Part shown: in pieces, positions 1-64,000 of the stretch
Layout of the letters: each line of letters opens with the position of its first letter
Numbering within the stretch: the first letter of the stretch is position 1
Assembly (NCBI GenBank): GCA_016203665.1
Contig: JACQMJ010000005.1
Location: 1,516-65,515 of the forward strand
DNA length: 64,000 nt
Direction: 5' to 3'
Origin: Candidatus Sungiibacteriota bacterium
Lineage (GTDB): Bacteria; Patescibacteriota; Minisyncoccia; Sungbacterales; SURF-37
Translations under genes and position numbers: made by a program
The notes under the pieces: model-generated
Database searches by the model: none
What the model was told of the DNA's origin: nothing
Seen by the model: only the letters and a program-made list of their open reading frames with translations

Positions 1-879
1 TTTAGCGTGAACCGGCTGGTCCCTGATCCTTCCAATCCCGAAACCCTCTACCTCCTCACCGACGGCAATGGCCTCTGGGTTTCGCGCTCGCGGGGCGATC
101 TCTGGGCGCCGGTTCATGATCGCGCCGCCGTACTGGAACCAACGGCTAATGTCCTGGCCATGGCCGTGAATCCGAGTGATCGGCGCGAATGGTACGTTGC
201 TGTATTCCAGCAAAATCGCGGCCGCGTGCTGCGCACTTCTGATGGCGGCGAGACGTTCCGCGAAATTTACTTCACGCCCGGCGAGCGCTACGGCGTTTTT
301 GACCTTTACTATGATCGCCTCCGCGGGAGCCTGGTTATTGCCACGGGCCAGGGCGGGCTCCTGGAAACAAGCGACCGCGGCCTGACGTGGCGAGTGGTGA
401 GGTGGTTTGCCGACGGGCTGGTACGCCTGCTCGCGGACCCCTCTAACCCGGCCAACTGGTACGTTATGACGCCGCGCGGCAGTATATTCCGTACGTTTGA
501 CCGCGGCGGTACGTGGACCGATGTAACCGATTCATTAAGAGAATTTTCCGGGGCGTTTAGTCGTCAGTACTGGACCATTGACCGCTCGGGCACGCTCTTC
601 GCCGGATCGCGCTACGGCCTCGTGCGCTCCAGCGACAACGGAACGACGTTTGCCGCCCCGCCGCTCATCATCCCGCCCGACGCTTTGCCGGTGCGCGCGG
701 TGGCCGTGGATCCGCGTGTCCCGGGCCGCATTATCGCCTCGGCCGCGAGCCAGCTCTACGGCAGCGTGGATGGCGGCGCGTCGTGGATCATATTGACGCC
801 CCCGAGCGAAAACCCCATCACGCATCTTTTGATTGATGCCGAGAAGTCGCAGACGCTCTACCTCGTGGCACAGCCATAG
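1..879 (+). CDS. BNR/Asp-box repeat beta-propeller protein (Ycf48/sialidase-like); 5' end probably outside window
   Basis: Five spaced S-x-D-x-G-x-T-W/F motifs (TSDGGETF, TSDRGLTW, TFDRGGTW, SSDNGTTF, SVDGGASW); frame is open to position 1. Confidence 0.7.
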   Translation, partial: FSVNRLVPDPSNPETLYLLTDGNGLWVSRSRGDLWAPVHDRAAVLEPTANVLAMAVNPSDRREWYVAVFQQNRGRVLRTSDGGETFREIYFTPGERYGVFDLYYDRLRGSLVIATGQGGLLETSDRGLTWRVVRWFADGLVRLLADPSNPANWYVMTPRGSIFRTFDRGGTWTDVTDSLREFSGAFSRQYWTIDRSGTLFAGSRYGLVRSSDNGTTFAAPPLIIPPDALPVRAVAVDPRVPGRIIASAASQLYGSVDGGASWIILTPPSENPITHLLIDAEKSQTLYLVAQP

Positions 880-982
880 ATGAAATTCCAAATGACAAAT
901 TCCAAATTGCAAAATTGTTTGGAATTTCAGATTTTTGTTCTTTTGTGATTCGGTGCTTGTAATTTGGGATTTGAAGAGCTCC

Positions 983-1525
983 ATGACTGATTTGCGCTCA
1001 AAACTCGACAAAGTTCTGGCCGGCCTCAAGGGCGACATCTCCTCCCTCCGCACTGGCCGCGCCACGCCCGCGCTTGTCGAGGATATCGCGGTTGAGGCCT
1101 ACGGCTCGCGCCAGCCCCTAAAGGCCCTTGCCGCCATTTCTATACCCGAGCCAAGGCAGATCGTTATTCAGCCGTGGGACAAGTCGCTCCTGCCGGCGGT
1201 GGAGAAAGCCATCCAGTCCTCCGCCCTTGGCATAAATCCCGTTGCCGACAAGGATATTATCCGCATTGCTATGCCCACGCTCACCGAGGAGCGCAAGCGC
1301 GATCTTGTGAAGTTATTGAAAGAGAAGCTCGAGAACGCGCGCATTCACGTGCGCCGGATACGGGACGAGGCGATGAAGGCGATAGAGGCCGAAGAAAAAG
1401 CCAAAGCCATTTCCGAGGACGAAAAATTCCGCAAAAAGCAGGAAACCGAGAAAGCGGTGGGGGAATGCAACAAAAAGATCGAAGAAACCGGCGCGTCCAA
1501 GGAGCGCGAGATCATGGCCGGATAG
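983..1525 (+). CDS. frr: ribosome recycling factor
   Basis: Frr-like throughout (LRTGRATPALVEDIAVEAYG, IQPWDKS, MPTLTEERKRDL); ATG 983 preferred over ORF-track start 935. Confidence 0.95.
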   Translation: MTDLRSKLDKVLAGLKGDISSLRTGRATPALVEDIAVEAYGSRQPLKALAAISIPEPRQIVIQPWDKSLLPAVEKAIQSSALGINPVADKDIIRIAMPTLTEERKRDLVKLLKEKLENARIHVRRIRDEAMKAIEAEEKAKAISEDEKFRKKQETEKAVGECNKKIEETGASKEREIMAG

Positions 1526-1526
1526 C

Positions 1527-2255
1527 ATGTTGAAGCAGCAGAGGCTGGCTGAAGTTCTGCTCGCGCGTAAGGCGGTCCATAGCGAGCGCGAGGCCTTTGT
1601 CATCGTTACGGAAGGCCGCGTTTACGTGAACGGCCAAAAAGCCATTTCGCCCGGACAGACGGTGAGCGATAGCGACGTTATTGAAGTGCGGGCCGGCCGG
1701 GAATTCGTAGGACGCGGAGCGCAAAAACTCGACGCCGCGCTCCGCGAGTTCAACATTGATGTCCGCGGGGCCGTGTGCGCCGATGTAGGTGCGGCTACTG
1801 GCGGGTTCACGGAAGTGCTTCTGAAGCATGGCGCGGCCAAGGTGTATGCCATTGATACCGGCCGCGGCAAACTTGATCTGAAACTGCGGCAAGACCCTCG
1901 CGTGGTGGTCATGGAAGAAACGAATGTGCTTGCCATGCCGCCGCTGCCGGAGCTGGTCGGGCTTATAAGTATCGATGTTTCACTGACATCGCTCCGCTTC
2001 GTACTGCCGAAAATACTGCCGTGGCTTTCCAGAGGCGGCTCGGTTGTCGCGCTCTTCAAGCCGCAATATGAAGTGGAAGATAAATCGCTCCTCGAGCATG
2101 GCATTCTCCGCGATGTGGCGGCTCGCGCCAAGCTTGTCGGAGCATTTCGCACCTGGCTAAAGGAGCACGGCTGGCGCGAGTTAGGGTTCATGGAGTCGCC
2201 CATCCGCGGCAGCGAGGGGAACGTGGAGTATTTATGGCATCTCGTGTCGGTATGA
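1527..2255 (+). CDS. tlyA: TlyA-family rRNA (cytidine-2'-O)-methyltransferase
   Basis: S4-like N-terminus plus FtsJ-type SAM motif DVGAATGGFTEVLL; starts 1 nt after frr stop. Confidence 0.88.
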   Translation: MLKQQRLAEVLLARKAVHSEREAFVIVTEGRVYVNGQKAISPGQTVSDSDVIEVRAGREFVGRGAQKLDAALREFNIDVRGAVCADVGAATGGFTEVLLKHGAAKVYAIDTGRGKLDLKLRQDPRVVVMEETNVLAMPPLPELVGLISIDVSLTSLRFVLPKILPWLSRGGSVVALFKPQYEVEDKSLLEHGILRDVAARAKLVGAFRTWLKEHGWRELGFMESPIRGSEGNVEYLWHLVSV

Positions 2256-2770
2256 ATCTCTTTAGTAGCCGAGTCTTTGTTGCCGAAACTGGCTCTCGCG
2301 GTCGTGGTGTCTTTGCGAAAGCACACATCACTACTGGTGAAGTATTCGATTTTTCCGACGAATCTTGGAAGTTGACCGAAGCAGATACGGTAAAAACATT
2401 ACCGAGAAAACTTCTTTGTTTATGTTGCGAATACGAACACGATCCTCGATTTATGGTATGTCCCACCGACTTTACTGCTCCACCGATAAGCCATATTGTG
2501 AATCACTCCTGCGATCCAAATATGGCGTCAACTGATAACTATGAAACGGTAGTAACTCTTCGCAACATCTCGCCAGGAGAGGAGCTGACATTCGATTATG
2601 CGACATTTAACACCGGCACTGATGAGTTCTATTGCACCTGTGGTGCAGCTTGTTGTCGTGGCTATGTAACCGGTATGGATTGGAGAATCCCTTCTTTGCA
2701 GGAGCGCCTCTCTGGTTACTTTCAGAAAAACATTCAAGAAAAGATTGACGCGCTGAAGCGGCAAGGATAA
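2252..2770 (+). CDS. SET-domain protein (putative protein-lysine methyltransferase)
   Basis: GRGVFA, NHSCDPN and ELTFDY SET motifs plus Cys-rich post-SET CTCGAACCRG; ATGA overlap with tlyA stop. Confidence 0.8.
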   Translation: MNLFSSRVFVAETGSRGRGVFAKAHITTGEVFDFSDESWKLTEADTVKTLPRKLLCLCCEYEHDPRFMVCPTDFTAPPISHIVNHSCDPNMASTDNYETVVTLRNISPGEELTFDYATFNTGTDEFYCTCGAACCRGYVTGMDWRIPSLQERLSGYFQKNIQEKIDALKRQG

Positions 2771-2781
2771 AATTCCCTTTT

Positions 2782-3858
2782 ATGCTTCTGACCATCCTCA
2801 TTTTCATCATTCTTCTCGGTGCGCTCGTGCTCGCGCATGAGTGGGGGCACTTTTTCGCCGCACGCCGCTTCGGCGTACGCGTGGAGGAGTTCGCTTTCGG
2901 CTTCCCGCCGCGCGTCGCAAGTTTTGTACGCAAGGGCACGCGCTACGCCTTGAACTTCATTCCCATTGGCGGATACGTGAAGATCTACGGCGAGTCCGGC
3001 GGGGATGGGCGCGATCCCGAAAGCTTCAGCTCGCGGCCGCTTTTCCAGCGCTTTGCCATTATCGCGGCCGGCGTTGCCATGAACGTTGTCTTGGCTTGGG
3101 CGCTCTTCTCTACCGGCCACGGCATCGGCCTGCCGACGGTGGTCGGTGAGGGCGAGATGGCGGCCGGCGCGGCGGTAACTATTATTGGCGTAGCGCCGGA
3201 TTCGCCGGCCGAGCGGGCCGGGCTTGAATTCGGCGATGTCATTAAAGAGGTCAAAAGCCGAACGTCAAATGCCAAAATCGAGCGCCTGGAGGATGTCCAA
3301 AAATTCATTGATGCGCATCGCGGCGAGGAGGTTATCTTTCAGTTGAAGCGCGGACGGGAGTTGATGGAACGCACGGCAGTCGCCCGCAGGGAGCCGCCGC
3401 CGGGCGAAGGCGCGGTCGGCATCGCCATGGCAGATGTCGGCATCGTGCGCTCGCCTTGGTGGCGGGCGCCGTGGGATGGAGCCAAAACAACGATGAGCGC
3501 CGCCGTAGCCATTACGACCGCCCTCGGCCGTACGGTGCGCGATCTTTTCAGCGAGGGCCGGCTGGCCGCCGAAGTATCCGGTCCGGTCGGCATATTCGTG
3601 TTCGCGAACGAGTCGCGGCGGCTTGGCATCGCCTATTTATTGGAGCTCGCTGGCATACTTTCGGTGAACTTGGCGCTATTGAATATTCTGCCGATCCCCG
3701 CGCTCGACGGGGGACGCATACTCTTCCTTTTTATTGAAGGCGTGCGCGGGGTCAAAATGAACCAGCGCCTTGAGCAGGCCATCCACACCGTCGGCTTCGC
3801 GCTCCTCATCCTCTTGATGGCGGCCATCACGTACCGGGATGTAGTGAGGATTTTTTAA
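2782..3858 (+). CDS. rseP: RIP (site-2) zinc metalloprotease, M50 family
   Basis: HEWGH in first TM helix, PDZ-like middle region, C-terminal NILPIPALDGG motif. Confidence 0.9.
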   Translation: MLLTILIFIILLGALVLAHEWGHFFAARRFGVRVEEFAFGFPPRVASFVRKGTRYALNFIPIGGYVKIYGESGGDGRDPESFSSRPLFQRFAIIAAGVAMNVVLAWALFSTGHGIGLPTVVGEGEMAAGAAVTIIGVAPDSPAERAGLEFGDVIKEVKSRTSNAKIERLEDVQKFIDAHRGEEVIFQLKRGRELMERTAVARREPPPGEGAVGIAMADVGIVRSPWWRAPWDGAKTTMSAAVAITTALGRTVRDLFSEGRLAAEVSGPVGIFVFANESRRLGIAYLLELAGILSVNLALLNILPIPALDGGRILFLFIEGVRGVKMNQRLEQAIHTVGFALLILLMAAITYRDVVRIF

Positions 3859-4035
3859 GTATTTGTCCTCCTCCTTTGACTTCCATCCCTGGCCATGCTA
3901 CCGTCCCCCTTGGGAGTTAAAAGCTCCCTAAAGGTCATCTTATCGTATCGAATACCGTCGTTTTACGAAGTATCAGGTGCTACGAATGCGTAGTATTCCA
4001 AGTTCGTAAAATAGTGCGTATTCGCAGCACCAATA

Positions 4036-4251
4036 ATGTATCAGCGAGACAACACCGCCGGCTTTGGGCCGCGACCGATGTTTACGCCCAAGGATGGCGT
4101 CTCCTGGACCTGCGCACAGTGCGGGGCCGAGATCACGGAACTGCCGTTCCAGCCGCGAACGGACGAGAACGGCGTTCCGACCTCTCCCCTTTACTGCCGC
4201 ACCTGCCACCGCGCACGGATGCAGGACGCAGGCCCCCGGCGACGGTACTAA
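4036..4251 (+). CDS. small zinc-ribbon protein (CxxC...CxxC)
   Basis: CAQC and CRTC pairs around an ELPFQP segment; followed by a clean terminator. Confidence 0.55.
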   Translation: MYQRDNTAGFGPRPMFTPKDGVSWTCAQCGAEITELPFQPRTDENGVPTSPLYCRTCHRARMQDAGPRRRY

Positions 4252-4262
4252 ACCCGTCAGCG

Positions 4263-4296
4263 CAAATCCCCGGATGGAACCGGGGATTTGTGTTTG
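4263..4296 (+). terminator. Rho-independent terminator
   Basis: AAATCCCCGG-atggaa-CCGGGGATTT followed by GTGTTTGG. Confidence 0.7.
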
Positions 4297-4427
4297 GAGT
4301 ATTTTCAGTTACCATTTGGGGACCACTTTTAAATTACAAACCACAAGCATTAAATTCCAAACAAGCCCAAAATTCAAAATTCCCACGCCGTTTGTAATTT
4401 GGAATTTGTTGTTTGGGGTTTTGCCCT

Positions 4428-5666
4428 ATGGATTTCTACGATTACCTCATCATCGGCAACGGCATTGCCGGCGCAACGGCGGCCGAGACCATTCGGGAGC
4501 GCGACCCTGCCGGGTCAGTTGCCGTAATTTCCGACGAGCCGCACCCGCTCTACTCGCGGGTGCTGCTGCCGAACTACGTGAAAGGGCTTGCCGCGCGCGA
4601 GCAGGTTTTTCTGCGCAAACGCGATGACTACCAGGCAAAAAACATTATGCTTCTTCAAGGCGAGTCTGCAGTTCGGCTCGCGGTGAGGGAGCGCATCCTG
4701 CACCTCGCCGGCGGCCGGACCATTGGCTTCGGCAAACTTTTGATCGCCAGCGGCGGCCGGCCGCGGCCGCTTGATGTTCCAGGCGGGGAGCTTTTGGGCG
4801 TATCGCGCTTCCAGACTATTAATGATGCCGATTTGATGCGCCAATTCCTGGCCGGCGCCAATCGCGCCGTTGTTGTCGGCGGCGGCTTCATCGCGCTGGA
4901 ATACCTTGAGATTTTAGTGTATTGCGGCATCCCGGCGACGCTCGTCATCCCGCAGCCATATTTTTTCAGCCGGTTTTTTGATGCGGCGGGCGGGGAGCTG
5001 CTGCAGGATAACTTTCGGCGCCACGGCATTGCCGTAATTGCGGGCGAGCGCCTGGCGGCCATTGAAGGGGAGAACCGGGTGCGGGCAGTGCGGCTTGCCA
5101 ACGGCAGAACGCTGGATGCCGATTTCCTCGGCATCGGCATAGGACTTGTGCGCAATACGGCGTGGCTCGGCGCGGGCGTTCTCCTCACCGGGGAAGGCGT
5201 TGCCGTCAACGAATACCTTGAAGCGTCGGAGCCCGGAATATTCGCCGCCGGCGACGTCGCCGATTTCAACGACATTATCCTCGGCTTTCGGCACAGCCAC
5301 GGCAACTGGGGCAATGCCTTTCGCCAGGGCGATTGCGCCGGCCGCAACATGGCTCGTCCGGCCGAGCGCGAACCCTACCAAAGCGTCACCTCCTACGGCA
5401 TCAGGAGCCTGGGCCTTCTGGTAGCACTCGTCGGTTATGCGTCCAATGGGCCGGGCATTGAGACCATCAGCCGGCTTGACCGTAAAGGACCGGCATATGG
5501 GCGGTACTTCCTTAAAGAAGGGCGGCTGGTCGGCGCCGCTCTTATCAACCGCCACGAGGAGCGGCCGGCCATCCAGGCGCTCATCAAGAGCGGCGAGCGC
5601 ATGAGTGATGCGGCATTGGCTGGGCTGGCGGATCCGAAATTTGACATTGCCGCGCTCACTCCCTAG
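4428..5666 (+). CDS. FAD/NAD(P)-dependent pyridine nucleotide-disulfide oxidoreductase
   Basis: IIGNGIAGATAA FAD fold, VVVGGGFIALE second dinucleotide fold, FAAGDVA motif; ATG 4428 preferred over TTG 4413. Confidence 0.8.
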   Translation: MDFYDYLIIGNGIAGATAAETIRERDPAGSVAVISDEPHPLYSRVLLPNYVKGLAAREQVFLRKRDDYQAKNIMLLQGESAVRLAVRERILHLAGGRTIGFGKLLIASGGRPRPLDVPGGELLGVSRFQTINDADLMRQFLAGANRAVVVGGGFIALEYLEILVYCGIPATLVIPQPYFFSRFFDAAGGELLQDNFRRHGIAVIAGERLAAIEGENRVRAVRLANGRTLDADFLGIGIGLVRNTAWLGAGVLLTGEGVAVNEYLEASEPGIFAAGDVADFNDIILGFRHSHGNWGNAFRQGDCAGRNMARPAEREPYQSVTSYGIRSLGLLVALVGYASNGPGIETISRLDRKGPAYGRYFLKEGRLVGAALINRHEERPAIQALIKSGERMSDAALAGLADPKFDIAALTP

Positions 5667-5675
5667 ATTTGCATC

Positions 5676-6398
5676 ATGAGCGATTCGACGACATCCGGAC
5701 AAGAGAGTTCAAAATTTTTGATTCCGGGCGCCATTGTTGTCGCCGGCGTGGTGATTGCCGGAGCCGTGCTCTATGGCGGCGGCTTACGAAATACACCCGC
5801 CGGCGGCAGCAGTGCGCCTCCTCCGGCAGTCGCGGCCGGCTCGCTCGCTGATGACGACCCGAGCCTCGGCGATCCGTCGGCCCCGGTAACGTTCGTCGAA
5901 TTCGGCGATTTCCAGTGCCCCTTTTGCAATAGCTTTTTCCGCGAGGCCGAGCCCGAGATTATTGAGCGTTATGTGAAGACCGGCAAGGTGCGCTTCGTTT
6001 ACCGCGACTTCGCGTTTCTGGGTGAGGAATCAGTCCGGGCGGCCGAGGCGTCCGAGTGCGCCGATGAGCAGGGGAAGTTCTGGGCCTATCATGATCGCTT
6101 GTACAATTTCATCTGGGACAACTACTACGCCAAGAACGAGTCGGGCGAGAACGTCGGCGCCTTCGCGGAGGCGAACCTGAAGCGCCTGGCGGCCGATAGC
6201 GGTTTGGATGCGGGGGCGTTCGCCGAGTGCCTATCCAGCCGGCGCTACCGGGCCGAGGTGGAGAAAGACATTGCCGACGGCCGCGCCGCCGGGGCGTCCG
6301 GCACGCCAACGGCCTTTATTAACGGTAAGATGATTGTCGGGGCACTGCCCTTTGGTCAGTTCCAGACGGCCATTGAGGCGGCGCTCGCCGGCAAATAG
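5676..6398 (+). CDS. DsbA-family thiol:disulfide oxidoreductase, membrane-anchored
   Basis: N-terminal TM helix then thioredoxin-fold active site FGDFQCPFC. Confidence 0.8.
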   Translation: MSDSTTSGQESSKFLIPGAIVVAGVVIAGAVLYGGGLRNTPAGGSSAPPPAVAAGSLADDDPSLGDPSAPVTFVEFGDFQCPFCNSFFREAEPEIIERYVKTGKVRFVYRDFAFLGEESVRAAEASECADEQGKFWAYHDRLYNFIWDNYYAKNESGENVGAFAEANLKRLAADSGLDAGAFAECLSSRRYRAEVEKDIADGRAAGASGTPTAFINGKMIVGALPFGQFQTAIEAALAGK

Positions 6399-6464
6399 GG
6401 CCGTGCTCCGAGCCGTGCACTTGACGCGTATCTTATACTGGAAATATAGGTAAATCATAAAACC

Positions 6465-6704
6465 ATGGCCAAGCACGTGAAAATATACACCACTCCGACC
6501 TGCGTCTACTGCCGGATGACGAAGCAGTTTTTTGAGGCCAATAACATCGCCTATGAGGAGTTGAATGTCGCTGCCGACGCCCGGGCTCGCGAGGAGATGA
6601 TTACGAAGTCGGGCCAGTTCGGCGTGCCGGTCACCGATGTTGACGGCCAGCTCGTCATCGGCTTTGACCAGGCGCGGCTTTCGGAGCTTCTGGAGATCAG
6701 GTGA
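6465..6704 (+). CDS. glutaredoxin/NrdH-like small redoxin
   Basis: KIYTTPTCVYC active site and GVPV motif in a 79-aa thioredoxin fold. Confidence 0.8.
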   Translation: MAKHVKIYTTPTCVYCRMTKQFFEANNIAYEELNVAADARAREEMITKSGQFGVPVTDVDGQLVIGFDQARLSELLEIR

Positions 6705-7279
6705 ACGACATGGCCAACGGGCAGCTGCCATCGGAGCGTGACCAGCGTATTGCCGCCGCAGGGCGGCGGCGGCTTTTGAGAAGTGCGTTATGGATTGGGA
6801 TCGCAGTTCTCGTTGTTGCCGGCGGCGGCTACGGCCTTATCCGCTACAGCCGCGAGCAATCAGTGCATCTGCCGGGTGTTGCCATTCCCGATCAGGGCCG
6901 GCAGCACGCGGCCTTGGGCACGCCCTTTGAATATAATTCCAATCCCCCGACTTCCGGCCCGCATTTTGACAATCCCGAAGAGTGGGGGATATTCCGCAAG
7001 GAAATACCGGATCAAATCATGGTCCATAATTTGGAGCACGGCGGCGTCTGGATCAGCTACCGGCCCGGCATCGCCACGAGCACCATTGAGCGGCTGGAGG
7101 CCCTTGGGCGCGAATTCGGCCGGAAAGTCATAATGGCGCCTCGCCAGGCCAATGACAGCGATATCGCGCTCGCGGCATGGACGCGGCTTGATAAATTTTC
7201 AGAGAGCGAATTCTCGGAGGAAAGGGTGCGCGATTTTGTCCGGGCCTGGCGCAATAAGGGACCGGAATTCGTTCCGTAA
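6701..7279 (+). CDS. DUF3105-like membrane-anchored protein
   Basis: TM helix; PPTSGPH and HNLEHGG motifs; GTGA overlap with preceding gene. Confidence 0.65.
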   Translation: MNDMANGQLPSERDQRIAAAGRRRLLRSALWIGIAVLVVAGGGYGLIRYSREQSVHLPGVAIPDQGRQHAALGTPFEYNSNPPTSGPHFDNPEEWGIFRKEIPDQIMVHNLEHGGVWISYRPGIATSTIERLEALGREFGRKVIMAPRQANDSDIALAAWTRLDKFSESEFSEERVRDFVRAWRNKGPEFVP

Positions 7280-7360
7280 AATTCAGCATGATGAATGCTG
7301 AATGGAGAATAGTCGGATTCGTCATCTATCATTTGGCATTCATCATTTAGCATTCCTTTC

Positions 7361-8362
7361 ATGTACGACCTCATCATCATAGGCGGAGGACCCGCTGCCG
7401 TCGGCGCCGGCGTCTATGCCGCGCGGAAAAAGCTGAAAACTCTGCTCGTTACCGAATCCTTCGGCGGGCAGTCCATTACCTCGGATTCGATTGAGAACTG
7501 GATCGGCGAGAAGTCGATTAACGGTTTTGATCTGGCGAAAAAGCTGGAGGAGCATGTTCGCGCCCAGTCATCCCTTGAGATTAAGATGCCGGAGCGCGTT
7601 ACCGCGGTGCGGGAGATCCCGTGCGTCGGCGATCCCGCCGCCGGATCGGCCAAGCGCTCCTGTGACTTTGAGACGGAGACGAATACCGGCGGCCGCTACC
7701 AGTCGAAAGCCGTCATCGTGACTTCCGGCTCGCGGCGGCGGAGGCTGGGCGTGCTCGGCGAGGAAAAATTTGAGGGTAAGGGCGTGGCGTTCTGCAGCAC
7801 GTGTGATGCTCCCATATTCGCCGGGAAGCGCGTGGCCGTCGTGGGCGGCGGAAACGCCGGGCTTGAGGCGGTGGTAGATCTCTTCCCGTATGCCGCGGAA
7901 ATTTATTTGCTGCACCGCGGGGGCGATCTCAAAGGCGACCCGGTGACCCAGGAAGAAATTAAGGCGAACTCCAAAGTTAGCGTCATCCTGAATGCCGAGG
8001 CCCAGGAGATTTTAGGCGATCAGTTCGTGACAGGCCTCGCCTATAAAGAAACGAAGATGGGGGAAATCAAGAAATTGGACGTGGACGGCGTTTTCGTGGA
8101 GATTGGCGCCGTACCGAATTCCGAAATCGTGAAGGGCATGGTGGAACTGAACCCCTACGGCGAGATCGTCATTGACCACCGCACTTCCCAAACCTCGAAG
8201 ACGGGCGTGTTCGCCGCCGGGGATGTCACGGACGAGCTTTACAAGCAGAATAATATTTCCGTGGGCGATGGCATTACCGCCGCGCTCTCGGCTTACAACT
8301 ACATACTGGGCCTGAAAAAGCAGACCGTAGCCGCCGAGAAACCGAACGGATCGACCATCTAA
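7361..8362 (+). CDS. thioredoxin-disulfide reductase-like flavoprotein
   Basis: IIIGGGPAA FAD motif, CSTC redox disulfide at the TrxB CATC position, VVGGGNAG NADPH motif, AAGDV. Confidence 0.8.
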   Translation: MYDLIIIGGGPAAVGAGVYAARKKLKTLLVTESFGGQSITSDSIENWIGEKSINGFDLAKKLEEHVRAQSSLEIKMPERVTAVREIPCVGDPAAGSAKRSCDFETETNTGGRYQSKAVIVTSGSRRRRLGVLGEEKFEGKGVAFCSTCDAPIFAGKRVAVVGGGNAGLEAVVDLFPYAAEIYLLHRGGDLKGDPVTQEEIKANSKVSVILNAEAQEILGDQFVTGLAYKETKMGEIKKLDVDGVFVEIGAVPNSEIVKGMVELNPYGEIVIDHRTSQTSKTGVFAAGDVTDELYKQNNISVGDGITAALSAYNYILGLKKQTVAAEKPNGSTI

Positions 8363-8409
8363 ACACGATCGCGGTTATTTTGTTTAGTTGAAATTAGGAG
8401 GATTTTACT

Positions 8410-8820
8410 ATGGATATACTGCGCAAATTTCATCCTCTCTGGGCCCTCCGGATCGGCCTCGGCCTCATGTATGTCTATTCCGGCACTTCGCTTATACGCC
8501 AGCCGCTTGATTGGCAGGGGTTTTTGCCGCCGTGGTTCGGTGACTTCGTCGGCCGGTTTATGCCATTGCCGACGTACTTTGCGATCCAGGGAGCGGGGGA
8601 ATTGGTCATGGCTGCCGTGTTTATCCTGCCGTTAGTGCCGCTTTATGTCGTTCGCATCGCGGCCGTTGCTGCAGCGCTTGAGTTTGCCGGCATCCTTCTC
8701 TTCACCGGCCTTGATCTCGTTACCTTTCGCGACATCGGGCTTCTTGGGGCGGCGGTCGCGTTGGTCGTGATGTCGTCCGTAAGGCTCGAGAATAATAAAA
8801 ATCCCTTCAGGCGGCCATAA
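8410..8820 (+). CDS. DoxX-like integral membrane protein (tentative)
   Basis: About four TM helices, no catalytic motif; last gene of the redox cluster. Confidence 0.45.
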   Translation: MDILRKFHPLWALRIGLGLMYVYSGTSLIRQPLDWQGFLPPWFGDFVGRFMPLPTYFAIQGAGELVMAAVFILPLVPLYVVRIAAVAAALEFAGILLFTGLDLVTFRDIGLLGAAVALVVMSSVRLENNKNPFRRP

Positions 8821-8826
8821 ATCAAG

Positions 8827-10089
8827 ATGGCAACATTTTTTGAGCAAACTCGGGCGAGCGTTGAGCGCGCGGCAGCGGCGCTCGGCTTGAGCGCGAATGC
8901 GGTCTCGGCGCTTCAAAAGCCCCAGCACGTGCATGCCTTTGATCTGCCGCTTCCGTTGGAGAACGGAGAAACGCGTATCTTCAAGGCCTGGCGTGTACAG
9001 CACAACGATGCCCGCGGGCCCTATAAGGGCGGCATCCGTTTCCATCCGGATTCGAATCTCGATGAGGTCGAGGCGCTGGCTTCGCTCATGACCTGGAAGA
9101 CCTCGCTTGTCGGTATTCCGTATGGCGGGGCCAAGGGCGCGGTGACTGTGGATCCGAAGCAGCTCTCGCCAAAGGAGTTGGAAGCGGTGTCGCGGAGCTA
9201 TGTGCGCAGGCTCTTTGATGTCATTGGCCCGAAGCGCGACATTCCCGCGCCGGATGTCGGAACAACGCCGCAGGTCATGGCCTGGATGGTGGATGAATAT
9301 TCCAAGCTGGCCGGGCAATATGAGCCCACGGCCTTTACCGGCAAACCCGTTGAGATCGGCGGCTCTTTTGGCCGCGACACGGCAACCGGTTTTGGCGGAG
9401 CGGTTATCCTGCGTGAATTCCTAAAGGCTAAAAAGCTAAAAGCTAATGGCCTGTCTGTGGCCATACAGGGCTTCGGCGCGGTCGGCTCGGCCATGGCGCG
9501 GCTTCTGGCAAAAGAGGGCTACCGTATTGTCGCGCTTTCAGATTCGCGAGGGGCGATCTATGATCTTAACGGCATTGATGTTGAGGAAACCATTCGCATC
9601 CAAGAGGAGCGGGGCCTGGTTAATCAACGGCCCTGCTCCTTGGAGGAGGCCTCGAGCGGCAAATGCCGCGTTTTGACCAATGCAGAGCTACTTGAACTTG
9701 AAGTTGATATTTTGATTCCCGCCGCCTTGGAGAATGTAATCAACGAGTCAAACGCTGGACGACTAAAGACGAAAGTTATTTTAGAAATGGCCAACGGGCC
9801 GGTGAGCGCCGAGGCCGATGCACTACTCGCGGCACGGGACATAAGCGTTATCCCCGATATCCTGGCCAACTCCGGCGGCGTGGTAGGCTCTTATTTTGAA
9901 TGGGTGCAGGGGCTGACGCGCTTTTATTGGGAGGAGGATGAGGTACTCTCGCGTATTGAGAAGATCATGGCCAAGGCCTTTAGTGCCGTGGCCGCGGAGC
10001 AAGCCAAGGGCGGAACGTGGCGTGAAGCATCGTATCGCATGGCTGTCGGCCACGTGGCCGATGCCATGCGTCTTCGCGGCTGGCTTTGA
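8827..10089 (+). CDS. gdhA: Glu/Leu/Phe/Val-family (glutamate) dehydrogenase
   Basis: KGGIRFHP...GIPYGGAKG catalytic region and GFGAVG dinucleotide fold. Confidence 0.92.
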   Translation: MATFFEQTRASVERAAAALGLSANAVSALQKPQHVHAFDLPLPLENGETRIFKAWRVQHNDARGPYKGGIRFHPDSNLDEVEALASLMTWKTSLVGIPYGGAKGAVTVDPKQLSPKELEAVSRSYVRRLFDVIGPKRDIPAPDVGTTPQVMAWMVDEYSKLAGQYEPTAFTGKPVEIGGSFGRDTATGFGGAVILREFLKAKKLKANGLSVAIQGFGAVGSAMARLLAKEGYRIVALSDSRGAIYDLNGIDVEETIRIQEERGLVNQRPCSLEEASSGKCRVLTNAELLELEVDILIPAALENVINESNAGRLKTKVILEMANGPVSAEADALLAARDISVIPDILANSGGVVGSYFEWVQGLTRFYWEEDEVLSRIEKIMAKAFSAVAAEQAKGGTWREASYRMAVGHVADAMRLRGWL

Positions 10090-10093
10090 GATA

Positions 10094-10129
10094 CAAAAAA
10101 ACGGGGAGAACGCCGCTATGTTCTCCCCG
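10094..10129 (-). terminator. Rho-independent terminator (U-tract on minus strand)
   Basis: CGGGGAGAAC-8 nt-GTTCTCCCCG preceded on + strand by A7. Confidence 0.65.
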
Positions 10130-10400
10130 CGGTCTGACGGCGTCGGGCGGCTTGCAGGTCGCCGTTTCGGAGGTGAAGGACGCCGGCGCTCGCGATGATC
10201 TCGAGCGCTTCGGATGTCTTTTCCCGCACTATGCAGACGCGGTACTCCTGGATTGCTTTGATGATGATGGAGCCAAAGGCGGCGAGGCACGTTCCCGAGC
10301 CGAAGGCGATGGCCAGAGGCAGGAAGTGCGGTGCATGGAGCCATACGGCCGCCGGAATCGCGCAGGCAAGGAAGAGGAGCAAGGACGCGGCCACGTTCAT
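10116..10400 (-). CDS. small hydrophobic membrane protein
   Basis: GGAGG 8 nt upstream of ATG 10400; two hydrophobic segments; terminator overlaps the 3' end. Confidence 0.5.
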   Translation of the reverse strand: MNVAASLLLFLACAIPAAVWLHAPHFLPLAIAFGSGTCLAAFGSIIIKAIQEYRVCIVREKTSEALEIIASAGVLHLRNGDLQAARRRQTAGRT

Positions 10401-10445
10401 GGGCGGCCTCCACTGAATGGGAGTTCGTGCTATGATGTATAGTGC

Positions 10446-10556
10446 ATGAAACCGGCAAAAATTGCAATCAATGGTTTCGGACGCACCCCGCACCGATCCC
10501 GCTTGCAGCGGGATGGTGCGGGGCGAGAGTCGGCATGCGGCAATCAGTTGTTCTGA
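10446..10556 (+). other. 36-codon upstream ORF whose first 13 codons re-encode the GAPDH N-terminus (MKPAKIAINGFGR), then a bulged 16-bp hairpin (10486-10523)
   Basis: Direct translation; KIAINGFGR is identical to gap codons 3-11, yet 8 of the 9 codons differ synonymously. Confidence 0.6.
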
Positions 10557-10564
10557 AGTAGACT

Positions 10565-11599
10565 ATGGTGAAAATAGCTATAAACGGCTTTGGGAGAATT
10601 GGCCGCTCGTTTTTCCGCGCCGCGTTCGCCTCGCCCGCCGTAGCTTCAGCGGAGGCGGGGCCGCCGGAGTTTGATATAGTAGCCGTGAACGACCTGGCCG
10701 ATCCCCAGACACTCGCCTACCTCCTGAAGTACGACTCGGTCTACGGCCGCTACGCTAAAAGTGTGGAGGCGGCCTCGGGCGGGCTCATCGTGGATGGCAC
10801 GCCCGTAGGCGTGCTCGCGGAAAAGGAGCCGGCGCGGCTTCCTTGGGCGAACCTTGGCGTTGACATAGTTGTTGAATCCACCGGGTTCTTCACGGACGGC
10901 GCGCGGGCGAGGGCGCACCTCGGCGCCGGCGCCAAGAGGGTGGTCATCACCGCTCCGGCGAGCGGAGAGGTGACGACGGCGCTCATCGGCGTCAATGATG
11001 ACAGGTTCGCCGAATCCGGGCCGCTCACCTGCAATGCCTCCTGCACCACGAACTCCGTGGCCCCGGTGCTCCAGATACTCCTCGAGCGCCTCGGCATCAA
11101 GAAAGCCGGCATGATCACGGCCCACGGTTACACCGCGAGCCAGAAACTCGTGGATGGTCCCGACGGTAAAGACCCGCGCCGAGGCCGGGCCGCGGCCGTG
11201 AACATCGTGCCTTCCACCACCGGCGCGGCCGAAGCCGTGATCCAGGCCATCCCCGCGCTTGAGGACAGGTTCAATGCCGTGGCCATCCGCGTGCCGACCA
11301 TCACCGGATCGCTCTCGGTCGTAACAGCCCTCCTCGAGCAGCAGACGACGGCAGCGAATGTGAACGCCATCTTCGAGCAGGCATCGAAAGATCCGCGCTG
11401 GTCGAAAATATTTAAGGTTACGCACGAGCCGATCGTATCCACCGACATCATCGGCGAGCCCTATGGCGCCATACTAGACGCCGCGCTAACGAAAGTTACG
11501 GGCGGAGATCTGGTGCAGGTATTCTCCTGGTACGACAACGAGGCCGGTTATACTGCGACCCTTATTGAGCACGTGCGGCGGGTTGCGGCGAACCTATAG
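10565..11599 (+). CDS. gap: type I glyceraldehyde-3-phosphate dehydrogenase
   Basis: INGFGRIGR NAD fold, catalytic ASCTTN, WYDNE C-terminal motif. Confidence 0.95.
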   Translation: MVKIAINGFGRIGRSFFRAAFASPAVASAEAGPPEFDIVAVNDLADPQTLAYLLKYDSVYGRYAKSVEAASGGLIVDGTPVGVLAEKEPARLPWANLGVDIVVESTGFFTDGARARAHLGAGAKRVVITAPASGEVTTALIGVNDDRFAESGPLTCNASCTTNSVAPVLQILLERLGIKKAGMITAHGYTASQKLVDGPDGKDPRRGRAAAVNIVPSTTGAAEAVIQAIPALEDRFNAVAIRVPTITGSLSVVTALLEQQTTAANVNAIFEQASKDPRWSKIFKVTHEPIVSTDIIGEPYGAILDAALTKVTGGDLVQVFSWYDNEAGYTATLIEHVRRVAANL

Positions 11600-11617
11600 C
11601 TATTTAGATATTTTAGT

Positions 11618-12886
11618 ATGCGCCAGTCGAGTTTATTCGGAAAAACGTTTCGCGAGGATCCCAAGGATGAAGTTTCCATAAATGCCCGCCTGCTGGAGCG
11701 GGGCGGTTTTGTGTATAAGACCATGGCCGGGGCATACGACTATTTGCCCCTGGGATACCGCGTTCTTGAAAAGATAAATAAGGTTATTCGGGAGGAGATG
11801 AATGCCATCGGCGGGCAGGAACTCCTCTTGACCGCGCTCCAGCCTAAGGATCGTTGGATGAGATCCGGCCGCTGGGAGACGCTCTCCGAGATCATGTACC
11901 AGTTCAAGGATCATTCCGGCCGCGAGGTCGGACTGGCGGCCACGCATGAGGAGCCCATGGCCGAGATAGCAACGCGTTCAATTTTTTCCTACAAGGACCT
12001 GCCGCTTTTCGTATATCAGATCCAGACGAAATTTCGCGACGAGCCGCGGGCCAAATCCGGCCTGATACGCGGCCGCGAGTTTTTGATGAAAGATCTCTAT
12101 AGTTTTCACCGCGATGAGCGCGATCTTGACCGCTTCTACGCCAAAGCCGACCGGGCCTACCAGAAAATTTTCAGGCGCCTCGGCCTGAAATTTTTCGTGA
12201 CCGAGGCATCCGGAGGAACGTTTACCAAACAGTTCACGCACGAGTACCAAGTGCTTTCCGAGGCCGGTGAGGACCATATCCTCTACTGCGAGCGCTGCCG
12301 CTACGCCCAAAATCAGGAGATCACGACCATGCGTATCGGCACGAAATGTCCCAAGTGCGCGAAAGGCGAGATCGGGGCCGGCAAATCCATAGAAATAGGC
12401 AACATCTTCAAGCTCGGGACGAAGTTTTCGGTTGCCTTCGGTCTCACCTACGCCGACGAGCAGGGGATGAGGCACCCGGTTATCATGGGCTCTTACGGCA
12501 TTGGCCCGGGCCGGCTCATGGCGACCATTGTAGAGGTGTCGCACGATGAGCGCGGCATCATCTGGCCCGAGGCTGTTGCGCCCTACTGGGTGCACCTCGT
12601 TGAGGTTAAAAGTGAAAAGGGAAAAGTGAAAGGTGCCGCCGAGGCGCTCTACAAGAAGTTACTCGCCGCGGACGTGGAAACGCTCTACGATGATCGCGAT
12701 GACAAATCTGCCGGTGAAAAATTCGCTGATGCCGACCTCATCGGCATCCCGTGGCGCGTGGTGGTGTCGGAGCGCACGCTTCGCGAGCGCGGTGTGGAGG
12801 TAAAGCGGCGAAGCGAGGCGCGGGCTAAAACCGTGTCGGTTAAGGAAGCGGAAAAACTCATTAGGAGATCAAAAAAGCCGGATTGA
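11618..12886 (+). CDS. proS: proline--tRNA ligase, short form without INS editing domain
   Basis: Class II motif 2 FRDEPRAKSGLIRGREFLMKD, bacterial-type N-terminus, anticodon-binding C-terminus; 422 aa. Confidence 0.88.
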   Translation: MRQSSLFGKTFREDPKDEVSINARLLERGGFVYKTMAGAYDYLPLGYRVLEKINKVIREEMNAIGGQELLLTALQPKDRWMRSGRWETLSEIMYQFKDHSGREVGLAATHEEPMAEIATRSIFSYKDLPLFVYQIQTKFRDEPRAKSGLIRGREFLMKDLYSFHRDERDLDRFYAKADRAYQKIFRRLGLKFFVTEASGGTFTKQFTHEYQVLSEAGEDHILYCERCRYAQNQEITTMRIGTKCPKCAKGEIGAGKSIEIGNIFKLGTKFSVAFGLTYADEQGMRHPVIMGSYGIGPGRLMATIVEVSHDERGIIWPEAVAPYWVHLVEVKSEKGKVKGAAEALYKKLLAADVETLYDDRDDKSAGEKFADADLIGIPWRVVVSERTLRERGVEVKRRSEARAKTVSVKEAEKLIRRSKKPD

Positions 12887-12893
12887 CTGTGAG

Positions 12894-13433
12894 TCAACCG
12901 GCTGGTGCGCTCCGGCAATTCCGGAAGCGGATGAGGGCGTGGATGAAGGCGCGCCGGATATAAAGAAACATGGCTCCGGCCAGCACGACGACGCTTACCG
13001 CGAAGAAGGCGGTAAAGTAATAGACCGCGGTTGCCTGTCCTCCTACGCTGAACATGACGATGAAGGCGTGAGGGTCCCGGATGAAGAGTCCCGCCGCGAG
13101 TCCGAGACCGGCGCCGCAGATGATGTTCCAGCCGCAATAGGAAAGTTCGGTCCCGAGGCGGCCGCCTGATCCGGGAGCGATGAGCATTGCGCCGAGGTGA
13201 ACCGTGAAGGCGGTGACGGCGATGGAGAAGAAAGCCAGCATCGCCATGTCGGCGCTCGCGAGCGAACTGCGAAGATTATGCTCCTTCGCGAGGAGGATCG
13301 CGGCGAGGATAAGGCCGGCGGCGTTTAGGAAAAGAGAGGCGGCGCGGAAGACCGTGCGGCGGCGGCCCGGCACGCTTGCCGGCTGGACTCTGACGCCCCG
13401 CTTAACGAAGGAGAGTGTCGTGGTTCCCTGCAT
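12894..13433 (-). CDS. multi-pass membrane protein, unknown function
   Basis: Four to five hydrophobic helices from internal ATG 13433; the upstream part of the ORF looks non-coding. Confidence 0.5.
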   Translation of the reverse strand: MQGTTTLSFVKRGVRVQPASVPGRRRTVFRAASLFLNAAGLILAAILLAKEHNLRSSLASADMAMLAFFSIAVTAFTVHLGAMLIAPGSGGRLGTELSYCGWNIICGAGLGLAAGLFIRDPHAFIVMFSVGGQATAVYYFTAFFAVSVVVLAGAMFLYIRRAFIHALIRFRNCRSAPAG

Positions 13434-13636
13434 CTTTCGGCCTCCTTTCGGGTGGTGTCCGTTTTTCGCGGGTTGGTTCTCCGTAGCGGTCGTAGGCGGG
13501 TTTCTGGAGGTCCATACTATCCTCCGAAGGCTTTCGAATATTGGCCCGGCATGGGGTTGTTTTTCTGGAGTGCTGGTGCTATAGCTAAATATACTCTTGG
13601 CGGTCTGGGGCACCTATTTGAGATATTCACCATGCC

Positions 13637-13744
13637 ATGTTGAACAAACTCTTCGGACTATTTTTCAAAGACTCCGCACCGGAACCTTCGGTTCGGTACG
13701 GGGCAGGCATCGGCATCAATCTCAATTCCATTCATGCTGAATAA
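13637..13744 (+). other. 35-codon upstream ORF re-encoding the MreB N-terminus (MLNKLFGLFFKD...IGINL), split by a 36-nt hairpin insert (13673-13708)
   Basis: Direct translation; 14 of 17 alignable residues are identical to MreB with 8 synonymous codon changes; the stop overlaps the mreB ATG. Confidence 0.6.
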
Positions 13745-14789
13745 ATTTTTTGGTCTCTTTTCGAAAGATATCGGCATTGATCTGGGGACGGCGAATTCCC
13801 TAGTCTACGTGCGCGGCCGCGGCATTGTCATCAATGAGCCCTCGGTCGTGGCCGTGAACCAGAAGACCGGGCAGGTGGTGGCCATCGGGCAGGAGGCCAA
13901 AAAAATGGTCGGCCGCACGCCCGGCCATATTTCCGCCATCCGGCCGCTGGTGGAAGGCATCATCTCGGATTTCGAGGTGACCGAGGAGATGCTCCGCTAT
14001 TTCATACAGAAGGTTCACAACGGCTCGATGAGCGTTATGCCGCGGCCGCGCGTCGTCATCGGCATTCCCTCGGAGGTTACCGAGGTGGAGCGGCGGGCCG
14101 TGGAGGACGCGGTGAAAAACGCCGGCGCGCGCGAGGTCTTTCTAGTTGAGGAGCCGATGGCGGCGGCCATCGGCGTGCGCTTGCCGGTGCAGGATGCGGT
14201 TGGGTCCATGATCGTGGACATCGGCGGCGGCACCGCGGACATCGCGGTCATTTCGCTAGGCGGTATCGTCGTTTCCAAAAATTTACGCATTGCCGGCGAC
14301 CGGCTTAATGAGGACATCATCCGCTTCGCACGCGATGAGTACAAGCTGCTCCTCGGCGAGCGGACGGCTGAGGATTTGAAAATTGCCATCGGCTCGGCTT
14401 GCGAGCTTGATGAGCCAATGGAGGCCACCATGCGCGGCCGCGATCTTGTAACCGGCCTGCCGAAGGAGGTGGTCGTGGATGATGCGGAAATCCGGCGGGC
14501 CATGAAACATTCCCTTTCCGCGCTCATCGCCGCCATCAAATCCACCATTGAGGCCACGCCGCCTGAACTGGTGGCCGACATCATGCACCGCGGCATCGTG
14601 CTCGTCGGCGGCGGATCGCTGCTGCGCGGGCTTGACCAGGTCATTGCCGAGGAGACCCGGATACCGGTGGAGTTGGCCGAGGATCCGCTGACAGCGGTGG
14701 TGCGCGGCACGGGCGCCATCCTGGAGGATTTGGATGGCCTGACCGAGGTGCTTGTCAGTGCGGAGTACCAGAAGGCGCCCACAGTATAA
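13734..14789 (+). CDS. mreB: rod shape-determining protein MreB
   Basis: Actin-fold motifs IGIDLGTANS, VIGIPS, DIGGGTAD, VLVGGGSLL. Confidence 0.96.
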   Translation: MLNKFFGLFSKDIGIDLGTANSLVYVRGRGIVINEPSVVAVNQKTGQVVAIGQEAKKMVGRTPGHISAIRPLVEGIISDFEVTEEMLRYFIQKVHNGSMSVMPRPRVVIGIPSEVTEVERRAVEDAVKNAGAREVFLVEEPMAAAIGVRLPVQDAVGSMIVDIGGGTADIAVISLGGIVVSKNLRIAGDRLNEDIIRFARDEYKLLLGERTAEDLKIAIGSACELDEPMEATMRGRDLVTGLPKEVVVDDAEIRRAMKHSLSALIAAIKSTIEATPPELVADIMHRGIVLVGGGSLLRGLDQVIAEETRIPVELAEDPLTAVVRGTGAILEDLDGLTEVLVSAEYQKAPTV

Positions 14790-14797
14790 GATAAGAT

Positions 14798-15577
14798 ATG
14801 TCAGTGCGCGGCAGGTTGGGCAAAACGCTTTTTATCGCGGCCGTATCAGCCCTGTTCGTTTTTTTCGGCACGGCCGGAGCGGCCGGCCGAGCGCGTGCGG
14901 CCACGTTCCGGGTCGCATCACCGCTCCTCGTAATTGCCGGCCGCGGGGGTGCGGGGGTGCGGGACTGGCTCGGGAAGTTTTCGGGCGGTCGCATGCGGGC
15001 GCTGGAGGAGGAACGGGGACGGCTTCTAGCGCGCCTGGCCGCGCTTGAAGCTGTCCGCGAAGAGAACGAAATACTCCGTGCCGCATTGGCACTGCGCCGG
15101 GAGGGTGAAGCGGGAGCCATTCCCGCCAGGGCCATCGCTTTTTTGCGCGAGGGGCGAGACGAATACATCCGGCTTAACAGCGGCACCGCCGACGGCATCG
15201 GCATCGGTGATATCGTGGTGAACCGCGATCGCGTGCTTGGCGGCACCGTGGTAGCGGTGGATGCGCACTCAAGCCGCGTCATCCTATTTTCCAGCTTCTC
15301 GCGGAGCATGGACGTTTCCATTCCCACGGCCAACCTCCGCGCCATTGCGCGGGGCGCCAACGCCCGCGAGCTCGCCGTAGAGCTCGTGCCGAACGACGCC
15401 CCTGTGGGCGTCGGTGATCTCGTGTTCGCCTCGCCGCGCGTCACCGGCGGCCGGCCGCTAGTTTTGGGTGAGATCCGCGAGGCGCACCAGGACGAGCCGG
15501 AGGTCTTTAAGATCGTGCGCGCCACGCACCTCTTTGATCCCGCCGATCCGGATGTAATCGTGCTCCTGGCCCCATGA
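14798..15577 (+). CDS. mreC: rod shape-determining protein MreC
   Basis: Position after mreB, N-terminal TM helix, coiled coil (LEEERGRLLARLAALE), beta-rich C-terminus. Confidence 0.82.
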   Translation: MSVRGRLGKTLFIAAVSALFVFFGTAGAAGRARAATFRVASPLLVIAGRGGAGVRDWLGKFSGGRMRALEEERGRLLARLAALEAVREENEILRAALALRREGEAGAIPARAIAFLREGRDEYIRLNSGTADGIGIGDIVVNRDRVLGGTVVAVDAHSSRVILFSSFSRSMDVSIPTANLRAIARGANARELAVELVPNDAPVGVGDLVFASPRVTGGRPLVLGEIREAHQDEPEVFKIVRATHLFDPADPDVIVLLAP

Positions 15578-16089
15578 GATTCTTTGCGTGGTTCGGCGTG
15601 TTCCTCGCTGCACTGCTCCTTGAAATGGCAGTGTTACCGCAGTTTTTCGGAGCATTGGCGCCGTCATTGACGCTTGCCGTTCTCATCCCCGGCATCGCGA
15701 GCCAGCGGTTCTGGCCCGGGTTCGGGTTTGCCGCCGCGGCTGGCCTGGCCCTTGATGTCGTGGCCGGCGGGGGCATTCATACCCTTGTGGCCATCGGCAC
15801 GTTTTTTTCCATGCAGGCGTTTAGAGCGCTCACCCAGTGGGAGGAGCCGCTTGACCGCATCGGCGCGGTGGCCTGCGGGCTCATCCTCCAACCGCTCCTC
15901 CAGTTTGTTGGCGCACATGTTGCCGATTCAGTGTTCGGTGCTGCGGCGGTTCCGCTCTCCGTCTCCGATATCGCCAGTGTTTCATATCTTCGCGAAATTT
16001 CGTTCGCGGCCGGCTGGTTCATGCTCTTCGTCTGGTTTGAAATCCGCCGCGTGCGCCGTTATCGGGCCGGGCGCCTCATGCATCTCTGA
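15574..16089 (+). CDS. mreD: MreD-like membrane protein
   Basis: ATGA overlap with mreC, about five TM helices, canonical operon position. Confidence 0.6.
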   Translation: MRFFAWFGVFLAALLLEMAVLPQFFGALAPSLTLAVLIPGIASQRFWPGFGFAAAAGLALDVVAGGGIHTLVAIGTFFSMQAFRALTQWEEPLDRIGAVACGLILQPLLQFVGAHVADSVFGAAAVPLSVSDIASVSYLREISFAAGWFMLFVWFEIRRVRRYRAGRLMHL

Positions 16090-16101
16090 CCAGCACTGCC
16101 T

Positions 16102-18063
16102 ATGCGTCTGTTCCGTAGAAATATGTTCCGGGAGCGGGAGCGCGCCGAAATTAATCCCGAGGAGATCTTCATGGATGCGGCGAACATCCATGGCTTTCGC
16201 CAGGAAATGCACGAAGGGCGGATAGAACGGCCGATAGCGTACTCCTCGCTTCTGGCTTTCGGCGCGCTCGTCGCTCTGGGCCTGGCCGTGTTTGTCGGCC
16301 GGATTTTTGACCTGGCCATCCTCCGCGGCCAGTCCTTTTTCAGCCAAGCCCAGGACAACCGCACCTACCCCATCCTGATTGCGCCGCCGCGCGGCATTTT
16401 TTACGATCGCCAATTCCAGAAGCTCGTGGAGAACAGCCCAACGTTTGACATCACTTTCAAGCCTGCGGCCGCGGCTGATGATGGGGAATTTAACCGGGTG
16501 CTCTCGGCACTGGCGCGCCTCACGGGAAAGAGCGTTGCCGATATCGCCGAGGCGAACGATGCCGCTCGGGCGGATAGAGAGCCCTACCGCCGTTCCGATT
16601 GGCCGGCCGAGGTATTCATCGCCACGGGTGAGCTCCGCCCGGCGGTGCTGGAACTGCAGGCCCGGCCCGCAGATTTTCCCGGCGTTTCGGTCCGCGAGGC
16701 CGGGCGCCGGAACTACCTTCTCGGCAGTGCGGCCAGCCACCTTCTGGGCTATGTCGGCCGGCCGAGCCGCGAGGATCTTGTGCGGCTTTCTGGCACCACC
16801 CCTGCCGATATTGTAGGCAAGGACGGCCTGGAGCTCGCCTACCAGGATGCCATTCGGGGCCGGGCGGGTGAGAAGCTTATAGAGGTGAATGCGGCCGGCG
16901 AGTCCCTGCGGGAGCGTTTCATCGAAAAGGCCGAGCCGGGCCGCGACGTGGTCCTTGAGATTGACGCCGAACTGCAGCGCTTCGCGGCCGAGACCTTGGG
17001 CCGTCATATCCGTGCGCTCGGCAAGCGGGCCGGCGCCCTCGTCGCGCTCGACCCGCGGGACGGCGCGGTGCGGGCGCTGGCCTCCTACCCCGGCTATGAT
17101 GCCAACCTCCTAGGACGCGGCATCTCTAGCCGTGAGCTCTTGGGCCTGCTCAACGATTCGGCCAAGCCCTTTTTCAACCGCGCCATCTCCGGCGGCTACC
17201 CCTCGGCCTCGACGATAAAACCGTTCCTCGCCACCGCGGCCCTGGAGGCAAAGCTCATTGATCCGGCCAGGCAGATTTATGACCCCGGCTACATTTCCGT
17301 TCCCAACCCCTATGACCCGGCCAAGCCCACCATCTTCAAGGATTGGCGGGCACTCGGCTGGGTGGACATGCGCCGCGCCATCGCCATGTCCGCGAACGTC
17401 TACTTCTACACCATCGGCGGGGGCCACGGCGGCATCCCCGGGCTAGGCATTGAGCGCATCAAGGCGTGGCTGGAGCGCTTCGGCTGGGGCAGTTCGCTCG
17501 GCATTGATCTGCCCGGGGAGTATGCCGGCCTCATCCCTGATCCCGAGAAGAAGAAAACCATCCGGCCGACCGATCCGGTCTGGCGCATCGGTGATACCTA
17601 TATCACCTCGATTGGACAGGGCGACCTCCAGGTGACGCCGCTGCAGCTGGCCGCGGCCACGGCGGCCGTTGCCAACGGCGGCACGCTCTGGAAACCGCGC
17701 CTGGCGCGGGCGGTTGTGGACAATGAGCGCCAAGCCGTCGAAACCTTTCCTCCGGTTGCACTCCGTACGGACATTGCGGGTTCCGAGTCGCTCGACGTCG
17801 TGCGGGATGGCATGCGCCTTGCGGTCACGGAGGGTTCGGCCGTCGGGCTCGCCGGACTGCCCTTCCTGGTCGCCGGGAAAACCGGCACGGCTCAAACCGG
17901 CGTCTACGGCCGGAACCACGGCTGGTTCACCGGCTTTGCGCCCTACGATAATCCTGAAATCGTCGTTACCGTCCTCGTGGAAGAGGGGACGGGCGGCTCC
18001 ACCGATGCCGTGCCCATCGCCCGCGAGGTGCTGTACCACTACTTTACGGCCGTTAGGAATTAA
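16102..18063 (+). CDS. mrdA: penicillin-binding protein 2 (transpeptidase)
   Basis: STIK, SAN and KTGTA motifs; N-terminal TM anchor and dimerisation domain. Confidence 0.9.
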   Translation: MRLFRRNMFRERERAEINPEEIFMDAANIHGFRQEMHEGRIERPIAYSSLLAFGALVALGLAVFVGRIFDLAILRGQSFFSQAQDNRTYPILIAPPRGIFYDRQFQKLVENSPTFDITFKPAAAADDGEFNRVLSALARLTGKSVADIAEANDAARADREPYRRSDWPAEVFIATGELRPAVLELQARPADFPGVSVREAGRRNYLLGSAASHLLGYVGRPSREDLVRLSGTTPADIVGKDGLELAYQDAIRGRAGEKLIEVNAAGESLRERFIEKAEPGRDVVLEIDAELQRFAAETLGRHIRALGKRAGALVALDPRDGAVRALASYPGYDANLLGRGISSRELLGLLNDSAKPFFNRAISGGYPSASTIKPFLATAALEAKLIDPARQIYDPGYISVPNPYDPAKPTIFKDWRALGWVDMRRAIAMSANVYFYTIGGGHGGIPGLGIERIKAWLERFGWGSSLGIDLPGEYAGLIPDPEKKKTIRPTDPVWRIGDTYITSIGQGDLQVTPLQLAAATAAVANGGTLWKPRLARAVVDNERQAVETFPPVALRTDIAGSESLDVVRDGMRLAVTEGSAVGLAGLPFLVAGKTGTAQTGVYGRNHGWFTGFAPYDNPEIVVTVLVEEGTGGSTDAVPIAREVLYHYFTAVRN

Positions 18064-18221
18064 CAGTTGACAATGGGGTGGCAGCCCCTATACTCATGAA
18101 ACCCGCAAGCAGCATGCGAAGTTCAGGAGGCCAGATAAAAAAATCCGGAACCTGCCGTTGACAGGGGCCTATTTTTGTCCGTACGTTTGCACTTTGATTT
18201 TTACATTTTTCATTTTTTGCT

Positions 18222-18677
18222 ATGGCTGAATACATCAGCGCCGAAGGGTTGGAAAAGCTGAAGCGGGAGCTGGAGGGGTTAAAGACCATTCGCCGCCGGG
18301 AAATTGCCGCCCGGCTTGAAGCCGCCAAGGCCTTGGGCGATCTTTCGGAGAACGCCGAGTACCAGGAGGCTAAGGAGGCGCAGTCGCTGAACGAAGCGAA
18401 CATCGCCGAGCTTGAGGAGATATTGCGTGACGTTGTGGTCATTGCCAAACCGGCGCATACGTCCACGGTTCAGGTCGGCTCCAGCATTGAAGTTGAGTCC
18501 GACCACGGCCGGGAAACGTTCACCATCGTCGGTTCCGAGGAAGCCGATCCGCTCCTGGGGAAGATTTCGAACGAGTCGCCCACGGGCCGGGCCTTCCTCG
18601 GCCGGAGCGCTGGGGAGAGTGTGGCTATTAAGACGCCGGCCGGCACGGATACCTACCGCATACGGAAGATAATGTGA
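18222..18677 (+). CDS. greA: transcription elongation factor GreA
   Basis: N-terminal coiled coil with ...LGDLSENAEYQEAKE and C-terminal FKBP-like domain. Confidence 0.93.
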   Translation: MAEYISAEGLEKLKRELEGLKTIRRREIAARLEAAKALGDLSENAEYQEAKEAQSLNEANIAELEEILRDVVVIAKPAHTSTVQVGSSIEVESDHGRETFTIVGSEEADPLLGKISNESPTGRAFLGRSAGESVAIKTPAGTDTYRIRKIM

Positions 18678-18685
18678 GGCGTGAA

Positions 18686-18804
18686 CCCCGTTACAACCCG
18701 GCCTGAAGGCCCCGTTAGAGGTCCGCACCAGAGGCGCGGCAGACGCCTGCGGCGTCTTGCTTCTAACGGGGCCTGAAGGACGGGGCGTCCGGGTTGTAAC
18801 GGGG
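18686..18804. mobile_element. 119-bp MITE-like nested inverted-repeat element
   Basis: Perfect 16-bp termini CCCCGTTACAACCCGG / CCGGGTTGTAACGGGG flanked by TGAA on both sides; inner 10-bp inverted repeat flanked by direct CCTGAAGG. Confidence 0.5.
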
Positions 18805-18882
18805 TGAAGATAACGCTCGCGCCAGCACTAACGCCCTTTTGGGGCGTTTTCCCTTGCCGGGGCGGCATAGTATACTGCCGCT

Positions 18883-20349
18883 ATGGCTCTCGGAGACATT
18901 CGTTCCGACCGACTGGCGAAGCTCGAGCGCTATGAGGCCGCAGGCGGCGATTCCTATCCGGCATCGGTCCGGAGAAATTTTTTGGTTGGCGATGCCGTGC
19001 GCCGCTTCGCGGCTTTCCTGAAATCCAAGCGCGCCGTCAACATCGTCGGCCGCCTCCACGCAATGCGCGAGCACGGCGGCGTCACGTTCGGCGACCTTGA
19101 AGACGCTTCGGGTACGATACAGTTGGCCTTTGACCGGAACGAACTCGGTGAAGCTTATGATGCGGCGCTGGCGGTCATAGACATCGGTGATTTTCTTGAA
19201 GTCGCCGGTGCGCCATTCAAGACCAAGCGCGGCGAGCCGACGCTTAAGGTGTCGTCGTGGCGCATCATTGCCAAATCGCTCCGGCCTCTGCCGGAGAAGT
19301 GGCACGGCCTGAAGGACGTGGAGGAGCGTTTCCGCAAGCGCTACCTAGACCTCCTGATGAATCCGGAGGTACGCGACCGCTTCAGGCATCGTACGGCCGT
19401 TATTCGCGCCATCCGCGCCTTCTTTGATGGCGAGGGGTTCCTGGAGGTGGAAACGCCCGTGCTGCAGCATCTGCCGGGCGGGGCGCTGGCCAAGCCCTTC
19501 AAAACCCGCCATAACGCCCTTGGCATTGACCTTTACCTGCGCGTGGCGCCGGAGCTCTATTTAAAGGAGCTGCTCGTCGGCGGGTTTGAAAAAGTCTATG
19601 AGCTCGGCAAGTCCTTCCGGAACGAGGGCATTGATGCGACCCATACTCCCGAGTTCACCACTATCGAGTGGTATGCCGCTTACTGGGATGAGGAGGACAT
19701 GATGGCCTGCGTGGAGCGCTTGATGGTTAACATATTGAAGCAGGCCGGGGTAAAGGGCGGCAAGGTTGTTTTTGACGGCAAGAGCGTTGCCTTCGGCAAA
19801 AAATTCAGCCGCCTGGCGTTCACCGAGGTCCTCAAGCGCTATGCCCTTATTGTGGATTACGAGGCCGAAACTCCGGAATCGTTAAGGCAGCGGGCGCGCC
19901 AATTTGGCATTGAAGTTCCGGCTGGCGCGTCCAAGGGCAAGGCCGCCGACGAAATTTTTAAAAAGATCTGCCGGCCTCACCTCGTGCAGCCAACCTTCGT
20001 CATCCACCACCCCCTTGACATATCGCCGCTGGCCAAGCGCACGGCCCCCGGGGCCAAAAGCGTGCGGCGGCTGCAGCTCATTGCCGGCGGCCTTGAACTC
20101 GTCAACGCCTATAGCGAGTTGAACGATCCCCGCGACCAGAGAGCGCGGTTTGAGGAGCGCCATCGTGAGTGGCGGCCCGAGAGCGACGAGGACATCCATC
20201 CCAAGGACGAGGCCTTTATTGAAGCGCTGGAATACGGCATGCCGCCGGCGGCCGGGGCGGGCATCGGCATTGACCGCCTGGTCATGTTGCTTACTGATGC
20301 CCGGAACATAAGGGAGGTGGTGCTGTTTCCGACGCTGAGGCCGAAATAA
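18883..20349 (+). CDS. lysS: lysine--tRNA ligase (class II)
   Basis: N-terminal OB fold, FRNEGIDATHTPEFT motif 2, GIGIDRLVMLL motif 3. Confidence 0.95.
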   Translation: MALGDIRSDRLAKLERYEAAGGDSYPASVRRNFLVGDAVRRFAAFLKSKRAVNIVGRLHAMREHGGVTFGDLEDASGTIQLAFDRNELGEAYDAALAVIDIGDFLEVAGAPFKTKRGEPTLKVSSWRIIAKSLRPLPEKWHGLKDVEERFRKRYLDLLMNPEVRDRFRHRTAVIRAIRAFFDGEGFLEVETPVLQHLPGGALAKPFKTRHNALGIDLYLRVAPELYLKELLVGGFEKVYELGKSFRNEGIDATHTPEFTTIEWYAAYWDEEDMMACVERLMVNILKQAGVKGGKVVFDGKSVAFGKKFSRLAFTEVLKRYALIVDYEAETPESLRQRARQFGIEVPAGASKGKAADEIFKKICRPHLVQPTFVIHHPLDISPLAKRTAPGAKSVRRLQLIAGGLELVNAYSELNDPRDQRARFEERHREWRPESDEDIHPKDEAFIEALEYGMPPAAGAGIGIDRLVMLLTDARNIREVVLFPTLRPK

Positions 20350-20454
20350 GCGATCAAGGCGTTGAAAATGATGAGTCGCTTCGCTTGGTGAAATCGTTGC
20401 ATTTTCATCAAGTGAATGGAGCGTGAACGATTTACCAGTTTCATCAATTTCACC

Positions 20455-21777
20455 ATGTTGGACATCAAATTCATCCGCGAGTATCCCGATAAGATTCGTG
20501 AGGGTTTGGCCAAGCGCGGCGTCGGTTTTGACGTGGCCCATCTCCTTGAGATTGATGAGAAGCGGCGGGCCAAGATCCAGGAAGTGGACGGCCTCCGCGC
20601 CCGGCAGAATGCCGTATCCGAGGAAATAGCGCGTCTCGCCGGCGGGGAACGGGAAGTAAAAATCTCGGAAATGCAGACGCTGAAGGCAAGACTCGGCGAT
20701 CTTGAGTTTGAATTAAAGGCCGTTGAAGAGGAATTCGCGGGCTTGATGTACCAAATGCCGAACCTGCCGGCCGAAGACGTGCCGGTCGGCCCGGACGAGC
20801 ACCATAATAAAGTTCTCCGCGAGGTCGGGGAGAAGCCGCGCCTTGTTTTCAAACCCAAAGACTATATTGAGCTCGGCGAGGCGCTTGACCTCATTGATAC
20901 CGTCCGCGCGGCCAAGGTTTCGGGCTCGCGCTTCGGGTATCTCAAGCACGAGGCGCCGCTTTTGGAGTTTGCCATAGTGCAGTTAGTTTTTGGCCGGTTG
21001 TCGGATGCCGCCTGGCTCCGGAGCGTCATAAAAAATGCCGGTCTTGATGTTCCGGTCAGACCCTTTATTCCCCTTGTCCCGCCGGTGCTGGTGCGGCCCG
21101 AGGCCTTTCGCGCCATGGGCAAGCTTGACCCCGGGCAGGAGGAAGAGCGCTACTACCTGCCCAAGGACGATCTCTACCTCGTCGGGAGCGCGGAGCATTC
21201 CACCGGACCGCTCCACATGGGCGAGGTGTTCGACGGCCAAAACCTGCCGCACCGCCACATCGCGTTCTCCGCGTCGTTCCGGCGCGAGGCTGGCTCCTAC
21301 GGCAAGGATACGCGTGGCATCATGCGCGTGCACCAGTTTGACAAGCTCGAAATGTTTTCCTTCAGCCATCCCGAGCACTCCTTTGCCGAGCATGATTTTT
21401 TCCTCGCTGTCCAGGAGGGCTTGATGCAAGAACTTGGGTTGCCGTATCGCGTGGTACTCAACTGCACCGGGGATACGGTGTGGGACGGCGTCAAGCAGTA
21501 TGACATCGAGACCTGGCTGCCCGGTTCCTCGGGCGGCATCTACCGCGAGACGCACTCAACTGCAAACTCCACCGACTTCCAGGCGCGGCGGCTCGGCACG
21601 AAGTTCCGTGCGGAGGACGGCAAGACCGATTTCGTGCACACCGTGAACGGCACGGCCTTTGCCATCGGCCGCACGCTCATCGCCATTCTGGAGAACTACC
21701 AGCAAGCCGACGGTTCGGTGGCCGTGCCCGAGGCGCTTTGGCCGTACATGCACGGCATTAAGGAGATAAAAAGATGA
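20455..21777 (+). CDS. serS: serine--tRNA ligase
   Basis: MLDIKFIR start, tRNA-binding coiled coil, FRREAGSYGKDTRGIMRVHQFDKLE motif 2. Confidence 0.95.
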   Translation: MLDIKFIREYPDKIREGLAKRGVGFDVAHLLEIDEKRRAKIQEVDGLRARQNAVSEEIARLAGGEREVKISEMQTLKARLGDLEFELKAVEEEFAGLMYQMPNLPAEDVPVGPDEHHNKVLREVGEKPRLVFKPKDYIELGEALDLIDTVRAAKVSGSRFGYLKHEAPLLEFAIVQLVFGRLSDAAWLRSVIKNAGLDVPVRPFIPLVPPVLVRPEAFRAMGKLDPGQEEERYYLPKDDLYLVGSAEHSTGPLHMGEVFDGQNLPHRHIAFSASFRREAGSYGKDTRGIMRVHQFDKLEMFSFSHPEHSFAEHDFFLAVQEGLMQELGLPYRVVLNCTGDTVWDGVKQYDIETWLPGSSGGIYRETHSTANSTDFQARRLGTKFRAEDGKTDFVHTVNGTAFAIGRTLIAILENYQQADGSVAVPEALWPYMHGIKEIKR

Positions 21778-21810
21778 GAAAAACGCCCAGGATAGCTTCT
21801 ATCCCGGGCG
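21778..21810 (-). terminator. hairpin terminator between convergent serS and the downstream gene
   Basis: CGCCCAGGATAG-ctt-CTATCCCGGGCG with A-run on + side (U-tract for minus strand). Confidence 0.6.
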
Positions 21811-22173
21811 CCGCTGTTCGGTCTTTTCGTCTTCGGCGGACTCGAGCCGAGAGTCTATTTCCCGAGCGGGGTAGACGGATTGGGCGATTTTTTCAGCCAG
21901 TGCTTTCTTTTCTGCCGAATCCACTGTCCCGATGAGGAGGACGGTACCGTCGTACGTATCGTCCACGATAACTTGAGGAAGTCCGGCCTCACCAAGTGCC
22001 AAGATAAGTCTTGGAAATAGCGAGGCGCCGGGGAGCCGTTCCGGGTTTTCGCCGCGGTGAAGGCAGTTGCACCGGATGCGGTTGCCCTCCGCCCAGTTAG
22101 GTTCACGCCAGTAATGATGCGTGCAGGTAGCAGCATCGCCGTTTATCCGTTCGCCGCATACTGGACAACGCAT
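21799..22173 (-). CDS. hypothetical protein, N-terminal Cys/His zinc-ribbon-like region and BON-like C-terminus
   Basis: GGTGAGG SD 4 nt upstream; CPVC...CTHH...CNCLH; VLLIGTVDSAEKKALAEKIA resembles BON domains. Confidence 0.55.
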   Translation of the reverse strand: MRCPVCGERINGDAATCTHHYWREPNWAEGNRIRCNCLHRGENPERLPGASLFPRLILALGEAGLPQVIVDDTYDGTVLLIGTVDSAEKKALAEKIAQSVYPAREIDSRLESAEDEKTEQRRPG

Positions 22174-22313
22174 GCATCCTCACCTTCTTTCTGCCGCCTG
22201 CCACGGATTTCTTTCCATCAGTAGCAGGATTATCATCATATGTCAATCATATGCGCGTAGTAGGCATGCGGACCGAGGTAGAATTAAAAACGGCCCCATG
22301 CTGATGTAGTTAT

Positions 22314-22369
22314 CCATAAAAGAATAGCCGCCGGAACCCTTGGCACCGAGTGCCTTGGATTCCGGCGGC
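22314..22369 (-). terminator. Rho-independent terminator of orphan unit
   Basis: GCCGCCGGAA..GGCAC / GTGCC..TTCCGGCGGC long hairpin followed (minus sense) by TATTCTTTTAT. Confidence 0.7.
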
Positions 22370-22688
22370 TGGCCCGCCTTAGATGGTTTGCCCCAGTGAA
22401 GCTCGGGGCTTCAGCGGCGGGCCTGCCGATCCTGCGCGCAAGGGGCCGGCGAAGAGGAGCGAAACGACTTCCTTACGACTTCCTTGAAGAAGAGCGCTGC
22501 GAGCGGCGGACCCCGAAGAAAACCTCTATCGGCCTAGCCCACACATCCTATCCGGCTGGCCATGGAGGTTGCCGCCGCTCTGCGGCGCGACCCCGCCCCT
22601 GCGCCACCAGGCGCTTGGAGGGGCGGAGTACTACGGCAGGACCCCGCGGGCGAATTGCGTTCGGCCGCGGGGCGCCGCCCGGGCCGGC

Positions 22689-22778
22689 CTAGACGTCGGC
22701 CGCCGGCGCCGCCAGGTCCTTCATCTTGTTCATCTTGTTGTAAGCCCCCATGGCGGGGGCGAAGGGCGGACTCTTCAT
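22689..22778 (-). CDS. candidate 29-aa small ORF (MKSPPFAPAMGAYNKMNKMKDLAAPAADV)
   Basis: TAAGGAGG 9 nt upstream of the ATG; the only SD-preceded ORF in a roughly 570-nt promoter-to-terminator unit. Confidence 0.35.
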   Translation of the reverse strand: MKSPPFAPAMGAYNKMNKMKDLAAPAADV

Positions 22779-22889
22779 GCTCTTTTGCCTCCTTACCCAG
22801 TCCCGCTGGGCTCGGCCGCTAAGCATTCAAGCGCACCTGCGCCTGTTTGCCTGCGGTTGAAGGTACTTGCCAGTACATCGAATATTAGT

Positions 22890-22918
22890 ATCTTACCAAA
22901 CGCCGTCAACCTTGTCAA
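22890..22918 (-). promoter_or_regulatory. sigma70-like promoter of orphan unit
   Basis: Minus-strand TTGACA-17 nt-TAAGAT. Confidence 0.5.
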
Positions 22919-22967
22919 GAGGGCCATTTTATTGCCTGATTTTATATGCTAATATGCGGCTGAACGC

Positions 22968-23792
22968 ATGTTCCGCGAAAGCCGCATAATATACCCCGTC
23001 AAAACCAAAACAACGCGGCCCGCAAATAGCCGCAGGGTTTTGGCATTGGCCGCGGTTGCGGCTTTTTTCGCGCTCGCGGCGGCTCTTTGGTATGTTTCCG
23101 GTCTTTCCGCGCTTGCCGTTAATAACATAGAAGTCGCCGGCGCTGATAACATCCCGAAAGAGGAAATACGGCAGGCGATTGAGGTCTCCATTGCCGGGCG
23201 ATGGTGGTCCCTTGTTCCAAAAAATAACTATTTTGCGGTTTCGGCCGGCCGCACCGAAGAAAATATCCGCGTGAAGTTTCCGGAACTGGCCGCCGTAAAT
23301 GCGGATAAAATATTTCCGCACGGCCTTCGCATCAGCGCCTCCGGCCGTAAACTATGGGGCGTGTATTGCATGCGGCCCGCGTTATCCGCTCCGGCCGCTC
23401 CCTGTGCTTATCTGGATGCCGGCGGCACGGCTTACGAGGAGCTTTTGCGATATAACGGCTGGCTTCTGCCGGTTATCTACGGTTCTTCAGTCGTCAAGCC
23501 GGGCGAAATAGCCGTGCCGCCGGCAATGCTTGAATTTTTCAATCAGGCTAAAACCGAGCTTGAATCTCTTAACGGATATGCGCTCTCGTTTTCTTTTTCT
23601 ACGACAACGCCCGATGAGGTCCGGCTTGATCTTGCCGAGGGCTTTAGCCTCCGCATAACGCCCTCTCGCCCCATCAGCGAGTGGTTGGGCGTGCTGAAAA
23701 CGGTGCTGGAAAAGGATATCGGCGCCCGGCGGGCCGAGCTTGAATACGTGGATCTCCGTTTCGGTGCGAAAGTTTTCTATAAGTTTCGGTAA
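22968..23792 (+). CDS. FtsQ-type POTRA cell-division protein
   Basis: N-terminal TM anchor, POTRA-like NNIEVAGADNIPKEEIRQAI segment, typical size. Confidence 0.75.
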   Translation: MFRESRIIYPVKTKTTRPANSRRVLALAAVAAFFALAAALWYVSGLSALAVNNIEVAGADNIPKEEIRQAIEVSIAGRWWSLVPKNNYFAVSAGRTEENIRVKFPELAAVNADKIFPHGLRISASGRKLWGVYCMRPALSAPAAPCAYLDAGGTAYEELLRYNGWLLPVIYGSSVVKPGEIAVPPAMLEFFNQAKTELESLNGYALSFSFSTTTPDEVRLDLAEGFSLRITPSRPISEWLGVLKTVLEKDIGARRAELEYVDLRFGAKVFYKFR

Positions 23793-23858
23793 GAGCATAG
23801 ATTTTCAGCGGGAGCAGGTGAGTAAGATGAGTAGTAAGATGAGTAAATAGATAAAAAA

Positions 23859-23888
23859 ATCCAAATAGAAGCGATCGCTTATATTTGG
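23859..23888. repeat. 30-bp near-perfect palindrome, copy 1
   Basis: TCCAAATAGAAGCGATCGCTTATATTTGGA; 29 of 30 nt identical to copy 2. Confidence 0.9.
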
Positions 23889-23918
23889 AAATATTTGAGA
23901 TAGAATGAGTTTTACGGC

Positions 23919-24497
23919 ATGGGAAGGAGAATACATAAGCACTCATTAGCCAGTGATCTTCTCCGGCTGTTTGGCGCCGGTGCCATACTTGCAGCCGTGC
24001 TCGTGGCGCCAAACATTGGCATTGCGCTCCATCCGTTTCTTAAGAGAGCTGATTTTCAAACTGAGCGCGAGTGGCGGCGGGCTAAAGTGAAGCAGGCCTT
24101 GGAACGGCTGCGGAAACGGCGGTTGGTTCAGTTCGTCGAGAAAGGTAAGCGCACCTATATTGAAATCACCGAGCTTGGGAAACAGCGCCTGCAGGAATTT
24201 GAATTTGATGCGCTCCAGCTCTCGCCGCCGAAACGGTGGGATGGGAAATGGCGGCTAGCTATTTTTGATATTCCTGAAAAGTATAAACGCGAACGGGAGA
24301 CGCTCCGCAGGAAGCTCGCAGACCTTGGATTCCAACAACTCCAACGTAGCGTATGGGTTTATCCGTTTGATTGCCGAGATGAGATTGATTTTGTATGCGG
24401 TTTCTTGGGAATTTCGCATTGGGTACATTATCTTGAGACTTTATCCATTGATAGTGCCGAAGGTAAGATGCGCCGGCATTTTGATCTCTTGGTATAG
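23919..24497 (+). CDS. PaaX-like winged-helix regulator with N-terminal hydrophobic segment
   Basis: WDGKWRLAIFDIPEKYKRERETLRRKLADLGFQQLQRSVWVYP matches the PaaX-type core; wHTH-like RLRKRRLVQFVEKGKRTYIEITELG. Confidence 0.6.
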   Translation: MGRRIHKHSLASDLLRLFGAGAILAAVLVAPNIGIALHPFLKRADFQTEREWRRAKVKQALERLRKRRLVQFVEKGKRTYIEITELGKQRLQEFEFDALQLSPPKRWDGKWRLAIFDIPEKYKRERETLRRKLADLGFQQLQRSVWVYPFDCRDEIDFVCGFLGISHWVHYLETLSIDSAEGKMRRHFDLLV

Positions 24498-24513
24498 CCG
24501 TCCAAACATTCTG

Positions 24514-24543
24514 TCCAAATATAAGCGATCGCTTATATTTGGA
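24514..24543. repeat. 30-bp perfect palindrome, copy 2
   Basis: TCCAAATATAAGCGATCGCTTATATTTGGA, 17 nt after the PaaX-like stop. Confidence 0.9.
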
Positions 24544-24626
24544 TATACAAAGTTTTGTGTATAAAATTGATGGTAATTAGGTAGAAACGTGATCAAAATA
24601 GACGCTTGATTTATATTCTCTGGCAG

Positions 24627-24654
24627 AAAACCGCCGGCGCGAGCCGGCGGTTTT
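24627..24654. terminator. bidirectional Rho-independent terminator
   Basis: AAAACCGCCGGC-gcga-GCCGGCGGTTTT between convergent genes. Confidence 0.8.
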
Positions 24655-24730
24655 CTATAATCTCTTGCAGAGCACCGCGGGCGGCTCGCCTCGCCGGAGC
24701 TTCAGCGAAGCGCGGGGAGGCCGTGGGTCT

Positions 24731-26638
24731 CTATAAGCCCGGCGGCGGCTCTTCGGGCAGGCGATAAATAAAGATGGACGTGCCGGCCCGGGCCACCGGC
24801 CGGAATGGCTTCAGCCATTCATAGGAATCCTCCGGTCGCCGCAAAAACCCCTTTACCGGCGTGCCGTAGGCGCCCATTTGGAAGGTAGCCGAAACCGCGA
24901 ACCAGCCGCCGCCCGGCGGATAGCCCTTGGCCGACCACCAGGGTTCAAATTTTTCGCCGAGGTAGTAGGACGGACTGCCGCCGCCGAAGTAATCCATGCG
25001 CATTTTTTTGATGCCGTTGGCCTCGGTATATGAGACCAGCCGCTTCAAATCCTGTCCCCAATCATAATTGGAATCAACCGCGACGCGATAGCCCTCCATC
25101 GTGCCGCCCTGCCCCGTTAGCGGCAAGCTCCGACGTTCCGTTGGAGCTGCCGCACCAACGGTGCGGACAACTAACGGGGCGATAAAGTTGTAATACGAAA
25201 GGTAGTACGGGTAGGCCGCAATCGTGCTGGCGGCGAGCCAGACAAGGAGGATGGCAGTCAGGACGTAGCGGGGCAGCGAGGCGACGGTGATTTGGTATAA
25301 CCGGCCCATCCAGTCCCGCCATGTCCGGATGGGGTCGCGCGGCCAGGAGCGGAGCCAATCCGTTATTCCCTTGGCCACCAGCAGGTAGATGAAGGGGAAT
25401 GTCGGAAGCACGTGGCGCACGCCGATATTGAGGGGTGATGACAGGCTTGAAGCCCAGTAGACCGTGATGAAGCTCGCGGCGGCAAACTGCGGGAAATGGC
25501 CGTGCATCCAGCCCAACACCGCAGCCGGAGATTTTTGGGACGCTCGCAGGATGCGCCGGATCGCGAACCAGAGCGCAATGAACGACAGGATATGGAGGGC
25601 GGCGGACTCCTTGAGCAGGTAGAGGATCGGGAAGTAGCCGATGTCGCCCGCGGCAGATACGCTGCCCAGGAAGTATTGGGTGTTGCCGCCCGAGGAGCGC
25701 TGAATGACCATTAAGAGGCCCAGGAGATACTGGCCGAGCGGACGCGTCAGGCGGTTTTCAATCAGCCCAAGCGTAAAATCAACGGCCGGCCCGAAGCCGT
25801 AGGAGGAGAGCAGGAACTCGGCGTCGCGGTACTGGCGCTCGGCAGGATAATTCCATGTCGCGTAGGCATAGACAAGCCAGACCAGCGCGATAGCGACGGC
25901 GGCGATGACAATGACTTTAGCCAGCAGGGCGATGAGTAGACGGATGCGCTCCGGCCACGGGCTGTTTGTGCGCGATGCGGCCCAGGCTAAAAGAAGGATG
26001 GCATAGACGGGTAAGAAGAGGATAAGGGAGAACTTCAGGAGCAGGGCCATTCCCAGTCCGAGCCCCGCAATTATGATGCGTTTTTGCGACGGCGCCTTCA
26101 GGAATTCAAGGAACGAAATGATGCCGATGAAAAAACCGAATGCCGCGGCAAGGTCGGTCGTGACATAGCGCGAATGCGCGAGGAACGTCGGCGAGAAGGC
26201 GTAAAAAAAGAGGGCTACATTCGCAACGCGGGCATCAAAGCGGCGGCGTACCCAGACCCAGAGGAGCCAGCCCAAGAGTACGGCCAGGAGCATCGCGGGC
26301 AGGCGCGTGAGCCGTAAAATATTATCGGCGTCATTCTCTGATTCGTATAGGAATATCCGTCCTTGGTCCCATTGGCCGTTTATGTCTTCGGCCCAGCTTT
26401 TCGTATCCGTGGGAAAACGGATATCAGTAAAAATAAGCGGCAGGGCAGCGAGCATTTTAATGAGCGGCGGGTGCTCGGGGTTGAGGCGGTAGTCCTGTAG
26501 GAAGGCATAGGCATAGCCGGCCGGCACGTGGGCGAGCTCATCCATGGTGGCCGAGTCATTCCAGGATGATGACAGCATCAGGACGAACATGATGCCGAGG
26601 AGCAGTGCCGGTACGGCGTAGGGGGGGCGAATGGTCAT
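24731..26638 (-). CDS. ArnT/PMT_2-type (GT39/GT83-like) membrane glycosyltransferase
   Basis: More than 10 TM helices, N-terminal DELAHVPAGY...EHPPLIKML loop typical of the family; ATG 26638 lies 7 nt after TATACT. Confidence 0.78.
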   Translation of the reverse strand: MTIRPPYAVPALLLGIMFVLMLSSSWNDSATMDELAHVPAGYAYAFLQDYRLNPEHPPLIKMLAALPLIFTDIRFPTDTKSWAEDINGQWDQGRIFLYESENDADNILRLTRLPAMLLAVLLGWLLWVWVRRRFDARVANVALFFYAFSPTFLAHSRYVTTDLAAAFGFFIGIISFLEFLKAPSQKRIIIAGLGLGMALLLKFSLILFLPVYAILLLAWAASRTNSPWPERIRLLIALLAKVIVIAAVAIALVWLVYAYATWNYPAERQYRDAEFLLSSYGFGPAVDFTLGLIENRLTRPLGQYLLGLLMVIQRSSGGNTQYFLGSVSAAGDIGYFPILYLLKESAALHILSFIALWFAIRRILRASQKSPAAVLGWMHGHFPQFAAASFITVYWASSLSSPLNIGVRHVLPTFPFIYLLVAKGITDWLRSWPRDPIRTWRDWMGRLYQITVASLPRYVLTAILLVWLAASTIAAYPYYLSYYNFIAPLVVRTVGAAAPTERRSLPLTGQGGTMEGYRVAVDSNYDWGQDLKRLVSYTEANGIKKMRMDYFGGGSPSYYLGEKFEPWWSAKGYPPGGGWFAVSATFQMGAYGTPVKGFLRRPEDSYEWLKPFRPVARAGTSIFIYRLPEEPPPGL

Positions 26639-26699
26639 ATTCTCAAGTATAGCGGATGCGCGGCTATGAAAAACGGGCGCGGGAATATCCCGGACCCGT

Positions 26700-27092
26700 C
26701 TAACTTTCCTGGGGGGCGGCGCGGTTGATAAGGCGCAGCAGCAGTTTTCCGCTTTTCCAGCCGGCAAAGGCAAGGAAGAACGAGACCCCGATGCCGACCC
26801 CAATGGCGGTCTTAAGCGGTCGCTGATGGCGAACCATGCTCCGGGCTCCCCGGATTTCGGCGTCAAGCTCAATTAAGAGATGGCCGCGCCGTTTCAGCAT
26901 TTCCGTCAAGACGTCGGCATGGACGCCGAGCGCCGTCATACCTCTGCAGTCACCGCACCGGTCGGCCAGGAGTCCGTGCTTACACTGGTAGAGCGCGTTG
27001 ACCTCCCGCAGCATGCGCCCCTCAAGCCCCTCTATGCGGTCTTGAACCAGCCGCAGCGTATCCGGCGGCAAGCCGAAGCCTTTTTCGCCCAC
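26700..27092 (-). CDS. hypothetical protein with C-terminal TM anchor
   Basis: GTG start with GGAGG 9 nt upstream; CKHG...CGDC; sits between the two glycosyltransferases. Confidence 0.5.
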   Translation of the reverse strand: MGEKGFGLPPDTLRLVQDRIEGLEGRMLREVNALYQCKHGLLADRCGDCRGMTALGVHADVLTEMLKRRGHLLIELDAEIRGARSMVRHQRPLKTAIGVGIGVSFFLAFAGWKSGKLLLRLINRAAPQES

Positions 27093-27113
27093 TTTTATCG
27101 CCTCCCTTCTGTC

Positions 27114-28724
27114 CTAGTTTTTAAAGACCAGAGTGTTACCAATGAGCTTTTCCCGCAGCATCGGAAAGCGCTTGCGGACAATCTGGACAAGGTCTTGGTC
27201 TTTTGGATTCAAGGGGATAATAGCAGTCCTTGTGGTGCCGTCAATCGCGATATCTTCCGGCCGTAGAAGGTATGAAATTTGTTTTTGCCGGCGCCGCTCC
27301 GGATCAAAAGAATCCGAGGCGAACATCACGGTCTGGGCCGGAGCGGGCAGGCCGCGGATGTCCTCGCCGCTAAGATTGACGATGACGAATTTTTGCACGC
27401 CGTCCGGCAATGACGCGAGGTAGCGCCCGGCCTGAAGAAGGTCGGCGGAAAAGGCATCGGCCGTTTGGGGCGCATAGGCAAAGCGTACGAAATAGTCGCG
27501 GTAGGCGGTTATGGGAATCCAGAGGAGGAAGAGCAGGGCCGCAACAGCCAGCTCCTTTTTAATGCGTTTCAGCTGGCCGTGGTAGGCGGCGTATTTTGGG
27601 TTTAGAAGCGCGCCGTTGAAATAGGCGTTCAATTTCCGCCACAGCCATAGGCCGCCCACGGCGGCGATCATCATGACCGGCGGAATCATGCCGATGGCGC
27701 GGAGCGCGTGAGGCAGGCCTTCCCGCGTCAGGGTGGCCGGGAGCGCCATGAAGAAAAGCCAGGCGAGGAGCGTTGTATTTCCAGTTTCGGCTTTACGATT
27801 TCTTGCCGCTTGGCGGATGGATAGGATAAGTCCGATAAGAAAGATTACCCCAATGGACCAAAAGAGCTGCGGCTGGCAGGCAAGATTATGGCGCGGATTA
27901 CAGTCGCCGCGGGTAAAAAACATGCCGGCAGTGAGCAGGTTTGATCTTATGAATTCAGCAAGCGGCGAATCAGATGAAAAAATGGATACCTGCCCTGAGC
28001 GCCCGGCAAAATCGGCTGGATTCTGGATGAAATAAAATCCTAAAGGCAGCGCGGCTATGAATGCTGCAAAGAGAAAGAGCGCGATACTGCAAGGCGCGCA
28101 GTGTTCCATGCGGCCGCGGCGCCAAGCCATGAGACCGAAAACAATCGGAATGGCCAGGACAAAAGGCATGAAGCGGAACCCTATATATGTATGGAAGCCG
28201 AGCCCGGTAGCTATGCCTGCGGCAATGGCGCTTGATATTTTACCAGTGCGGATAGCTTTCAGCAGCCAGTAAAGGGCAAACGCTGCAAAGAACGGCAGCA
28301 GGATGGCGCGAAAGCCGATGCGCGAAAAATTGATGTGCCAGAAAGATGTTGCCGAAAAGAACGCTGCGAGGAGCGCAATCCCGTCGCGGCTAGGGAAGAG
28401 CTCGCGGCTTGCGAGGTAAATGCCGAGTATGGTGAGCGTGCCGAAGAGCGCGGAGACCGACCGAAGTACCCATGGCTCGGCCCCAAGAAGCGCTACGGCG
28501 AGCGCTTGGAGGTTGATGAATAGCCCCTCGCGGCCGTTATTCTCGGGATAAAATACTTTAAAGTCGCCGGTGCGGAGCGCCTCCAGGGCGTTATTGCCGT
28601 TGGCGGCCTCATCGGGGTAAAGGCCGGGCGGGATTGCGGTGAGAAGATAGAAACGAAAGAATGCCGCGAGCGCCAGAATGCCAAGGAGAAGGATAGCCCG
28701 TCGATGCCGAGAAAAGGCGATCAT
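27114..28724 (-). CDS. ArnT/PMT_2-type membrane glycosyltransferase (paralog)
   Basis: LYPDEAANGNNA loop motif and multi-pass topology; internal ATG 28724 preferred. Confidence 0.78.
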   Translation of the reverse strand: MIAFSRHRRAILLLGILALAAFFRFYLLTAIPPGLYPDEAANGNNALEALRTGDFKVFYPENNGREGLFINLQALAVALLGAEPWVLRSVSALFGTLTILGIYLASRELFPSRDGIALLAAFFSATSFWHINFSRIGFRAILLPFFAAFALYWLLKAIRTGKISSAIAAGIATGLGFHTYIGFRFMPFVLAIPIVFGLMAWRRGRMEHCAPCSIALFLFAAFIAALPLGFYFIQNPADFAGRSGQVSIFSSDSPLAEFIRSNLLTAGMFFTRGDCNPRHNLACQPQLFWSIGVIFLIGLILSIRQAARNRKAETGNTTLLAWLFFMALPATLTREGLPHALRAIGMIPPVMMIAAVGGLWLWRKLNAYFNGALLNPKYAAYHGQLKRIKKELAVAALLFLLWIPITAYRDYFVRFAYAPQTADAFSADLLQAGRYLASLPDGVQKFVIVNLSGEDIRGLPAPAQTVMFASDSFDPERRRQKQISYLLRPEDIAIDGTTRTAIIPLNPKDQDLVQIVRKRFPMLREKLIGNTLVFKN

Positions 28725-28805
28725 ACCTTTCAGTATAGGCCATTGCCAGTACGAAAGGCAGGCAGAATTTTTACGATATTTGTGATGAGGTATACTGGTC
28801 ATACT

Positions 28806-29426
28806 ATGCCAACCTTGAAACGTACCGACGTAATCATCAGTTTGGTCATCGGCGAAGTCGCCGCGCTCCTCATGTTCGCTGTCGGCCGGAATCTCGATTT
28901 GCCCTCCGGCTTCGCGCGCCTCCTCCCCTGGCTGCCGTTCACCTTCCCGCTCTTCACGCTCGCGGTCATCAGCGGCGGCGCATGGCTTGGACAATACCGG
29001 TTCGGCTTCTACCAGCTCGCAAAGTTCGGGCTCGTCGGCGGATTGAATTTTCTCATTGATCTCGGAGCCCTGAATTTACTCCTCGCCGTGGCCGGCGTTA
29101 CCGTCGGCTTTTACGCCGTGGCATCGAAGGCCGCCGCGTTCCTCGCGGCGCTTGCTTCAAGCTTCCTGTGGAATAAATTCTGGACGTTCCGGTCGCTCTC
29201 GACGACGGACATCGGCCCGCAGTTCGCCGGGTTCTTTGCGGTGACGATCGGCGGACTCATAATCAACGTCGGCGTCTTTGCGTTCCTGAGCGGTACGGTC
29301 GGCCCGCGCGGAGGGATAGATGCGAGGACCTGGGCCAACGTCTCAGCCGCCGGCGCGGCCGTCGTCGGCCTCGCGTGGAACTTTCTGGGGTATAAGATGG
29401 TGGTATTCCGAAAGGGACAAAAGTAG
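28806..29426 (+). CDS. GtrA-family membrane protein
   Basis: Four TM helices, GLVGGLNFLIDLG and WNKFWTFR motifs; divergent from the glycosyltransferase. Confidence 0.8.
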   Translation: MPTLKRTDVIISLVIGEVAALLMFAVGRNLDLPSGFARLLPWLPFTFPLFTLAVISGGAWLGQYRFGFYQLAKFGLVGGLNFLIDLGALNLLLAVAGVTVGFYAVASKAAAFLAALASSFLWNKFWTFRSLSTTDIGPQFAGFFAVTIGGLIINVGVFAFLSGTVGPRGGIDARTWANVSAAGAAVVGLAWNFLGYKMVVFRKGQK

Positions 29427-29509
29427 CAAAAGGCCCGTTCGAACTTTCCGCCAGCCCTTGTTCCTTTTGTTCCCTTTGCACTCCTATTTCCGTTTGCTAC
29501 CTTTTCCCT

Positions 29510-30613
29510 ATGGCCTATCAGGTTTTGTACAGGAAATACCGGCCGCGCGATTTTTCCGAAGTTGTCGGCCAAGATCACATTATTGCGGTCATCAAGCGGC
29601 AGATCACCGGCGGCCGGGTGGCGCATGCCTATCTCTTTTCCGGGCCGCGCGGCATCGGCAAGACGACCACGGCCCGTCTGATAGCCAAAGCCGTCAATTG
29701 CGCGGCCGAGCGTCCGGCCGACCGGCCGTGTCAGAGATGCGCCTCCTGCACCGCATTCAATGCCGGCTCGGCGTTAAACCTCATCGAGATCGATGCCGCC
29801 TCCAATCGCGGCATTGATGAGATCCGCGAGCTCCGCGAGGGGGTGCGTTTCACCCCGCCGGGCGGCGGCATGAAAGTTTATATTATTGACGAGGTGCACC
29901 AGCTGACCAAAGAAGCTTTCAACGCGCTTTTAAAGACGCTGGAGGAACCGCCCGGCCACGTCATCTTTGTTTTGGCTACGACTGAAATTGACAAAGTGCC
30001 ACCAACCATTGTTTCGCGTACCCAGTATTTTGATTTTCGGCGGCCGCGCCAGGCCGTACTGGCCGAGCGCATCACCGCGCTTGCCGGCCTTGAGGGTGCA
30101 GCGCTCCAAGCCGACGCGGCGGCCGCCATCGCCTTTGCGGCCGAGGGGTCGGTGCGCGATGCCGAGAGCCTGCTCGGCAAGGTGTTGGCCGTTGCCGGGA
30201 AGACCGTCACGCGGGCCGATGCCGAGGAGGTGCTCGGCATCCCGAAACGCGAGGCGTTGATCTCACTCTTCGGGCACATCGGCCGGCGTGAGCCGAAGGA
30301 GGCGATCGAGTTCGTCAACCGCCTCTACTACGAGGGCTATGAAATGGAACACCTCGCCAAGATGCTCGTATCCTTTTTCCGCGACGCGCTCCTGGCTAAG
30401 ACCGGATCGCCCGTGGATGCCTCAAGCCTCCTGCCCGAGGATAGCCGCGCTCTCACTGCCGCCCTGGACAGCTACTCTGCCGCCGCTCTCGCCGATGCGA
30501 CTGCCGAGCTTATTGATGTCATCCCGGCGAGCCGGCGGAGCCCCATTCCGCAGCTCCCGCTCGAACTCGCGCTCATCGCCATTATCCACGGCCGCGCCGG
30601 AGGCGCGGATTGA
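29510..30613 (+). CDS. dnaX: DNA polymerase III subunit gamma/tau
   Basis: GPRGIGKTT Walker A, DEVHQL Walker B, CQRCASC zinc module, SRTQ sensor. Confidence 0.9.
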   Translation: MAYQVLYRKYRPRDFSEVVGQDHIIAVIKRQITGGRVAHAYLFSGPRGIGKTTTARLIAKAVNCAAERPADRPCQRCASCTAFNAGSALNLIEIDAASNRGIDEIRELREGVRFTPPGGGMKVYIIDEVHQLTKEAFNALLKTLEEPPGHVIFVLATTEIDKVPPTIVSRTQYFDFRRPRQAVLAERITALAGLEGAALQADAAAAIAFAAEGSVRDAESLLGKVLAVAGKTVTRADAEEVLGIPKREALISLFGHIGRREPKEAIEFVNRLYYEGYEMEHLAKMLVSFFRDALLAKTGSPVDASSLLPEDSRALTAALDSYSAAALADATAELIDVIPASRRSPIPQLPLELALIAIIHGRAGGAD

Positions 30614-30624
30614 CCTACGCCAAT

Positions 30625-31071
30625 ATGGAGGAGCGTATCTCCAAAAGTGATGAGGAGTGGCGGCGGGTTCTAACGCCCGAGCAATACCGGGTCATGCGCC
30701 AGCAGGGCACGGAAGCGCCGTTTACCGGGAAGTACACGGCTGCAAAGGATTCGGGTGTTTACCGCTGTGCGGCCTGCGGTGCGGAGCTCTTCTCATCCGA
30801 TGCGAAGTTTGATTCCGGCACGGGCTGGCCGTCGTTTACCGACCCGATGAATCGCGAGAACGTTCTTCTCCGCGAAGATCTGTCAGGAGGGATGCGGCGG
30901 GTCGAAGTGCGCTGCAAGCGCTGCGGCAGCCACCTCGGCCACGTTTTTGACGACCTGCCTCGACGGCGCCAAGGCAAGGCGGGCGGGCCGACAGATCGGC
31001 GCCTGCCTGCCGGCAGGCGGGGCAAGCGCTACTGCATAAACTCCTGCGCCCTGGATTTGGAGCGGAAGTAA
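30625..31071 (+). CDS. msrB: peptide-methionine (R)-S-oxide reductase
   Basis: CAAC and CKRC zinc pairs, GWPSF, HLGHVFDD, RYCINS catalytic Cys; carries a roughly 20-aa basic insert. Confidence 0.9.
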   Translation: MEERISKSDEEWRRVLTPEQYRVMRQQGTEAPFTGKYTAAKDSGVYRCAACGAELFSSDAKFDSGTGWPSFTDPMNRENVLLREDLSGGMRRVEVRCKRCGSHLGHVFDDLPRRRQGKAGGPTDRRLPAGRRGKRYCINSCALDLERK

Positions 31072-31077
31072 TATTAC

Positions 31078-32070
31078 ATGATTGATCTTGCCAAACTTGC
31101 GGTCGCGCTCCTCGGCATTGTCGGTTTGGGGTTGGCGCTTTTTATACGAGTGCGGAAATCCGGCCGGAAGCAAATGGTTTGCTACATCGGTCAGGACTGC
31201 GATACGGTCGTGCATAGCGAATATTCCCGGTTCCTCGGCATCCCGGTTGAGATCCTCGGAATGCTTTATTACGCCGCGATCGCGGCGGCATACGCAGCCT
31301 TCCTAATTTCGCCCGAGTTTGCCACCATGCCGGCCGTATTCTCGGCGCTCGCCCTTACCACGGCGGCGTTTCTTTTCTCGCTCTATCTTACCTTTATCCA
31401 GGGCTTCGTACTCCGCGAATGGTGCGAGTGGTGCCTGACATCGGCATTTTTTTGCGCCGCTATTTTCATCTTGGCGCTGCGAAGCATGCCGGTTGGACTT
31501 TTTGATTTTCTTGAAGAGATGCATGGAACGGTCGTTTTGCTCCATGGGCTTGCCGCGGCCGTCGGCGTTGGCGCGGCAACGGTGACTGACGTTCTCTTCT
31601 TCAAATTCTTGAAGGATCTGCGCATCTCGGAGGAGGAGTCGGATATTTTGAGATCGGTATCGCAGGTCATTTGGCTTGCGCTTGCCGCGCTCCTGATCGC
31701 GGGCCTCGTCCTGTGGCTCGCCGATGCCGAGGAACTGAACGCCTCGGCAAAGTTCCTGGTGAAGATGATCATCGTCGCCGTCATCATCGGCAACGGCGCG
31801 CTTTTAAATCTCTGGATCGCTCCGCGCCTCATACATATTTCCTTCGGCCAGCGCCACGTCCATATTCCCGGCGAGCTCCGCCATGCTCGGCGCTTCGCTT
31901 TTGCCTTGGGCGCGGTCTCCATAACTTCCTGGTACAGCGCTTTCATTTTGGGCTCGCTCCATGGGGTTGAAGTCGGATTCTGGCCGCTTCTCGGCCTTTA
32001 TATCGGCGTTGTTGCCGCCGCCGTCATGGTGAGCCAGATGGCCGATCGGTCTCTGGCGGAGCAGACATAG
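31078..32070 (+). CDS. vitamin K epoxide reductase (VKOR) family membrane protein with extra C-terminal TM domain
   Basis: Loop cysteines CYIGQDC and CEWC active site in a 4-TM core, followed by about four more helices. Confidence 0.78.
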   Translation: MIDLAKLAVALLGIVGLGLALFIRVRKSGRKQMVCYIGQDCDTVVHSEYSRFLGIPVEILGMLYYAAIAAAYAAFLISPEFATMPAVFSALALTTAAFLFSLYLTFIQGFVLREWCEWCLTSAFFCAAIFILALRSMPVGLFDFLEEMHGTVVLLHGLAAAVGVGAATVTDVLFFKFLKDLRISEEESDILRSVSQVIWLALAALLIAGLVLWLADAEELNASAKFLVKMIIVAVIIGNGALLNLWIAPRLIHISFGQRHVHIPGELRHARRFAFALGAVSITSWYSAFILGSLHGVEVGFWPLLGLYIGVVAAAVMVSQMADRSLAEQT

Positions 32071-32120
32071 TCATGATCCAAAAAGATCCGGCGCGTTATT
32101 CTTTCGCGCACGGCGGCATA

Positions 32121-32756
32121 ATGGATGACATCCTGCTCATTGATAAGCCGGCGGGCATTTCTTCCTTCGGGGTGATCCGGCTACTGCGCAAGCGCCTGGG
32201 CGTCCGGAAAATGGGCCACGCCGGCACGCTTGACCCCATGGCTTCAGGCCTACTTATCGTCGGCGTGGGTAAGGGGACAAAACGGCTTTCCGAGTTTGCC
32301 GATTTGACGAAGACTTACCAGATGCGGGTACTGCTCGGCAGACGGACGACGACCGGAGATATCACTGGAGAGGTGATTGAAGAGCGGCCGCCGGGGCGAA
32401 TTACGCCGGAGGCTGTCCGAAGAGTAATGGCCGGCATGGTCGGCGAAATTGAGCTTGGGGTCCCGGCCTACTCCGCCGCGAAGTATCGCGGCCAGCCGCG
32501 CTACCGCTATGCCCGCCGTGGCGTCGCCATCCCGGCCAGTATCAGACGGAGCCGTATCTACCGGCTGGAATTTCAAAGCATGCGTCGTGACGGTGATAAA
32601 GTTTTCTTGGATGCGGAGCTGGAAGCCGAGAAGGGGACGTACGCCCGCGCCGTGGCCGAGGAAATCGGCCGGCGCTTCGGCGTGCCGGCAACGCTCGCCG
32701 CGCTTCGGCGGGTGCGCATCGGCAGTTTTAATGTTGCATCGGCGGAGAAATTTTAA
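32121..32756 (+). CDS. truB: tRNA pseudouridine(55) synthase
   Basis: IDKPAGISS and HAGTLDPMASGLL catalytic-Asp motif. Confidence 0.9.
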   Translation: MDDILLIDKPAGISSFGVIRLLRKRLGVRKMGHAGTLDPMASGLLIVGVGKGTKRLSEFADLTKTYQMRVLLGRRTTTGDITGEVIEERPPGRITPEAVRRVMAGMVGEIELGVPAYSAAKYRGQPRYRYARRGVAIPASIRRSRIYRLEFQSMRRDGDKVFLDAELEAEKGTYARAVAEEIGRRFGVPATLAALRRVRIGSFNVASAEKF

Positions 32757-32807
32757 TATGCATTTCGGTCATTCCCGTTCAAGAGCGGGCAGTGCTACCA
32801 TAGCGGC

Positions 32808-33542
32808 ATGATACTTCACCTTCCTCCGCTCAAAGTCACAGCCATTGGTATAGTCGCTTTCGCGCTCGCCGTGCCGGCTTCGGCCGACGGCCCGGAACTT
32901 CATATCTCCGCGAAAGGCGAAGTCCAAATCATTGGCGCGGAGCTTATCACGATAAACGCCATCAATCTTTTCAGCGTGAATGTGTGGGGCCAGCGCTGGG
33001 TCGTACCCATTGATAAATGGGCTACGCTGGAGAGCGCCGACGGCAAGCCGTTAGCTGCGGTCGACATTCTCCAGGGGCATCGTTTGGAAATTAAGGGCCG
33101 GGCTGATCCTAATCGCGGCGGCTGGCTTGATACTCGGCTCATCCGCGATCTTTCCATTGGCACGCCCCCGCCGCCGGTGATTACTACGCCGGCCGCGGAG
33201 ACGGCAAACATCGGTGCCGCGCTCCCGCCGACGCCGCTTCCCGCACCTTTGACGTCGCCAGTGCCGGTCGCTCCGCCGCCTGCGCCGCCTCCAGCTTCCA
33301 GTAAACGCCTGCTCACGCAGCAGCTCCGAGCCGGCATGCGCGGCGGCGAGGTAGTCATCCTGCAGGAGTTCCTGCAGAAAAATAACTGGGGCATCCCCAA
33401 TGACGGCCCAGTGACCGGCTACTACGGGAAAGTGACTGCCAATGCGGTAAAGAAATTCCAGGCTGCCAACGGCTTAGCGCCCGAAGGCGAGGTAGGGCCG
33501 AAAACCCGCGAGCTTATCAACCGCTGGCTCGCCCAGCCGTAA
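32808..33542 (+). CDS. secreted peptidoglycan-binding-domain protein
   Basis: Signal peptide, Pro-rich linker, C-terminal PG_binding_1-like repeat (GGEVVILQEFL...GYYGKVTANAVKKFQ). Confidence 0.72.
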   Translation: MILHLPPLKVTAIGIVAFALAVPASADGPELHISAKGEVQIIGAELITINAINLFSVNVWGQRWVVPIDKWATLESADGKPLAAVDILQGHRLEIKGRADPNRGGWLDTRLIRDLSIGTPPPPVITTPAAETANIGAALPPTPLPAPLTSPVPVAPPPAPPPASSKRLLTQQLRAGMRGGEVVILQEFLQKNNWGIPNDGPVTGYYGKVTANAVKKFQAANGLAPEGEVGPKTRELINRWLAQP

Positions 33543-33622
33543 GATACGGATTTTCCGTTCGTCATCCGGTATGCTTCCTAGGCATCTCGCCTGCTGGGGC
33601 GCCGCTGCCTTTTGAAACTCAA

Positions 33623-34495
33623 ATGTCCAGCAAATGGATACTCTCAATTTTAGTTCTTGCTGTAGCCGGATTTGCCTCCTGGTGGTGGTTTGCCTATCGC
33701 GCTCTGCCCGAGCCGACTCCTCCATCACAGTCCCCTGCGCCTATAGCCGAGAAGCCTAACCTTATCCGCGTTACATCGCCAAGGCCGAACGCTACCGCAG
33801 CATCTCCGCTTACGGTTGAAGGCGAGGCGCGGGGCTTTTGGTTTTTTGAGGCCTCGTTCCCGGTACGCCTGCTTGATGCCACTGGCCGCGAGATCGCCGT
33901 GATCCCGGCGCAGGCCCAAGGAGAGTGGATGACGGCCGAATTCGTGCCCTTCCGCGCCGTGCTCACTTTCGCCGCTCCGGCAACAGAGCGCGGTACTCTG
34001 GTTCTGGAAAAAGACAATCCCTCCGGTCTGCCGGAGAATGCGGATGAGCTACGGATACCGATACGCTTCAGTACGGTTCCGCCCGTGGAGGGGGCCATGC
34101 GCGAGGTCAGGCTTTATTACTACAACCCGGAAAGGGATAAGGACGCGTCCGGGAATATCCTCTGCAGCCGCGCCGGTCTGGAAGCAGTAACGCGCAGCAT
34201 TCCCCGCGCGCTCACGCCCATTCAGGACACGGTGCGGCTTCTTCTTAAGGGGGAGCTTGCGGCCGGCGAGCGAGCGCGCGGCATCACCACCGAATATCCT
34301 ATCCCCGGACTCGCTCTAAAAACGGCTTCGCGCGAGAACGGAGTTCTTACTTTGACTTTTGGCGATCCGGAAAACCGCACAGGAGGCGGGGCCTGCCGCG
34401 TCGGCGTGCTTTGGTATCAAATCGAGGCCACGGCCAAGCAGTTTTCAAACGTCCGCGAGGTCCGCTTCAGGCCCGAAGAACTCTTCCAGCCATAA
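33623..34495 (+). CDS. Gmad2 Ig-like plus GerMN-like domain protein
   Basis: TM anchor; LTVEGEARGFWFFEASFPVRLLD (Gmad2-like), then VRLYYYNPE...TPIQDTVRLLLKG (GerMN-like). Confidence 0.65.
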   Translation: MSSKWILSILVLAVAGFASWWWFAYRALPEPTPPSQSPAPIAEKPNLIRVTSPRPNATAASPLTVEGEARGFWFFEASFPVRLLDATGREIAVIPAQAQGEWMTAEFVPFRAVLTFAAPATERGTLVLEKDNPSGLPENADELRIPIRFSTVPPVEGAMREVRLYYYNPERDKDASGNILCSRAGLEAVTRSIPRALTPIQDTVRLLLKGELAAGERARGITTEYPIPGLALKTASRENGVLTLTFGDPENRTGGGACRVGVLWYQIEATAKQFSNVREVRFRPEELFQP

Positions 34496-34527
34496 AACAG
34501 CCGAATATGTTTATGGTCAAGCCGCCC

Positions 34528-34555
34528 TTGACTTTATTTTGATTTGAAGTAAACT
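34528..34555 (+). promoter_or_regulatory. sigma70-like promoter of two-gene cassette
   Basis: TTGACT-16 nt-TAAACT in an AT-rich spacer. Confidence 0.45.
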
Positions 34556-34596
34556 AAAATAAGATACAGTTATTTTCGTGATGAAAGGGGGCTGAC

Positions 34597-35055
34597 ATGC
34601 GCGTCTGGATCACCGTCAGCGGCGATCAGGGTGACATCGCTGGCTATACCCTCTGCATGGCGGGTTCGGGGATGGGCTTCAGTGACTATGCGGTGGAGAT
34701 CGCGGAAAAGATCGGGTGCGCCCGCATCCCACGGCTCGCCGATGAAGAGCTCATTTACGTCATGGGGCGTTTCGGGCGGAGCCTCGTGATGAGCGCTGAT
34801 CTCGATCGCGTAACCCTGGGCAAGCTGCTCCAGCGGCTTGGCCAAATCCTTGTGCTCGAACGGGCGAATGGGTTCTCGGTTCGCGCGGCTCACTACCACC
34901 TGCTCCAGCAGCAGGGTAGCATTGAGGTAGCCTACTTTCCCGTCTCGGTGCGTCCGCAAGCGGTGGCCCATCGCTGGCCGCCGGAATCGGACGGCGAGGA
35001 GCTGGTCAGGATCATCACCGGTACGCCGCGCGGCGCCCGTCCAATCTGCTACTAA
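34597..35055 (+). CDS. hypothetical 152-aa protein
   Basis: AAAGGGGG SD 6 nt upstream; strong G/C bias at third codon positions (GC3) in this frame; the 232-aa antisense ORF is its in-register shadow. Confidence 0.6.
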   Translation: MRVWITVSGDQGDIAGYTLCMAGSGMGFSDYAVEIAEKIGCARIPRLADEELIYVMGRFGRSLVMSADLDRVTLGKLLQRLGQILVLERANGFSVRAAHYHLLQQQGSIEVAYFPVSVRPQAVAHRWPPESDGEELVRIITGTPRGARPICY

Positions 35056-35073
35056 AAGGGGGAGAGGGGAGAT

Positions 35074-35244
35074 ATGGAGCTTACAAGAGATGACCTCCGG
35101 GCGGTGCTGGACCCGGCGTGTCGGGAGCACTGCGCCTTTTGCAGGGACGGCGATCACACGCGCTGCACGAGCCGCGCCTGTGGTTGCCAGATCAAAGCAG
35201 TGCTCCTTGATGCCGCGCGCGGGTTGCGGCCGGGCTCGCGATGA
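35074..35244 (+). CDS. hypothetical 56-aa Cys-rich protein (not in ORF track)
   Basis: GGGGAG SD; MELTRDDLRAVLDPACREHCAFCRDGDHTRCTSRACGC...; 6 Cys plus 2 His; terminator overlaps the stop. Confidence 0.5.
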   Translation: MELTRDDLRAVLDPACREHCAFCRDGDHTRCTSRACGCQIKAVLLDAARGLRPGSR

Positions 35245-35259
35245 GCCCGGCCGTTTTTT
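35227..35259 (+). terminator. Rho-independent terminator
   Basis: CGGCCGGGCTC-gcgat-GAGCCCGGCCG followed by T6. Confidence 0.85.
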
Positions 35260-35271
35260 ATCACGCAAAAA

Positions 35272-35811
35272 CTATTCCAGGCAGAGCGTCGCTCCGGCGG
35301 CATCCCCGCCGACACCGGCCGAATCTCTATTACTTTCGGTTGGCGGCAGAATTTTATCCAATAATCGCTCCGCGGTTTGGGCGATGAATCCTTGCTGGGG
35401 GTTGGCCTGTTTCAGCTCCCCGAGCACGGCTTCCGATTCGGTGAGCAGTTCTTTGGTTTTCTCCAGGCGTTGCCGGATGTCTTGGGATGTCAGAAGAGGC
35501 GCGGGATTTTTGGATTTTGCAGGCGTGCGCTCGGCCGGCGGAGCGAGAGATATAGTCTGTGAGTCTATGGCCCCAAGTTCGCTCGCCACGCCGCCGATGG
35601 CGGCGGAGAGCTCGCCCAAAAGCCGTTCGCGTTTAACAACCGGATTTTCCGGAATGGAAAGTTTTGAGCGCAAAAAGGATGGAAGTGTTTCTTCAAAAAA
35701 TCCAGAGAGCCCCACGGCGGCAACAGCCCTCTGCCGCGTCTCGGCCGGCACGTAGTGAATTATCCCGTAGGCGACAGCGCCGATCAGGGCGAGGTAGAAA
35801 AGGCTTTTCAT
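35272..35811 (-). CDS. hypothetical membrane-anchored protein
   Basis: MKSLFYLALIGAVAYGII anchor, then a helical/low-complexity region; ATG 35811 lies just after the upstream terminator. Confidence 0.5.
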   Translation of the reverse strand: MKSLFYLALIGAVAYGIIHYVPAETRQRAVAAVGLSGFFEETLPSFLRSKLSIPENPVVKRERLLGELSAAIGGVASELGAIDSQTISLAPPAERTPAKSKNPAPLLTSQDIRQRLEKTKELLTESEAVLGELKQANPQQGFIAQTAERLLDKILPPTESNRDSAGVGGDAAGATLCLE

Positions 35812-35825
35812 GGTTTCAATAGTAT

Positions 35826-35850
35826 CACAAAACCCCGGCATGACCGGGGT
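35826..35850 (-). terminator. Rho-independent terminator
   Basis: Minus sense ACCCCGG-tcatg-CCGGGGT followed by TTTTGTG. Confidence 0.6.
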
Positions 35851-35875
35851 ATTGTGTTTTCAATGCGATGGAGTT

Positions 35876-36271
35876 CTACATCCCGCCCATTGCGGCGCCC
35901 ATGGCTTGCTTGCGCCACGAAGCGGCAAGCGCCCAGATGCCGACAACAAGATGGAGGAGCGAGTCGGCCGGGTTCTCCAGGTTTGCGCCAAGGAGCATCG
36001 GGTAGCCGAGGAGGCTATAGAGGCCGACGAGCACGCCAACGATGCCGAGGAGCATCACGACCGGCCGTTGGATCGCCGGGCCGGTGGTGTAGGCGAGGAC
36101 AAGGGCCACAATGCCGAGGACGAGGTGCGCCCAGTTCTCAGCGTTATCAAACCACCATGCCGAGCCGAATAGGCTGGACTCCGGCGTGGGGCCGATTACG
36201 CCGACAAACCCGAGAATCCCCACCAGGACCAGGACAACGCCGCCGACCAGCAGAAATTGCTTTGGATTCAC
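35876..36271 (-). CDS. DUF4383-like small membrane protein
   Basis: Four TM helices with conserved-looking NWAHLVLG and LLHLVVG segments. Confidence 0.55.
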   Translation of the reverse strand: MNPKQFLLVGGVVLVLVGILGFVGVIGPTPESSLFGSAWWFDNAENWAHLVLGIVALVLAYTTGPAIQRPVVMLLGIVGVLVGLYSLLGYPMLLGANLENPADSLLHLVVGIWALAASWRKQAMGAAMGGM

Positions 36272-36430
36272 AGTATTGGCAATACCAAATTACTAGCGAC
36301 CTTTCCCCGCATTTATCAGTCCTGACTAGTGCGGGGGTTCTCCCGGCATAATGGCCGGGCCATTGCGTTTTTAGGTATTTTTAGCATAGCAGGTGATCCC
36401 GATGCCGGAAAGTGCGGTTTTGCACAGACC

Positions 36431-36463
36431 AAAATGCCGCCCGGGACAGCCGGACGGCATTTT
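36431..36463 (-). terminator. Rho-independent terminator after peroxiredoxin
   Basis: AAAATGCCGCCCGG-gacag-CCGGACGGCATTTT (A-run and T-run flanks). Confidence 0.65.
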
Positions 36464-36470
36464 CTGCATT

Positions 36471-37058
36471 TTAAGCACCCAACGCTCCCTTAACTTTTCC
36501 AGCGATTTTTATGGAAGGAGAAAGAGTGGGGTCGCCCGTGTCCCAGGATGCCGGGCAGACCTTGCCCGGGTTGTCGTGCGTGAATTTCAAGGCTTTTAGC
36601 TTGCGGAGGAGTTCGCCTGCGGAGCGGCCAATGGCGTCGGCCACGATGTCAGCGGCGCGAAGCACCCCCTCTGGATCAATGATGAAGGCCGCCCTTTGGG
36701 CCATGCCATTTGTCTCGTCATAAATGCCTAGTTCCCTGGCAAAAGCGCCGGTGTGGTCTGCGGCAAGCGGATATTTCAGGTCCGCGAGCAGCTCCTCATG
36801 ATCCACCCAGCCCTTATGGGTGTAGACTGTATCCGTGGATGCGCCGAGGACCTCGGCTCCCAGCGTCCGGTATTCTCCAAGCCGCTGCTGTATATCGGCA
36901 AGCTCGGTGGGGCAGACAAAGGTGAAGTCCGCCGGGTACCAGAAAAGGATGAGCCACTTACCGGCAAAATCGGCAAGGGTTGCCAGTCCGTCCTCGCCGC
37001 GCTCCGGGAAGTAGGCGGGCAGGGAAAAAACTGGGAATTTTTTATCAACAGTGAACAT
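36471..37058 (-). CDS. 2-Cys peroxiredoxin (AhpC/TSA family)
   Basis: FWYPADFTFVCPTE peroxidatic Cys, resolving Cys in KVCPASW; ATG 37058 lies 8 nt after the -10 box. Confidence 0.92.
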   Translation of the reverse strand: MFTVDKKFPVFSLPAYFPERGEDGLATLADFAGKWLILFWYPADFTFVCPTELADIQQRLGEYRTLGAEVLGASTDTVYTHKGWVDHEELLADLKYPLAADHTGAFARELGIYDETNGMAQRAAFIIDPEGVLRAADIVADAIGRSAGELLRKLKALKFTHDNPGKVCPASWDTGDPTLSPSIKIAGKVKGALGA

Positions 37059-37066
37059 AGGGTTAG

Positions 37067-37095
37067 AGTCTAGCGCAAATTTTTCAAAATTACAA
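37067..37095 (-). promoter_or_regulatory. promoter giving a leaderless or near-leaderless peroxiredoxin mRNA
   Basis: Minus-strand TTGTAA-17 nt-TAGACT, then 8 nt to the ATG, no SD. Confidence 0.55.
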
Positions 37096-37121
37096 GTCCT
37101 CCGTATGATGCGGTCAATTGC

Positions 37122-37613
37122 ATGGCCTCGAAGCAACTAATACTTTTCTTCGGCGGGCTGGCGCTCTTCGCTGTTCTCCTGACTTTCGGAGCGAATTTTT
37201 TCCTGCGGCGAATTCACGTGGAGCCTCCGCAGCCGTTTACCCCGCTGCCCATTTCCAGCGGCGGGAGCCAAGAGAGCGATGACGGCGGCATGTTTCAGAT
37301 CCAAAAAGGAACGGTTGACCGCAGGCCGGTACGCTACGGTCCGGACGGATTTTCGCCGCGGACGATCGCCATCCATGAGAGCGATGACCTCGGCTGTCTA
37401 ATTACGGTCATAAATCAGTCCGATGCGCCGTTGAAGGTCGGCGCAAGCCCGCATGACCCGGCCGGTGATCCGGGGGCCAATTACGGCGAGATCGCACCCG
37501 GCAAAGCCGGCGTCCTTGATGTCCGGTATTCCGGGCTGACGGAAATAATGCTCCATAACCATGCCAGTCCAGCACACGAATTCGTTGTAACCTACGGCCC
37601 GGGGTGCGATTGA
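37122..37613 (+). CDS. hypothetical membrane-anchored extracytoplasmic protein
   Basis: N-terminal TM helix, beta-rich C-terminal domain; divergent from peroxiredoxin. Confidence 0.5.
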   Translation: MASKQLILFFGGLALFAVLLTFGANFFLRRIHVEPPQPFTPLPISSGGSQESDDGGMFQIQKGTVDRRPVRYGPDGFSPRTIAIHESDDLGCLITVINQSDAPLKVGASPHDPAGDPGANYGEIAPGKAGVLDVRYSGLTEIMLHNHASPAHEFVVTYGPGCD

Positions 37614-37688
37614 TGGTATTACTTTTTCGCACGGTCTGTGCTACCATAGGCAACGGAAATCAGCCTCATCAGTGGGGAGGTGAGCGAA

Positions 37689-38099
37689 ATGGCGCGATGG
37701 CCGCAGCCGCCAAAGACCCCCGAAGTGTGGCAGGAAGAGTTTCGGCGGATTTACGGCAGAGGGTCGGTGGAGCGTTTCATTGAGCGCTGCCGCGGCGGTA
37801 TTCTCCTCGATGCGGCTGGAGGCTTCGGAATGCGCTCTCCGGCGGAGGCATGGCACTGGTACTGCCGGCTTACCGGCGAGCGGAGAAAACCGCGTCGGCC
37901 AAGGGAGAAGGCAACTCTTCCGGGCGAGAAAGAGGCGCGGCGGCGCGGCCGGCCTCCGGGCATTCCGGGTGCGCCGAAGCGTCCGGATGTGACCCCGGGG
38001 CAAGTTCGGGCCCTTGTTGACGGACGAATGAAGAAAAGCGACATTGCCCGCTGGCTGGGAGTCTCACGCCAGACCGTCTACCAGCGTCTGCGCCCCTGA
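37689..38099 (+). CDS. small protein with C-terminal resolvase/Hin-type HTH
   Basis: GGGAGG SD; C-terminus KKSDIARWLGVSRQTVYQRL; Arg/Pro-rich linker; own terminator. Confidence 0.6.
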   Translation: MARWPQPPKTPEVWQEEFRRIYGRGSVERFIERCRGGILLDAAGGFGMRSPAEAWHWYCRLTGERRKPRRPREKATLPGEKEARRRGRPPGIPGAPKRPDVTPGQVRALVDGRMKKSDIARWLGVSRQTVYQRLRP

Positions 38100-38102
38100 A
38101 CG

Positions 38103-38135
38103 CGCCCCGATTCCTCCCGGGGCGTTTTTCTTTTT
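38103..38135 (+). terminator. Rho-independent terminator
   Basis: CGCCCCG-attcctc-CGGGGCG followed by TTTTTCTTTTT. Confidence 0.78.
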
Positions 38136-38290
38136 CAGATAGAGTGCGCATATAATTGCCCTATGCCCAGTAGGAGAATTTCGAACCAGCGCCATAAGTA
38201 CGTAAACGGAGCCAATTGCTATATCTCCCGCTGCGGCAGTGCCTAAAAACTAGCGCTTTACAACTTTTGTTAGAAATTCCTCTACTGGAT

Positions 38291-40432
38291 ATGGCGAAAA
38301 GTAATCGCAAAGAAACGCGACCGCGTTCGGAGCCGCCTCGCCGGCGGCGCTGGCACGACGATCTTGCGCCCGAGACGAAACAGAGTGTCCTCGCGGTTGT
38401 TTTTTTTGCGCTCGCCGCCATATCCCTCCTGGCCCACTGGGGCCGAGCGGGCTTTTTAGGCGCGATGCTCTTCCGCGCTTTGACGTTTGCGGTCGGCAAG
38501 GCATATTTCCTGGTGCCGGTAACGCTCGTCCTGACTGGCTCCTCGCTTCTCTTCGCATTGCGGCGTCGGCTGATCGCGGCAAATCTCGTCGGTGGGGTGT
38601 TCTTCTTTGCCATGGGACTCGCCCTGATTGAGCTATTTTTTGGGGAACGTACCGGCGGTTGGATCGGTTTTGCCGTGAACTGGCCGCTGGAGCGCTTCCT
38701 TGATTTCTGGGCCGCGTTCATCGTGGAGGCGGCCATCATGGTTGCAGCTGTCTTGATCATGGCCAACATCCCGCTTTGGACTCCCCGGAGGGAAGAAGAG
38801 GCCGAGAAAGGCGAACCCGGTCCAGCCGATAGAGCGCTCGGTGCAGTGGGCGCGGCCGTGGCGGGCATCCGGGAGGCAATTAAGACGCCGGAGCCCGCGC
38901 CGGCGGGCGGAGTGACGGTTGAAGCGGTCGGGCGGGCGAGGGCCGGAGAAAACGGAGAGGAATTTGCAGTGGCCAAGAAGCAGAGCCGCCGCGGCGCCTA
39001 CGTGCTGCCGCCCCTTCATCTCCTCAATGATGATCGCGGCACGCCCTCCTCGGGCGACATCCGCGCCAACGCTAACATCATCAAGCGCACGCTCCTGAAT
39101 TTCGGCGTGGACGTTGAAATGGGCGAGGTGTCAGTCGGCCCGACTGTCACCCAGTACACCCTGAAGCCGGCCGAGGGCGTGAAGCTCTCGCGCATCTCGG
39201 CCCTGCATAACGATCTTTCGCTTGCGCTTGCGGCGCATCCTATTAGGATTGAGGCGCCCATTCCCGGTAAGTCGCTCGTGGGCATTGAGGTCCCGAACCG
39301 TTCCATTGCGCTGGTCGGCCTGCGGAGTCTGCTGGAGAACGATATTTTCCAGAAGTCAGTGGCCCCTCTTCTATTTGCGCTCGGCCGCGATGTAGCCGGC
39401 GCCCCGGTCTACGCCAACCTTACCAGAATGCCGCATTTGCTTGTGGCCGGCGCCACCGGTTCGGGCAAAAGCGTGGCTATCCATTCTCTGATCACGGCGC
39501 TTCTTTACCGGAGTCCGCCCGACCTGCTGAAGTTTTTAATAGTGGACCCGAAGCGCGTGGAGCTGGCCGCCTACAACGGCATTCCGCACCTTTTGGCGCC
39601 GCCCATCACTGACGTCAAGAAAACCATTGCTGCGCTGCGCTGGGCAGTCAGGGAGATGGAGCGGCGCTATGAGGCGCTCGCCCGCGCCGGTGTGCGCGAC
39701 ATCGCCGGCTACAACGAACGGTTCACGAAAAACGGTTCGGATGAGGAACCGATGCCGTACCTCGTTATCATCATTGATGAACTTGCCGATCTCATGGTTT
39801 CGTTCCCGCGTGAAGTAGAGAGCTCCATTATCCGCTTGGCGCAGATGGCGCGGGCCGTCGGCATCCACCTTGTCGTGGCCACCCAGCGTCCGTCGGTGGA
39901 GGTTATCACCGGTCTCATCAAAGCCAATATCACCTCCAGGATCGCCTTCCAGGTCGCCTCGCAGGTGGATTCGCGCACCATCCTGGATGCGGCCGGCGCG
40001 GAGAAACTCCTCGGGAACGGCGACATGCTGTTTTTGGCCGGGGATACGGCCAGGCCCCGCCGCATCCAGGGGGGATTCGTATCCGAGGAAGAGGTATCGC
40101 ACATCGTAAAGTTCATTCTTGACCAAGCCGATGCCGCCGGGAGCGAAGCGGCCGAAGAGGATATTTTCGCCGCCACGCCCGGCGCGCTGACTGACGCCAT
40201 GGCGGACGGCGATGAATTCGATGGCGATGAGGACCCGCTCTACGATGCGGCCAAGGATACCGTGGTAAAGGCCGGCAAAGCTTCGGCCTCGTACTTGCAG
40301 CGGCGCCTCAAGATCGGCTACGCCCGCGCCGCGCGGCTCCTTGATACTCTTGAGGAGCGCGGCGTCATCGGCCCGGGCGAAGGGGCCAAACCGCGTGAGA
40401 TTCTCATGAAAGAAGATGGAGAGGGCGCGTAG
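38291..40432 (+). CDS. ftsK: DNA translocase FtsK
   Basis: N-terminal TM helices, GATGSGKS Walker A, IIIDELADL Walker B, gamma wHTH SYLQRRLKIGYARAARLLD. Confidence 0.93.
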   Translation: MAKSNRKETRPRSEPPRRRRWHDDLAPETKQSVLAVVFFALAAISLLAHWGRAGFLGAMLFRALTFAVGKAYFLVPVTLVLTGSSLLFALRRRLIAANLVGGVFFFAMGLALIELFFGERTGGWIGFAVNWPLERFLDFWAAFIVEAAIMVAAVLIMANIPLWTPRREEEAEKGEPGPADRALGAVGAAVAGIREAIKTPEPAPAGGVTVEAVGRARAGENGEEFAVAKKQSRRGAYVLPPLHLLNDDRGTPSSGDIRANANIIKRTLLNFGVDVEMGEVSVGPTVTQYTLKPAEGVKLSRISALHNDLSLALAAHPIRIEAPIPGKSLVGIEVPNRSIALVGLRSLLENDIFQKSVAPLLFALGRDVAGAPVYANLTRMPHLLVAGATGSGKSVAIHSLITALLYRSPPDLLKFLIVDPKRVELAAYNGIPHLLAPPITDVKKTIAALRWAVREMERRYEALARAGVRDIAGYNERFTKNGSDEEPMPYLVIIIDELADLMVSFPREVESSIIRLAQMARAVGIHLVVATQRPSVEVITGLIKANITSRIAFQVASQVDSRTILDAAGAEKLLGNGDMLFLAGDTARPRRIQGGFVSEEEVSHIVKFILDQADAAGSEAAEEDIFAATPGALTDAMADGDEFDGDEDPLYDAAKDTVVKAGKASASYLQRRLKIGYARAARLLDTLEERGVIGPGEGAKPREILMKEDGEGA

Positions 40433-40510
40433 ACCATAATTCTTGCAAAACCGTCGGGATCATGACACCACTGTGTCAGGGGCAGTTCATCATGTCCGAA
40501 AGGAGTCCGT

Positions 40511-40663
40511 ATGAGGAAACCGTATGATAGCTGGTGGGTTCCGCTCCTTGTCGTCGCCCTTTCGCTCATCATCCTCGCCGCCTGCCAGCCGCCGCCCTAC
40601 CGGCCGCCCATGCCGTTCCGGTCCTCCGGCCATGCGCCCATGGCCGGCTTTTTCTTTTCTTGA
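40511..40663 (+). CDS. candidate 50-aa lipoprotein (not in ORF track)
   Basis: AGGAG SD 5 nt upstream; signal peptide with lipobox LAAC; the 3' end overlaps a hairpin plus T-run that may simply be the ftsK terminator. Confidence 0.4.
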   Translation: MRKPYDSWWVPLLVVALSLIILAACQPPPYRPPMPFRSSGHAPMAGFFFS

Positions 40664-40685
40664 GGGAACAGTATACGATAGTCCC

Positions 40686-41054
40686 ATGATTCGCCCGTAT
40701 ATTCCCGAGCGCTACGTTACCCAGCGGAACTTTAAGATCGCCGTGGTCGGTGCCGCCGTGCTCGCGGTCGTCGGATTTTTCACCTACCAGTTCAAATTCC
40801 TGCGCGCTCCCGGCATTGAAATCTTTGCGCCCGAGCGCGATATCGCGGTCACAAGCGGCGCGTTTGATGCGCGCGGCCGCACCGATGACCTTGATGCCGA
40901 TTTGACCTTGAACGGCCGCCCCCTCTACAGTGGAGAAACCGGCGAGTTTACGGAGCGCATTTATCTCGTGAAAGGCGTGAACCGCCTTGAGTTTGAAGCC
41001 CGGAACCGCTACGGAAGAACCACCCGCCTTACCCGCTACGTCGTTCTAAAATGA
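40686..41054 (+). CDS. hypothetical membrane-anchored beta-rich protein
   Basis: Internal ATG followed by TM helix IAVVGAAVLAVVGFF; the upstream part of the ORF is Pro/Ser/Arg junk. Confidence 0.5.
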   Translation: MIRPYIPERYVTQRNFKIAVVGAAVLAVVGFFTYQFKFLRAPGIEIFAPERDIAVTSGAFDARGRTDDLDADLTLNGRPLYSGETGEFTERIYLVKGVNRLEFEARNRYGRTTRLTRYVVLK

Positions 41055-41124
41055 CACTGATCCGAGAATCCGGTATCCGCATATTTGCAGATATGCATTG
41101 AATTTGTAGATTCGCATTGCATTT

Positions 41125-42159
41125 ATGGCTACTGCTGAAAAAAATCCCACCAAAGACGAGATCCGCGCCGAGAAACTCGCCACACTCGAGGACACCGTCC
41201 GGGAGATCCAGGAGAAGTACGGCGAGGGTGCGATTATGAAGCTCGGCGAGGCCCGTAAGGTTGACGTGGATGTCATCCCGACCGGGTCGCTGGCGCTTGA
41301 TATGGCCCTTGGCGTGGGCGGCGTGCCAAGGGGCCGGGTCATTGAGATTTTCGGGCCGGAATCCTCCGGTAAGACCACACTAGCTCTCCACATTGTGGCC
41401 GAAGCCCAGAAAAAAGGCGGACTGGCGGCTTTTGTGGATGCCGAACATGCGCTGGATCCGGATTACGGCCGACGCCTGGGTGTTCAGGTCAATGAGCTCC
41501 TGATCTCCCAGCCGGATACCGGCGAGCAGGCGCTGGAGATCGTTGAATCGCTTGTCCGCTCGGGGTCGGTGGACGTCATCGTGGTGGATTCCGTGGCCGC
41601 GCTGACGCCGCAGGCCGAGATTGAGGGCGACATGGGCCAGCAGCACGTCGGGCTCCAGGCGCGGCTGATGTCGCACGCGCTCCGCAAACTCACCGCCGCC
41701 GTGTCGCGCTCCAAGACCTGCATCATTTTCATCAACCAGATCCGCATACAGATCGGCATCATGTTCGGCAACCCCGAGACCACGCCCGGAGGGCGCGCGT
41801 TGAAGTTTTATTCATCCGTGCGTATTGAAGTGCGGCGGGCCGCGCAAATCAAGAAGGGCGAGGAAATCGTGGGCAACCGCGTGAACGCCAAGATCGTGAA
41901 GAACAAGGTGGCGCCGCCCTTCCGCCGGGCCGAGTTTGACATTTTCTACAACGAGGGCATTTCAAAGGACGCCGAGCTTTTAACGCTCGGGGAGAAGTAC
42001 GGTGTTGTCAAAAAGGCCGGGGCCTCGTTCACGTTTGAGGGCACGCGCCTGGGGCAGGGGTTTGATAATGCACGCCTCTTTTTGAAGCAAAACCCCAAGC
42101 TCGCCGAGGATATCGCAAAGAAAATCAAGGAGGCGATGGCCGCCCCGGTTGGGGAGTAG
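41125..42159 (+). CDS. recA: recombinase RecA
   Basis: [12 protein letters not shown] Walker [10 protein letters not shown]1/L2 loop regions. Confidence 0.97.
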
Positions 42160-42194
42160 CTTCTTAAGAATTTCACTGCGATAAGGCCGCCGGC

Positions 42195-42404
42195 TCAGTG
42201 CAGGGTGTACGGAACCAACCCCAGTTCGCGGGCGCGCTTGATAGCCCGTGCGAAATTGCGCTGGTGCGAGGCGCAGAGGTGCGAGCGGCGCCGCGGCATG
42301 ATCTTCATGTTCGCCGACATAAAACGGCGCAATGTTTCCGTATCCTTGTAATCAACAACTTTATGGCTGGAGGTGCAGAAGAAGCACTGTTTTTGTTCTG
42401 CCAT
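42195..42404 (-). CDS. rpsR: 30S ribosomal protein S18
   Basis: DYKDTETLRRFMS...RNFARAIKRARELGLVPY. Confidence 0.93.
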   Translation of the reverse strand: MAEQKQCFFCTSSHKVVDYKDTETLRRFMSANMKIMPRRRSHLCASHQRNFARAIKRARELGLVPYTLH

Positions 42405-42437
42405 ATGTTCAGTTCTTAGTTTTTGGTTCTAAGTTCC

Positions 42438-42506
42438 AGTTTTTAGTTCTTGGTTTTAGTTTCGTCCAACTGCAACTGGCAACCAAATAACTATAACCAA
42501 GAACCA
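42438..42506. repeat. structured intercistronic spacer, copy 1 (ssb-rpsR)
   Basis: AGTTTTTAGTTCTTGGTT and AACTGCAACTGGCAACC shared with copy 2; GTTCTTGGTT pairs with AACCAAGAAC. Confidence 0.8.
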
Positions 42507-42523
42507 ATGACTATGAACTCGTT

Positions 42524-42979
42524 TCAAAAGGGTATCTCTTCGGGTTTGATTTCCTCCTCGTCGCCGGGGTAGGTAATGGTTTCCACCGCTTCCGGAGCCG
42601 ACGGCTGTGCGGACCCCTCCGTTGCCGGGCTTGCCGCTGCGGCCGTCCCCGCGCCCCGCGGGCCAAGCTGCATGTTCTCGGCAATGATCTCGGTGCGCCA
42701 GCGCTTCTGGCCGTTCTGGTCCTGCCACGAGCGCGTCTGGATGCGGCCCTCAATGAATACGAGCGAGCCTTTTTTCAGGTATTGGTTGGCAATTTCGGCC
42801 AGGCGCCCCCAGGCGACGACATTATGGAACTCGGCGGAGCGCTGCTGCTGGCCGGCCTGGTCGCGCCATACGCGATTTGTGGCCACGCCGAAGGAGCATA
42901 CATTTTGCCCGGATGGGGTGGTGCGGAACTCTGGATCGCGCGTCACGTTGCCGAGGATGAAAGCTTTATTATAGTTCAT
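42524..42979 (-). CDS. ssb: single-stranded DNA-binding protein
   Basis: OB fold (NKAFILGNVTRDPE...FHNVVAWGRLAE), Gly/Pro tail ending EEIPF. Confidence 0.93.
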   Translation of the reverse strand: MNYNKAFILGNVTRDPEFRTTPSGQNVCSFGVATNRVWRDQAGQQQRSAEFHNVVAWGRLAEIANQYLKKGSLVFIEGRIQTRSWQDQNGQKRWRTEIIAENMQLGPRGAGTAAAASPATEGSAQPSAPEAVETITYPGDEEEIKPEEIPF

Positions 42980-42999
42980 AGTTATAAGTTATCGGTTCT

Positions 43000-43078
43000 A
43001 GTTTTTAGTTCTTGGTTGCGGTTTTATGGACTGTAACTAGGAACTGTCAAACTGCAACTGCCAACCAGGAACTGAGAA
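43000..43078. repeat. structured intercistronic spacer, copy 2 (rpsF-ssb)
   Basis: AGTTTTTAGTTCTTGGTT and AACTGCAACTGCCAACC; GTTCTTGGTTG pairs with CAACCAGGAAC. Confidence 0.8.
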
Positions 43079-43540
43079 CTACTTCCCCAATATTTCCTCC
43101 AGCCGCTTGTCCAGTTCTTCTATTTTCGTCTTGTCCTCTTCTTTGGGCGCGGCGGGAGCAAAAGGTTTGATCTCGCCGGCAACAGGGCCGGGGGTCGGGC
43201 GCTCGCGGCGGAACCGCGGGCGGAATTCATGCACCGGCCGTTTTACTTCTTCAACGAGGAGGTAACGCATGATGGCGGGTTCGGCCGCTATGCGCTTTTC
43301 AATATCCGGCAACCGCTCCGGCGCCACGCTAAAGGTGGTCCATCCGAAATATGCGTTTCGCATTTTTTCAATGGGATAGGCGAGTTTACGCTTTTTCGGT
43401 TCCTCAATGCGGCCGATGAGGCCGCGGGCGTCCTGTATCGCCCCGGTGATTTTACCGGCCTCGCCAAACACCCCGTCTTCGGGGATATCGGGGCTGATGA
43501 GGTAAGTGATTTCGTAGTTTTTGGCGTCAGTTTCGGCCAT
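43079..43540 (-). CDS. rpsF: 30S ribosomal protein S6 with acidic/basic C-terminal extension
   Basis: YEITYLISP start region, S6 fold length, operon with ssb and rpsR. Confidence 0.88.
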   Translation of the reverse strand: MAETDAKNYEITYLISPDIPEDGVFGEAGKITGAIQDARGLIGRIEEPKKRKLAYPIEKMRNAYFGWTTFSVAPERLPDIEKRIAAEPAIMRYLLVEEVKRPVHEFRPRFRRERPTPGPVAGEIKPFAPAAPKEEDKTKIEELDKRLEEILGK

Positions 43541-43751
43541 AAAACGCCCTGAAACTCTACCAAAAGGCGTTAAAGAGGGCAATCCCCTTGACAGGTAACG
43601 AACAATATGCCACTAATCAAAAGCTCGCCGGTCCTGATCAGCTGGCGGCAAACGGGGAATAAAACCGACAAAGGCGTCGGCCTGGGAGCAACGGCGCTCC
43701 TGTTCCCCGAACCTCCCCCAGCCACCGCGGCGCCCCGCGGTGGCTGCTTTC

Positions 43752-44846
43752 TTAGATCTTAAATTCAATAACGTTACCGTCTTTGATAATATAGTCCCGC
43801 CCTTCGGTACGGAGCCATCCTAGTTCGCGGGCTTTAGCCCAAGAGCCGGCTTCAACAAGTTTGTCATAGGCAACTACATCGGCACGGATGAATTTTTTTT
43901 CAAAGTCAGAATGAATGGCGCGGCCGGCTTCCGGAGCGGTAGAGCCGGCGCGAATGGTCCAGGCGCGCGTCTCATCCTCGCCGGTGGTAAGGAAGGTAAT
44001 GAGTCCGAGCGTCCGGTAGCCGGTCTTGATGAGCCGGTCAAGTCCGGATTCGCCAAGGCCGAGCCAGCGCAAATATTCTTCGCGCTCGGCAGGGGAGAGC
44101 GAGTTCAATTCGTCCTCCACTTTGGCCGAGAGCACGATCCAGGAGTCGTTTTTCACTTCCGCGGCAAGTTCCGCCGCAGGCTGCCAGTTGTTTTGAACTT
44201 GCTTCTCGGAGGCGTTGAAGGCGATGATGCGCGGCTTTGCCGTCAGCAGGCCGAGTTCGCGGAGAAGCAGCACTACCTCCTCGCGGCGGTCGTTTCCTCC
44301 AAGTATGCGCGAGGCCCGCTCGCCGGCCTTGAGGCCTTTTTCAAGGCGCTGGAGCGCCTCCTGCTGTATGGCCGCCGTCTTATCGCCGGCCTTCACTTGC
44401 TTAGTCGCGGTTTCCAGGCGCTTAGCTGCGGTTTCTAAATCCTTCAGCATGAGCTCCGCTTCAATGACGCGGATGTCGGATACGGGATCCGGCTGGCCCG
44501 AAACGTGGATAATGTCCGGATCTTCAAAAACGCGCACCACCTCTAAAATGGCATCCGTCTCGCGGATATGAGAAAGGAATTTATTGCCCAGCCCCTCGCC
44601 CTCGGAGGCACCCTTGACCAAGCCGGCAATATCCACGAACTCCACGACGGCGGGAACTATTTTTTTTGAGCGCGAAAGCAGAGCAAGCTTTTCCACGCGC
44701 TCGTCGGGAACTTCAACCACCCCTACATTCGGCTCAATGGTGACAAAGGGGTAGTTCGCTATATCCACCTGCTTTTTTGTGAGCGCCCGGAAAATCGTGG
44801 ATTTGCCAACGTTCGGCAGGCCAACGATGCCGATCTTGAGCGACAT
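43752..44846 (-). CDS. ychF: redox-regulated ATPase YchF
   Basis: [18 protein letters not shown]1 motif, TGS-like C-terminus; the 137 upstream codons of the ORF are rejected. Confidence 0.95.
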
Positions 44847-44871
44847 AACAAACAGCGTAGCAACTCGGAGA

Positions 44872-44907
44872 AATAAAAAAAGCGGCGGCTGGCGAACCCA
44901 GCCGCCG
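44872..44907 (-). terminator. Rho-independent terminator
   Basis: Minus sense GGCGGCTGG-gttcg-CCAGCCGCC followed by GCTTTTTTTATTT. Confidence 0.82.
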
Positions 44908-44917
44908 GGCGAATCTC

Positions 44918-45205
44918 CTAGCCGGCCGACGCGAGGATGCGCGAACCCTGAGCGTCGACCACGATGTACGCCGAACTTCCGACGGGAACCTGCTGAATCT
45001 CGCCCGCGGCATTGCGGGCTTCGAACACGAGGCAGGGATACTCGCCCTCCTGCGGGAAGAACGCCCTGCCGATCCCGACGCGCTCGATCTTGAGCATCTC
45101 CGGCTTCACGTTGGGCACACCAGGTATCGACGCAGAGATCGGCCCCACCAGGAAGGCATCTTGTAGTTCTTCCTGCGTGTTTGCTTCTCGTGTCCTTTTC
45201 GCCAT
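44918..45205 (-). CDS. hypothetical 95-aa protein
   Basis: AGGAGGAC SD 3 nt upstream; own terminator; no recognisable motif. Confidence 0.6.
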   Translation of the reverse strand: MAKRTREANTQEELQDAFLVGPISASIPGVPNVKPEMLKIERVGIGRAFFPQEGEYPCLVFEARNAAGEIQQVPVGSSAYIVVDAQGSRILASAG

Positions 45206-45293
45206 TATGTCCTCCTATCGCGCTGTTTTCAGCGTTCGAGCAACCGATAAACATCATAAATCAAATAGCCGATATGTCAATAGTAGCAGGCAG

Positions 45294-45329
45294 AGAAAAA
45301 ACAGCCCGGAACGCGCGCGCGTTCCGGGC
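45294..45329 (-). terminator. Rho-independent terminator
   Basis: GCCCGGAACGCG/CGCGTTCCGGGC perfect 12-bp stem followed by TGTTTTTTC. Confidence 0.85.
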
Positions 45330-45344
45330 GGGATGCCCAAACTC

Positions 45345-46643
45345 CTAGAGTCCTTCGCCAATGGTCCTGACCATCTGCATGCCGGGCCAGTGAATGAGGT
45401 GTGCCGCGTCGTATGCCCGGGCGCGGGCTTCGGCAACCGTATTGCCGATCGCATTGACGTTGAGGACGCGGCCGCCGGCGGTGCAGAGCTGGCCGTACCG
45501 GCCGTGTTCAATACCGGCCGAGAAAAGACGCACCCCCGGCATCCTGATGGCCTGTTCAAGCCCGCTGATGGCATCGCCGGTTTGGGGCTCCCCGGGATAA
45601 CCGGCCGAGGCGAGAACCAGGGTAACCGCCGGGCGGGGATTCCAATCTAGCTTCACCTCGTCCAGCCGACCGGCCAGAGCCGCCCGGAGCGCCGGATACA
45701 GGTCGCTCCACAAGCGGAGAAGAACGGCTTGCGCTTCCGGATCGCCGAACCGGCAGTTGTACTCGCAGACGTAGGGAAATCCGTCTGCAACAATGAGGCC
45801 GATGTAGAGAAACCCTACGAAGGGCGCGCCTTCTTTCTGGAGGCCACGCACCGTTGGCTTGACGATGCTCTCGATGGTGCGCCGATAGAGCGCGCTGTCA
45901 GCAAGACCATCGCTCGACACCACGCCCATGCCTCCAGTTACCCGATCGCCCATCCACTTGTGGTCCTGGGCAAGAGCAAGAGGAATATAGCATTCGCCCG
46001 CTACCAGGCAGGTGAACGAAAGCTCGAAGCCGCGGATGAAACGCTCGATGAGCGCTCGGTGAGTCCGCCGGAAAAGCGCGATAGCGGCGATGCGGGCATC
46101 TTCCCGGCTCTTGGCGATCGTGACGCCTTTTCCCTGCGCGAGCTGGTCGTCCTTTACCACGATGGGCAGAGGATGGCCTTTGAGAAAACCATCAAGCTCC
46201 GCTTCATCTCCAGGCCCGAAATGCCGATATGGCGCGGTGGGAATGTCGTGGCGGGTCATGAAGTCCTTGGCCGCGCACTTGGAGCCCTCGGTGAGCCGCG
46301 CCGCTCTGCGGGAGGGCCCGAATACGGGAACGCCCGCCATCGCAAGATCGTCCGCGATGCCCGAGACTAGTGGAAGGTCGGGACCGGGCACAACGAGCTT
46401 TGCGTTATACTCCAAGGCGAACGCCGAGATGCGGGCGCTATCCATCGCTTCGATAGCCACCGGACAAATCTTCTGCTCGACCGCCTCCACCCGACGGGGT
46501 CCGACAAGAGCCGTCATGCCGCCATTCCCCGGAAGCACGCACACCCGGCGCACGTACGGGGATTGGGCAAGCTTCCAGGCGAGCGCATGCTCTCGCCCGC
46601 CGCGGCCGAGCACAACAACGTTGGTCCTATCGTCCGTATCCAT
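45345..46643 (-). CDS. purD: phosphoribosylamine--glycine ligase (GAR synthetase)
   Basis: Collinear with E. coli PurD from memory: LGRGGREHALAWKLAQSP, GPSRRAARLEGSKCAAKDF, QDHK, EYNCRFGDPE, GGRVLNV. Confidence 0.9.
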   Translation of the reverse strand: MDTDDRTNVVVLGRGGREHALAWKLAQSPYVRRVCVLPGNGGMTALVGPRRVEAVEQKICPVAIEAMDSARISAFALEYNAKLVVPGPDLPLVSGIADDLAMAGVPVFGPSRRAARLTEGSKCAAKDFMTRHDIPTAPYRHFGPGDEAELDGFLKGHPLPIVVKDDQLAQGKGVTIAKSREDARIAAIALFRRTHRALIERFIRGFELSFTCLVAGECYIPLALAQDHKWMGDRVTGGMGVVSSDGLADSALYRRTIESIVKPTVRGLQKEGAPFVGFLYIGLIVADGFPYVCEYNCRFGDPEAQAVLLRLWSDLYPALRAALAGRLDEVKLDWNPRPAVTLVLASAGYPGEPQTGDAISGLEQAIRMPGVRLFSAGIEHGRYGQLCTAGGRVLNVNAIGNTVAEARARAYDAAHLIHWPGMQMVRTIGEGL

Positions 46644-46716
46644 ACGGTTCCTCCGTCTTTGGTTTGTGCTTTCTCTTGGTGGAAACTTCCAACTGCCCTC
46701 ACGCTACCACGGTCCC

Positions 46717-46757
46717 GAAAAAGAAAAAGGGCCCATGGACTCGACAGTCCATGGGCC
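46717..46757 (-). terminator. Rho-independent terminator of the GHKL operon
   Basis: GGCCCATGGACT-gtcg-AGTCCATGGGCC followed by CTTTTTCTTTTTC (minus sense). Confidence 0.88.
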
Positions 46758-46765
46758 GCGCGAAC

Positions 46766-48499
46766 CTACTTCGCCTTCGCCTTCCGGCCGAGCTTCCGGC
46801 CGGCAACAACGTCGCCCGTCGTGAACGTGAAGACCAGGGGCTCCACGATCCCCTCGAGGGCGATCCGCTGCTGTTCGCGGTACGACTCGGGCATGGTGTG
46901 GAGCACAAGCGCCTGGACCATAATGAGCTCCTGCAGGCGCATGACCGCGAAGCGCCCGCTCCGCTCGCAGCGCTCCACGGTTGGATGCTTGATGTTGATC
47001 CGGACGATGCCGAGTCGCTCGTCGAGATCCCAGAGCTTGTTGGGATCGACGAACTCCTCGTGGGAGAGGCCGAGCCCGAGGCTGTTGCCCCGGACCACCT
47101 TGCGGCGTGGGCCCCTGGGACCGAGGACGATGTAGGGCGTATCGCCTTCAAGCTCGGCGGGGCGGTGCTTGCCGCCCAGACCCTTCCGGTCGCGCTCGCC
47201 GCCTTCGCCGCCGCCGGGCTCTCCGTACACGCGCACTGCCGTGACATCCTGGCCGCCGCTCCGGCGGCCCACCGGCACGTGCTCGGTGGTCACGGTACCG
47301 AATCGGAACCCTTCGACCACCTGCTTCAACGCCTCGAAGCTCGGGTCGTCTAGCATGGACTCGATCACGCGGATCGAGCGCTGCCCGAGCTCCTGCAGCC
47401 GCTCCTCGCGGCGCTGCTCCTGCGCCTCCTCGTAGTACTGCTTTCCGACCTGCGCATACCACCGCCCGACGGCCCCGCAGAGGCCGACGAGCGCGGCGTC
47501 ATTCTCGAAGCGCTTGCGGCTCGCATGGAGCTTGGCCTTCTCGGTGATGATCTCGCCCTCGAAGATGCCCGAGGAGAGCGCTTCGGTCACGCCGGTATCG
47601 AGCCAATCGCGGGCGGCGTAGGCGAAGTTACCGAAGTGCAGACGGTAGTCGTCACCCTGCTCGCCGACGAGCACGCGACCCCGCCGGCCCTTCTCGGTGC
47701 GGCGGGCGATGAAGAGACGGAATGCGGTCGTACCCGCGTCCTTGTCCTGAGCGTTGAACTCCTCGAGCTTGCGCCCGGCGAAGGACTCGGCCCGGACCTC
47801 ACGTTCGATCTTCGTGCCGTCGGGCTTGGTGATCCTAACGGAGACCACCGTACCGAGACGCCGCATCACCGCCGCATAGCGATCGAGGATACCCTCGTGG
47901 AGGGAATCCACATCCACGTGGCCGATGACACGGTCATCGCTGTAGTTCTCAATACGCACCTGGGTGCGCCACGGCACCACGCTCTCGTCGCGCTTGCCCG
48001 ACGTGCCCGGCGGCGCGAAGCGGTGTTGCTTCAGCGCGACGCGGGGCAGCTCGACCGATTCGGCCTGCTTGGCGATGTCCGTCGTGACGAACGTCCACTG
48101 GTGGAACCCGCGAGGGTTGGCTTGCGGGGTCGAGGTAAAGGTGAAGTGAACACACTTCCCGAGGGGCGAGATGAGGCCGAGGCCGAAGCGCCCGAGCTTG
48201 CCCTTCGGCTTGACGGTCGAGCCGACGGAGCGGAGCGCCTGGTCGAACTTCTCGGTCGTCGCACCCCTGCCGTTATCGGAGATGGTGAGATGGCGCATCC
48301 GCTGGTTCATGTTGATCCAGACGCGTTGAGCTCCCTCGTCGAGGGCGTTCTGCACTTCCTCAAAGAGGACTTCCTGGAGCGTGGGATAGGTACCTGCCAG
48401 ACGCAGTAGCGCCTGGCCTTGGTGGAATTCGAGCCGGCTGGTGTCCATTCTTTTTCCTCTCTGCTCGTCAGCGTCAGCGCCGTGCGGCGCGACGGGCAT
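46766..48499 (-). CDS. GHKL-superfamily (MORC/HATPase_c_3-like) ATPase with long uncharacterised C-terminal region
   Basis: Bergerat motifs EEVQNALDEG, ISDNGRGAT, GRFGLGLIS; alternative SD-preceded start at 48448 (MDTSRLEF). Confidence 0.8.
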   Translation of the reverse strand: MPVAPHGADADEQRGKRMDTSRLEFHQGQALLRLAGTYPTLQEVLFEEVQNALDEGAQRVWINMNQRMRHLTISDNGRGATTEKFDQALRSVGSTVKPKGKLGRFGLGLISPLGKCVHFTFTSTPQANPRGFHQWTFVTTDIAKQAESVELPRVALKQHRFAPPGTSGKRDESVVPWRTQVRIENYSDDRVIGHVDVDSLHEGILDRYAAVMRRLGTVVSVRITKPDGTKIEREVRAESFAGRKLEEFNAQDKDAGTTAFRLFIARRTEKGRRGRVLVGEQGDDYRLHFGNFAYAARDWLDTGVTEALSSGIFEGEIITEKAKLHASRKRFENDAALVGLCGAVGRWYAQVGKQYYEEAQEQRREERLQELGQRSIRVIESMLDDPSFEALKQVVEGFRFGTVTTEHVPVGRRSGGQDVTAVRVYGEPGGGEGGERDRKGLGGKHRPAELEGDTPYIVLGPRGPRRKVVRGNSLGLGLSHEEFVDPNKLWDLDERLGIVRINIKHPTVERCERSGRFAVMRLQELIMVQALVLHTMPESYREQQRIALEGIVEPLVFTFTTGDVVAGRKLGRKAKAK

Positions 48500-49205
48500 A
48501 GGGAGCGATCCCCCGCCGCGCCATTTCGGTGCAGAGTCGTTCCATCATATTCGAGAACCGGTAAATGCCGTCGTCGCCGGCGAGCGTGCGGAGTTCCTGG
48601 CGATCTTCAGCGGTGAAATCGTCGGACAGCACGATCTCTGCGAGCGGCGTGGATGCCGCGATGAGCGCGGCGAGCGACTTCAGCACGGCTTCGCGCGCTT
48701 GCGGCCGGCTGCCCGGCAACGCGATCACCGGCGACGCCGACTTTGTCGCGGAGCGGGTGGACGCTGCCGGCGCCGAAGCGCCGATCGTCTTGAGAAGCTG
48801 CCGGGCTTTTCCGACCCACGTGGCCCTCGCCATGCTGGCGATCTTGCCGTGGAGGATGCGCAGCAGATAGTGGTCGCCCGGCACGCCGAGGGCCTGGACC
48901 GCCTCGTCGAACCCGATCCGGTCCTGGGCGATGGCGCGCCCCAGGTCGCAGACGAGCGGATCGAGCCGCTCGAGCTCCTGGACGCCGTAGTGCTCCCCTT
49001 CGAGGAAGTAGCGCGCCCTGATCATGAACTTCCCGACGGGTGGAACGCGGCCCAGTAGCCAGTCCCGCACGGTGCGCTCGTTCGCTCCGGTGAACTTCGT
49101 CATCGGGGCGCGCGCCGTCCTTCCTTCCTTGCCTTCGTTCTTGATCGTGCGCCCGTAATGCTGGAGGCACGTTTCGGTGTTGCCGCGGAACACAAGTTCA
49201 CTCAT
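48474..49205 (-). CDS. hypothetical 243-aa protein with N-terminal HTH-like segments
   Basis: AGGAG SD; ATGA overlap with upstream gene; FTGANERTVRDWLLG and IGFDEAVQALGV HTH-like stretches. Confidence 0.65.
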   Translation of the reverse strand: MSELVFRGNTETCLQHYGRTIKNEGKEGRTARAPMTKFTGANERTVRDWLLGRVPPVGKFMIRARYFLEGEHYGVQELERLDPLVCDLGRAIAQDRIGFDEAVQALGVPGDHYLLRILHGKIASMARATWVGKARQLLKTIGASAPAASTRSATKSASPVIALPGSRPQAREAVLKSLAALIAASTPLAEIVLSDDFTAEDRQELRTLAGDDGIYRFSNMMERLCTEMARRGIAPYARRAARR

Positions 49206-49519
49206 GGTTCTCTCCTTGCTCCTTCCGTTCTTTCGTGCTCGATCCTTGTGAGTGTGACCGGCCGCGCTTCAAGCGCCCGCCACCCTTTGGCGAACTGCTG
49301 GACGCGCCGCAGGCGCACGACCTGACCCTTGCGGGGGTCTTCGCCGCCGTACCAGTCGTTGAGCGAGAACGTGATGGAAGCTCCCTCCCGGATGCCGGGA
49401 TAGGGCCTACGTGGGAACGAGACGGCGAATCGCTGCCCGGTCTCGCGATATACCGCGCTGACCACGGCCTCGATTTCGCCCGGATCGGAGCGGCTTCTTT
49501 CTGTTGCCGGACCTGCCAT
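49202..49519 (-). CDS. hypothetical 105-aa protein
   Basis: AGAGGTGGG SD before ATG 49519; first gene after the promoter; beta-rich by eye. Confidence 0.6.
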   Translation of the reverse strand: MAGPATERSRSDPGEIEAVVSAVYRETGQRFAVSFPRRPYPGIREGASITFSLNDWYGGEDPRKGQVVRLRRVQQFAKGWRALEARPVTLTRIEHERTEGARREP

Positions 49520-49569
49520 AGTCCCACCTCTCTTTCTCGTTTTCTCTGGTGCTGTCAAAGGACATTCTT

Positions 49570-49598
49570 TTGATAGCAGAAAACGGTAAAAAAGTCAA
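49570..49598 (-). promoter_or_regulatory. sigma70-like promoter of the GHKL operon
   Basis: Minus-strand TTGACT-17 nt-TATCAA directly after the upstream terminator. Confidence 0.5.
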
Positions 49599-49613
49599 GA
49601 ATTCGCGCCAATA

Positions 49614-49647
49614 GAAAAACCCCGCGCGCTGACGCGTACGCGGGGGG
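49614..49647 (-). terminator. Rho-independent terminator
   Basis: CCCCGCG...CGCGGGG stem followed (minus sense) by TTTTTCTATT. Confidence 0.7.
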
Positions 49648-49669
49648 TTCGAAACCACCGAGGCGGCTG

Positions 49670-50044
49670 CTACTTCTTACGGCGACCGGGGGCCGGCTTC
49701 ATCTGGCTGACGTAAGCGCCGATCTGACGCGGCCTTACGCCGAGCTCCTTGACGAGCTCGCCGCGCGCCTTCAGGTACGCGGGCGTCCCGGCTTCGATGC
49801 CGAAGAGTCGATCCTGGATGAGCTTCTTCGCCTTCTTCGTGAGCCCCTTCTTGCGCCGGCGGCGTTTCTTGGGCCGGTTCGGCTGCGGACTACCCGGCTG
49901 CGACGCTGGCGCCGGGACTTGCCCTACCGGACTCCTGAAAAGGAGCCGGGCGGGCAGGCAGGCCGCGAGCTCCACCAGCGGGGCCGTCTCCGCCCACCGC
50001 TTCGCCGCCGGACGCAGCATGTCGGCAATCGACTGCTGTGGCAT
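49670..50044 (-). CDS. small basic protein with Lys/Arg tract and C-terminal HTH-like segment
   Basis: GGGAGGTGA SD before ATG 50044; PKKRRRRKKGLTKKAKK; ELGVRPRQIGAYVSQ; the longer ORF overlaps the HAD gene and is rejected. Confidence 0.6.
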   Translation of the reverse strand: MPQQSIADMLRPAAKRWAETAPLVELAACLPARLLFRSPVGQVPAPASQPGSPQPNRPKKRRRRKKGLTKKAKKLIQDRLFGIEAGTPAYLKARGELVKELGVRPRQIGAYVSQMKPAPGRRKK

Positions 50045-50164
50045 TAGCCTCACCTCCCTAAGTTCGAACTCAATATCGCTTGTAAAAGCAGTAGCAATAT
50101 AGATAAACTTTGTCAAGGGCTGCAAAAAAAGACCATCCACGCCGCTGCCGTGTATACTGGAGTG

Positions 50165-50938
50165 ATGAAGCTGAAAAAATCTTTCAAAGGCAAAAAACTT
50201 ATCGTTTTTGACCTTGATGGAACGCTGACTTTTTCCAAAGCGCCGATACGCCGCGATATGGTGCGGCTCCTCGAAAAATTGCTGGAACAAAAGACCGTCG
50301 CTGTCATAGGCGGCGGCAGGTACGAACAGTTCCGCCAGCAATTCATAGGCAAGGCAAAATTCAGGAAAGAGCTTATGACAAAGCTCCCGCTTTTTCCCAC
50401 TTCGGCCGCCGCTTTTTACCGCTGGCAGAACGGCTGGAAAAAGGTGTACGCGTATGAACTATCAGCTCCGGCTAAGAAGAAAATTTTTGCCGCCTTCAGA
50501 GAAGTTTTCCGCAAAATCAATTACCGGCATCCCCAAAAGGTGTACGGCCGCGTCATTGAGGACCGCAAAACGCAAATAACGTTTTCCGCGGTCGGGCAAA
50601 AAGCCCCCATTCCCATTAAAGAGCGGTGGCACGGAAAAAATGACAAGCTGCGCACGCGCCTGGCAAAACTGCTTGCCAAAAAGCTGCCAAACCTTGAAGT
50701 GCGCACTGGCGGCTCGACCTCCATTGATGTAACCAGAAAAGGTATTGACAAGGCCTACGGCATACGCCAGATACGAAAGGCCCTGCGAGTCGGCATAAAG
50801 GATATGTTATTCGTCGGCGATAGGATTTTTCCCGGCGGCAACGATTACGCCGTGGTCCGCACTGGCGTTGATTATGTAAAAGTCCGTGGGCCAGCGGAGG
50901 CAAAAAAAGTCATAAAGTTTTTGCTGGCCAAGCGGTAA
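50165..50938 (+). CDS. HAD-IIB family hydrolase (phosphomannomutase-like)
   Basis: FDLDGTLT motif I, VAVIGGGRYEQ resembles the PMM cap region, GDRIFPGGNDY motif IV. Confidence 0.78.
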   Translation: MKLKKSFKGKKLIVFDLDGTLTFSKAPIRRDMVRLLEKLLEQKTVAVIGGGRYEQFRQQFIGKAKFRKELMTKLPLFPTSAAAFYRWQNGWKKVYAYELSAPAKKKIFAAFREVFRKINYRHPQKVYGRVIEDRKTQITFSAVGQKAPIPIKERWHGKNDKLRTRLAKLLAKKLPNLEVRTGGSTSIDVTRKGIDKAYGIRQIRKALRVGIKDMLFVGDRIFPGGNDYAVVRTGVDYVKVRGPAEAKKVIKFLLAKR

Positions 50939-50959
50939 GCCGCGGCGTAACATAATTTC

Positions 50960-52015
50960 ATGGATGGACAGTTTTTGATTCTTCTTCTGGTGGTTATCGC
51001 CGGGTTTGCGGCGCTATTTTTCGCGTTTCGCGGGCGCGGCCAAAGAGGGCGGGAGGGGGAGTCGCAGGCGCTTTTAATGCTCCAGAGCCAGTTAAACGAG
51101 ATCGGCCGCGCCATTGACGCCAAGATCATTGAGTCCGCGAAACTCATGCAGTCACAGACTTCGGAGATCTCCCAGCGCACCGAGCGCATTATCCGCGACA
51201 TCACCGAGCGTCTGACGCGGGTAGATGAGGGCCAGAAACAGGTTCGGAACTTCGCCGACCAGCTGAAAAACCTGCAGGACATTTTGAAAAATCCGAAACA
51301 GCGCGGGGTGCTCGGAGAATATTATCTAGAGACCGTTCTCAAAAACGTGCTCCCGCCCGGCTCCTACCAGATGCAGTATGCCTTTCGCGACGGCGCCATA
51401 GTGGATGCCGTGATTTTTGTGAAGGACAAGATCATTCCCGTGGATTCCAAATTCTCGCTGGAAAACTATAACCGCATCTTGGGGGCCCGCGACCCGGCCG
51501 AGCGGGAGCGGATGGAGAGGGCTTTTCGGCAGGATTTAAAGAACCGCATTGACGAGACGGCAAAATACGTCAAGCCGGGAGAGGGGACCATGGATTTTGC
51601 TTTCATGTTCATTCCGGCCGAGGCTGTGTTCTACGACCTTCTAGTTAACAAGGTGGGCGTAGTGGAAACGGAGGATTTGGTGGAGTATGCCTTCCGGCAG
51701 CGCCACGTCATCATTGTCTCACCGACCTCGTTCCTGGCCTATCTGCAAACCGTTCTCCAGGGTTTGAGAGCCCTTCAGATCGAAGAATCTGCCAAGGCCA
51801 TACGAAAGAACGTGGAGGATCTGCGGCGGCATCTGGATTCTTACGAGACGCATTTCAAGCGGCTCGGCGGCCATCTCGGGACGACCGTGAACATGTATAA
51901 CACCGCCTATAAGGAGCTTGGCAAGGTGGATAAGGATGTGCTCCGCATCACGGGCAAGTCAGCCGACATTGAGCCCCTGGCCATTGCCAAACCCGCCCAA
52001 GAGGAAGAGGTCTGA
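50960..52015 (+). CDS. rmuC: DNA recombination protein RmuC
   Basis: N-terminal TM helix, long coiled coil, C-terminal nuclease-like core (DAVIFVKDKIIPVDSKFSLENY...FMFIPAEAVF). Confidence 0.88.
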   Translation: MDGQFLILLLVVIAGFAALFFAFRGRGQRGREGESQALLMLQSQLNEIGRAIDAKIIESAKLMQSQTSEISQRTERIIRDITERLTRVDEGQKQVRNFADQLKNLQDILKNPKQRGVLGEYYLETVLKNVLPPGSYQMQYAFRDGAIVDAVIFVKDKIIPVDSKFSLENYNRILGARDPAERERMERAFRQDLKNRIDETAKYVKPGEGTMDFAFMFIPAEAVFYDLLVNKVGVVETEDLVEYAFRQRHVIIVSPTSFLAYLQTVLQGLRALQIEESAKAIRKNVEDLRRHLDSYETHFKRLGGHLGTTVNMYNTAYKELGKVDKDVLRITGKSADIEPLAIAKPAQEEEV

Positions 52016-52087
52016 CTCGACAGTGTGGAGTTTATGTGCTAGAGTGGGATCGGAGCGGTCCGTGAGTTTTCGTTGCAGGAGGCCGAC

Positions 52088-52237
52088 ATGCCAAAGAGTA
52101 GGACGATGTGGGCGCTCGTTCGTCTTGAGCCCCAGCTCCTGAAGTTCCTCGTGCTGATCGCGCCGATCGTGGTTTTACACTTTTTCCGGGCGGCCGCAGG
52201 CCATTTCCGCCGGGCTTTCCATAAGGTTGAGCCATGA
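52088..52237 (+). CDS. candidate 49-aa hydrophobic small ORF (not in ORF track)
   Basis: AGGAGG 6 nt upstream; MPKSRTMWALVRLEPQLLKFLVLIAPIVVLHFF...; ATGA-coupled to the next ORF. Confidence 0.35.
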   Translation: MPKSRTMWALVRLEPQLLKFLVLIAPIVVLHFFRAAAGHFRRAFHKVEP

Positions 52238-52551
52238 GCGGCCGGGCCCGCCGGCGCACCCGCAAGTTGCTGCAAGCGTCCAGAGGGGAGGGTAGGGATC
52301 AGCTTCCTGAGCCGGCCAGAGAAGAGGCGACAGGCGGGGGAGTTCCAATTCCTCATCCACTACTGCAGCTTCCCGGCATCCCGTCAGTGAGGGTCATCAC
52401 GATTGGGGCGCCGACTGGTGCCGGTACGCCATCTGCCAGGCCGGCCATTGACCCCAGCGTCTGGAGCCGCCGGCTCATCATTAAGACGTTCAGTTTCTGG
52501 CTCCGCCCGCAGCGCGCAAACGGCGGGCCGGCAAAGCCGCCCTCCGGCTGA
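52234..52551 (+). CDS. candidate 105-aa Arg/Pro-rich ORF (doubtful)
   Basis: ATGA overlap with the small ORF and a terminator right after the stop, but the composition looks non-protein-like. Confidence 0.3.
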   Translation: MSGRARRRTRKLLQASRGEGRDQLPEPAREEATGGGVPIPHPLLQLPGIPSVRVITIGAPTGAGTPSARPAIDPSVWSRRLIIKTFSFWLRPQRANGGPAKPPSG

Positions 52552-52577
52552 TGCCCTTGCATCGCCGGAGTTTTTTT
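52542..52577 (+). terminator. Rho-independent terminator
   Basis: CTCCGGC-15 nt-GCCGGAG followed by T7. Confidence 0.62.
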
Positions 52578-52649
52578 CATTGTCGGCCTTCGGTGGTAGT
52601 ACGACAGGAGGCTTGAAATTCATCCGAGCGTCCGCTACACTCGGAAAGT

Positions 52650-52961
52650 ATGTTCGCCATCATCAAAACTGGCGGGAAGCAATACAAGGTCTCGCCCGGC
52701 CAGAAATTGCGGATTGAAAAACTGAACGCCGATGACGGCGTCGTGGTTCATTTTCCCGAAGTGCTGCTCGTTGCCGACGGCGAAAAGGTTGATATTGGCA
52801 CGCCGACCGTTAAGGGCGCGAAAGTGGATGCAAAAGTGCTGCGGCAGGGGAGATATGATAAGAAAATCGTTTTCAAGTATCATCGCAAAACGAGGTATCG
52901 GAAAAAGAAGGGACATCGGCAGCATTTTACCGAAGTCGAGATTACCAAGATAACCGCGTAG
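52650..52961 (+). CDS. rplU: 50S ribosomal protein L21
   Basis: MFAIIKTGGKQYKV...HRKTRYRKKKGHRQHFT. Confidence 0.95.
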   Translation: MFAIIKTGGKQYKVSPGQKLRIEKLNADDGVVVHFPEVLLVADGEKVDIGTPTVKGAKVDAKVLRQGRYDKKIVFKYHRKTRYRKKKGHRQHFTEVEITKITA

Positions 52962-53160
52962 GCGGTTATGGCGGCTCTGAGCAGTCTTTTCACTCCGGCA
53001 TAGGTGTTCAGCGCTGGATATCCAGGCTGGATATCCAGGTAGTCAGGGTGGTAGTCATGGTACGGTCAAACTTCAACGATCGGTTAAAATTGACCGTAAC
53101 GTAAAACGTAAAACGTAAAACGACGGTTGCGGGATGGCGGCGTGATCAGATATGCCGGCA

Positions 53161-53190
53161 AGAAAAACGGCGCTCCCTCGGGAGCGCCGT
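53161..53190 (-). terminator. Rho-independent terminator
   Basis: ACGGCGCTCCC-tc-GGGAGCGCCGT with U-tract on the minus strand. Confidence 0.82.
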
Positions 53191-53217
53191 TTACGTTCCT
53201 CGTCTTCGCGCCGACCG

Positions 53218-53568
53218 CTAGATCACAACTCCTTGTTGTGCCAACGCATCGGGCGCGTCCTCTCGGACGGCGGAATTGAGGTCGGAGCGGAACTCTCTTA
53301 ATTCTCTTTCCAGCCGCTCTGCCGTGCTCCGGAGAGCCGCGGTCATGAGTGCGATCTGATACTCCATCTGCATCACCAGCCAAACATCCGTGTGAGGCGG
53401 CTCCACGCCACCGCTGCAGGCTCCGTTGATGCCGTTCTGTCCGTTCTTACAGAAGAATTCGGGGCCAACGGTGAGGCGCTTAAGATCTCCCCGAACCCGC
53501 GTCGATCGGGTGCCGAACAACACCACCTGCTGCCATCTGACACGCCGCGGTAGTACGGACTGGGTCAT
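53218..53568 (-). CDS. hypothetical 116-aa protein
   Basis: GGAGGAG SD, strong terminator; helical C-terminus (AERLERELREFRSDL). Confidence 0.55.
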   Translation of the reverse strand: MTQSVLPRRVRWQQVVLFGTRSTRVRGDLKRLTVGPEFFCKNGQNGINGACSGGVEPPHTDVWLVMQMEYQIALMTAALRSTAERLERELREFRSDLNSAVREDAPDALAQQGVVI

Positions 53569-53657
53569 CGCTCTTCTTTCTCCTCCGAGTTCGGAAAATG
53601 CGCTTGGACAGTTGGACGACTTTTTAAACAGCGGTGATGAAAAGAACGATCCCGAAC

Positions 53658-54302
53658 CTACTTCCGGTTCTGGATGGCATTGGCGATGGTTATATCGTCA
53701 GAATACTCAAGCTCCGAGCCGGTGGTCAAACCGCGGCCGAGGCGTGAGACGGTGAGGACCGGATACTGGTTCTTCAACGGCGCGAGCACCCGCTCGAGGT
53801 AGAGGCTGGTAGCATCGCCCTCGGCCGTAGGGTTGGTCGCAAGGATGACTTCTATCGGTCCATCCTCTTGGGCAAGTCTTTGGATCCGCTCGAAGAACTC
53901 TTTTAAGTGAAGTTTGGTTGGTGCGGAGGAATCAAGCGGGCTCACGGTGCCGCCTAGCACATGATAGAGGCCGTCGTACTTCCGGGTGCGCTCGACATTT
54001 TCGAGGTCCACCTCCTTCTCCACGACGAGCACCTGCCGGACGTTCCGCCGCGGGTTTCGGCAGAGCTCGCAGAGGCCGCCGTTGGCGCTGCCGCTTCCCG
54101 CGGGATTCATATCGAACGTTTTGTAGCACTGGCGGCAGAGCTTCACTTCGTCGTGGAGCCTGGCGATGGCATCGGCCAGGGCGGATACGCGGCCGGGCTC
54201 TTCGCGGAGGAGATAGAAGACGAAGCGCGTGGCCTGCTTCGGCCCCACGCCGGGGAACTTCAGGAAAAATTCAACCAGGTTCTGGATCGGTTTGGAAAAC
54301 AT
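53658..54302 (-). CDS. recR: recombination protein RecR
   Basis: HhH (KFPGVGPKQATRF), C4 zinc finger CRQC...CELC, Toprim domain. Confidence 0.93.
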   Translation of the reverse strand: MFSKPIQNLVEFFLKFPGVGPKQATRFVFYLLREEPGRVSALADAIARLHDEVKLCRQCYKTFDMNPAGSGSANGGLCELCRNPRRNVRQVLVVEKEVDLENVERTRKYDGLYHVLGGTVSPLDSSAPTKLHLKEFFERIQRLAQEDGPIEVILATNPTAEGDATSLYLERVLAPLKNQYPVLTVSRLGRGLTTGSELEYSDDITIANAIQNRK

Positions 54303-54311
54303 GCCCGGCGT

Positions 54312-55700
54312 TCAGAGTTGCTCTTCTTCGAAGTGTTTGGCGATCGAACGGAAAGAAACGGTCTCGGCGTCGAAGTAGAGCTCCACCCGGCCGGTCGGCC
54401 CGTTCCTATGCTTCTCAATCATAATTTCGGCGATATTTTTCCGGTCGGTGTTCTCGCGCACTTTATCGCGGCGGTAAATGAAGAGCACGACGTCGGCGTC
54501 CTGCTCAATGGAGCCGGATTCACGGAGATCCGAGAGTTTGGGCACGGCATCCGAACGCATCTCCACCGCCCGCGAGAGTTGCGAGATGGCGAGCACCGGT
54601 ACGTCGAGCTCTTTGGCCAGCGCCTTTAGGGAGCGCGAGATTTCCGTTACTTCCTGTACCCGGCTCTCCGCGGCCTCGTGCCCGCGGATGAGCTGGAGGT
54701 AGTCCACTACAACAAGGCCAAGGTCGCCGTATTCGGCTTGCAGCCGCCGCGCCATGGCCCGGATCTGCATGACCGTAGGCGAAGCGACGTCATCGAGGTA
54801 GAGCGGCGCCTGCGAGAGCGCCTCCATGGCATCGCGGATGCGTACAAAGTCGTTCGACTCGCCCCTGTCGGAGAGCCGGCCGGTGCGTAGCCGCCAGAGG
54901 TCCACGTTGGCCTGGCTTGAAATCAGGCGGTCCACCACCTGTTCCGAGGACATTTCCAGGGAGAAGAATCCGACCGGCAGGTTCTCCTTCAGTGCGACGT
55001 TCTTCGCGATCTCGAGGGCGAGCGCGGTTTTGCCGAGCGAGGGCCGGGCCGCGAGCACGATAAGATCGGACCTCTGGAGGCCGGCCAGCACATTATCCAA
55101 GTCGGGGAATCCAGTCGATACCCCGCGGAGCGCCCCGTCACCGGCGTGAAGCTTCTCGATCCTCTGCCAGGCCTCGTCGAGCGAGCGCTTGACCGGTTGG
55201 AACTCCTGGGCCAGCGAGCTCTGGGCCACGGCAAAAATGGTCTTTTCGGCGTCGTCCAGGATTTTTTCAATGTCCGCATCCTCCTTGTAGCCGAGCTCGG
55301 CAATGCGGTGCGAAGCTTCAATGAGGTCGCGGTGGATGCGCTTCCTATGGACGATTTTGGCGTAGTGGCTGGCGCTGGAAGCCGTGGGCACGGTGTTCAC
55401 GAGCGAGGCCAGGTAGGCCGTGCCGCCGATCTCGTCCAGCTGGTTCTTCTCTCGAAGGCGGTTAGTTATTGAAAGGACGTCAATGGCTTCTTTCCGGCCG
55501 AGTACCTCCAAGACAGCTTCATAGATCGTACGATGGACAGCCTTGTAGAAGTCTTTGGCCTCAAGCACATCCACAACGCGCCAGATAGCCTCCTTATCAA
55601 GGAGGAGGGAGCCCAAAAGGGCCGCCTCGGCTTCAAGGGACTGCGGCGGCATCCGCACCGTGTCTAGGCGCTGGGAAGTGTCGGCCATATTGATAAGCAC
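54312..55700 (-). CDS. dnaB: replicative DNA helicase
   Basis: PPQSLEAEAALLGS N-terminus, ARPSLGKTA Walker A, VVVDYLQL Walker B. Confidence 0.96.
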   Translation of the reverse strand: MLINMADTSQRLDTVRMPPQSLEAEAALLGSLLLDKEAIWRVVDVLEAKDFYKAVHRTIYEAVLEVLGRKEAIDVLSITNRLREKNQLDEIGGTAYLASLVNTVPTASSASHYAKIVHRKRIHRDLIEASHRIAELGYKEDADIEKILDDAEKTIFAVAQSSLAQEFQPVKRSLDEAWQRIEKLHAGDGALRGVSTGFPDLDNVLAGLQRSDLIVLAARPSLGKTALALEIAKNVALKENLPVGFFSLEMSSEQVVDRLISSQANVDLWRLRTGRLSDRGESNDFVRIRDAMEALSQAPLYLDDVASPTVMQIRAMARRLQAEYGDLGLVVVDYLQLIRGHEAAESRVQEVTEISRSLKALAKELDVPVLAISQLSRAVEMRSDAVPKLSDLRESGSIEQDADVVLFIYRRDKVRENTDRKNIAEIMIEKHRNGPTGRVELYFDAETVSFRSIAKHFEEEQL

Positions 55701-55766
55701 GAGGTGATTAGGCGGCTAGGCACTAGTGCCTAGCGCTTCGTGCAGTGCTCTGACTATACGTCTTGC

Positions 55767-57221
55767 TCAAAATGCGTGACAAGAACGAGAGATAGGCGCT
55801 TTTTGGGATAGGACGTTTATAAGGTGTGCACGATTTATCCGTGGCCCTTTCGGCGTGTCCTCAATGGCATAACCTAATTTTTTTATCTTCTCCCGGATTT
55901 TGTCGGCCTCGGCCCAGCGCTTGGCCCTGCGCAGCGCCTCACGTTCGGCGGCGAGTTTTTTAACTTGCGGCGGAACGTCCGGGGCGCGCCGTTTTCCGAG
56001 GCCCAGACCGAGCACGCGATCAAATTCTTTGACGGCGGCCAGGATCAATTTCGCCGCGCGCCGTGTCAGGAGTTTGCGGTCAAGGAGGGCGTTGCCGTAA
56101 TGCAAAAGTTCATTCAGGACGGCAGTGGCTTTTGGGGTATTCAGATCATCGTCCACGGCGGCGCGGAACTGCTTTGTCGCGGCGGCGATAACGGCCAGCG
56201 CTTCGTTCTCGTCTTTCAGCGAGCCGTCATACGGCCCCTGGCCAATGCGCTCCAAGTCGCTCTCAAGTCCGCGGCGGCCTTTTTGCGCCGCGGCAAGCGC
56301 CTTCCAGGTGAAGTTCAACTGTGTGCGGTAGTGGGCGCCAAGCACGAAATATCTGAAATCCAAAGGATCAAAACCGCGCTTGGCGATATCGCCGAGCGTG
56401 TATACATTGCCAAGAGATTTTGACATTTTCCTGCCGTCCACCAGGAGGTGCTCGCCCTCGACGAAATAGCGTACGAACGGCTTGCCCGTGGCGCCCTCGG
56501 ACTGCGCGATCTCATCTTCATGATGGGGGAATAATAGATCAACGGCTCCGGCATGAATATCAAATGATGGGCCGAGATATTTCATGGACATGGCCGAGCA
56601 TTCAATATGCCAGCCCGGCCGGCCGCGGCCGAAAGGTGCGGGCCAGGATGGCTCGCCCGGTTTTGCGGCTTTCCAGAGCGCAAAGTCGCGAACCTCATTT
56701 TTTGAATATTCATCGGCGCTGACGCGGGCGCCGGTTTTTAACTTCCGCTGTTCAACGCGCGAGAGCTTGCCGTACGGCTTGAATTTGGCGATGGCGAAAT
56801 AAACGCCGTCCGGCGCGCGGTAGGCGAGTTTTTTACGCAGGAGGACCGAGATAAGGCGTATCATGTCAGGAACATGGGCCGTGGCGCGGGGATATTTCCA
56901 CGCCGGCAGAATGCCGAGGCGCTTCACGTCCTTGAAAAATTCGCGGCTGTAAAATTCCGTAAAGGCTTTCAGCGTTTGTCCTTTGGCTCGCGCCCCCTTA
57001 ATGGTCTTGTCATCCACGTCGGTCAGGTTCATCACATGGCGCACGCGGTAGCCCTCGCACTCAAGCGCGCGCCGGAGCACGTCCTCAAAAAGGTAAGTTC
57101 GGAGGTTCCCGATATGGGCGTAGTTATAGACCGTCGGCCCGCAAGTATAGAGACCGACCGACTCCTTCTTCAGGGGGTGAAACAACTCTTTCTTACGAGT
57201 TAGGTAATTGAAGACTTTCAT
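55767..57221 (-). CDS. cysS: cysteine--tRNA ligase
   Basis: HIGN (HIGH) and KMSKS motifs, TCGPTVY zinc-site region. Confidence 0.95.
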   Translation of the reverse strand: MKVFNYLTRKKELFHPLKKESVGLYTCGPTVYNYAHIGNLRTYLFEDVLRRALECEGYRVRHVMNLTDVDDKTIKGARAKGQTLKAFTEFYSREFFKDVKRLGILPAWKYPRATAHVPDMIRLISVLLRKKLAYRAPDGVYFAIAKFKPYGKLSRVEQRKLKTGARVSADEYSKNEVRDFALWKAAKPGEPSWPAPFGRGRPGWHIECSAMSMKYLGPSFDIHAGAVDLLFPHHEDEIAQSEGATGKPFVRYFVEGEHLLVDGRKMSKSLGNVYTLGDIAKRGFDPLDFRYFVLGAHYRTQLNFTWKALAAAQKGRRGLESDLERIGQGPYDGSLKDENEALAVIAAATKQFRAAVDDDLNTPKATAVLNELLHYGNALLDRKLLTRRAAKLILAAVKEFDRVLGLGLGKRRAPDVPPQVKKLAAEREALRRAKRWAEADKIREKIKKLGYAIEDTPKGPRINRAHLINVLSQKAPISRSCHAF

Positions 57222-57242
57222 CGTAGTAAAGTGGTTACTTAA

Positions 57243-57984
57243 CTATTCTATCAAACGGTACGCCTCGGCATAGGGGAGAGTTCGCCCGTGCCAGACCGCA
57301 ACACGGCTTGCCACGCGGTCGAACAACTCTACCCAATGGGAAAACCCATCGGTCGAGCGCAAAAATTGTGAAGGGTAAATGCGGATATGCTGGTTCCGCT
57401 TTCCCTGGATATGACCTCCATATTCGATTATGTGTGTCGGCGTGACGATTGGTGGGATATCTTGCACGAGAAGGTAGAGCGCTGGCCGTATACCAGTCGC
57501 TGGGTAACGCTCTACGAAATGTCGAACATCAGAAACCTCCCACAACCGCAACGCAATTTTACCCACGGCTCGATGGTCGGAGTGCTCAAGGGTATGTGAT
57601 TGCGGGTGAAAGGAAAAGAGCGCCGAGAACTGTTCTCTACGTACTATCGGCAGTACTCGCTGAACGGCCTGTGCAATCTGCTGCTCGAGTAAGAGGTCTG
57701 GGAAATCAAAAATCCGGTAACGAACCCCTAGCGCTTGTACAGAACGATGAAACTCACGAACGCGAACCTGTTTTATTTCGGCGAGAGTGAAACTTTGTCC
57801 ATACCCAGCCCCCATCCCACCCCGCGTCAGGAGTAGAATCGTTACCGGGATTGTCGCTTCAACAAAGACGGTGGATGAGTCCGTAAAAGAGAATTTCGTC
57901 GTCTGGATGCGCAATGAGGAGCGCTACGCCGCGCTGCTTCCAAGACGCTGGTATGGGCAATGCCTGGGGGTATGTGATTTCCAT
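57243..57984 (-). pseudogene. PIG-L/LmbE-family deacetylase interrupted by a 1-nt frameshift
   Basis: N-terminal 41 codons (ATG 57984; ...LLIAHPDDEILFYGLIHRLC*) are in a different frame from the body (HSDHRAVG); an extra T in the run at 57864-57866 restores HRL-VEATIPV. Confidence 0.7.
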
Positions 57985-58070
57985 AGTTTTTAGTAAATTG
58001 AAAGCTACACCGCATAATCACTGGCGTCAATGACATTCGCATATTCGTACGAATCCGTAATTCATAAAGT

Positions 58071-58988
58071 TCACAGCCACTTTTTGCGCTTGAAGAAGGC
58101 GAACATGCCGATGGTGGCGAGGAGCATGATGCCGACGATGATCCAGAAGTCGTTGCGCGTGCCGATGATGGGAGTATAGGCCGTATCCATGGAGAAGAGC
58201 GCGGTGAAGAGCATGAGCGGGAAGGTGATGAAGGCCATGATGGCGACGATCTTCATCGCCTCGTTCTGCTTGATGGAGAGCACGGTCGCATTGTTCTCGT
58301 AGAGGGCATCGGTAGCCTCCTTGGAGTTCTCCAGCAGGTTCCACACCTTCTGGTATTCGCCCAAGAGTTCTTCAAAAAACGGTCTCGAGGACGACCCAAA
58401 AAGAATGGTTCCTTGTATAGCAAGCGATTCTAATGCGGCCTGCTGGGGCTTAAGTGACCGGCGAAAGTCAATGATATCCCGCCGCACGAACGAAAGATCC
58501 TCGATAATGGCTTCTTCCTCGTGCTCCGAGGCAAAAACCCGTTCTTCGATCTTATTGATGTGCTCTTGAATATGATCAAGCTCGCGGAGCGCAAAAGTAT
58601 AGAGATCTTTCAATATATAGAAGAAGAGGTAAACCGGACTTTTGGAGGCGAAGGCCGCGGCCGATGATTGCTCCTCGGAACAGCGCTTGAAAAAATCATC
58701 AAGCGGACGCACCGGCTCGTGCGCCACGGTGATGATCTCCTGCTTGGTCAAAATAAAATCCACTTCGCGTGCATAGGTTTTCTTTTCCCGTTCGTTGAAA
58801 ATAGGGAAGTGGAGAACGACGTAGAGGTAGCCGTCATAGCGGTCCACCCGCGGGCGAAATGTGGCCTTTGTAAGCTCGTCTGCCACCAGGGGATGAAGAT
58901 CCATATGGGCCTGCAGCCATTTCGTATCCTGGCCCGACGGCTTTACGAAATTATGCCACTCGAGAGCTTTAGTTTTCAGGGTTTTCAT
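58071..58988 (-). CDS. corA: CorA-family divalent cation transporter with non-canonical SMD in place of GMN
   Basis: Cytoplasmic funnel domain plus two C-terminal TM helices ending KRKKWL; the loop reads FSMDTAY. Confidence 0.8.
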   Translation of the reverse strand: MKTLKTKALEWHNFVKPSGQDTKWLQAHMDLHPLVADELTKATFRPRVDRYDGYLYVVLHFPIFNEREKKTYAREVDFILTKQEIITVAHEPVRPLDDFFKRCSEEQSSAAAFASKSPVYLFFYILKDLYTFALRELDHIQEHINKIEERVFASEHEEEAIIEDLSFVRRDIIDFRRSLKPQQAALESLAIQGTILFGSSSRPFFEELLGEYQKVWNLLENSKEATDALYENNATVLSIKQNEAMKIVAIMAFITFPLMLFTALFSMDTAYTPIIGTRNDFWIIVGIMLLATIGMFAFFKRKKWL

Positions 58989-59130
58989 AATTTCATGATA
59001 GCAGTAGCACGCGAGACGTAAAAGCCATTATCAAAACAAATGGCCTGTTGACAGGGGAGATTTTTAGTTGCACTAATTTGTCAGGTGCAGTTCTTCACAT
59101 GGCATAAACCTGGCCTATAAGGAGGCCGAG

Positions 59131-59847
59131 ATGAGCCTAGTAGTTATCACGGGCGGGGCAAGCGGTATCGGCCGAGGGATGGCACAGAGCTTTGCGGAGC
59201 TCGGCCATAGGGTCGTCATCGGCGACATCAAAGAGGAGGCGGGTCAGCGGACGGCTCGGGAAATCGGCGTTCGTTTTCTCCGGGTAGACGTAACGAGCGC
59301 CACGGACGTTACCGCATTCATCGATGCGGCTCGGGCTGACGCCTGCTTCGATGTACTCATCGCGAACGTGGGACGAAATGATGGACTACCCACGGCGCGG
59401 ACCAAACCCACGGACTGGGATCGTTCGATCAGGGTCAATCTTTCGAGCATGTTCTATACGTGCAGGACCGCTCTCCCGTACCTTTCGCCCGGCGGAAGCA
59501 TCATCATGACTTCGTCCCTGGTCGGCGTGATCGGGCAGAGGAATTCATCGGCGTACGCCGCGGCCAAAGGCGGCATCATCGCCTACGTCAAGGCGCTTGC
59601 CCTGGAGCTTGCGCCGCGGAAGATCACCGTCAACGCCATCGCTCCGGGCGACGTCATGACGCCGGCTTATGAGAAGTGGCTCAAAGGACAGCCGCCGGAT
59701 ACGCTCGTCCGCATCCAGGCGCAGATCCCGCTTGGCCGGTTCGCCGCGCCGGAGGAGATCGGGGCGCTCGCCGTGTTTCTCGCCTCGGCCAGGTTCATCA
59801 CCGGCCAGACCATCATCATCGACGGCGGCAAATCCCTGGGGCGCTAA
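59131..59847 (+). CDS. SDR-family oxidoreductase
   Basis: TGGASGIGRG cofactor motif, SSAYAAAKGG catalytic Y-x3-K; AGGAGG SD. Confidence 0.88.
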   Translation: MSLVVITGGASGIGRGMAQSFAELGHRVVIGDIKEEAGQRTAREIGVRFLRVDVTSATDVTAFIDAARADACFDVLIANVGRNDGLPTARTKPTDWDRSIRVNLSSMFYTCRTALPYLSPGGSIIMTSSLVGVIGQRNSSAYAAAKGGIIAYVKALALELAPRKITVNAIAPGDVMTPAYEKWLKGQPPDTLVRIQAQIPLGRFAAPEEIGALAVFLASARFITGQTIIIDGGKSLGR

Positions 59848-59945
59848 TTAGTGTCCGACACGGCCGCATCTCTCAAGATCGGCCGCTTTTCTTTTCCAAA
59901 ATTTTGCGGCCCTTGTCAGTTCTTGCGGCATTTGCAAGTTTCCGT

Positions 59946-59972
59946 TTAGCACTCTTGACGCATGAGTGCTAA
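59946..59972 (+). promoter_or_regulatory. CIRCE operator (HrcA binding site)
   Basis: Perfect TTAGCACTC-N9-GAGTGCTAA. Confidence 0.92.
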
Positions 59973-59984
59973 CCCGGCTATAAT
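59955..59984 (+). promoter_or_regulatory. hrcA-grpE-dnaK promoter overlapping CIRCE
   Basis: TTGACG-18 nt-TATAAT, then 9 nt to the ATG without an SD. Confidence 0.6.
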
Positions 59985-59993
59985 GTCCCTGTC

Positions 59994-60728
59994 ATGCCGC
60001 TGGAGCCGACTGAACGGCAAAAAACCATACTAGATGCGCTCATCAGTGAATATGTGTCCACGGCCGAGCCGGTGGCTTCTTTAGAGCTTGTGCGGAAGTA
60101 CAGTCTGCCATACAGCCCGGCCACGGTGCGGAGCGAACTTGTGGCCCTGGATGATGCCGGCTACCTTACCCAGCCGCATACCTCGGCCGGCCGCATCCCG
60201 ACGGACCGTGCCTATAGGCTTTTCATCAATGAGCGAATAGCCGGCCCTACTGATCGCGGCCGGGACGTTTCAAGCCGCGAGGAGGCCGCTCTTCGTGAAC
60301 TTCGGGAATTCGACGATCCGGTCGGATTCGCAAAACAGGCCAGCCGCCTCCTTGCGCATCTCACACGGAGTTTCGTGCTCGCGGGCTTTCCGACCGAGGA
60401 ACTCTTTTATAAATCCGGCATCCGCGAGGTCATAGCCGAGCCGGAGTTCGCCGACGCCGATCTTCTTCAAGGCTTCGGGGCGCTCATGGATGTAGTTGAA
60501 GATGAAGTCATGCGGCGCTTTGATGCCGAGGAGTTTATTGACGAGCCGCAGGCCTTCATTGGAGGAGAAAATCCGATCCGGGAGGCTCGGCGCTACGGCA
60601 TGGTTATATCCGCAGTTGAGACGCCTTTTGCCAAAGAAGGACTGATTGCTCTTATCGGGCCGAAGCGCATGGACTACCGCCGGAGCGTGGCGCTCCTACG
60701 GCATATCCAAGAATTGCTGAATACATAG
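59994..60728 (+). CDS. hrcA: heat-inducible transcription repressor HrcA (short form)
   Basis: N-terminal wHTH ([22 protein letters not shown]...ATVRSEL), [12 protein letters not shown] motif. Confidence 0.88.
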
Positions 60729-60730
60729 GC

Positions 60731-61279
60731 ATGGAAGAAAAAAGAAAAGAGGAAATAGAAAATAGCGATACGGACGTAGAAATGGTACCGGATGAGGAGG
60801 CCTTAAGCGCAGATGCCGCGGCGAAAGTTAAAAAGCTCCGTGAGGAGCTACAGAGATGCGAGGCCGGCAAACGCGAATATCTTGAGGGCTGGCAGAGGGC
60901 CAAGGCCGACCTCATTAATTATAAAAAAGATGAGGCGCGGCGCTTTGATGAGTTTCTGAAATTCGCCGCAGAGGGCCTGATTGCCGAGCTTGTGCCCGCT
61001 TTGGATAGTTTTGACTTGGCGCTTCAGCACGGCATGCCAAAAGACGTGGAGAGAGGGATCGTCATGATCCGCTCCCAGCTCGAAGACATCCTGCGCCGCC
61101 GCGGCCTGGAAGTGCTCCAGCCCCGGGGGCAGAAGTTTGATCCGGCCTTCCATGAATCGCTCGGCGAAGTGGAAACCGAGGGCGAGGAGGGAACAGTGGC
61201 CGAGGTGCTCCAGCCGGGGTATCTCTTACAGGGCAAGCTCCTCCGCCCGGCGCGTGTGAAAATAGCAAAAAAGAAATAA
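60731..61279 (+). CDS. grpE: nucleotide exchange factor GrpE
   Basis: Coiled coil then DSFDLAL and FDPAFHES motifs. Confidence 0.93.
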   Translation: MEEKRKEEIENSDTDVEMVPDEEALSADAAAKVKKLREELQRCEAGKREYLEGWQRAKADLINYKKDEARRFDEFLKFAAEGLIAELVPALDSFDLALQHGMPKDVERGIVMIRSQLEDILRRRGLEVLQPRGQKFDPAFHESLGEVETEGEEGTVAEVLQPGYLLQGKLLRPARVKIAKKK

Positions 61280-61309
61280 TAAGGAGTTAAAAGTCTATCA
61301 GATAAAAAT

Positions 61310-63250
61310 ATGGCAAAGATACTCGGAATTGATTTGGGAACGACTAATTCGGCCATGGCCATCGTGGAAGGCGGGGAGCCGAAGGTGCTTGAGAACAAGG
61401 AGGGTGCGCGCACCACGCCCTCTATTGTCGCGCTTTCCAAATCGGGCGACCGCCTCGTCGGCGTTTTGGCCAAGCGCCAGGCCGTGACAAACCCCAAGAA
61501 CACCATCTTCTCGGTCAAGCGCCTGATCGGACGGCGCTGGTCGGACCGGGAAGTCCAGACCGACCAAAAGCTCCTGTCCTACGAGATACGCGAATCGTCT
61601 TCGGGCGGCGTGGATGTGGCGATGGGCGAGAAGGCCTACCGGCCGGAGGAGATCTCGGCCATGGTCCTCGCTAAGCTGAAGGCCGACGCCGAGGACAAGC
61701 TCGGCGAGAAAATAACAGATGCCGTCATCACTTGTCCGGCCTATTTTGACGACTCCCAGCGCGCCGCCACCAAGGCCGCCGGCGAAATCGCGGGCTTTAA
61801 CGTCAAGCGCATTCTGCCCGAGCCAACGGCCGCGGCACTGGCCTACGGCTTCAACAAGCGCAAATCAGAGCAGATCGTAGTCTACGACTTCGGCGGCGGC
61901 ACGTTTGACCTATCGGTGCTGGAAATAGGCGACGACGTTATAGAAGTGAAGGCCATTGACGGCGATATGCACTTGGGCGGCGACGACTTTGACCAGCGCA
62001 TAATTTCCTGGCTCATCGCCGAGTTCAAGCGAGAGGAGGGCATTGATCTTGGCAAGGACACGCTGGCCCTTCAGCGCCTGAAGGAAGCGGCCGAGAGAGC
62101 TAAGCATGATCTTTCCACGGTCCTGGAAACTGAAATCAACATTCCCTTTATCACCTCCACGGATGCCGGGCCAAAGCACTTTCTTATTCGTATGACCCGG
62201 GCCAAGCTTGAGGAGCTGGTAGGCGACTATATTGATAAATCCATAGACATTACCAAGCGCGCGGTGAAGGCCTCAGGGTTTGAGCTGAAGGACATTGACG
62301 AGATCATCATGGTCGGCGGCCAGACGAGGATGCCGGCCATCGTGGAGGCCGTGAAAAACCTCTTTAGCAAGGAGCCGAACCGCACCATTAATCCGGACGA
62401 GGTCGTGGCCGTGGGGGCGGCCATCGAGGCCGGCATATTGCAGGGCGACGTGAAGGACGTTCTGCTCTTGGATGCGGTGCCGTTGTCTTTGGGCATTGAG
62501 ACCTTAGGCGGCGTGATGACGAAGCTGATTGAGAAGAACACCACTATCCCGACCTCCAAGTCGCAGATTTTTTCAACCGCGGCCGACGGCCAGACTTCGG
62601 TTGAAGTGCATGTTCTCCAAGGGGAAAGGCCCATGGCCGGTGACAATAAAACGCTCGGCCGGTTTATTTTGGACGGCATTCCGCCCGCGCCTCGCGGCAT
62701 GCCGCAGGTTGAAGTGACGTTCGACATTGACGCCAACGGCATCCTCTCGGTGAAAGCCAAGGACAAAGCCACCTCAAAGGAGCAGTCCATCCGCATTGAG
62801 GCTTCTACCGGGCTTTCCAAGGATGAGATCGAAAAGCTTAAGCGCGATGCCGAGGCCCATGCCGAAGAAGACAAAAAAAAGCGCGAGGCCGTGGAGGCGC
62901 GGAACATCGCTGATGCCATGGTCTACACCGCCGAAAAGGCGCTCCGCGATGCCGGAGACCTGCCTGACGGCAAGGCAGGTAAAGTACCGGCCGACATAAA
63001 GAAAGAGATCGAGGAAAAGATCGAAGCCCTGAAGAAAGCGAAGGACGGTGATGACCTTGAGGCCGTCAAGAAGGCCTCCCGGGAGCTGGCGCAGGCCTCG
63101 CAGAAGATCGGGGAGATACTGTATAAACAGGCTGAAGGTCCCGCCTCCGCAGAAGCTGCGGCGGGCGAGCAAAAGCCAAAGGACGAAGGCGCGGGCGAAC
63201 CGAATGTGAAGGACGCGGAGTTTGAGGAGAAGAAAAATGAGGAGGGTTAG
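61310..63250 (+). CDS. dnaK: molecular chaperone DnaK
   Basis: [16 protein letters not shown], full substrate-binding domain and lid. Confidence 0.98.
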
Positions 63251-63384
63251 GAGCAGGCTGTTTCCTCGACACGCTTGAAATTCCCAGCGATAATTTCTGC
63301 GCTCAGCGCTCGGGCTCGCTCTCTCGGCTTAGCCTCGAACCGTGCCCGCTCGCCCTCGCGATGGTCTCGAAAACAGCCTGCTCC
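63250..63384. mobile_element. 135-bp MITE-like inverted-repeat element
   Basis: 14-bp termini GGAGCAGGCTGTTT / AAACAGCCTGCTCC flanked by TA on both sides; the left end supplies the G of the dnaK TAG stop. Confidence 0.4.
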
Positions 63385-63426
63385 TACCCTACAGGAGAGA
63401 GCATGGTAAATGGCGGAAGGCAATGG

Positions 63427-63457
63427 AAAAAGCAGGTCAGGATGAACCCAACCTGCT
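63427..63457 (-). terminator. Rho-independent terminator
   Basis: Minus sense AGCAGGT-13 nt-ACCTGCT followed by TTTTTCC. Confidence 0.62.
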
Positions 63458-63470
63458 CGTGACGTTGGCG

Positions 63471-63677
63471 CTAAACCGGCGGATGGGTACACGGCCCCTC
63501 GTGCCAGTCCGGCAGCGTGCGTCGCTGAAAATAAGGGAAGTATTTTTCCCAGTCGGGAAGGGGAGCGACGTACACCTTCACCCCATGCATACACTTCGGG
63601 CGGAGGATAATCGGTTCCTCGCCGGATTTACGAGAGCGGATGACCATCACGTCCTCGCCGGAACATTCAGTGGACAT
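63471..63677 (-). CDS. hypothetical 68-aa protein
   Basis: GGGAGG SD 6 nt before ATG 63677; own terminator. Confidence 0.5.
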   Translation of the reverse strand: MSTECSGEDVMVIRSRKSGEEPIILRPKCMHGVKVYVAPLPDWEKYFPYFQRRTLPDWHEGPCTHPPV

Positions 63678-63714
63678 GTGTGCCTCCCTGCCTAACGATA
63701 GCACAACCAAACGC

Positions 63715-64000
63715 GTGCACCAACTAAGCCTCAAAGAGATTACCCTTGCCGTCCTTACCGTCGCGGTGGGACTCTTAAACGCCTACATTTGGCGCGAGGT
63801 GCTTTTCGCCGGCGAATTCAAGGAAGCGACTTTTTACTCTCTGCCCGTTGCCGCGCTCTTTCTTTTTGCCATCCTTTTCTCGCTGGCCTCTGCGTTCATA
63901 CGCGAAGGGCTTTTGCGTAACATCGCCGCGGCCCTGGGGCTTGCTGCTGGATTTCTCATGGTGCCTTTCCAGCCGGTGGTACTCTCGGGTGCGGCTCTCT
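63715..64000 (+). CDS. membrane protein, 3' end outside window (not in ORF track)
   Basis: Open frame from GTG 63715 to the window end encoding hydrophobic helices (LAVLTVAVGLL..., LPVAALFLFAILFSLASAF...). Confidence 0.4.
   Translation, partial: MHQLSLKEITLAVLTVAVGLLNAYIWREVLFAGEFKEATFYSLPVAALFLFAILFSLASAFIREGLLRNIAAALGLAAGFLMVPFQPVVLSGAAL

Follow-up and report, generated by a model that had tools for sequence, protein, structure and literature searches.

The gap and mreB loci

The DNA analysed here, called the window throughout, is a 64-kb stretch of the metagenome-assembled genome of an uncultured groundwater bacterium, Candidatus Sungbacteria (Patescibacteria/CPR). On its forward strand lies a functional gap gene (10565–11599, 344 aa), recognized as GAPDH by the Pfam domains Gp_dh_N and Gp_dh_C and by its homologs, which opens ATG GTG AAA ATA GCT ATA AAC GGC TTT GGG AGA. 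Preceding it on the same strand is a leader ORF of 36 codons (10446–10556) that opens ATG AAA CCG GCA AAA ATT GCA ATC AAT GGT TTC GGA CGC and continues with ACC CCG. The nine residues KIAINGFGR are identical in the two copies, and 8 of the 9 codons differ, every change being synonymous; the second N-terminus is complete and makes use of ATA and AGA codons. The consistency of these synonymous differences led us to reject gene conversion between the copies. In each of the 10 short-start genes read, the functional copy has AGR as the Arg codon of GFGR, compared with CGN in all three uninterrupted genes.

The leader ORF is composed of three parts. Its N-terminus is a stub consisting of what appears to be the ancestral gap start codon together with codons 2–13 (MKPAKIAINGFGR; 10446–10484, forward strand). 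It is followed by a GC-rich palindromic insert of 40 nt, A-CCCCG CACCG ATCCCGC ttgca GCGGGAT GGTG CGGGG-CG (10485–10525, forward strand), and then by a decayed remnant of gap codons 13/14–20 (10526–10552, forward strand), identified by comparison with two relatives (designated, like the others below, by L numbers), L084 (RVGMRRLFV, in frame) and L092 (RVGY...). The hairpin at 10486–10523 folds as predicted, and the surrounding 91 nt reach −42.6 kcal/mol (z = −3.35). Relative to L084, the window insert has a 1-nt deletion in its loop, and the frame is consequently lost 3′ of the insert. The remnant reads AGA GTC GGC ATG CGG, that is R-V-G-M-R from R-I-G-R-S-F-F, and a conserved block, C(G/A)AGAGTCGG, occupies 10524–10533. 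Since gene-derived sequence resumes after the hairpin, the relic amounts to a roughly 20-codon 5′ fragment enclosing a palindrome. The leader ORF terminates at a TGA (10554–10556) located 8 nt 5′ of the main ATG (10565), and the region before that ATG contains neither an SD-like motif nor a TANNNT or other −10 element. A small hairpin that would sequester the main AUG via the ATA codon is found in some leaders (the window, L082 and L087) and is not general.

The same construction is present at mreB. The functional gene (13734–14789, forward strand; 351 aa, opening MLNKFFGLFSKD...) lacks an SD and starts inside the end of a 35-codon leader ORF (13637–13744, forward strand). This leader comprises a stub, MLNKLFGLFFKD (13637–13672), a 36-nt in-frame palindromic insert (13673–13708) with a hairpin at 13672–13703, the residues IGIN (13709–13720), which correspond to mreB IGID, and seven further codons, of which the closing TAA (13742–13744) overlaps mreB. 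In L091 and L092 the leaders read MLNRFFGLFSKD-PAVEPSVHYGA[GS]-IGID. Between these two relatives the stub has accumulated four synonymous changes and no amino-acid change, compared with a gene-body pS of 0.74; IGID is kept, the hairpin is identical at 34 of 36 nt, and its stem carries two compensatory pairs relative to the window. The window stub itself shows two amino-acid differences from its own gene and three from L091 and L092.

Within the window, such an arrangement is confined to these two genes. When open frames of at least 80 codons were compared with the 400 nt upstream of them, an N-terminal match was found at gap and mreB only, and it exceeds chance. The hairpin pattern CCGCACCG-N8-25-GGTRCGG likewise has exactly two occurrences in the 64 kb, at the gap and mreB sites, against an expectation of 0.01. 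Duplicated starts were again restricted to gap and mreB across the ~250 kb of related DNA surveyed for the leader design; as far as is visible, the design is thus not a genome-wide mechanism. The anatomical description given in a first-pass annotation of this DNA fared well: direct reading of the sequence bears out the synonymous re-encoding of the gap N-terminus, the fold of the hairpin after codon 13, the stop 8 nt before an SD-less ATG, and the matching architecture at mreB, which is moreover conserved in L091 and L092.

Promoter context

The first-pass annotation had taken a TATAGT located 2 nt before the upstream gap ATG as the −10 box. A likelier candidate is the extended −10-like element TG-c-TATGAT (10428–10436, forward strand), which lies 9 nt 5′ of that ATG, a spacing that matches other genes of the window; TGnTAnnnT elements also occur 5′ of the upstream ATG in relatives. 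At mreB, GATATT (13622–13627, forward strand) is a possible −10 element 9 nt before the upstream ATG, a weak assignment drawn from the sequence, and in L092 a TATCAT lies 7 nt 5′ of the corresponding ATG. A TANNNT ending 4–12 nt before the ATG precedes 16 of the 40 ATG-start genes in the window compared with 5.4% of all ATGs (p = 1e-10), and SD-like motifs accompany only 8 of 40. A scan for canonical −35/−10 promoters returned nothing at the leader, and Sungbacteria-like genomes apparently rely on an extended −10 with no −35. Judging from these motifs, the host genome would rely mostly on leaderless-type promoters, and the start of the gap leader ORF appears to be arranged in the same manner.

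The gap hairpin is not an intrinsic terminator. It is followed by CGAGAGTCGG with no U-tract, and no terminator-like site was detected in 10300–10700. Rfam gave no match in the whole window at gathering thresholds and, at permissive E-values over 10300–13900, chance-level matches alone (E ≥ 0.9), none of them relevant; a tRNA/tmRNA search found none.

Conservation across lineages

In uninterrupted relatives, GAPDH begins MK(P/S)xKIAINGFGRIGR. Three of them (L002, L090 and L177) have a single uninterrupted gap start, MKP[AV]KIAINGFGRIGR, and the first 26 nt of L002 gap equal window 10446–10471. Because these relatives start with the same sequence, the ATG at 10446 is orthologous to their gap start, and it is on this comparison taken to be the ancestral, promoter-proximal start of the gene. 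Gene callers are inconsistent at the interrupted loci, giving the GAPDH N-terminus as either 'MVK...' or 'MKPAK...'. Of the GAPDH relatives collected, 42 are of the short-start and 56 of the long-start kind.

The construction seen at gap recurs in independent assemblies (L084, L092, L087/88, L082/83, L085, L173–176 and L003), as does that at mreB (L091 and L092), so that with the window included at least nine gap lineages and three mreB lineages retain it. Leader ORFs span 21–53 codons in eight further gap lineages and 33–35 codons in the three mreB lineages, and the distance from upstream to main ATG is 119, 120 and 119 nt at gap and 97, 97 and 94 nt at mreB. In 10 of the 11 leaders tabulated, the stop falls between −11 and +10 nt of an SD-less main ATG: the offsets are −11, −6, +1, +10, +1 and +10 at gap and +8, +5 and +5 at mreB, with an ATGA overlap in L003 that is also found in L085 and L092. 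The exception is L087, whose leader ORF ends 95 nt short of the main ATG and whose insert contains a second consensus promoter. L002 and L003 were the useful relatives among the few close matches obtained by scanning genome contigs, while L085, L087 and L177 derive from Hainich groundwater. A scan of metagenome contigs with the peptide patterns FSWYDNE and INGFGRIG found relatives of at most 57% identity, none of them with the stub, which weakly bounds the design to a Sungbacteria-like clade.

This recurrence bears on two alternative explanations. Considering that the source is a metagenome-assembled genome, strain variants might have been collapsed into a false tandem; the same architecture, with lineage-specific sequence, is present in independent NCBI, ENA, Logan and JGI assemblies, which leaves an assembly artefact the least credible of all the explanations considered. 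Alternatively, a foreign gap or mreB together with its upstream region might have recombined in, with an illegitimate join in codon 13 that left the native stub behind, as the nearly saturated synonymous divergence of the two gene copies within a single genome could suggest. Yet the leader, the position of the hairpin and the spacing recur while divergence is saturated and gene order conserved, what follows the hairpin derives from gap or mreB itself rather than from foreign intergenic DNA, and one insert family is common to two genes. We therefore regard xenologous replacement as very improbable.

A GC-rich hairpin directly after a duplicated peptide also calls to mind programmed translational bypass or splicing, by which the upstream N-terminus would be joined to the gene body while the hairpin and second start are skipped (protein MKPAKIAINGFGRIGR...). 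Bypass systems are known from T4 gene 60 and from the mitochondrial 'byp' elements, and the latter are likewise mobile GC-rich palindromes within coding regions. At the gap locus, take-off and landing codons do not match (CGC vs AGA in the window and L084; in L092 the preceding Gly is GGG vs GGC), and the frame relation is inconsistent, with differences of 2, 0 and 2. These two observations lead us to reject bypass, which we hold to be slightly less probable still than xenologous replacement; in addition, the take-off position is not followed by a stop codon, the second copy has an ATG of its own and encodes the conserved N-terminus in full, and the post-hairpin remnant runs into stop codons.

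Constraint on the stub and insert

The upstream fragment has been maintained over distances at which synonymous sites are saturated. Between interrupted lineages the gene-body pS ranges from 0.57 to 0.90, and over the first 15 codons of interrupted–interrupted pairs its mean is 0.72. Stub codons 5–13 of gap (window, L084 and L092) have a pS of 0.64 and zero replacements; over codons 5–8, seven lineages compared in 21 pairs show no nonsynonymous difference in 196 sites, whereas codons 2–4 vary freely. The base of the insert and its 3′ flank are nearly identical between lineages, and CRAGAGTCGG is common to the window, L084 and L092 despite the saturated flanking synonymous sites. In the short-type leaders of L082 and L085, 37 of 38 aligned nt of stub tail and insert are identical at a gene-body pS of 0.63. 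An overlapping antisense gene was considered as the cause of stub conservation and rejected: the annotated minus-strand gene ends at 10400, and a divergent gene is absent in L084, L087, L090 and L092, where the stub or gene start is equally conserved.

These measurements are what the simplest alternative has to face, namely that the upstream copy and hairpin are decaying debris and the main ORF is expressed independently. Several features fit such a view. The part after the hairpin has decayed (RVGMRRLF, with indels), the hairpin is missing in L082, L085 and L174, and L089 is left with a 3-codon mini-ORF, its stub cut to two codons, from which it follows that neither the hairpin nor a long stub is indispensable. 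In the window itself, the frameshifted gap insert and the amino-acid replacements in the mreB stub are signs of relaxed constraint. Neutral debris, however, would be randomized at saturation, which is at odds with synonymous-only change in stub codons 5–13 and with a nearly invariant insert base and CRAGAGTCGG; the stop of the leader ORF has stayed beside the main ATG in 10 of 11 leaders; and that ATG has neither an SD nor a −10-like element upstream that would serve independent expression. Taken together, we consider it unlikely that the leader is a pure relic.

The palindromic inserts

From its sequence, the gap hairpin belongs to a family of palindromic inserts that also occur in-frame in other genes. 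The window holds such palindromes at four sites (10486, 13672, 18686/18710 and 25179), with fold z-scores of −2.4 to −8. Their termini, CCCCGCACCGAT...GGTGCGGGGCGAG, are shared by elements whose interiors range from 20 to about 126 nt, and the constant part is a 5-bp stem with a few flanking bases; the ends read CCCCG...CGGGGC-RRG, with CTCCG at mreB and without the RRG extension in two copies between greA and lysS. At gap, the in-frame inserts of L084 and L092 are 42 and 39 nt long, respectively, and L092 has an inner stem that is wholly different and still fully complementary, while in L003 and L087 the same termini enclose about 105 and 126 nt. The insert lengths 36, 39, 42 and 69 nt are all divisible by three.

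Outside the two leaders, an element of the form CCCCGTTAG...CCGCACC..GGTGCGG...CTAACGGGGCAGG (25108–25179, reverse strand) sits in-frame in an ORF for a GT39/PMT-type glycosyltransferase. It adds about 22–23 aa at YYNELA^GGT; homologs occur with or without it, 11 of the 60 closest homologs listed carrying the insertion, and in two near-identical pairs (P0262/P0259 and P0250/P0263) it is the sole difference. A gdh insertion is similarly patchy: L085, L089 and L177 carry it, and the window, L090 and L174 do not. The spacer between greA and lysS contains nested palindromic elements (18686–18804, forward strand; −86.7 kcal/mol, z = −8), the inner one of which (18710–18771) is flanked by the direct repeat (G)CCTGAAGG. 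This is the only element copy with a clear direct repeat, of 8–9 nt (18701/18772).

It is conceivable that the loci record a self-compensating mobile cassette, a palindrome that inserts again and again at the 5′ end of gap or mreB and brings or creates a recoded start; an essential gene would survive the insertion since the replacement start is supplied. Alleles would pass back and forth between the interrupted and the uninterrupted form as the cassette is gained, precisely lost or laterally transferred, and the stub would thereby stay 'young'. Conserved termini around variable interiors speak for this view, as do insertion points that vary by lineage (after codon 7, 8, 9 or 13), which also mean that a single origin of the design is not established. 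Further support comes from in-frame palindromes that are the sole difference between near-identical GT39 and gdh orthologs, from the one copy with flanking repeats, and from the interleaving of short-start and long-start GAPDHs in a neighbour-joining (NJ) tree of 113 relatives, although this tree carries no support values. On the other side, saturation at synonymous sites extends to the very edge of the cassette, the two copies in each genome are far too diverged for a fresh target duplication, and within the window the element has no transposase or endonuclease linked to it. Moreover, the codons of the replacement start vary between lineages like those of host genes and so give no indication of recent spread. 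We see a mobile cassette as about as doubtful as the pure relic.

A leader ORF that may feed the main start

The arrangement that we consider probable, reasoning from sequence, is that of a leader ORF which arose by partial duplication of the gene's own 5′ end, is read from a leaderless transcript, and feeds the real start by termination–reinitiation. An old partial duplication of the gap 5′ end would have produced two copies. The promoter-proximal one would have been reduced to a ~20-codon fragment, into which a small GC-rich palindrome entered after codon 13, and the downstream one would have provided the complete second gene start, 119 nt from the first. Ribosomes would load on the 5′-terminal AUG at 10446, read the 36 codons of the leader, hairpin included, and after terminating would reinitiate at the SD-less AUG at 10565, 8 nt beyond the stop, with mreB presumably built in the same way. 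The hairpin may additionally be put to regulatory use, for instance as a protein-binding or ribosome-pausing site. It has been kept as a structure where it is present, as the compensatory pairs at mreB and the swapped inner stem of L092 gap indicate.

Of the two readings offered by the first-pass annotation, a relic of a displaced 5′ end and a functional leader ORF coupled to the main start, each appears to have been partly right, and their combination is supported by the sequence comparisons. The former is strengthened by the orthology of the upstream ATG to uninterrupted starts and by the membership of the hairpin in an insert family, with the amendment that the relic extends past the hairpin. 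The latter gains from an architecture retained at saturation, from upstream codons free of replacements and from a stop beside the ATG, with the amendment that the hairpin is dispensable in L082, L085 and L174. Coupling by itself should select against stops and frameshifts while tolerating missense changes, and leaves the observed stub dN of ~0 unaccounted for. One possibility is that the nascent leader peptide, which matches the protein's own N-terminus, is sensed during translation, whether by the mature protein, by a chaperone or by a targeting factor, and thereby tunes reinitiation, which would amount by analogy to tubulin-like autoregulation in a bacterium. Another is that the palindromes are selfish elements that survive in essential genes by way of a recoded replacement start and not by splicing. 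That the system embodies either peptide-level 'mimic' autoregulation or a new class of selfish element is a speculative proposition to which we assign a low probability.

Comparison with known systems

A close functional parallel is offered by mycobacterial leaderless short ORFs, which control downstream genes (Canestrari et al., bioRxiv 10.1101/834739). As in that system, a short co-directional ORF comes first, lies near the downstream gene and is conserved in relatives. A position of the short ORF at the transcript 5′ end and a dependence of downstream output on its translation, both features of the mycobacterial case, are here proposed from sequence. The mycobacterial short ORF senses cysteine via a poly-Cys tract and exposes a ribosome-binding site that is otherwise sequestered, whereas here the downstream start lacks an SD and would be reached by reinitiation, and the short ORF is a paralogous copy of the gene's N-terminus; by eye, no obvious codon run was seen in the listed leader peptides. 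For reinitiation, there is precedent in SD-independent termination–reinitiation (Huber et al. 2019, PMC6728339), with which the loci have in common a downstream start without SD and a leader stop that overlaps this start or is no more than about 10 nt away from it. The coupling described there operates between two bona fide genes, while the upstream partner here is a 21–53-codon remnant of the downstream gene.

The inserts resemble Rickettsia palindromic elements (RPEs), which have been reviewed with other intragenic MITEs (PMC10969869), in being small palindromes that lie in-frame in unrelated genes (GT39 and gdh), are tolerated as extra peptide and are patchy among orthologs. The likeness is one of form: RPEs measure about 100–150 bp, whereas these elements span 36–126 nt, are very GC-rich and are defined mainly by their ends, and at gap and mreB they sit in the duplicated 5′ fragment and not in the functional copy.

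Other comparisons can be drawn with phages and islands that integrate into tRNA or protein genes and bring a replacement gene end with them. There, as here, a displaced native gene end lies beside a diverged functional replacement; unlike there, no integrase and no att core identity are present, the intervening DNA is just 40–170 nt long, and the two copies seem to have evolved together at the site over a long time. Classical leader-peptide attenuation, as at trpL and ermCL, likewise places a short leader ORF followed by a stable hairpin 5′ of a downstream ORF. The present leaders differ in that the terminator U-tract is missing and no regulatory codons were noticed, and in minimum-free-energy folds no alternative pairing that includes the main start is evident.

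Implications

CPR/Patescibacteria cannot be grown alone, and next to nothing has to our knowledge been learned about their control of gene expression. Against this background, the two loci provide a concrete case from comparative genomics in which widespread leaderless-type starts, an SD-less internal start that is apparently fed by a leader, and RPE-like palindromes in coding regions come together. Because the GAPDH N-terminus is called inconsistently at such loci, annotation and phylogenies are affected as well. The design is unusual in having a leader ORF that is paralogous to the opening codons of its own gene, is under protein-level constraint, and occurs at two unrelated essential genes. 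If the constraint on the stub reflects function, it would represent a regulatory principle not described in bacteria; if instead it reflects the cycling of a mobile cassette, it would reveal a novel means by which selfish DNA settles in essential genes.

Gap and mreB leaders in the window

The gap gene (10565-11599, opening MVKIAINGFGR) is preceded by a short upstream ORF (uORF, 10446-10556) that, read from the sequence, opens MKPAKIAINGFGR and ends 8 nt short of the gap ATG, and that harbors a bulged hairpin (10486-10523) predicted to fold stably. Eight of the nine codons for the residues common to uORF and gene differ, all synonymously. The first-pass annotation had described this KIAINGFGR duplicate, its hairpin and stop, and a like architecture at mreB, all of which are confirmed: there, a uORF at 13637-13744 overlaps mreB, which starts at 13734, and the two leaders have in common CCGCACCG-stem-loop-GGTRCGGGGC..G..TCGGCAT. 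The suggested search for the hairpin pattern returned two sites in the window, these same two leaders, against 0.01 expected, and of the window frames open for 80 codons or more only gap and mreB matched their own N-terminus upstream; chance is therefore excluded as the origin of the duplicates. The proposed search for further genes with duplicated N-termini, run over all loci retrieved from relatives, showed the duplication at gap and mreB only. An assembly artefact is likewise excluded, because the leaders recur across independent NCBI, ENA, Logan and JGI assemblies.

Gene-derived sequence extends past the hairpin in both leaders. All three mreB leaders comprise a 12-codon stub (the intact N-terminal codons), a 36-nt in-frame palindrome (PAVEPSVHYGAG) and then IGID (IGIN in the window), the next four MreB residues after the stub. 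The gap leaders of two related loci, L084 and L092, consist of a 13-codon stub, an in-frame palindrome of 42 or 39 nt, respectively, and R-V-G-..., a decayed R-I-G-R-S-F-F; the window uORF is frameshifted here because a 1-nt loop deletion leaves its insert at 40 nt. The residues after the palindrome show that the upstream copy is a 16-20-codon 5′ gene fragment with an internal palindromic element, followed by a complete second start. In gap the palindrome sits at codon 13, as first proposed, but does not mark the end of the displaced 5′ sequence.

Distribution among relatives

We compared 13 gap loci and 6 mreB loci at the DNA level. The nearest uninterrupted relative found (L002, 78% protein identity) has a single gap start, MKPAKIAINGFGRIGRSFF, whose opening 26 nt match window positions 10446-10471 exactly, and gap is uninterrupted in L090 and L177 too; the ATG at 10446 is therefore the ancestral gap start, with the interruption after codon 13. 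The N-termini of the 120 closest GAPDHs include 56 of a long class (MKxxKIAINGFGR) and 42 of a short class (MxKIAINGFGR). Aligning relatives' upstream regions, a check proposed at the outset, revealed the stub in eight of the ten distinct short-class genes whose DNA was read: with hairpins of one family in the window, L084, L092 and L003, with a 126-nt palindrome in L087/88, and with an insert that is short or degenerate and forms no hairpin in L082/83, L085 and L173-176. In L089 a 3-codon mini-ORF is all that remains, and the retrieved DNA of L086 has no upstream stub. Among the mreB loci, the window, L091 and L092 have the design, and L090, L174 and L177 lack it. Upstream of L090 mreB (9860-10000), a stubless leader of ~80 nt follows a TATACT box and carries a distinct GC hairpin (CTCCCGCCGG...CCACCGGTGGGG), together with a small overlapping ORF that opens with ATGTTG; this leader may be the window type in a more degenerate state.

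A family of palindromic elements

The elements have conserved ends (A-CCCCG...CGGGGC-RRG): the window and L003 have the termini CCCCGCACCGAT...GGTGCGGGGCGAG, and L084 and L087 have nearly the same ones. Their interiors, of ~20 to ~126 nt, are unrelated in sequence, yet complementary. In the L087/L088 leader (1863-1988), the 126-nt palindrome holds a consensus extended -10 (TGCTATAAT), after which a 10-codon ORF begins; the insert may thus carry its own promoter. Elements of this kind are also present outside the leaders. The greA-lysS spacer of the window contains 119 nt of nested palindromes (18686-18804; -86.7 kcal/mol, z = -8), which look like one element inserted in another, the inner one (18710-18771) being flanked by an 8-9-nt direct repeat, (G)CCTGAAGG. 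This inner element shares GTCCGCACC...GG.GCGGCAG with a GC-rich 69-nt palindrome on the minus strand (25108-25179), in-frame in a GT39/PMT-type glycosyltransferase ORF (24731-26872), to which it adds ~23 residues (PLVVRTVGAAAPTERRSLPLTGQ). A ~22-residue insertion occurs at precisely this site, YYNELA^GGT, in 11 of the 60 closest GT39 homologs listed, and two otherwise near-identical protein pairs differ solely by it; such in-frame presence or absence among homologs resembles the Rickettsia palindromic elements (PMC10969869). In some relatives, the 3′ region of gdh (glutamate dehydrogenase) has palindromic inserts, GC-rich and in-frame (PPRSQSGRGSPSQGLG or APPRSLSGRG), between KGG and TWREA (L085 ~1583-1640; L177 ~1116-1175; L089 ~1360-1400), accompanied by a diverged direct repeat of flanking CCAAGGGCGGC; window gdh (8827-10089) lacks this insert.

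Separately, a window ORF of 192 residues (23919-24497), similar in size to a PaaX_M-domain gene (175-181 residues) between gap and proS in relatives, has a near-perfect palindrome on either side (TCCAAATAnAAGCGA/TCGCTTATATTTGGA; 23853-23896 and 24514-24543). The two copies may serve as operators, and TTTGGAATTT palindromes of a related kind occur at 890-934 and 4322-4421. A thioredoxin-reductase-like Pyr_redox_2 gene of L092 (2210-4360) encodes 716 residues, against 333 in its window ortholog (7361-8362), a length that, with faint Intein_splicing and weak LAGLIDADG_3 matches, suggests an intein.

Age and constraint

Synonymous p-distances (pS) between the gap genes of the lineages compared are at or near saturation (0.57-0.90) and do not drop over the 15 codons that directly follow the duplicated segment (mean 0.72, interrupted-interrupted pairs), which gives no indication that a cassette spread recently. 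Insertion points vary by lineage (after codon 7, 8, 9 or 13) and a neighbor-joining tree without branch support intermixes the two N-terminal classes, so the history would be one of either repeated loss or repeated gain. Both observations would also fit a mobile "self-compensating cassette" behind the interrupted starts, a live minority hypothesis that the saturated synonymous sites speak against.

At such saturation, neutral leader sequence should be randomised. Stub codons 5-13 of the window, L084 and L092 nevertheless have no amino-acid replacements at pS 0.64, and codons 5-8 show no nonsynonymous differences over 196 sites in seven lineages; codons 2-4 are free to vary, like those of functional long-class genes. 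Between L091 and L092, the mreB stubs differ at four codons, all synonymously (gene-body pS 0.74), the hairpin is identical at 34 of 36 nt, and IGID is kept with synonymous changes. L082 and L085 agree at 37 of 38 aligned nt of stub tail and short-type insert, after which 14-16 nt are unrelated. The distance between upstream and main ATGs is 119, 120 and 119 nt in long-type gap leaders and 97, 97 and 94 nt in mreB, and 10 of 11 leaders place the uORF stop between -11 and +10 nt relative to the main ATG. Two compensatory pairs occur in the mreB stem, at low power with three sequences.

Four candidate causes of the stub's conservation are rejected: gene conversion, since synonymous differences between the copies are consistent; an antisense gene or divergent promoter, which several lineages lack; recency, given the saturated flanks and the shared hairpin position and spacing; and translational bypass, given the mismatched codons. 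The Arg of GFGR is AGR in the functional copy of all ten short-start genes read, most of which have ATA for Ile, and CGN in all three uninterrupted genes; since a single synonymous step separates AGR from CGR and synonymous sites are saturated, we take this usage to reflect selection that favors an A-rich internal start free of structure, not common descent.

Origin and mode of action

The best account of how the gap leader arose is an old, partial tandem duplication of roughly -10 to codon 20, supported by the window flank of the second ATG (AAGTAGACT-ATG), which resembles leaderless-start flanks in relatives (AAGTAGTAT-ATG, L085); the palindrome would have lodged later in the dispensable upstream copy. 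The likelier -10 box of the upstream gap ATG is TG-c-TATGAT at 9 nt, a leaderless-type geometry, rather than the TATAGT at 2 nt first reported. The main ATGs of gap, as annotated, and of mreB have no SD (Shine-Dalgarno) motif, nor a -10-like element, in an upstream motif scan; no T-tract follows the gap hairpin, and neither leader region nor window matches an Rfam family.

Most likely, a leaderless leader ORF feeds the SD-less main start by termination-reinitiation: transcription would start at or just 5′ of 10446, and ribosomes would initiate on the 5′-terminal AUG, read through the hairpin, terminate beside the main AUG and reinitiate there. This model combines parts of both original readings, a relic of a displaced 5′ end and a coupled leader ORF. 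Coupling would account for selection on the upstream ATG, open frame and stop position; it does not explain the missense-free stub. The leader-ORF component has a precedent in mycobacteria, where leaderless short ORFs exert control over the genes that follow them (bioRxiv 10.1101/834739), and the reinitiation component has one in termination-reinitiation that proceeds without an SD (PMC6728339).

Many window genes have TANNNT upstream of the ATG, often as TGnTAnnnT, and most lack a Shine-Dalgarno motif. TANNNT ends 4-12 nt 5′ of the ATG in 16 of 40 ATG-start genes, as compared to 5.4% of all ATGs (p = 1e-10), and an SD-like tetramer is present in only 8 of the 40, a pattern suggesting that most mRNAs of this Sungbacteria genome are leaderless.

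Follow-up and report, generated by a model that had tools for sequence, protein, structure and literature searches.

The question raised by this locus is why an essential gene should be preceded by a diverged copy of its own first codons, broken by a hairpin. Throughout, the window denotes the whole stretch of 64,000 nucleotides that was analysed, whose host is a Patescibacteria/CPR bacterium of the Sungbacteria-Parcubacteria group. In front of mreB, a 35-codon upstream open reading frame (uORF) at 13637-13744 of the forward strand reads MLNKLFGLFFKD-SAPEPSVRYGAG-IGINLNSIHAE*, which corresponds to a diverged version of the first 12 mreB codons, followed by a hairpin of 36 nt, by a version of codons 13-17, and by a stop. 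The mreB gene itself, at 13734-14789 on the same strand, opens MLNKFFGLFSKDIGIDLGT. The features of the locus are the following.

13578-13595, forward strand: promoter-like motif GCTATAGCTAAATATACT, upstream of the old mreB start
13637-13744, forward strand: uORF of 35 codons, from the old (displaced) mreB start through the hairpin to a stop inside mreB
13637-13671, forward strand: X', pseudo-copy of mreB codons 1-12 (MLNKLFGLFFKD), matching mreB 13734-13769 at 26/36 nt and 10/12 amino acids
13672-13707, forward strand: 36-bp palindromic element (CTCCG..CGGGG plus CAGG), assigned from the covariance model, the fold, the family covariation and the CARG 3' flank
13708-13733, forward strand: B', continuation of the pseudo-copy and junction to the intact start, with codons 13-17 (IGINL) at 13709-13723
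13734-14789, forward strand: intact mreB, 351 aa, with Pfam MreB_Mbl on record for the exact protein and 95% identity to P0001

When the uORF is compared with mreB, six of the 17 alignable codons are identical, eight differ synonymously and three differ non-synonymously. X' and its counterpart in mreB, X, both end in an Asp codon (GAC and GAT, respectively), and B' reads ATCGGCATCAATCT against ATCGGCATTGATCT of mreB. The 36-nt insert is in frame and folds with a C.A mismatch and a bulged G; in the leader RNA, the hairpin has a minimum free energy of -42.3 kcal/mol (z = -3.1). The TAA of the uORF (13742-13744) lies 8 nt past the A of the mreB ATG (13734). The uORF, its codon counts, the hairpin fold and the stop overlap had been described in the original prediction, and all of these details hold.

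The existence of the uORF and the position of its stop past the main ATG are automatic, because they follow from an old start codon, an in-frame element of 36 nt and a +1 frame shift at the junction, after which the AT-rich mreB start soon gives a stop. Given that the genes of the window are mostly without a Shine-Dalgarno sequence (in several of them, the ATG is preceded at 7-12 nt by a TATA-like box), the lack of one at mreB, although correctly observed earlier, is normal for this genome and nothing special. The motif GCTATAGCTAAATATACT at 13578-13595 is probably the promoter. A scan with the sigma-70 consensus gave no call at this motif, and GCTATAGCTA[A/G]TATACT is found upstream of mreB in L001, L082 and L210, three relatives that do not carry the copy and hairpin (hereafter, the cassette).

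The window contains a second instance of the arrangement, about 3 kb upstream at gap, with the following features.

10446-10556, forward strand: gap uORF of 36 codons, pseudo-copy of the gap N-terminus (MKPAKIAINGFGR), identified by peptide-repeat and alignment comparison
10486-10527 (core 10486-10523), forward strand: family hairpin CCCCGCACC-G-ATCCCGCT..AGCGGGAT-GGTGCGGGG plus CGAG, inside the gap pseudo-start
10565-11599, forward strand: intact gap (GAPDH, 344 aa), with Pfam Gp_dh_N and Gp_dh_C

The twin arrangement that had been claimed for gap is therefore real, with the uORF at 10446-10556 and the gap ATG at 10565. This uORF reads MKPAKIAINGFGR up to its hairpin, compared with MVKIAINGFGR for gap proper at 10565, and the pseudo-copy is nearer to the genuine gap start of the hairpin-free L082 (MKPVKIAINGFGR) than to its own MVKIAINGFGR. 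The gap hairpin scores 51.4 bits with the covariance model described below (10479-10531) and has a DNA fold of -22 kcal/mol (z = -6.2). As had been supposed, the likeness between the two loci is not due to chance. The arm pattern CCGCACCG..GGTRCGG has two matches in the 64-kb window, exactly at the mreB and gap sites, where 0.02 are expected by chance, and at least two matches were obtained in 0 of 100 shuffles. A six-frame peptide-repeat scan of all 64 kb, with a threshold of at least 8 of 11 residues within 400 nt, yielded the mreB and gap loci as the only strong matches, and no hairpin-free terminal duplicates in the window.

A covariance model was built from six copies of the hairpin. It yields 60.7 bits for the mreB hairpin (E 2.6e-16, 13665-13711), and in the window it matches the mreB and gap sites only, the next match having 15 bits; the two hairpins are thus related, in agreement with the original prediction. 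The covariance model was used since the whole-window listing of inverted repeats did not rank these hairpins, owing to their bulges. The family consensus is CCCCG-N-ANN-R-stem-TTC-stem-NNT-A-CGGGG-CARG, where R is bulged and the stem comprises 5-8 bp. In the window, no match to Rfam 15 was obtained at gathering thresholds, and ARAGORN reported no tRNA or tmRNA. The copy number here is low, at two in 64 kb.

The suspicion that the hairpin is repeated elsewhere, in the manner of REP sequences, was borne out: it is one member of a dispersed family. Among the fetched loci, the covariance model identified further copies in relatives of the window and in the distant Parcubacterium L080. A scan of metagenomes with the pattern ACCCCG-N6-14-CCTTCGG-N6-14-ACGGGGC returned at least 120 stretches, with about 86 good hairpins among the matches listed, mostly of one 34-nt form. 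The same pattern gave five matches in the viral contigs of IMG/VR, all of them non-canonical chance matches, and phages were accordingly rejected as candidate vectors for lack of evidence.

The arms of the hairpin covary strongly, as the earlier reading of the locus required. In an alignment of 108 members fitted to the model, 97.6% of the cells form a standard pair, against 79% when shuffled and 28-54% with slid partners, and there are 231 double-sided changes, against 62±10 when shuffled and 6-41 with slid partners. G-U intermediates are almost absent and the outer CCCCG/CGGGG helix is invariant; here the search pattern fixed the ends and the loop, leaving the covarying inner positions free. 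The conserved 3' flank is C-A-R-G, the G of which is present in 63/63 copies, and the core has 32 nt in 56/63 copies, which gives a 36-nt unit (12 codons) within an overall range of 36-42 bp. The base preceding the 5' A of the element is an A in 35 of the 63 copies, the 5' A itself being imposed by the selection filter, and no target consensus was found beyond this preceding A. Short flank repeats, as in a classical target-site duplication, show a weak excess that is accounted for by the cases of long duplication presented below.

About 40% of the sampled copies lie inside long ORFs. They include simple in-frame insertions in a TsaD loop, in Tgt, in the N-domain of an AAA ATPase, and in Hsp20. 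In one set of copies inside ORFs, 18 are oriented on the same strand as the ORF and 17 on the opposite strand, and in a second set these numbers are 24 and 13. The tgt gene of L080 carries two copies, both in frame and in opposite orientations. Given that different proteins use different reading frames of the element, it is not a peptide module. Moreover, the covariation restricted to Watson-Crick pairs and the absence of an orientation preference inside ORFs favor an element acting at the DNA level over an RNA motif. We consider it very likely that the 36 bp at 13672-13707 are a dispersed palindromic element lying in a pseudo-terminus. The hairpin family is widespread in Patescibacteria and apparently undescribed so far: no such Patescibacteria element is described in the literature searched in full text, the coverage of which is incomplete and leaves room for an earlier description.

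The same mreB architecture is present in L083 and L084, whose MreB proteins are 93% and 89% identical to that of the window. Their uORF reads MLNRFFGLFSKD-PAVEPSVHYGAG/S-IGID.. and stops 5 nt inside mreB; the IGID of B' is retained in both, with synonymous differences only. L084 also carries the gap version, with an ATGA stop/start overlap. The hairpins of L083 and L084 differ from that of the window by a compensatory change (ACC/GGT to AGT/ACT), and although the stretch behind the hairpin varies in length by 3 nt, no stop interrupts the uORF before the main ATG in any of the three genomes. The identity of X' between genomes is 27-31/36, like that of the real copies. Between L083 and L084, the pseudo-copies present seven synonymous and no non-synonymous changes. 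Selection on the uORF peptide could instead account for this last pattern.

The upstream copy and the hairpin are absent at mreB in L001, L082, L208/209, L210, L211 and L212, and the covariance model, run with filters off, found no family member in 76 kb of L208, L210, L211, L212, L082, L001 and L002. The nearest relatives of the window's mreB are cassette-free, and the hairpin-bearing genomes are not each other's closest relatives. Persistence among close relatives, on which the original prediction had relied, hence holds for L083 and L084 but fails in the nearest relatives, where neither uORF nor hairpin is found. L083 and L210 are identical from about nt 180 of mreB onward and over 2.4 kb downstream, yet 29 of the first 180 nt of mreB differ and the upstream DNA is unrelated. 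This pattern indicates that both alleles are present in one population, separated by a recombined diverged tract. Given this tract and the absence of the cassette in the nearest relatives, the mreB cassette is dispensable and has been moved or lost by recombination. A sliding identity comparison of the window's mreB with those of relatives revealed no anomalous 5' patch, and thus no signal of a foreign patch.

Pseudo-copies beside the element are not limited to mreB and gap. When the 75 nt before each hairpin were compared with the 170 nt after it, flank duplication was significant against mismatched-pair nulls, with the window's relatives and many new loci above the 99th percentile. Cases at the 5' end of a gene comprise mreB, gap, dnaK, uvrA, tsaD, rtcB, a class II aaRS gene, serS, and an unknown gene of 583 aa. 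In dnaK, a pseudo-start peptide is followed by the hairpin and then by the main start, and in the 583-aa gene, found in L080, the uORF MKSETKKCQN-hairpin precedes the main start MEYKSQKVICQN. Cases at the 3' end comprise rplL, fusA, rnj, alaS and hppA, where the hairpin is opposite to the gene orientation; rplL, for example, ends ..FETAGAKVELK*, then the hairpin, then FEAAGAKVELK*. The 3' end of a tRNA gene is also among the cases, and one case (L130) is intergenic. Pfam confirms gap, dnaK, uvrA, tsaD, rtcB, rnj, alaS and the class II aaRS gene and has no match for the 583-aa gene, while the names of serS, rplL, fusA, hppA and the tRNA come from the translated or read sequence alone. The preference for conserved genes among these targets may reflect their detection by an amino-acid test.

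Every terminal case shares one layout: a partial pseudo-copy stands on both sides of the hairpin (X'-hairpin-B'), head-to-tail with an intact terminus. The hairpin lies 19-41 nt from the terminus, and B' has 4-41 nt. In all 5' cases, the uORF stops between -20 and +13 of the main ATG. With the hairpin read on its (+) strand, 14 independent cases have the pseudo-copy at the 5' side and the intact gene at the 3' side, next to CARG; there is one exception (L103). Because of this fixed polarity, the duplication must be tied to the element, rather than to its random landing in a pre-existing duplicate. The sites interrupted include the GFGRIGR NAD loop of GAPDH, the phosphate-1 strand of Hsp70 and MreB, and the T-loop of a tRNA; in mreB, the hairpin lies between codons 12 and 13, just before the phosphate-binding IGIDLGT strand. 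From established knowledge of these folds, we take it that the GFGRIGR loop, the phosphate-1 strand and the tRNA T-loop could not accept 12 extra residues.

The divergence between pseudo and real copies was assessed over 16 cases, which yielded 62 identical, 94 synonymous and 17 non-synonymous codons; as the cases were picked by amino-acid similarity, the synonymous ratio is inflated. In four 3'-end pseudo-copies, which lie out of frame behind a stop codon, 14 codons are identical, 24 synonymous and three non-synonymous. Even with this inflation, it is striking that untranslated copies keep their residues intact while their synonymous divergence is close to saturation. Since the differences are mostly synonymous even where nothing is translated, the copies must have diverged as functional sequence, which points to recombination between diverged alleles and rules out neutral decay of a dead copy in situ. 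The simplest reading of these sequences is that one copy may derive from another lineage, in line with the tract shared by L083 and L210. No young duplication with identical repeats was found among the cases examined.

Taken together, it is probable, though well short of certain, that the locus is explained by a selfish palindrome of the REP or Rickettsia palindromic element (RPE) kind combined with a short terminal duplication, the uORF being a by-product. The element behaves as selfish or mobile DNA, and here we infer mobility from its distribution only. Among the loci compared, no pair of empty and filled sites was found at nucleotide resolution; no transposase or recombinase was found, and no RAYT-like gene was noticed in the ORFs inspected.

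According to this explanation, at a site tolerating 12 extra residues the element would remain a simple in-frame insertion. At an intolerant site, it would persist only within a dead partial copy of the gene end (X'-hairpin-B'), placed head-to-tail with an intact regenerated end (X-B-gene), so that a terminal duplication of about 61 nt would result with the element in the distal copy. Once formed, the cassette would pass between lineages by homologous recombination in the conserved gene, and it would be lost through recombination between X' and X. At mreB, transcription would still begin upstream of the old start; ribosomes would load at the old ATG at 13637, translate 35 codons while melting the hairpin, come to the stop at 13742-13744, and start again at the mreB ATG at 13734. 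Judging from the layout of the locus, the odds that reinitiation after the uORF feeds mreB translation appear about even. That the frame is kept across a 3-nt indel in three genomes is a weak hint that this coupling may now be under selection, and a secondary role in translational coupling is plausible.

Three models were compared for the origin of the duplication: slippage or flap duplication followed by allelic replacement, a homing cassette, and a re-priming strand. Lagging-strand flap-ligation was rejected: the topology would come out correctly, yet under this model 3' ends should be affected in lagging-strand genes alone, which is a poor fit to the 3'-end cases in rplL and fusA, genes that are usually co-oriented with replication. 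The replication-strand signal from GC skew is confounded by coding-strand composition in short loci. In the re-priming model, the likeliest of these routes although the least certain part of the proposal, pairing of an element-bearing homeologous strand would be blocked at the hairpin, and the short 3' tail of this strand might re-prime a few tens of nt back, whereby the gene end would be copied again. This model would account for the polarity, the xenolog-like divergence, the short distances and the simple insertions at permissive sites. It is nevertheless one of several fitting models, and we put it forward tentatively.

The homing cassette deserves consideration as an explanation of the whole locus. 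In that case, the hairpin and the gene-end copy would move together, X' would serve as a homology arm, and the copy would be refreshed from functional sequence at each transfer. Such a process would suit the xenologous-looking copies, including the untranslated pseudo-copies at 3' ends, the L083/L210 tract (the cassette plus 180 nt of diverged mreB), the highly conserved housekeeping genes and tRNA among the targets, and the patchy distribution in close relatives. However, it leaves unexplained the first formation of gene-specific cassettes and their fixed polarity, homology arms of 20-40 nt are short, conservation of the cassettes does not clearly exceed that of the flanking genes (X' 27-31/36), and the conserved-gene bias may stem from amino-acid detection. 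Hence, we regard this explanation as rather unlikely.

A dedicated cis-regulatory leader is less probable still. Here the uORF peptide and the hairpin would form a selected control, either a sensor of translation capacity or an attenuator working through the mimic of the N-terminus. The architecture is indeed found in three diverged genomes at mreB and in two at gap, and the uORF is uninterrupted up to the main ATG; the uORFs of L083 and L084 differ synonymously only, the leader-RNA hairpin is stable (-42.3 kcal/mol, z = -3.1), and stop and start overlap as ATGA at the gap of L084. Yet the nearest relatives, including an allele of the same population, have no cassette, and the same architecture is found at 3' ends and at a tRNA, where the logic of a uORF is inapplicable. 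Hairpins occur inside ORFs in both orientations, no U-tract follows the hairpin and no terminator is called, the Watson-Crick-only covariation suggests DNA rather than RNA, and the synonymous pattern is also present in untranslated pseudo-copies. The original prediction had offered a shared process or control device for the two genes. The shared process stands, whereas a control device dedicated to essential genes does not, given the relatives without it, the 3'-end and tRNA cases, the two orientations inside ORFs, and a uORF that arises automatically.

It is most improbable that programmed recoding is at work, with ribosomes from 13637 bypassing the hairpin and the second start so that X' would be the real N-terminus: although a GC-rich hairpin stands right behind codon 12, the Asp codons match at the ends of X' (GAC) and X (GAT), and the conservation of X' is protein-like, the N-terminus of mreB is complete and starts from an ATG of its own, the putative take-off codon is not followed by a stop, 97 nt would have to be bypassed, and the 3'-end and tRNA cases cannot fit. 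Chance similarity or an assembly artefact, such as strain bubbles flattened to a tandem repeat, has a negligible probability, for although the source is a metagenome assembly and both alleles occur together in at least one population, the independent Logan assembly of SRR12113383 matches the region base for base, the architecture recurs across samples, genes and assemblers, the arm pattern is found twice against 0.02 expected, and the covariation is strong.

The preferred reading, a selfish palindrome with a terminal duplication, was compared with known systems. REP and REPIN sequences are GC-rich imperfect palindromes of 20-40 nt with fixed bulges or mismatches and RAYT (Y1 HUH) transposases (PMC3733652, PMC2817692). 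The present element is likewise a short GC-rich imperfect palindrome, with a 32-nt core plus CARG and compensatory arm changes, and it has a conserved unpaired tag by the stem, here CARG (CYTG on the other strand) followed by CCCC-GTA[G/C]. With regard to the GTAG/CGTC end tag of REPs, the invariant unpaired flank is CARG, and GTA[G/C] lies inside the stem after CCCC. REPs also sometimes lie inside ORFs or supply stop codons. In contrast, REPs are high-copy and mostly extragenic, while the window holds two copies in 64 kb and about 40% of the sampled copies are in long ORFs; the length of the present element is a multiple of three; and terminal duplications occur here, with none reported in the REP literature.

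RPEs were reportedly described by Ogata et al. in 2000 as selfish DNA in protein-coding genes. They have about 100-150 bp, form the families RPE-1 to RPE-8, are restricted to Rickettsia, and are also present in non-coding DNA and RNA genes. As with RPEs, the host here has a reduced genome and the palindromes are in frame, in several reading frames and at permissive sites (here Tgt, TsaD, the AAA ATPase and Hsp20). The size of 36-42 bp, the Patescibacteria host and the unrelated sequence set the present element apart, and we know of no RPE description with a regenerated terminus beside an element-bearing pseudo-terminus. The element thus fails defining features both of REPs (copy number, extragenic location) and of RPEs (size, host).

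Integrative elements may carry a replacement gene end, as e14 does in icd and as islands do in tRNA 3' ends. The intact end beside a displaced and mainly synonymously different copy is similar, as is the targeting of a tRNA 3' end. Here, however, only 60-120 nt separate the copies and this interval holds neither integrase nor cargo, the pseudo-copy is on both sides of the hairpin, and each target gene has its own copy. In mitochondria, the mobile GC clusters and byp elements of yeast and the repetitive hairpin elements of sponges and fungi are comparable: they too are short and GC-rich, spread through compact genomes of higher AT content, and come to lie in coding sequence. They differ in being organellar, byps are skipped by the ribosome, and no terminal duplication accompanies them. 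Coupling by uORFs or leader peptides through an overlapping stop and start is known as well, e.g., from the small ORFs of MIRUs in mycobacterial operons. There too, a short ORF stops at or just across the start of a downstream gene without a Shine-Dalgarno sequence, but the present uORF is a fossil of the gene's own start, a by-product of insertion, and absent in close relatives.

Other candidates were tried and rejected. A transcription attenuator does not apply, as no T-run follows the hairpin and the terminator scan is blank at 13672-13720. Translational bypass of the T4 gene 60 type does not apply either, given that no stop follows GAC and the ORF downstream encodes an entire N-terminus behind an ATG of its own. 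A diversity-generating retroelement (DGR) was discarded since the differences are at third codon positions, in both directions and not adenine-specific, and no reverse transcriptase lies next to the cassette in the window. TIGR-Tas loci are tandem arrays with box C/D motifs and two short spacers matching both target strands (bioRxiv 10.64898/2026.09.09.750476). The present units are solitary and have no box C (TGATGA), and both flanks match the same gene strand at about 75% identity, so that a TIGR-Tas guide was also rejected.

The more general proposition is that this is a new kind of bacterial mobile DNA, whose establishment at lethal sites would be coupled to a regenerated gene end by a polar recombination or repair reaction that re-copies 40-80 nt of the target. 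We regard this as conceivable, with the balance against it. Such a reaction would allow a 36-bp parasite to settle in the most strongly conserved genes and in tRNAs of the streamlined CPR genomes, and then to ride homologous recombination from one species to another. The fixed polarity and the xenolog-like pseudo-termini hint at an insertion or repair reaction shared by no described transposon family.

Patescibacteria have tiny genomes and are usually thought poor in mobile DNA. If the explanation is correct, a pervasive small selfish element has been overlooked in them. Many conserved proteins would gain inserts of 12 residues, and pseudo-starts and pseudo-ends would mislead gene callers and start-site prediction. 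The essential genes mreB and gap would be translated behind a fossil uORF, and the element would mark recombination tracts between diverged lineages.

Cassette-bearing and cassette-free alleles of mreB, the cassette being a partial pseudo-copy of a gene end plus a hairpin (X'-hairpin-B') adjoining the intact gene start, are divided by a sharp recombination breakpoint within the gene, as judged from aligning the cassette-bearing locus L083 (197-380) with the cassette-free locus L210 (3309-3490). The two present 100% identity from mreB nucleotide ~180 onward, continuing 2.4 kb downstream; the first 180 nucleotides of mreB contain 29 differences, and the DNA upstream of the gene is unrelated.

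At the gap site, X' and B' (AGAGTCGG) are common to the cassettes of the window (10486-10523) and of L084 (6126-6161), whereas the inner stems of their hairpins are wholly unlike (ATCCCGC/GCGGGAT in the window vs AAATTCC/GGAATTT in L084). Given the same X' and B' with unlike inner stems, this suggests one member of the hairpin family was replaced by another at this one position.

Three genes of the window, L212 and L084:
Window 12894-13613, minus strand: 239-aa ORF occupying the proS-mreB spacer
L212 825-1865: reverse-transcriptase gene (Pfam RVT_1, 346 aa), immediately upstream of proS
L084 2210-4360: thioredoxin-reductase-like gene (Pyr_redox_2, 716 aa) with Intein_splicing/LAGLIDADG matches

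The 239-aa ORF presented no match in a Pfam search. Because relatives carry other ORFs or none between proS and mreB, this spacer is regarded as a variable spot. The carrier of the reverse-transcriptase gene is a close relative without the hairpin. The thioredoxin-reductase-like gene of L084 contains an intein, whereas its orthologue in L082 has 326 aa.

Family hairpins are clustered in L115 (3696-3783, 4515-4558) and L184 (595-670). In the former, a CDC48-like AAA ATPase has two neighbouring in-frame copies, oppositely oriented, in its N-domain, and an Hsp20 contains another; in the latter, two copies are directly in tandem. Separately, a distinct hairpin repeat with perfect pairing, CCCCGTGAGATAAG[C/T]CCTCGCTATCTCACGGGG, occurs as two tandem copies in an intergenic stretch of L082 (8770-8850); this repeat may represent another palindromic family with CCCCG/CGGGG ends in common.

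The inverted-repeat listing of the window also presents two related AT-rich palindromes, perfect or near-perfect, at 23853-23896 and 24514-24543, with the sequence (A)TCCAAATA[T/G]AAGCGA|TCGCTTATATTTGGA. Spaced by ~650 bp, they look like candidate paired operator or recombination sites. Weaker short-range repeats at the peptide level ([22 protein letters not shown], among others) were found at 61443-61830 by the scan that also detected the mreB and gap cassettes.

Most gene starts in the window lack a Shine-Dalgarno motif (e.g., 11618, 18883, 32808 and 59994). In several genes, a TATA-like box is located just 7-12 nucleotides 5' of the ATG. This suggests that mRNAs of this organism are commonly leaderless or have a very short leader.

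Follow-up and report, generated by a model that had tools for sequence, protein, structure and literature searches.

Short ORFs ahead of a terminator are known from leaders such as trpL and tnaC, in which 14-30 codons with a strong Shine-Dalgarno (SD) sequence precede the terminator and a gene on the same strand. Long 3' regions that extend up to the mRNA's own terminator are found in Staphylococcus aureus icaR and in enterobacterial CpxQ and SroC; such a region may stabilise the message, pair with its own SD or yield an sRNA. Ribozyme- or riboswitch-like RNAs are normally alignable at the evolutionary distance of the relatives compared below. The genomes of Patescibacteria (CPR) are tiny and contain very little non-coding DNA, and streamlined genomes normally lose DNA that serves no use. 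To our knowledge, almost nothing is known about small proteins and regulatory RNAs in Patescibacteria. Several described RNAs carry a short ORF and a regulatory RNA segment on one transcript. RNAIII of S. aureus is 514 nt long, forms 14 stem-loops and carries a 26-aa ORF in its 5' part (PMC12612679). VcdRP is 306 nt long and encodes the 29-aa protein VcdP (PMC8672173, PMC12612679). For SR1, conservation among relatives extends to the peptide as well as to the base-pairing segment (PMC3526287).

Here, we analysed a unit of ~570 nt in a 64-kb stretch of DNA (the window, meaning this stretch at its full length) from a Candidatus Sungbacteria (Patescibacteria) MAG. An initial annotation had described the unit as either a small-protein mRNA with a very long 3' untranslated region (3'UTR) or a novel structured, possibly dual-function, RNA. 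We put the probability at roughly 0.55 that the unit is a stand-alone, lineage-specific mRNA that encodes a 29-aa protein, has a structured leader and carries a very long 3'UTR dense in hairpins.

Locus and transcription signals

The local gene order is greA, lysS and serS (+), a BON-domain/Zn-ribbon gene (21799-22173, -), the unit (-), ftsQ (22968-23792, +), a PaaX-like gene and a PMT glycosyltransferase gene. The unit lies on the minus strand, head-to-head with ftsQ, in a spacer of 794 nt (22174-22967), the longest stretch of the gene-dense window that lacks a credible gene. GC content peaks at 73.5% within the unit, compared with 58.8% for the window. The window matches contig CAZLFX010000001.1 (assembly GCA_964559385.1), and a Logan contig of 4.5 kb from run SRR12113383 is identical to the window sequence. 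The sole other copy of the unit that was found, in locus L082, has the identical sequence. The FtsQ encoded there carries the NCBI label Candidatus Sungbacteria, and the closest relatives by serS are all Patescibacteria MAGs, with identities of at most 65%. Self-BLAST of the region against the 64 kb recovered no second copy of the unit, and BLAST of the unit DNA against phage and plasmid collections gave no match.

All transcription signals and the ORF of the unit lie on the minus strand, in the order promoter, leader, SD, ORF, tail and terminator (Table 1). These signals are present in the sequence as the initial annotation had given them: the promoter TTGACA-17-TAAGAT is exactly at the position noted and matches 10 of 12 consensus positions, with a TG in addition; the long hairpin terminator with its U-tract is present; and an SD does stand 9 nt before the ATG of a 29-codon ORF about 100 nt into the unit. 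The promoter is overlapped by a second match, TTGACG-16-TAATAT, at 22909-22882. A promoter scan over 2 kb returned 4 promoter-like sites against 1.0 expected; it detected no antisense promoter across the unit and no convincing promoter between the terminator and the BON gene. Transcription is predicted to start at ~22883, and the unit is predicted to be a stand-alone transcript with its own promoter and terminator. Relative to dinucleotide shuffles, the folding z of the whole unit is -5.0 for the minus and -8.7 for the plus strand. As the two strands are roughly equal in how well they fold, folding energy cannot tell which one is transcribed; it is the promoter, the SD and the one-sided U-tract that do.

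Table 1. Features of the unit, with positions in the window
Feature	Position	Strand	Basis or detail
Sigma-70-type promoter	22890..22918	-	-35 TTGACA 22918-22913, 17-nt spacer with TG, -10 TAAGAT 22895-22890
Structured 5' leader, ~105 nt	22779..22883	-	predicted folds
Shine-Dalgarno TAAGGAGG	22788..22795	-	9-nt spacer CAAAAGAGC to ATG at 22778
29-codon ORF and UAG stop (22691-22689)	22689..22778	-	predicted product MKSPPFAPAMGAYNKMNKMKDLAAPAADV
Composite GC hairpin with the ORF stop codon in its apical loop	22671..22713	-	predicted fold
3' tail, apparently non-coding, 373 nt, 68% GC (peak 73.5%)	22316..22688	-	flat codon-position GC, excess folding
Helix CCCCGCGG/CCGCGGGG	22640-22672	-	exact pairing, in MFE fold, z = -3.3
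Helix CCGCCCCT/AGGGGCGG around GCGCC/GGCGC	22588-22632	-	exact pairing, in MFE fold, z = -5.3
Long-range helix GAGCGGCGG/CCGCCGCTC	22580-22572 and 22509-22501	-	exact pairing, in MFE fold
Branched domain closed by GAGCGGCGG/CCGCCGCUC	22494-22590	-	predicted fold
Tandem 11-mer AAGGAAGUCGU x2 in RNA sense (ACGACTTCCTT x2 on the plus strand)	22464..22485	-	exact duplication
Tail hairpin	22371-22423	-	predicted fold
Intrinsic terminator: two-tier hairpin 22370-22326 with GGCAC-UCG-GUGCC tip, then U-tract AUUCUUUUAU (22325-22316)	22316..22370	-	-38.1 kcal/mol, z = -6.5

The leader is predicted to fold into a hairpin GUACU-GGCA-AGUAC at 22876-22863, a long hairpin at 22856-22816 and a hairpin GCCCAG/CUGGGU (22811-22795) that ends directly at the SD. 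The leader segment 22790-22860 folds at -37.1 kcal/mol (z = -4.2). The SD TAAGGAGG is near-consensus and mostly unpaired according to the predicted unpaired probabilities. The 5' hairpin contains a 12-mer, GGCAAGTACCTT, that is common to the window and the related locus L090 at an equal relative position, and the leader motif CAAGCACCTT is also found in locus L085.

The stem of the terminator consists of 14 bp, an internal loop and 5 bp, and a simple terminator scan missed it because of the internal loop. The same two-tier design is found in L084 and L087 (GGCAY-NNN-RUGCC tip) with compensatory differences, and the stem sequence reappears in an internal hairpin of L086. The start of the BON-domain gene, which is on the same strand as the unit, follows 140 nt after the terminator, and the stop codon of the ORF is ~320 nt from the terminator.

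The short ORF and its peptide

The ORF starts ~105 nt past the predicted transcription start and looks like a genuine coding sequence. Its codon-position GC is 0.53/0.45/0.93 (GC3 93%, although 30 codons are a small sample), and that of the genuine genes of the window is ~0.53-0.74, 0.32-0.59 and 0.51-0.86. When codon usage was scored as a log-likelihood trained on 27 long genes, the ORF reached 0.325 bit/codon, compared with a real-gene mean of 0.298 (range 0.115-0.462). The best-scoring 29-codon window of the unit, on either strand, begins exactly at the ATG at 22778. No other SD-led short ORF in the window's 17 intergenic regions reaches a gene-like codon score (>0.3 bit/codon); a weaker candidate at 2696-2770 has 0.19 bit/codon and a GC3 of 0.58. 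The ORF has also been annotated by gene callers in two assemblies. Its coding signature can be read directly from the codons, and translation is predicted.

The predicted peptide MKSPPFAPAMGAYNKMNKMKDLAAPAADV is Pro/Ala/Lys-rich and non-hydrophobic, without any hydrophobic stretch. A search with a 45-aa extended ORF as a query, as had been proposed for the peptide, recovered only the peptide itself in 5.8 billion clusters and 1.84 billion representatives. Neither this peptide nor those of the relatives matched Pfam or NCBIfam. We infer that the unit is transcribed and translated and that the peptide has a function. The 3' end of the ORF contains CCGGCGGCC, a near-repeat of the 3' arm of the terminator. 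In 6 of 11 units, the first short ORF has its stop codon in the apical loop of a hairpin, compared with 19% of control stop trinucleotides (binomial P 0.01, the units not being independent).

The 3' tail and its folding

At 373 nt, the tail is 4 times longer than the coding region (90 nt). It looks non-coding: its codon-position GC is flat (0.69/0.68/0.73) and it holds no minus-strand ORF of at least 25 aa, in agreement with the earlier statement that the unit has no credible long ORF. The plus-strand ORFs of the region (98, 86 and 127 aa), which had been called junk, have no Pfam or NCBIfam match and no codon periodicity.

The tail folds beyond chance. Its advantage over dinucleotide shuffles is 32-36 kcal/mol; none of the 98 control windows, each of 375 nt and from the same 64 kb (mean z -1.1, sd 1.5), has a larger excess, and a repeat gave z values of -5.6 for the sense and -7.2 for the antisense strand. 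The helices that had been quoted from this part are all exact and are contained in the MFE fold. Pairs in the tail are model predictions; L082 is identical, and the other relatives are too distant for covariation analysis. The tandem 11-mer was found exactly where it had been reported; it is SD-like, yet no start codon follows it, and the fold is least well defined where it lies. The motif AAGGA is present 4 times (0.37 expected), and two of these come from the 11-mer duplication. GGA motifs number 9 against 11.8 expected. In the predicted fold and on inspection by eye, no convincing anti-SD pairing of the tail with the unit's own SD was seen. A scan for RNA duplexes with gene starts in the window produced unrealistic ones with long loops, and neither ftsQ nor the BON gene was an outlier.

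Searches against known classes

The Rfam 15 scan, which covers families including RNase P, tmRNA, 6S, SRP, OLE, GOLLD, HEARO, ROOL, raiA, RNAIII, riboswitches and leaders, gave no match at the gathering threshold anywhere in the 64-kb window, so that the match to a known RNA which the initial annotation had named as grounds for refutation did not turn up. A permissive local scan (E up to 10) gave nothing credible: THF, the best minus-strand match, scored 18.2 bits (threshold 36, E = 0.95), and the remaining matches were chance-level miRNA or sRNA families. ARAGORN found no tRNA or tmRNA in the window, and neither a T-arm nor a CCA-end motif is visible in the unit. Motifs of RNase P that were seen by eye (AGGAAGUCG and GGUAAGG...AAGAGC) are in the wrong order and have no covariance-model support.

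Other classes were rejected on their own grounds. A type I toxin-antitoxin system does not fit a peptide without a hydrophobic stretch and a unit without an antisense promoter across it. A RiPP precursor would be expected beside modification or transporter genes, and the neighbours, namely lysS, serS, the BON-domain gene, ftsQ, the PaaX-like gene and the PMT glycosyltransferase gene, include none. REP/MITE elements and a DGR template repeat were rejected as self-BLAST found no second copy in the window, and a CsrA/RsmA sponge as GGA is not enriched (9 vs 11.8 expected). For an oriC, the spacer has one 8-of-9 DnaA box; the 11 boxes of the window (6 expected) do not cluster, and the skew does not invert. 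A decayed protein gene was rejected given the absence of periodicity, of a family match and of a full-length gene at this position in relatives. The leader-peptide attenuator class was rejected on the ~320 nt between stop codon and terminator, on relatives whose units are followed by convergent genes and on L084, in which the BON gene has its own promoter.

Relatives of the unit

We retrieved 18 FtsQ homologues (38-57% identity) with their contigs. Scanning 185,579 species genomes with serS as the anchor yielded 80 loci, an ftsQ-profile scan of metagenomes gave 80 further loci, and serS-anchored loci containing ftsQ were also included in the comparison. Neither nhmmer nor blastn found a homologue of the unit, tail included, in 170 related loci, and no match came from searching metagenomes for the exact pattern of the leader and ORF-start motif. 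MAFFT alignment of the window's unit with L084, L085, L086 and L090 aligned only the terminator, or the leader in the case of L090, and the number of 9-mers common to the unit and its relatives was no higher than in shuffles. No relative has a normal protein gene at the position of the unit, which speaks against the degraded gene that had been named as a possibility.

A comparable architecture was found divergent from ftsQ in about a dozen Candidatus Sungbacteria-like relatives, and its recurrence is evident from the sequences. In these units, the promoter stands ~40-90 nt from ftsQ, the leader measures 60-190 nt and the SD is strong; the tail is GC-rich and is followed by a terminator. Their short ORFs have 9-56 codons, with GC3 mostly 0.8-0.9. 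Most of the peptides show a loose N-terminal pattern, M-x(0-3)-[RK]-x-x-P, which is too weak for a homology call.

L090 is the only relative that has both the leader motif of the window and the M[KR]SPP start. The two ORFs begin with ATG-[AAG/AGG]-AG[T/C]-CC[G/T]-CCC, which contains synonymous differences. As in the window, a 6-bp hairpin abuts the SD, and the stop codon of L090 lies in or at a hairpin loop. The L090 peptide has 26 aa, and beyond the 5 common residues neither the peptide nor the tail aligns with the window.

L084, L087 and L092 form a subgroup with FtsQ ~56% identical. Leader, SD, ORF start and terminator are highly conserved among them, and so are the ORF end and the hairpin GGCGGCGG-AUCGAGYAUCUAG-CCGCCGC. 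Their ORFs have 15, 31 and 28 codons, and the interior varies by in-frame indels of 13-16 codons. Every substitution within the conserved coding blocks is synonymous, and the N- and C-terminal blocks stay in frame. The interior of the tail is not alignable. In six related units, the tail measures 116-508 nt and has 63-69% GC, with z values of -3.8 to -5.6 for the sense strand, which folds clearly better than the antisense strand in 3 of the 6.

The genes that follow the unit differ among loci. In L003, L086 and L087 it is followed by a convergent gene (alr, serS or an unnamed 100-aa ORF); as nothing lies downstream to be regulated in cis, these units would be stand-alone. In L084, a TTGACA-17-TAATAT promoter located after the unit belongs to the BON gene. 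L083 and L088 have no unit: a BON or Zn-ribbon gene abuts ftsQ and is directly driven by the promoter divergent from ftsQ. Given this absence, the unit is dispensable, judging from these two loci.

Interpretation

By its sequence the unit is an orphan without a match among known RNA and protein families, and its kind is that of a predicted small-protein transcript with long structured untranslated regions. We propose that a strong sigma-70-type promoter would produce an RNA with a folded 105-nt leader, which would keep the near-consensus SD exposed, and that ribosomes would make a lineage-specific, Pro/Ala/Lys-rich protein of 29 aa. The stop codon would lie in the loop of a GC hairpin that opens the 373-nt untranslated tail, and the tail would close with an intrinsic terminator of high stability, shortly before the BON-domain gene. 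The tail would have a generic, structural role, guarding the short mRNA from 3' exonucleases and insulating it from the downstream gene. We infer this role, which appears to be the most probable one, because relatives keep a long, GC-rich and over-folded tail but not its sequence. A ribozyme- or riboswitch-like tail fits less well since such RNAs normally remain alignable.

Some observations count against this explanation. The peptide is an orphan with 5 residues common to L090, and the compositional tests rest on 30 codons. A generic tail is surprising in a streamlined genome. Read-through into the BON gene is possible, and no convincing promoter of the BON gene was found.

The two readings of the initial annotation fared differently. 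The small-protein mRNA with a long 3'UTR gained support from the SD, the GC3 of 93%, the codon usage and the start of L090; for the structured or dual-function RNA, the tail proved over-folded, and no aligned tail was found in relatives. A dual-function or regulatory RNA, in which the peptide is accompanied by a tail (or a processed 3' fragment) that acts in trans on mRNAs or on a protein, as in RNAIII or VcdRP, is unlikely, but it is the alternative that we take most seriously. The layout, with a short 5' ORF followed by stem-loops and a terminator, is that of RNAIII, the tail has the top folding excess of the window, and the six related units have kept long, GC-rich and over-folded tails in compact genomes, with a better-folding sense strand in half of them. 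This reading stays alive because several hundred transcribed non-coding bases are kept in compact genomes. Against it, the tail has diverged in sequence even in units that conserve the leader, the ORF ends and the terminator, its length ranges between 116 and 508 nt, the antisense strand of the window's unit folds at least as well as the sense strand, GGA is not enriched, and the duplex scan against gene starts in the window yielded nothing informative. A wider form of this reading is doubtful: the unit would be a member of a clade-wide, fast-evolving class of transcripts that lie head-to-head with ftsQ in Sungbacteria-like Patescibacteria, with a conserved leader, a short ORF whose stop codon lies in a hairpin loop and a tail constrained in shape, and it might be a regulator with two functions, acting for instance on cell division, through separate activities of peptide and RNA.

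Less probable than these is that the spacer is functionless, fast-turnover intergenic DNA made of insertion remnants or decayed genes, with fortuitous matches to a promoter, an SD and a terminator. The rapid turnover of sequence among relatives, the two loci that lack the unit and the k-mers shared with relatives no more than by chance would suit this view, but there are five independent signals, correctly ordered and spaced, the codons of the ORF show a coding signature, and the architecture recurs at the equivalent locus in about a dozen relatives; moreover, no frame carries remnants of a longer gene or a Pfam match, and nothing similar exists in phage and plasmid collections or elsewhere in the window. 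It is still less probable that the unit is a cis-acting leader or attenuator of the BON gene, with the short ORF as a regulatory leader peptide and the terminator as a regulated stop. The shared orientation and the 140 nt between terminator and BON start, the failure to detect a good promoter in between, the direct control of the BON or Zn-ribbon gene by the ftsQ-divergent promoter in L083 and L088, and the near-repeat of the terminator's 3' arm by CCGGCGGCC would agree with it. However, a distance of ~320 nt from stop codon to terminator is far too long for ribosome-coupled attenuation, the terminator is very strong, the BON gene of L084 has a promoter of its own, the units of L003, L086 and L087 face convergent genes rather than BON, and no Rfam riboswitch or leader matched. 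Least probable of all is a purely non-coding structured RNA in which the SD, ATG and ORF are incidental or merely an RNA element. The orphan peptide points this way, as does the stronger conservation of leader and stop-codon hairpin than of the ORF middle in L084, L087 and L092, but the codon signature is gene-like with the ORF exactly at the scoring maximum, the relatives keep the frame across indels with synonymous changes, and the SD is predicted to be accessible.

If the unit is only a small-protein mRNA, as we prefer, then it shows that a functional structured RNA cannot be claimed from excess predicted folding and GC-richness alone. If it is a dual-function RNA, it would be the first such regulator described in CPR bacteria, adjoining the division gene ftsQ. 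The ~800 bp spent on a 29-codon ORF and a 373-nt tail suggest that genes for small proteins and RNAs are under-annotated in Patescibacteria.

Comparison with known systems

The trpL and tnaC leaders differ from the unit in the position of the stop codon, which lies ~320 nt from the terminator here; no alternative hairpin logic was found in the unit, and related units are without a downstream gene. Compared with 3'UTRs of the icaR, CpxQ and SroC type, the 3'UTR of the unit is 4 times the coding length, and there is no convincing anti-SD pairing in it. VcdRP, SgrS/SgrT and SR1/SR1P resemble the unit in that a short ORF and an RNA segment are placed on one stand-alone transcript, and VcdP also has 29 aa. 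In VcdRP, SgrS and SR1, however, the peptide and the base-pairing segment are conserved, whereas the unit's peptide keeps its first five residues in one relative, and no conserved base-pairing segment was found in its tail among the relatives aligned.

RNAIII (Rfam RF00503), which encodes delta-hemolysin, shows no sequence or covariance-model similarity to the unit. It has conserved C-rich seed motifs in its loops and a structure conserved across staphylococci, whereas the tail of the unit is not conserved; RNAIII also encodes an amphipathic toxin, which the unit's peptide is not. As an analogy of layout, RNAIII is nevertheless the nearest one: it has its own promoter and terminator, a length of ~0.5 kb, a short ORF in the 5' part and many stem-loops, and the unit would place a 29-aa ORF in the same arrangement on a transcript of ~570 nt.

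Start signals and conserved motifs around ftsQ

The gene order lysS-serS-(spacer)-ftsQ is kept in many Patescibacteria. Among the serS-anchored loci (L001-L072), the serS-ftsQ spacer can be as short as about 130 nt or can exceed 2 kb, with gain and loss of genes (BON, alr) and of short-ORF units. In the window, the extended -10 of ftsQ ends 12 nt upstream of the ATG and ftsQ is not preceded by a Shine-Dalgarno (SD) sequence. In relatives, a -10-like hexamer was found just 4-5 nt upstream of the ftsQ ATG. This suggests that ftsQ mRNAs in this clade are leaderless or nearly so.

Most relatives (L083-L100) have a conserved DnaA-box-like motif, TGTGGAT(R), roughly 35-45 nt upstream of ftsQ. Perfect TGTGGATAA also occurs 3' of the unit terminators in two of these loci, L086 and L087, and TATGGATAA directly follows the terminator of the unit in the window. 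A replication origin at this motif was rejected, because the boxes do not cluster and there is no switch in GC skew. The motif may instead serve as a -35 element or as a binding site for a regulator.

Short ORFs

In relatives, the spacer upstream of ftsQ also houses short ORFs of a second family, which are preceded by strong SDs. In three of the four members, GC at third codon positions is 0.91-0.93. The peptides (e.g., MARASPVATATTAKWKGLFTTK, MATRARPIPTTTKKTSITAHVIKATTSTA and MTIRGQPITPTTPRAIDKKIVTRATTKTA) are basic and Thr-rich, and showed no match to families. Elsewhere in the window, the gap 3859-4412 contains an ORF of 71 aa (MYQRDNTAGF...CAQCG...CRTCH...). It has two CxxC pairs and resembles a small zinc-ribbon protein, and the 375 nt around it fold strongly on either strand (z about -5).

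Hairpins at stop codons and after terminators

Of 11 related units, 6 have the stop codon of their first short ORF in a GC hairpin's apical loop, compared with 19% of control stop trinucleotides; in the relative L097, this hairpin doubles as the terminator. Immediately 3' of the unit terminators, relatives carry a conserved element roughly 45 nt long, in which TTTTTATTGTTTGTCYGCCAGAATACC precedes a GC hairpin (CGCCGCTNTGCGGCG). The window lacks this element, which could be a hairpin module that is repeated or mobile, or else a protein-binding site.

Coordinates of features in the window and in loci of relatives (L numbers)
Feature	Location	Strand	Remark
Extended -10 of ftsQ	window 22947-22970	+	TGCTAATAT
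Stop-codon GC hairpin	window 22671-22713		equivalent sites in L087, L092, L094, L097, L100
DnaA-box-like sequence	window 22310-22318		
71-aa ORF	window 4036-4251	+	
Second-family short ORF	L003:8205-8273	-	
Second-family short ORF	L086:3758-3847	-	
Second-family short ORF	L087:818-913 region	-	
Second-family short ORF	L089, upstream of ftsQ		
Post-terminator element	L084:1960-2010	- of locus	approximate
Post-terminator element	L085:1770-1800 and 1985-2030	- of locus	approximate; two copies
Post-terminator element	L086:3690-3740	- of locus	approximate
Post-terminator element	L090:1-30	- of locus	approximate
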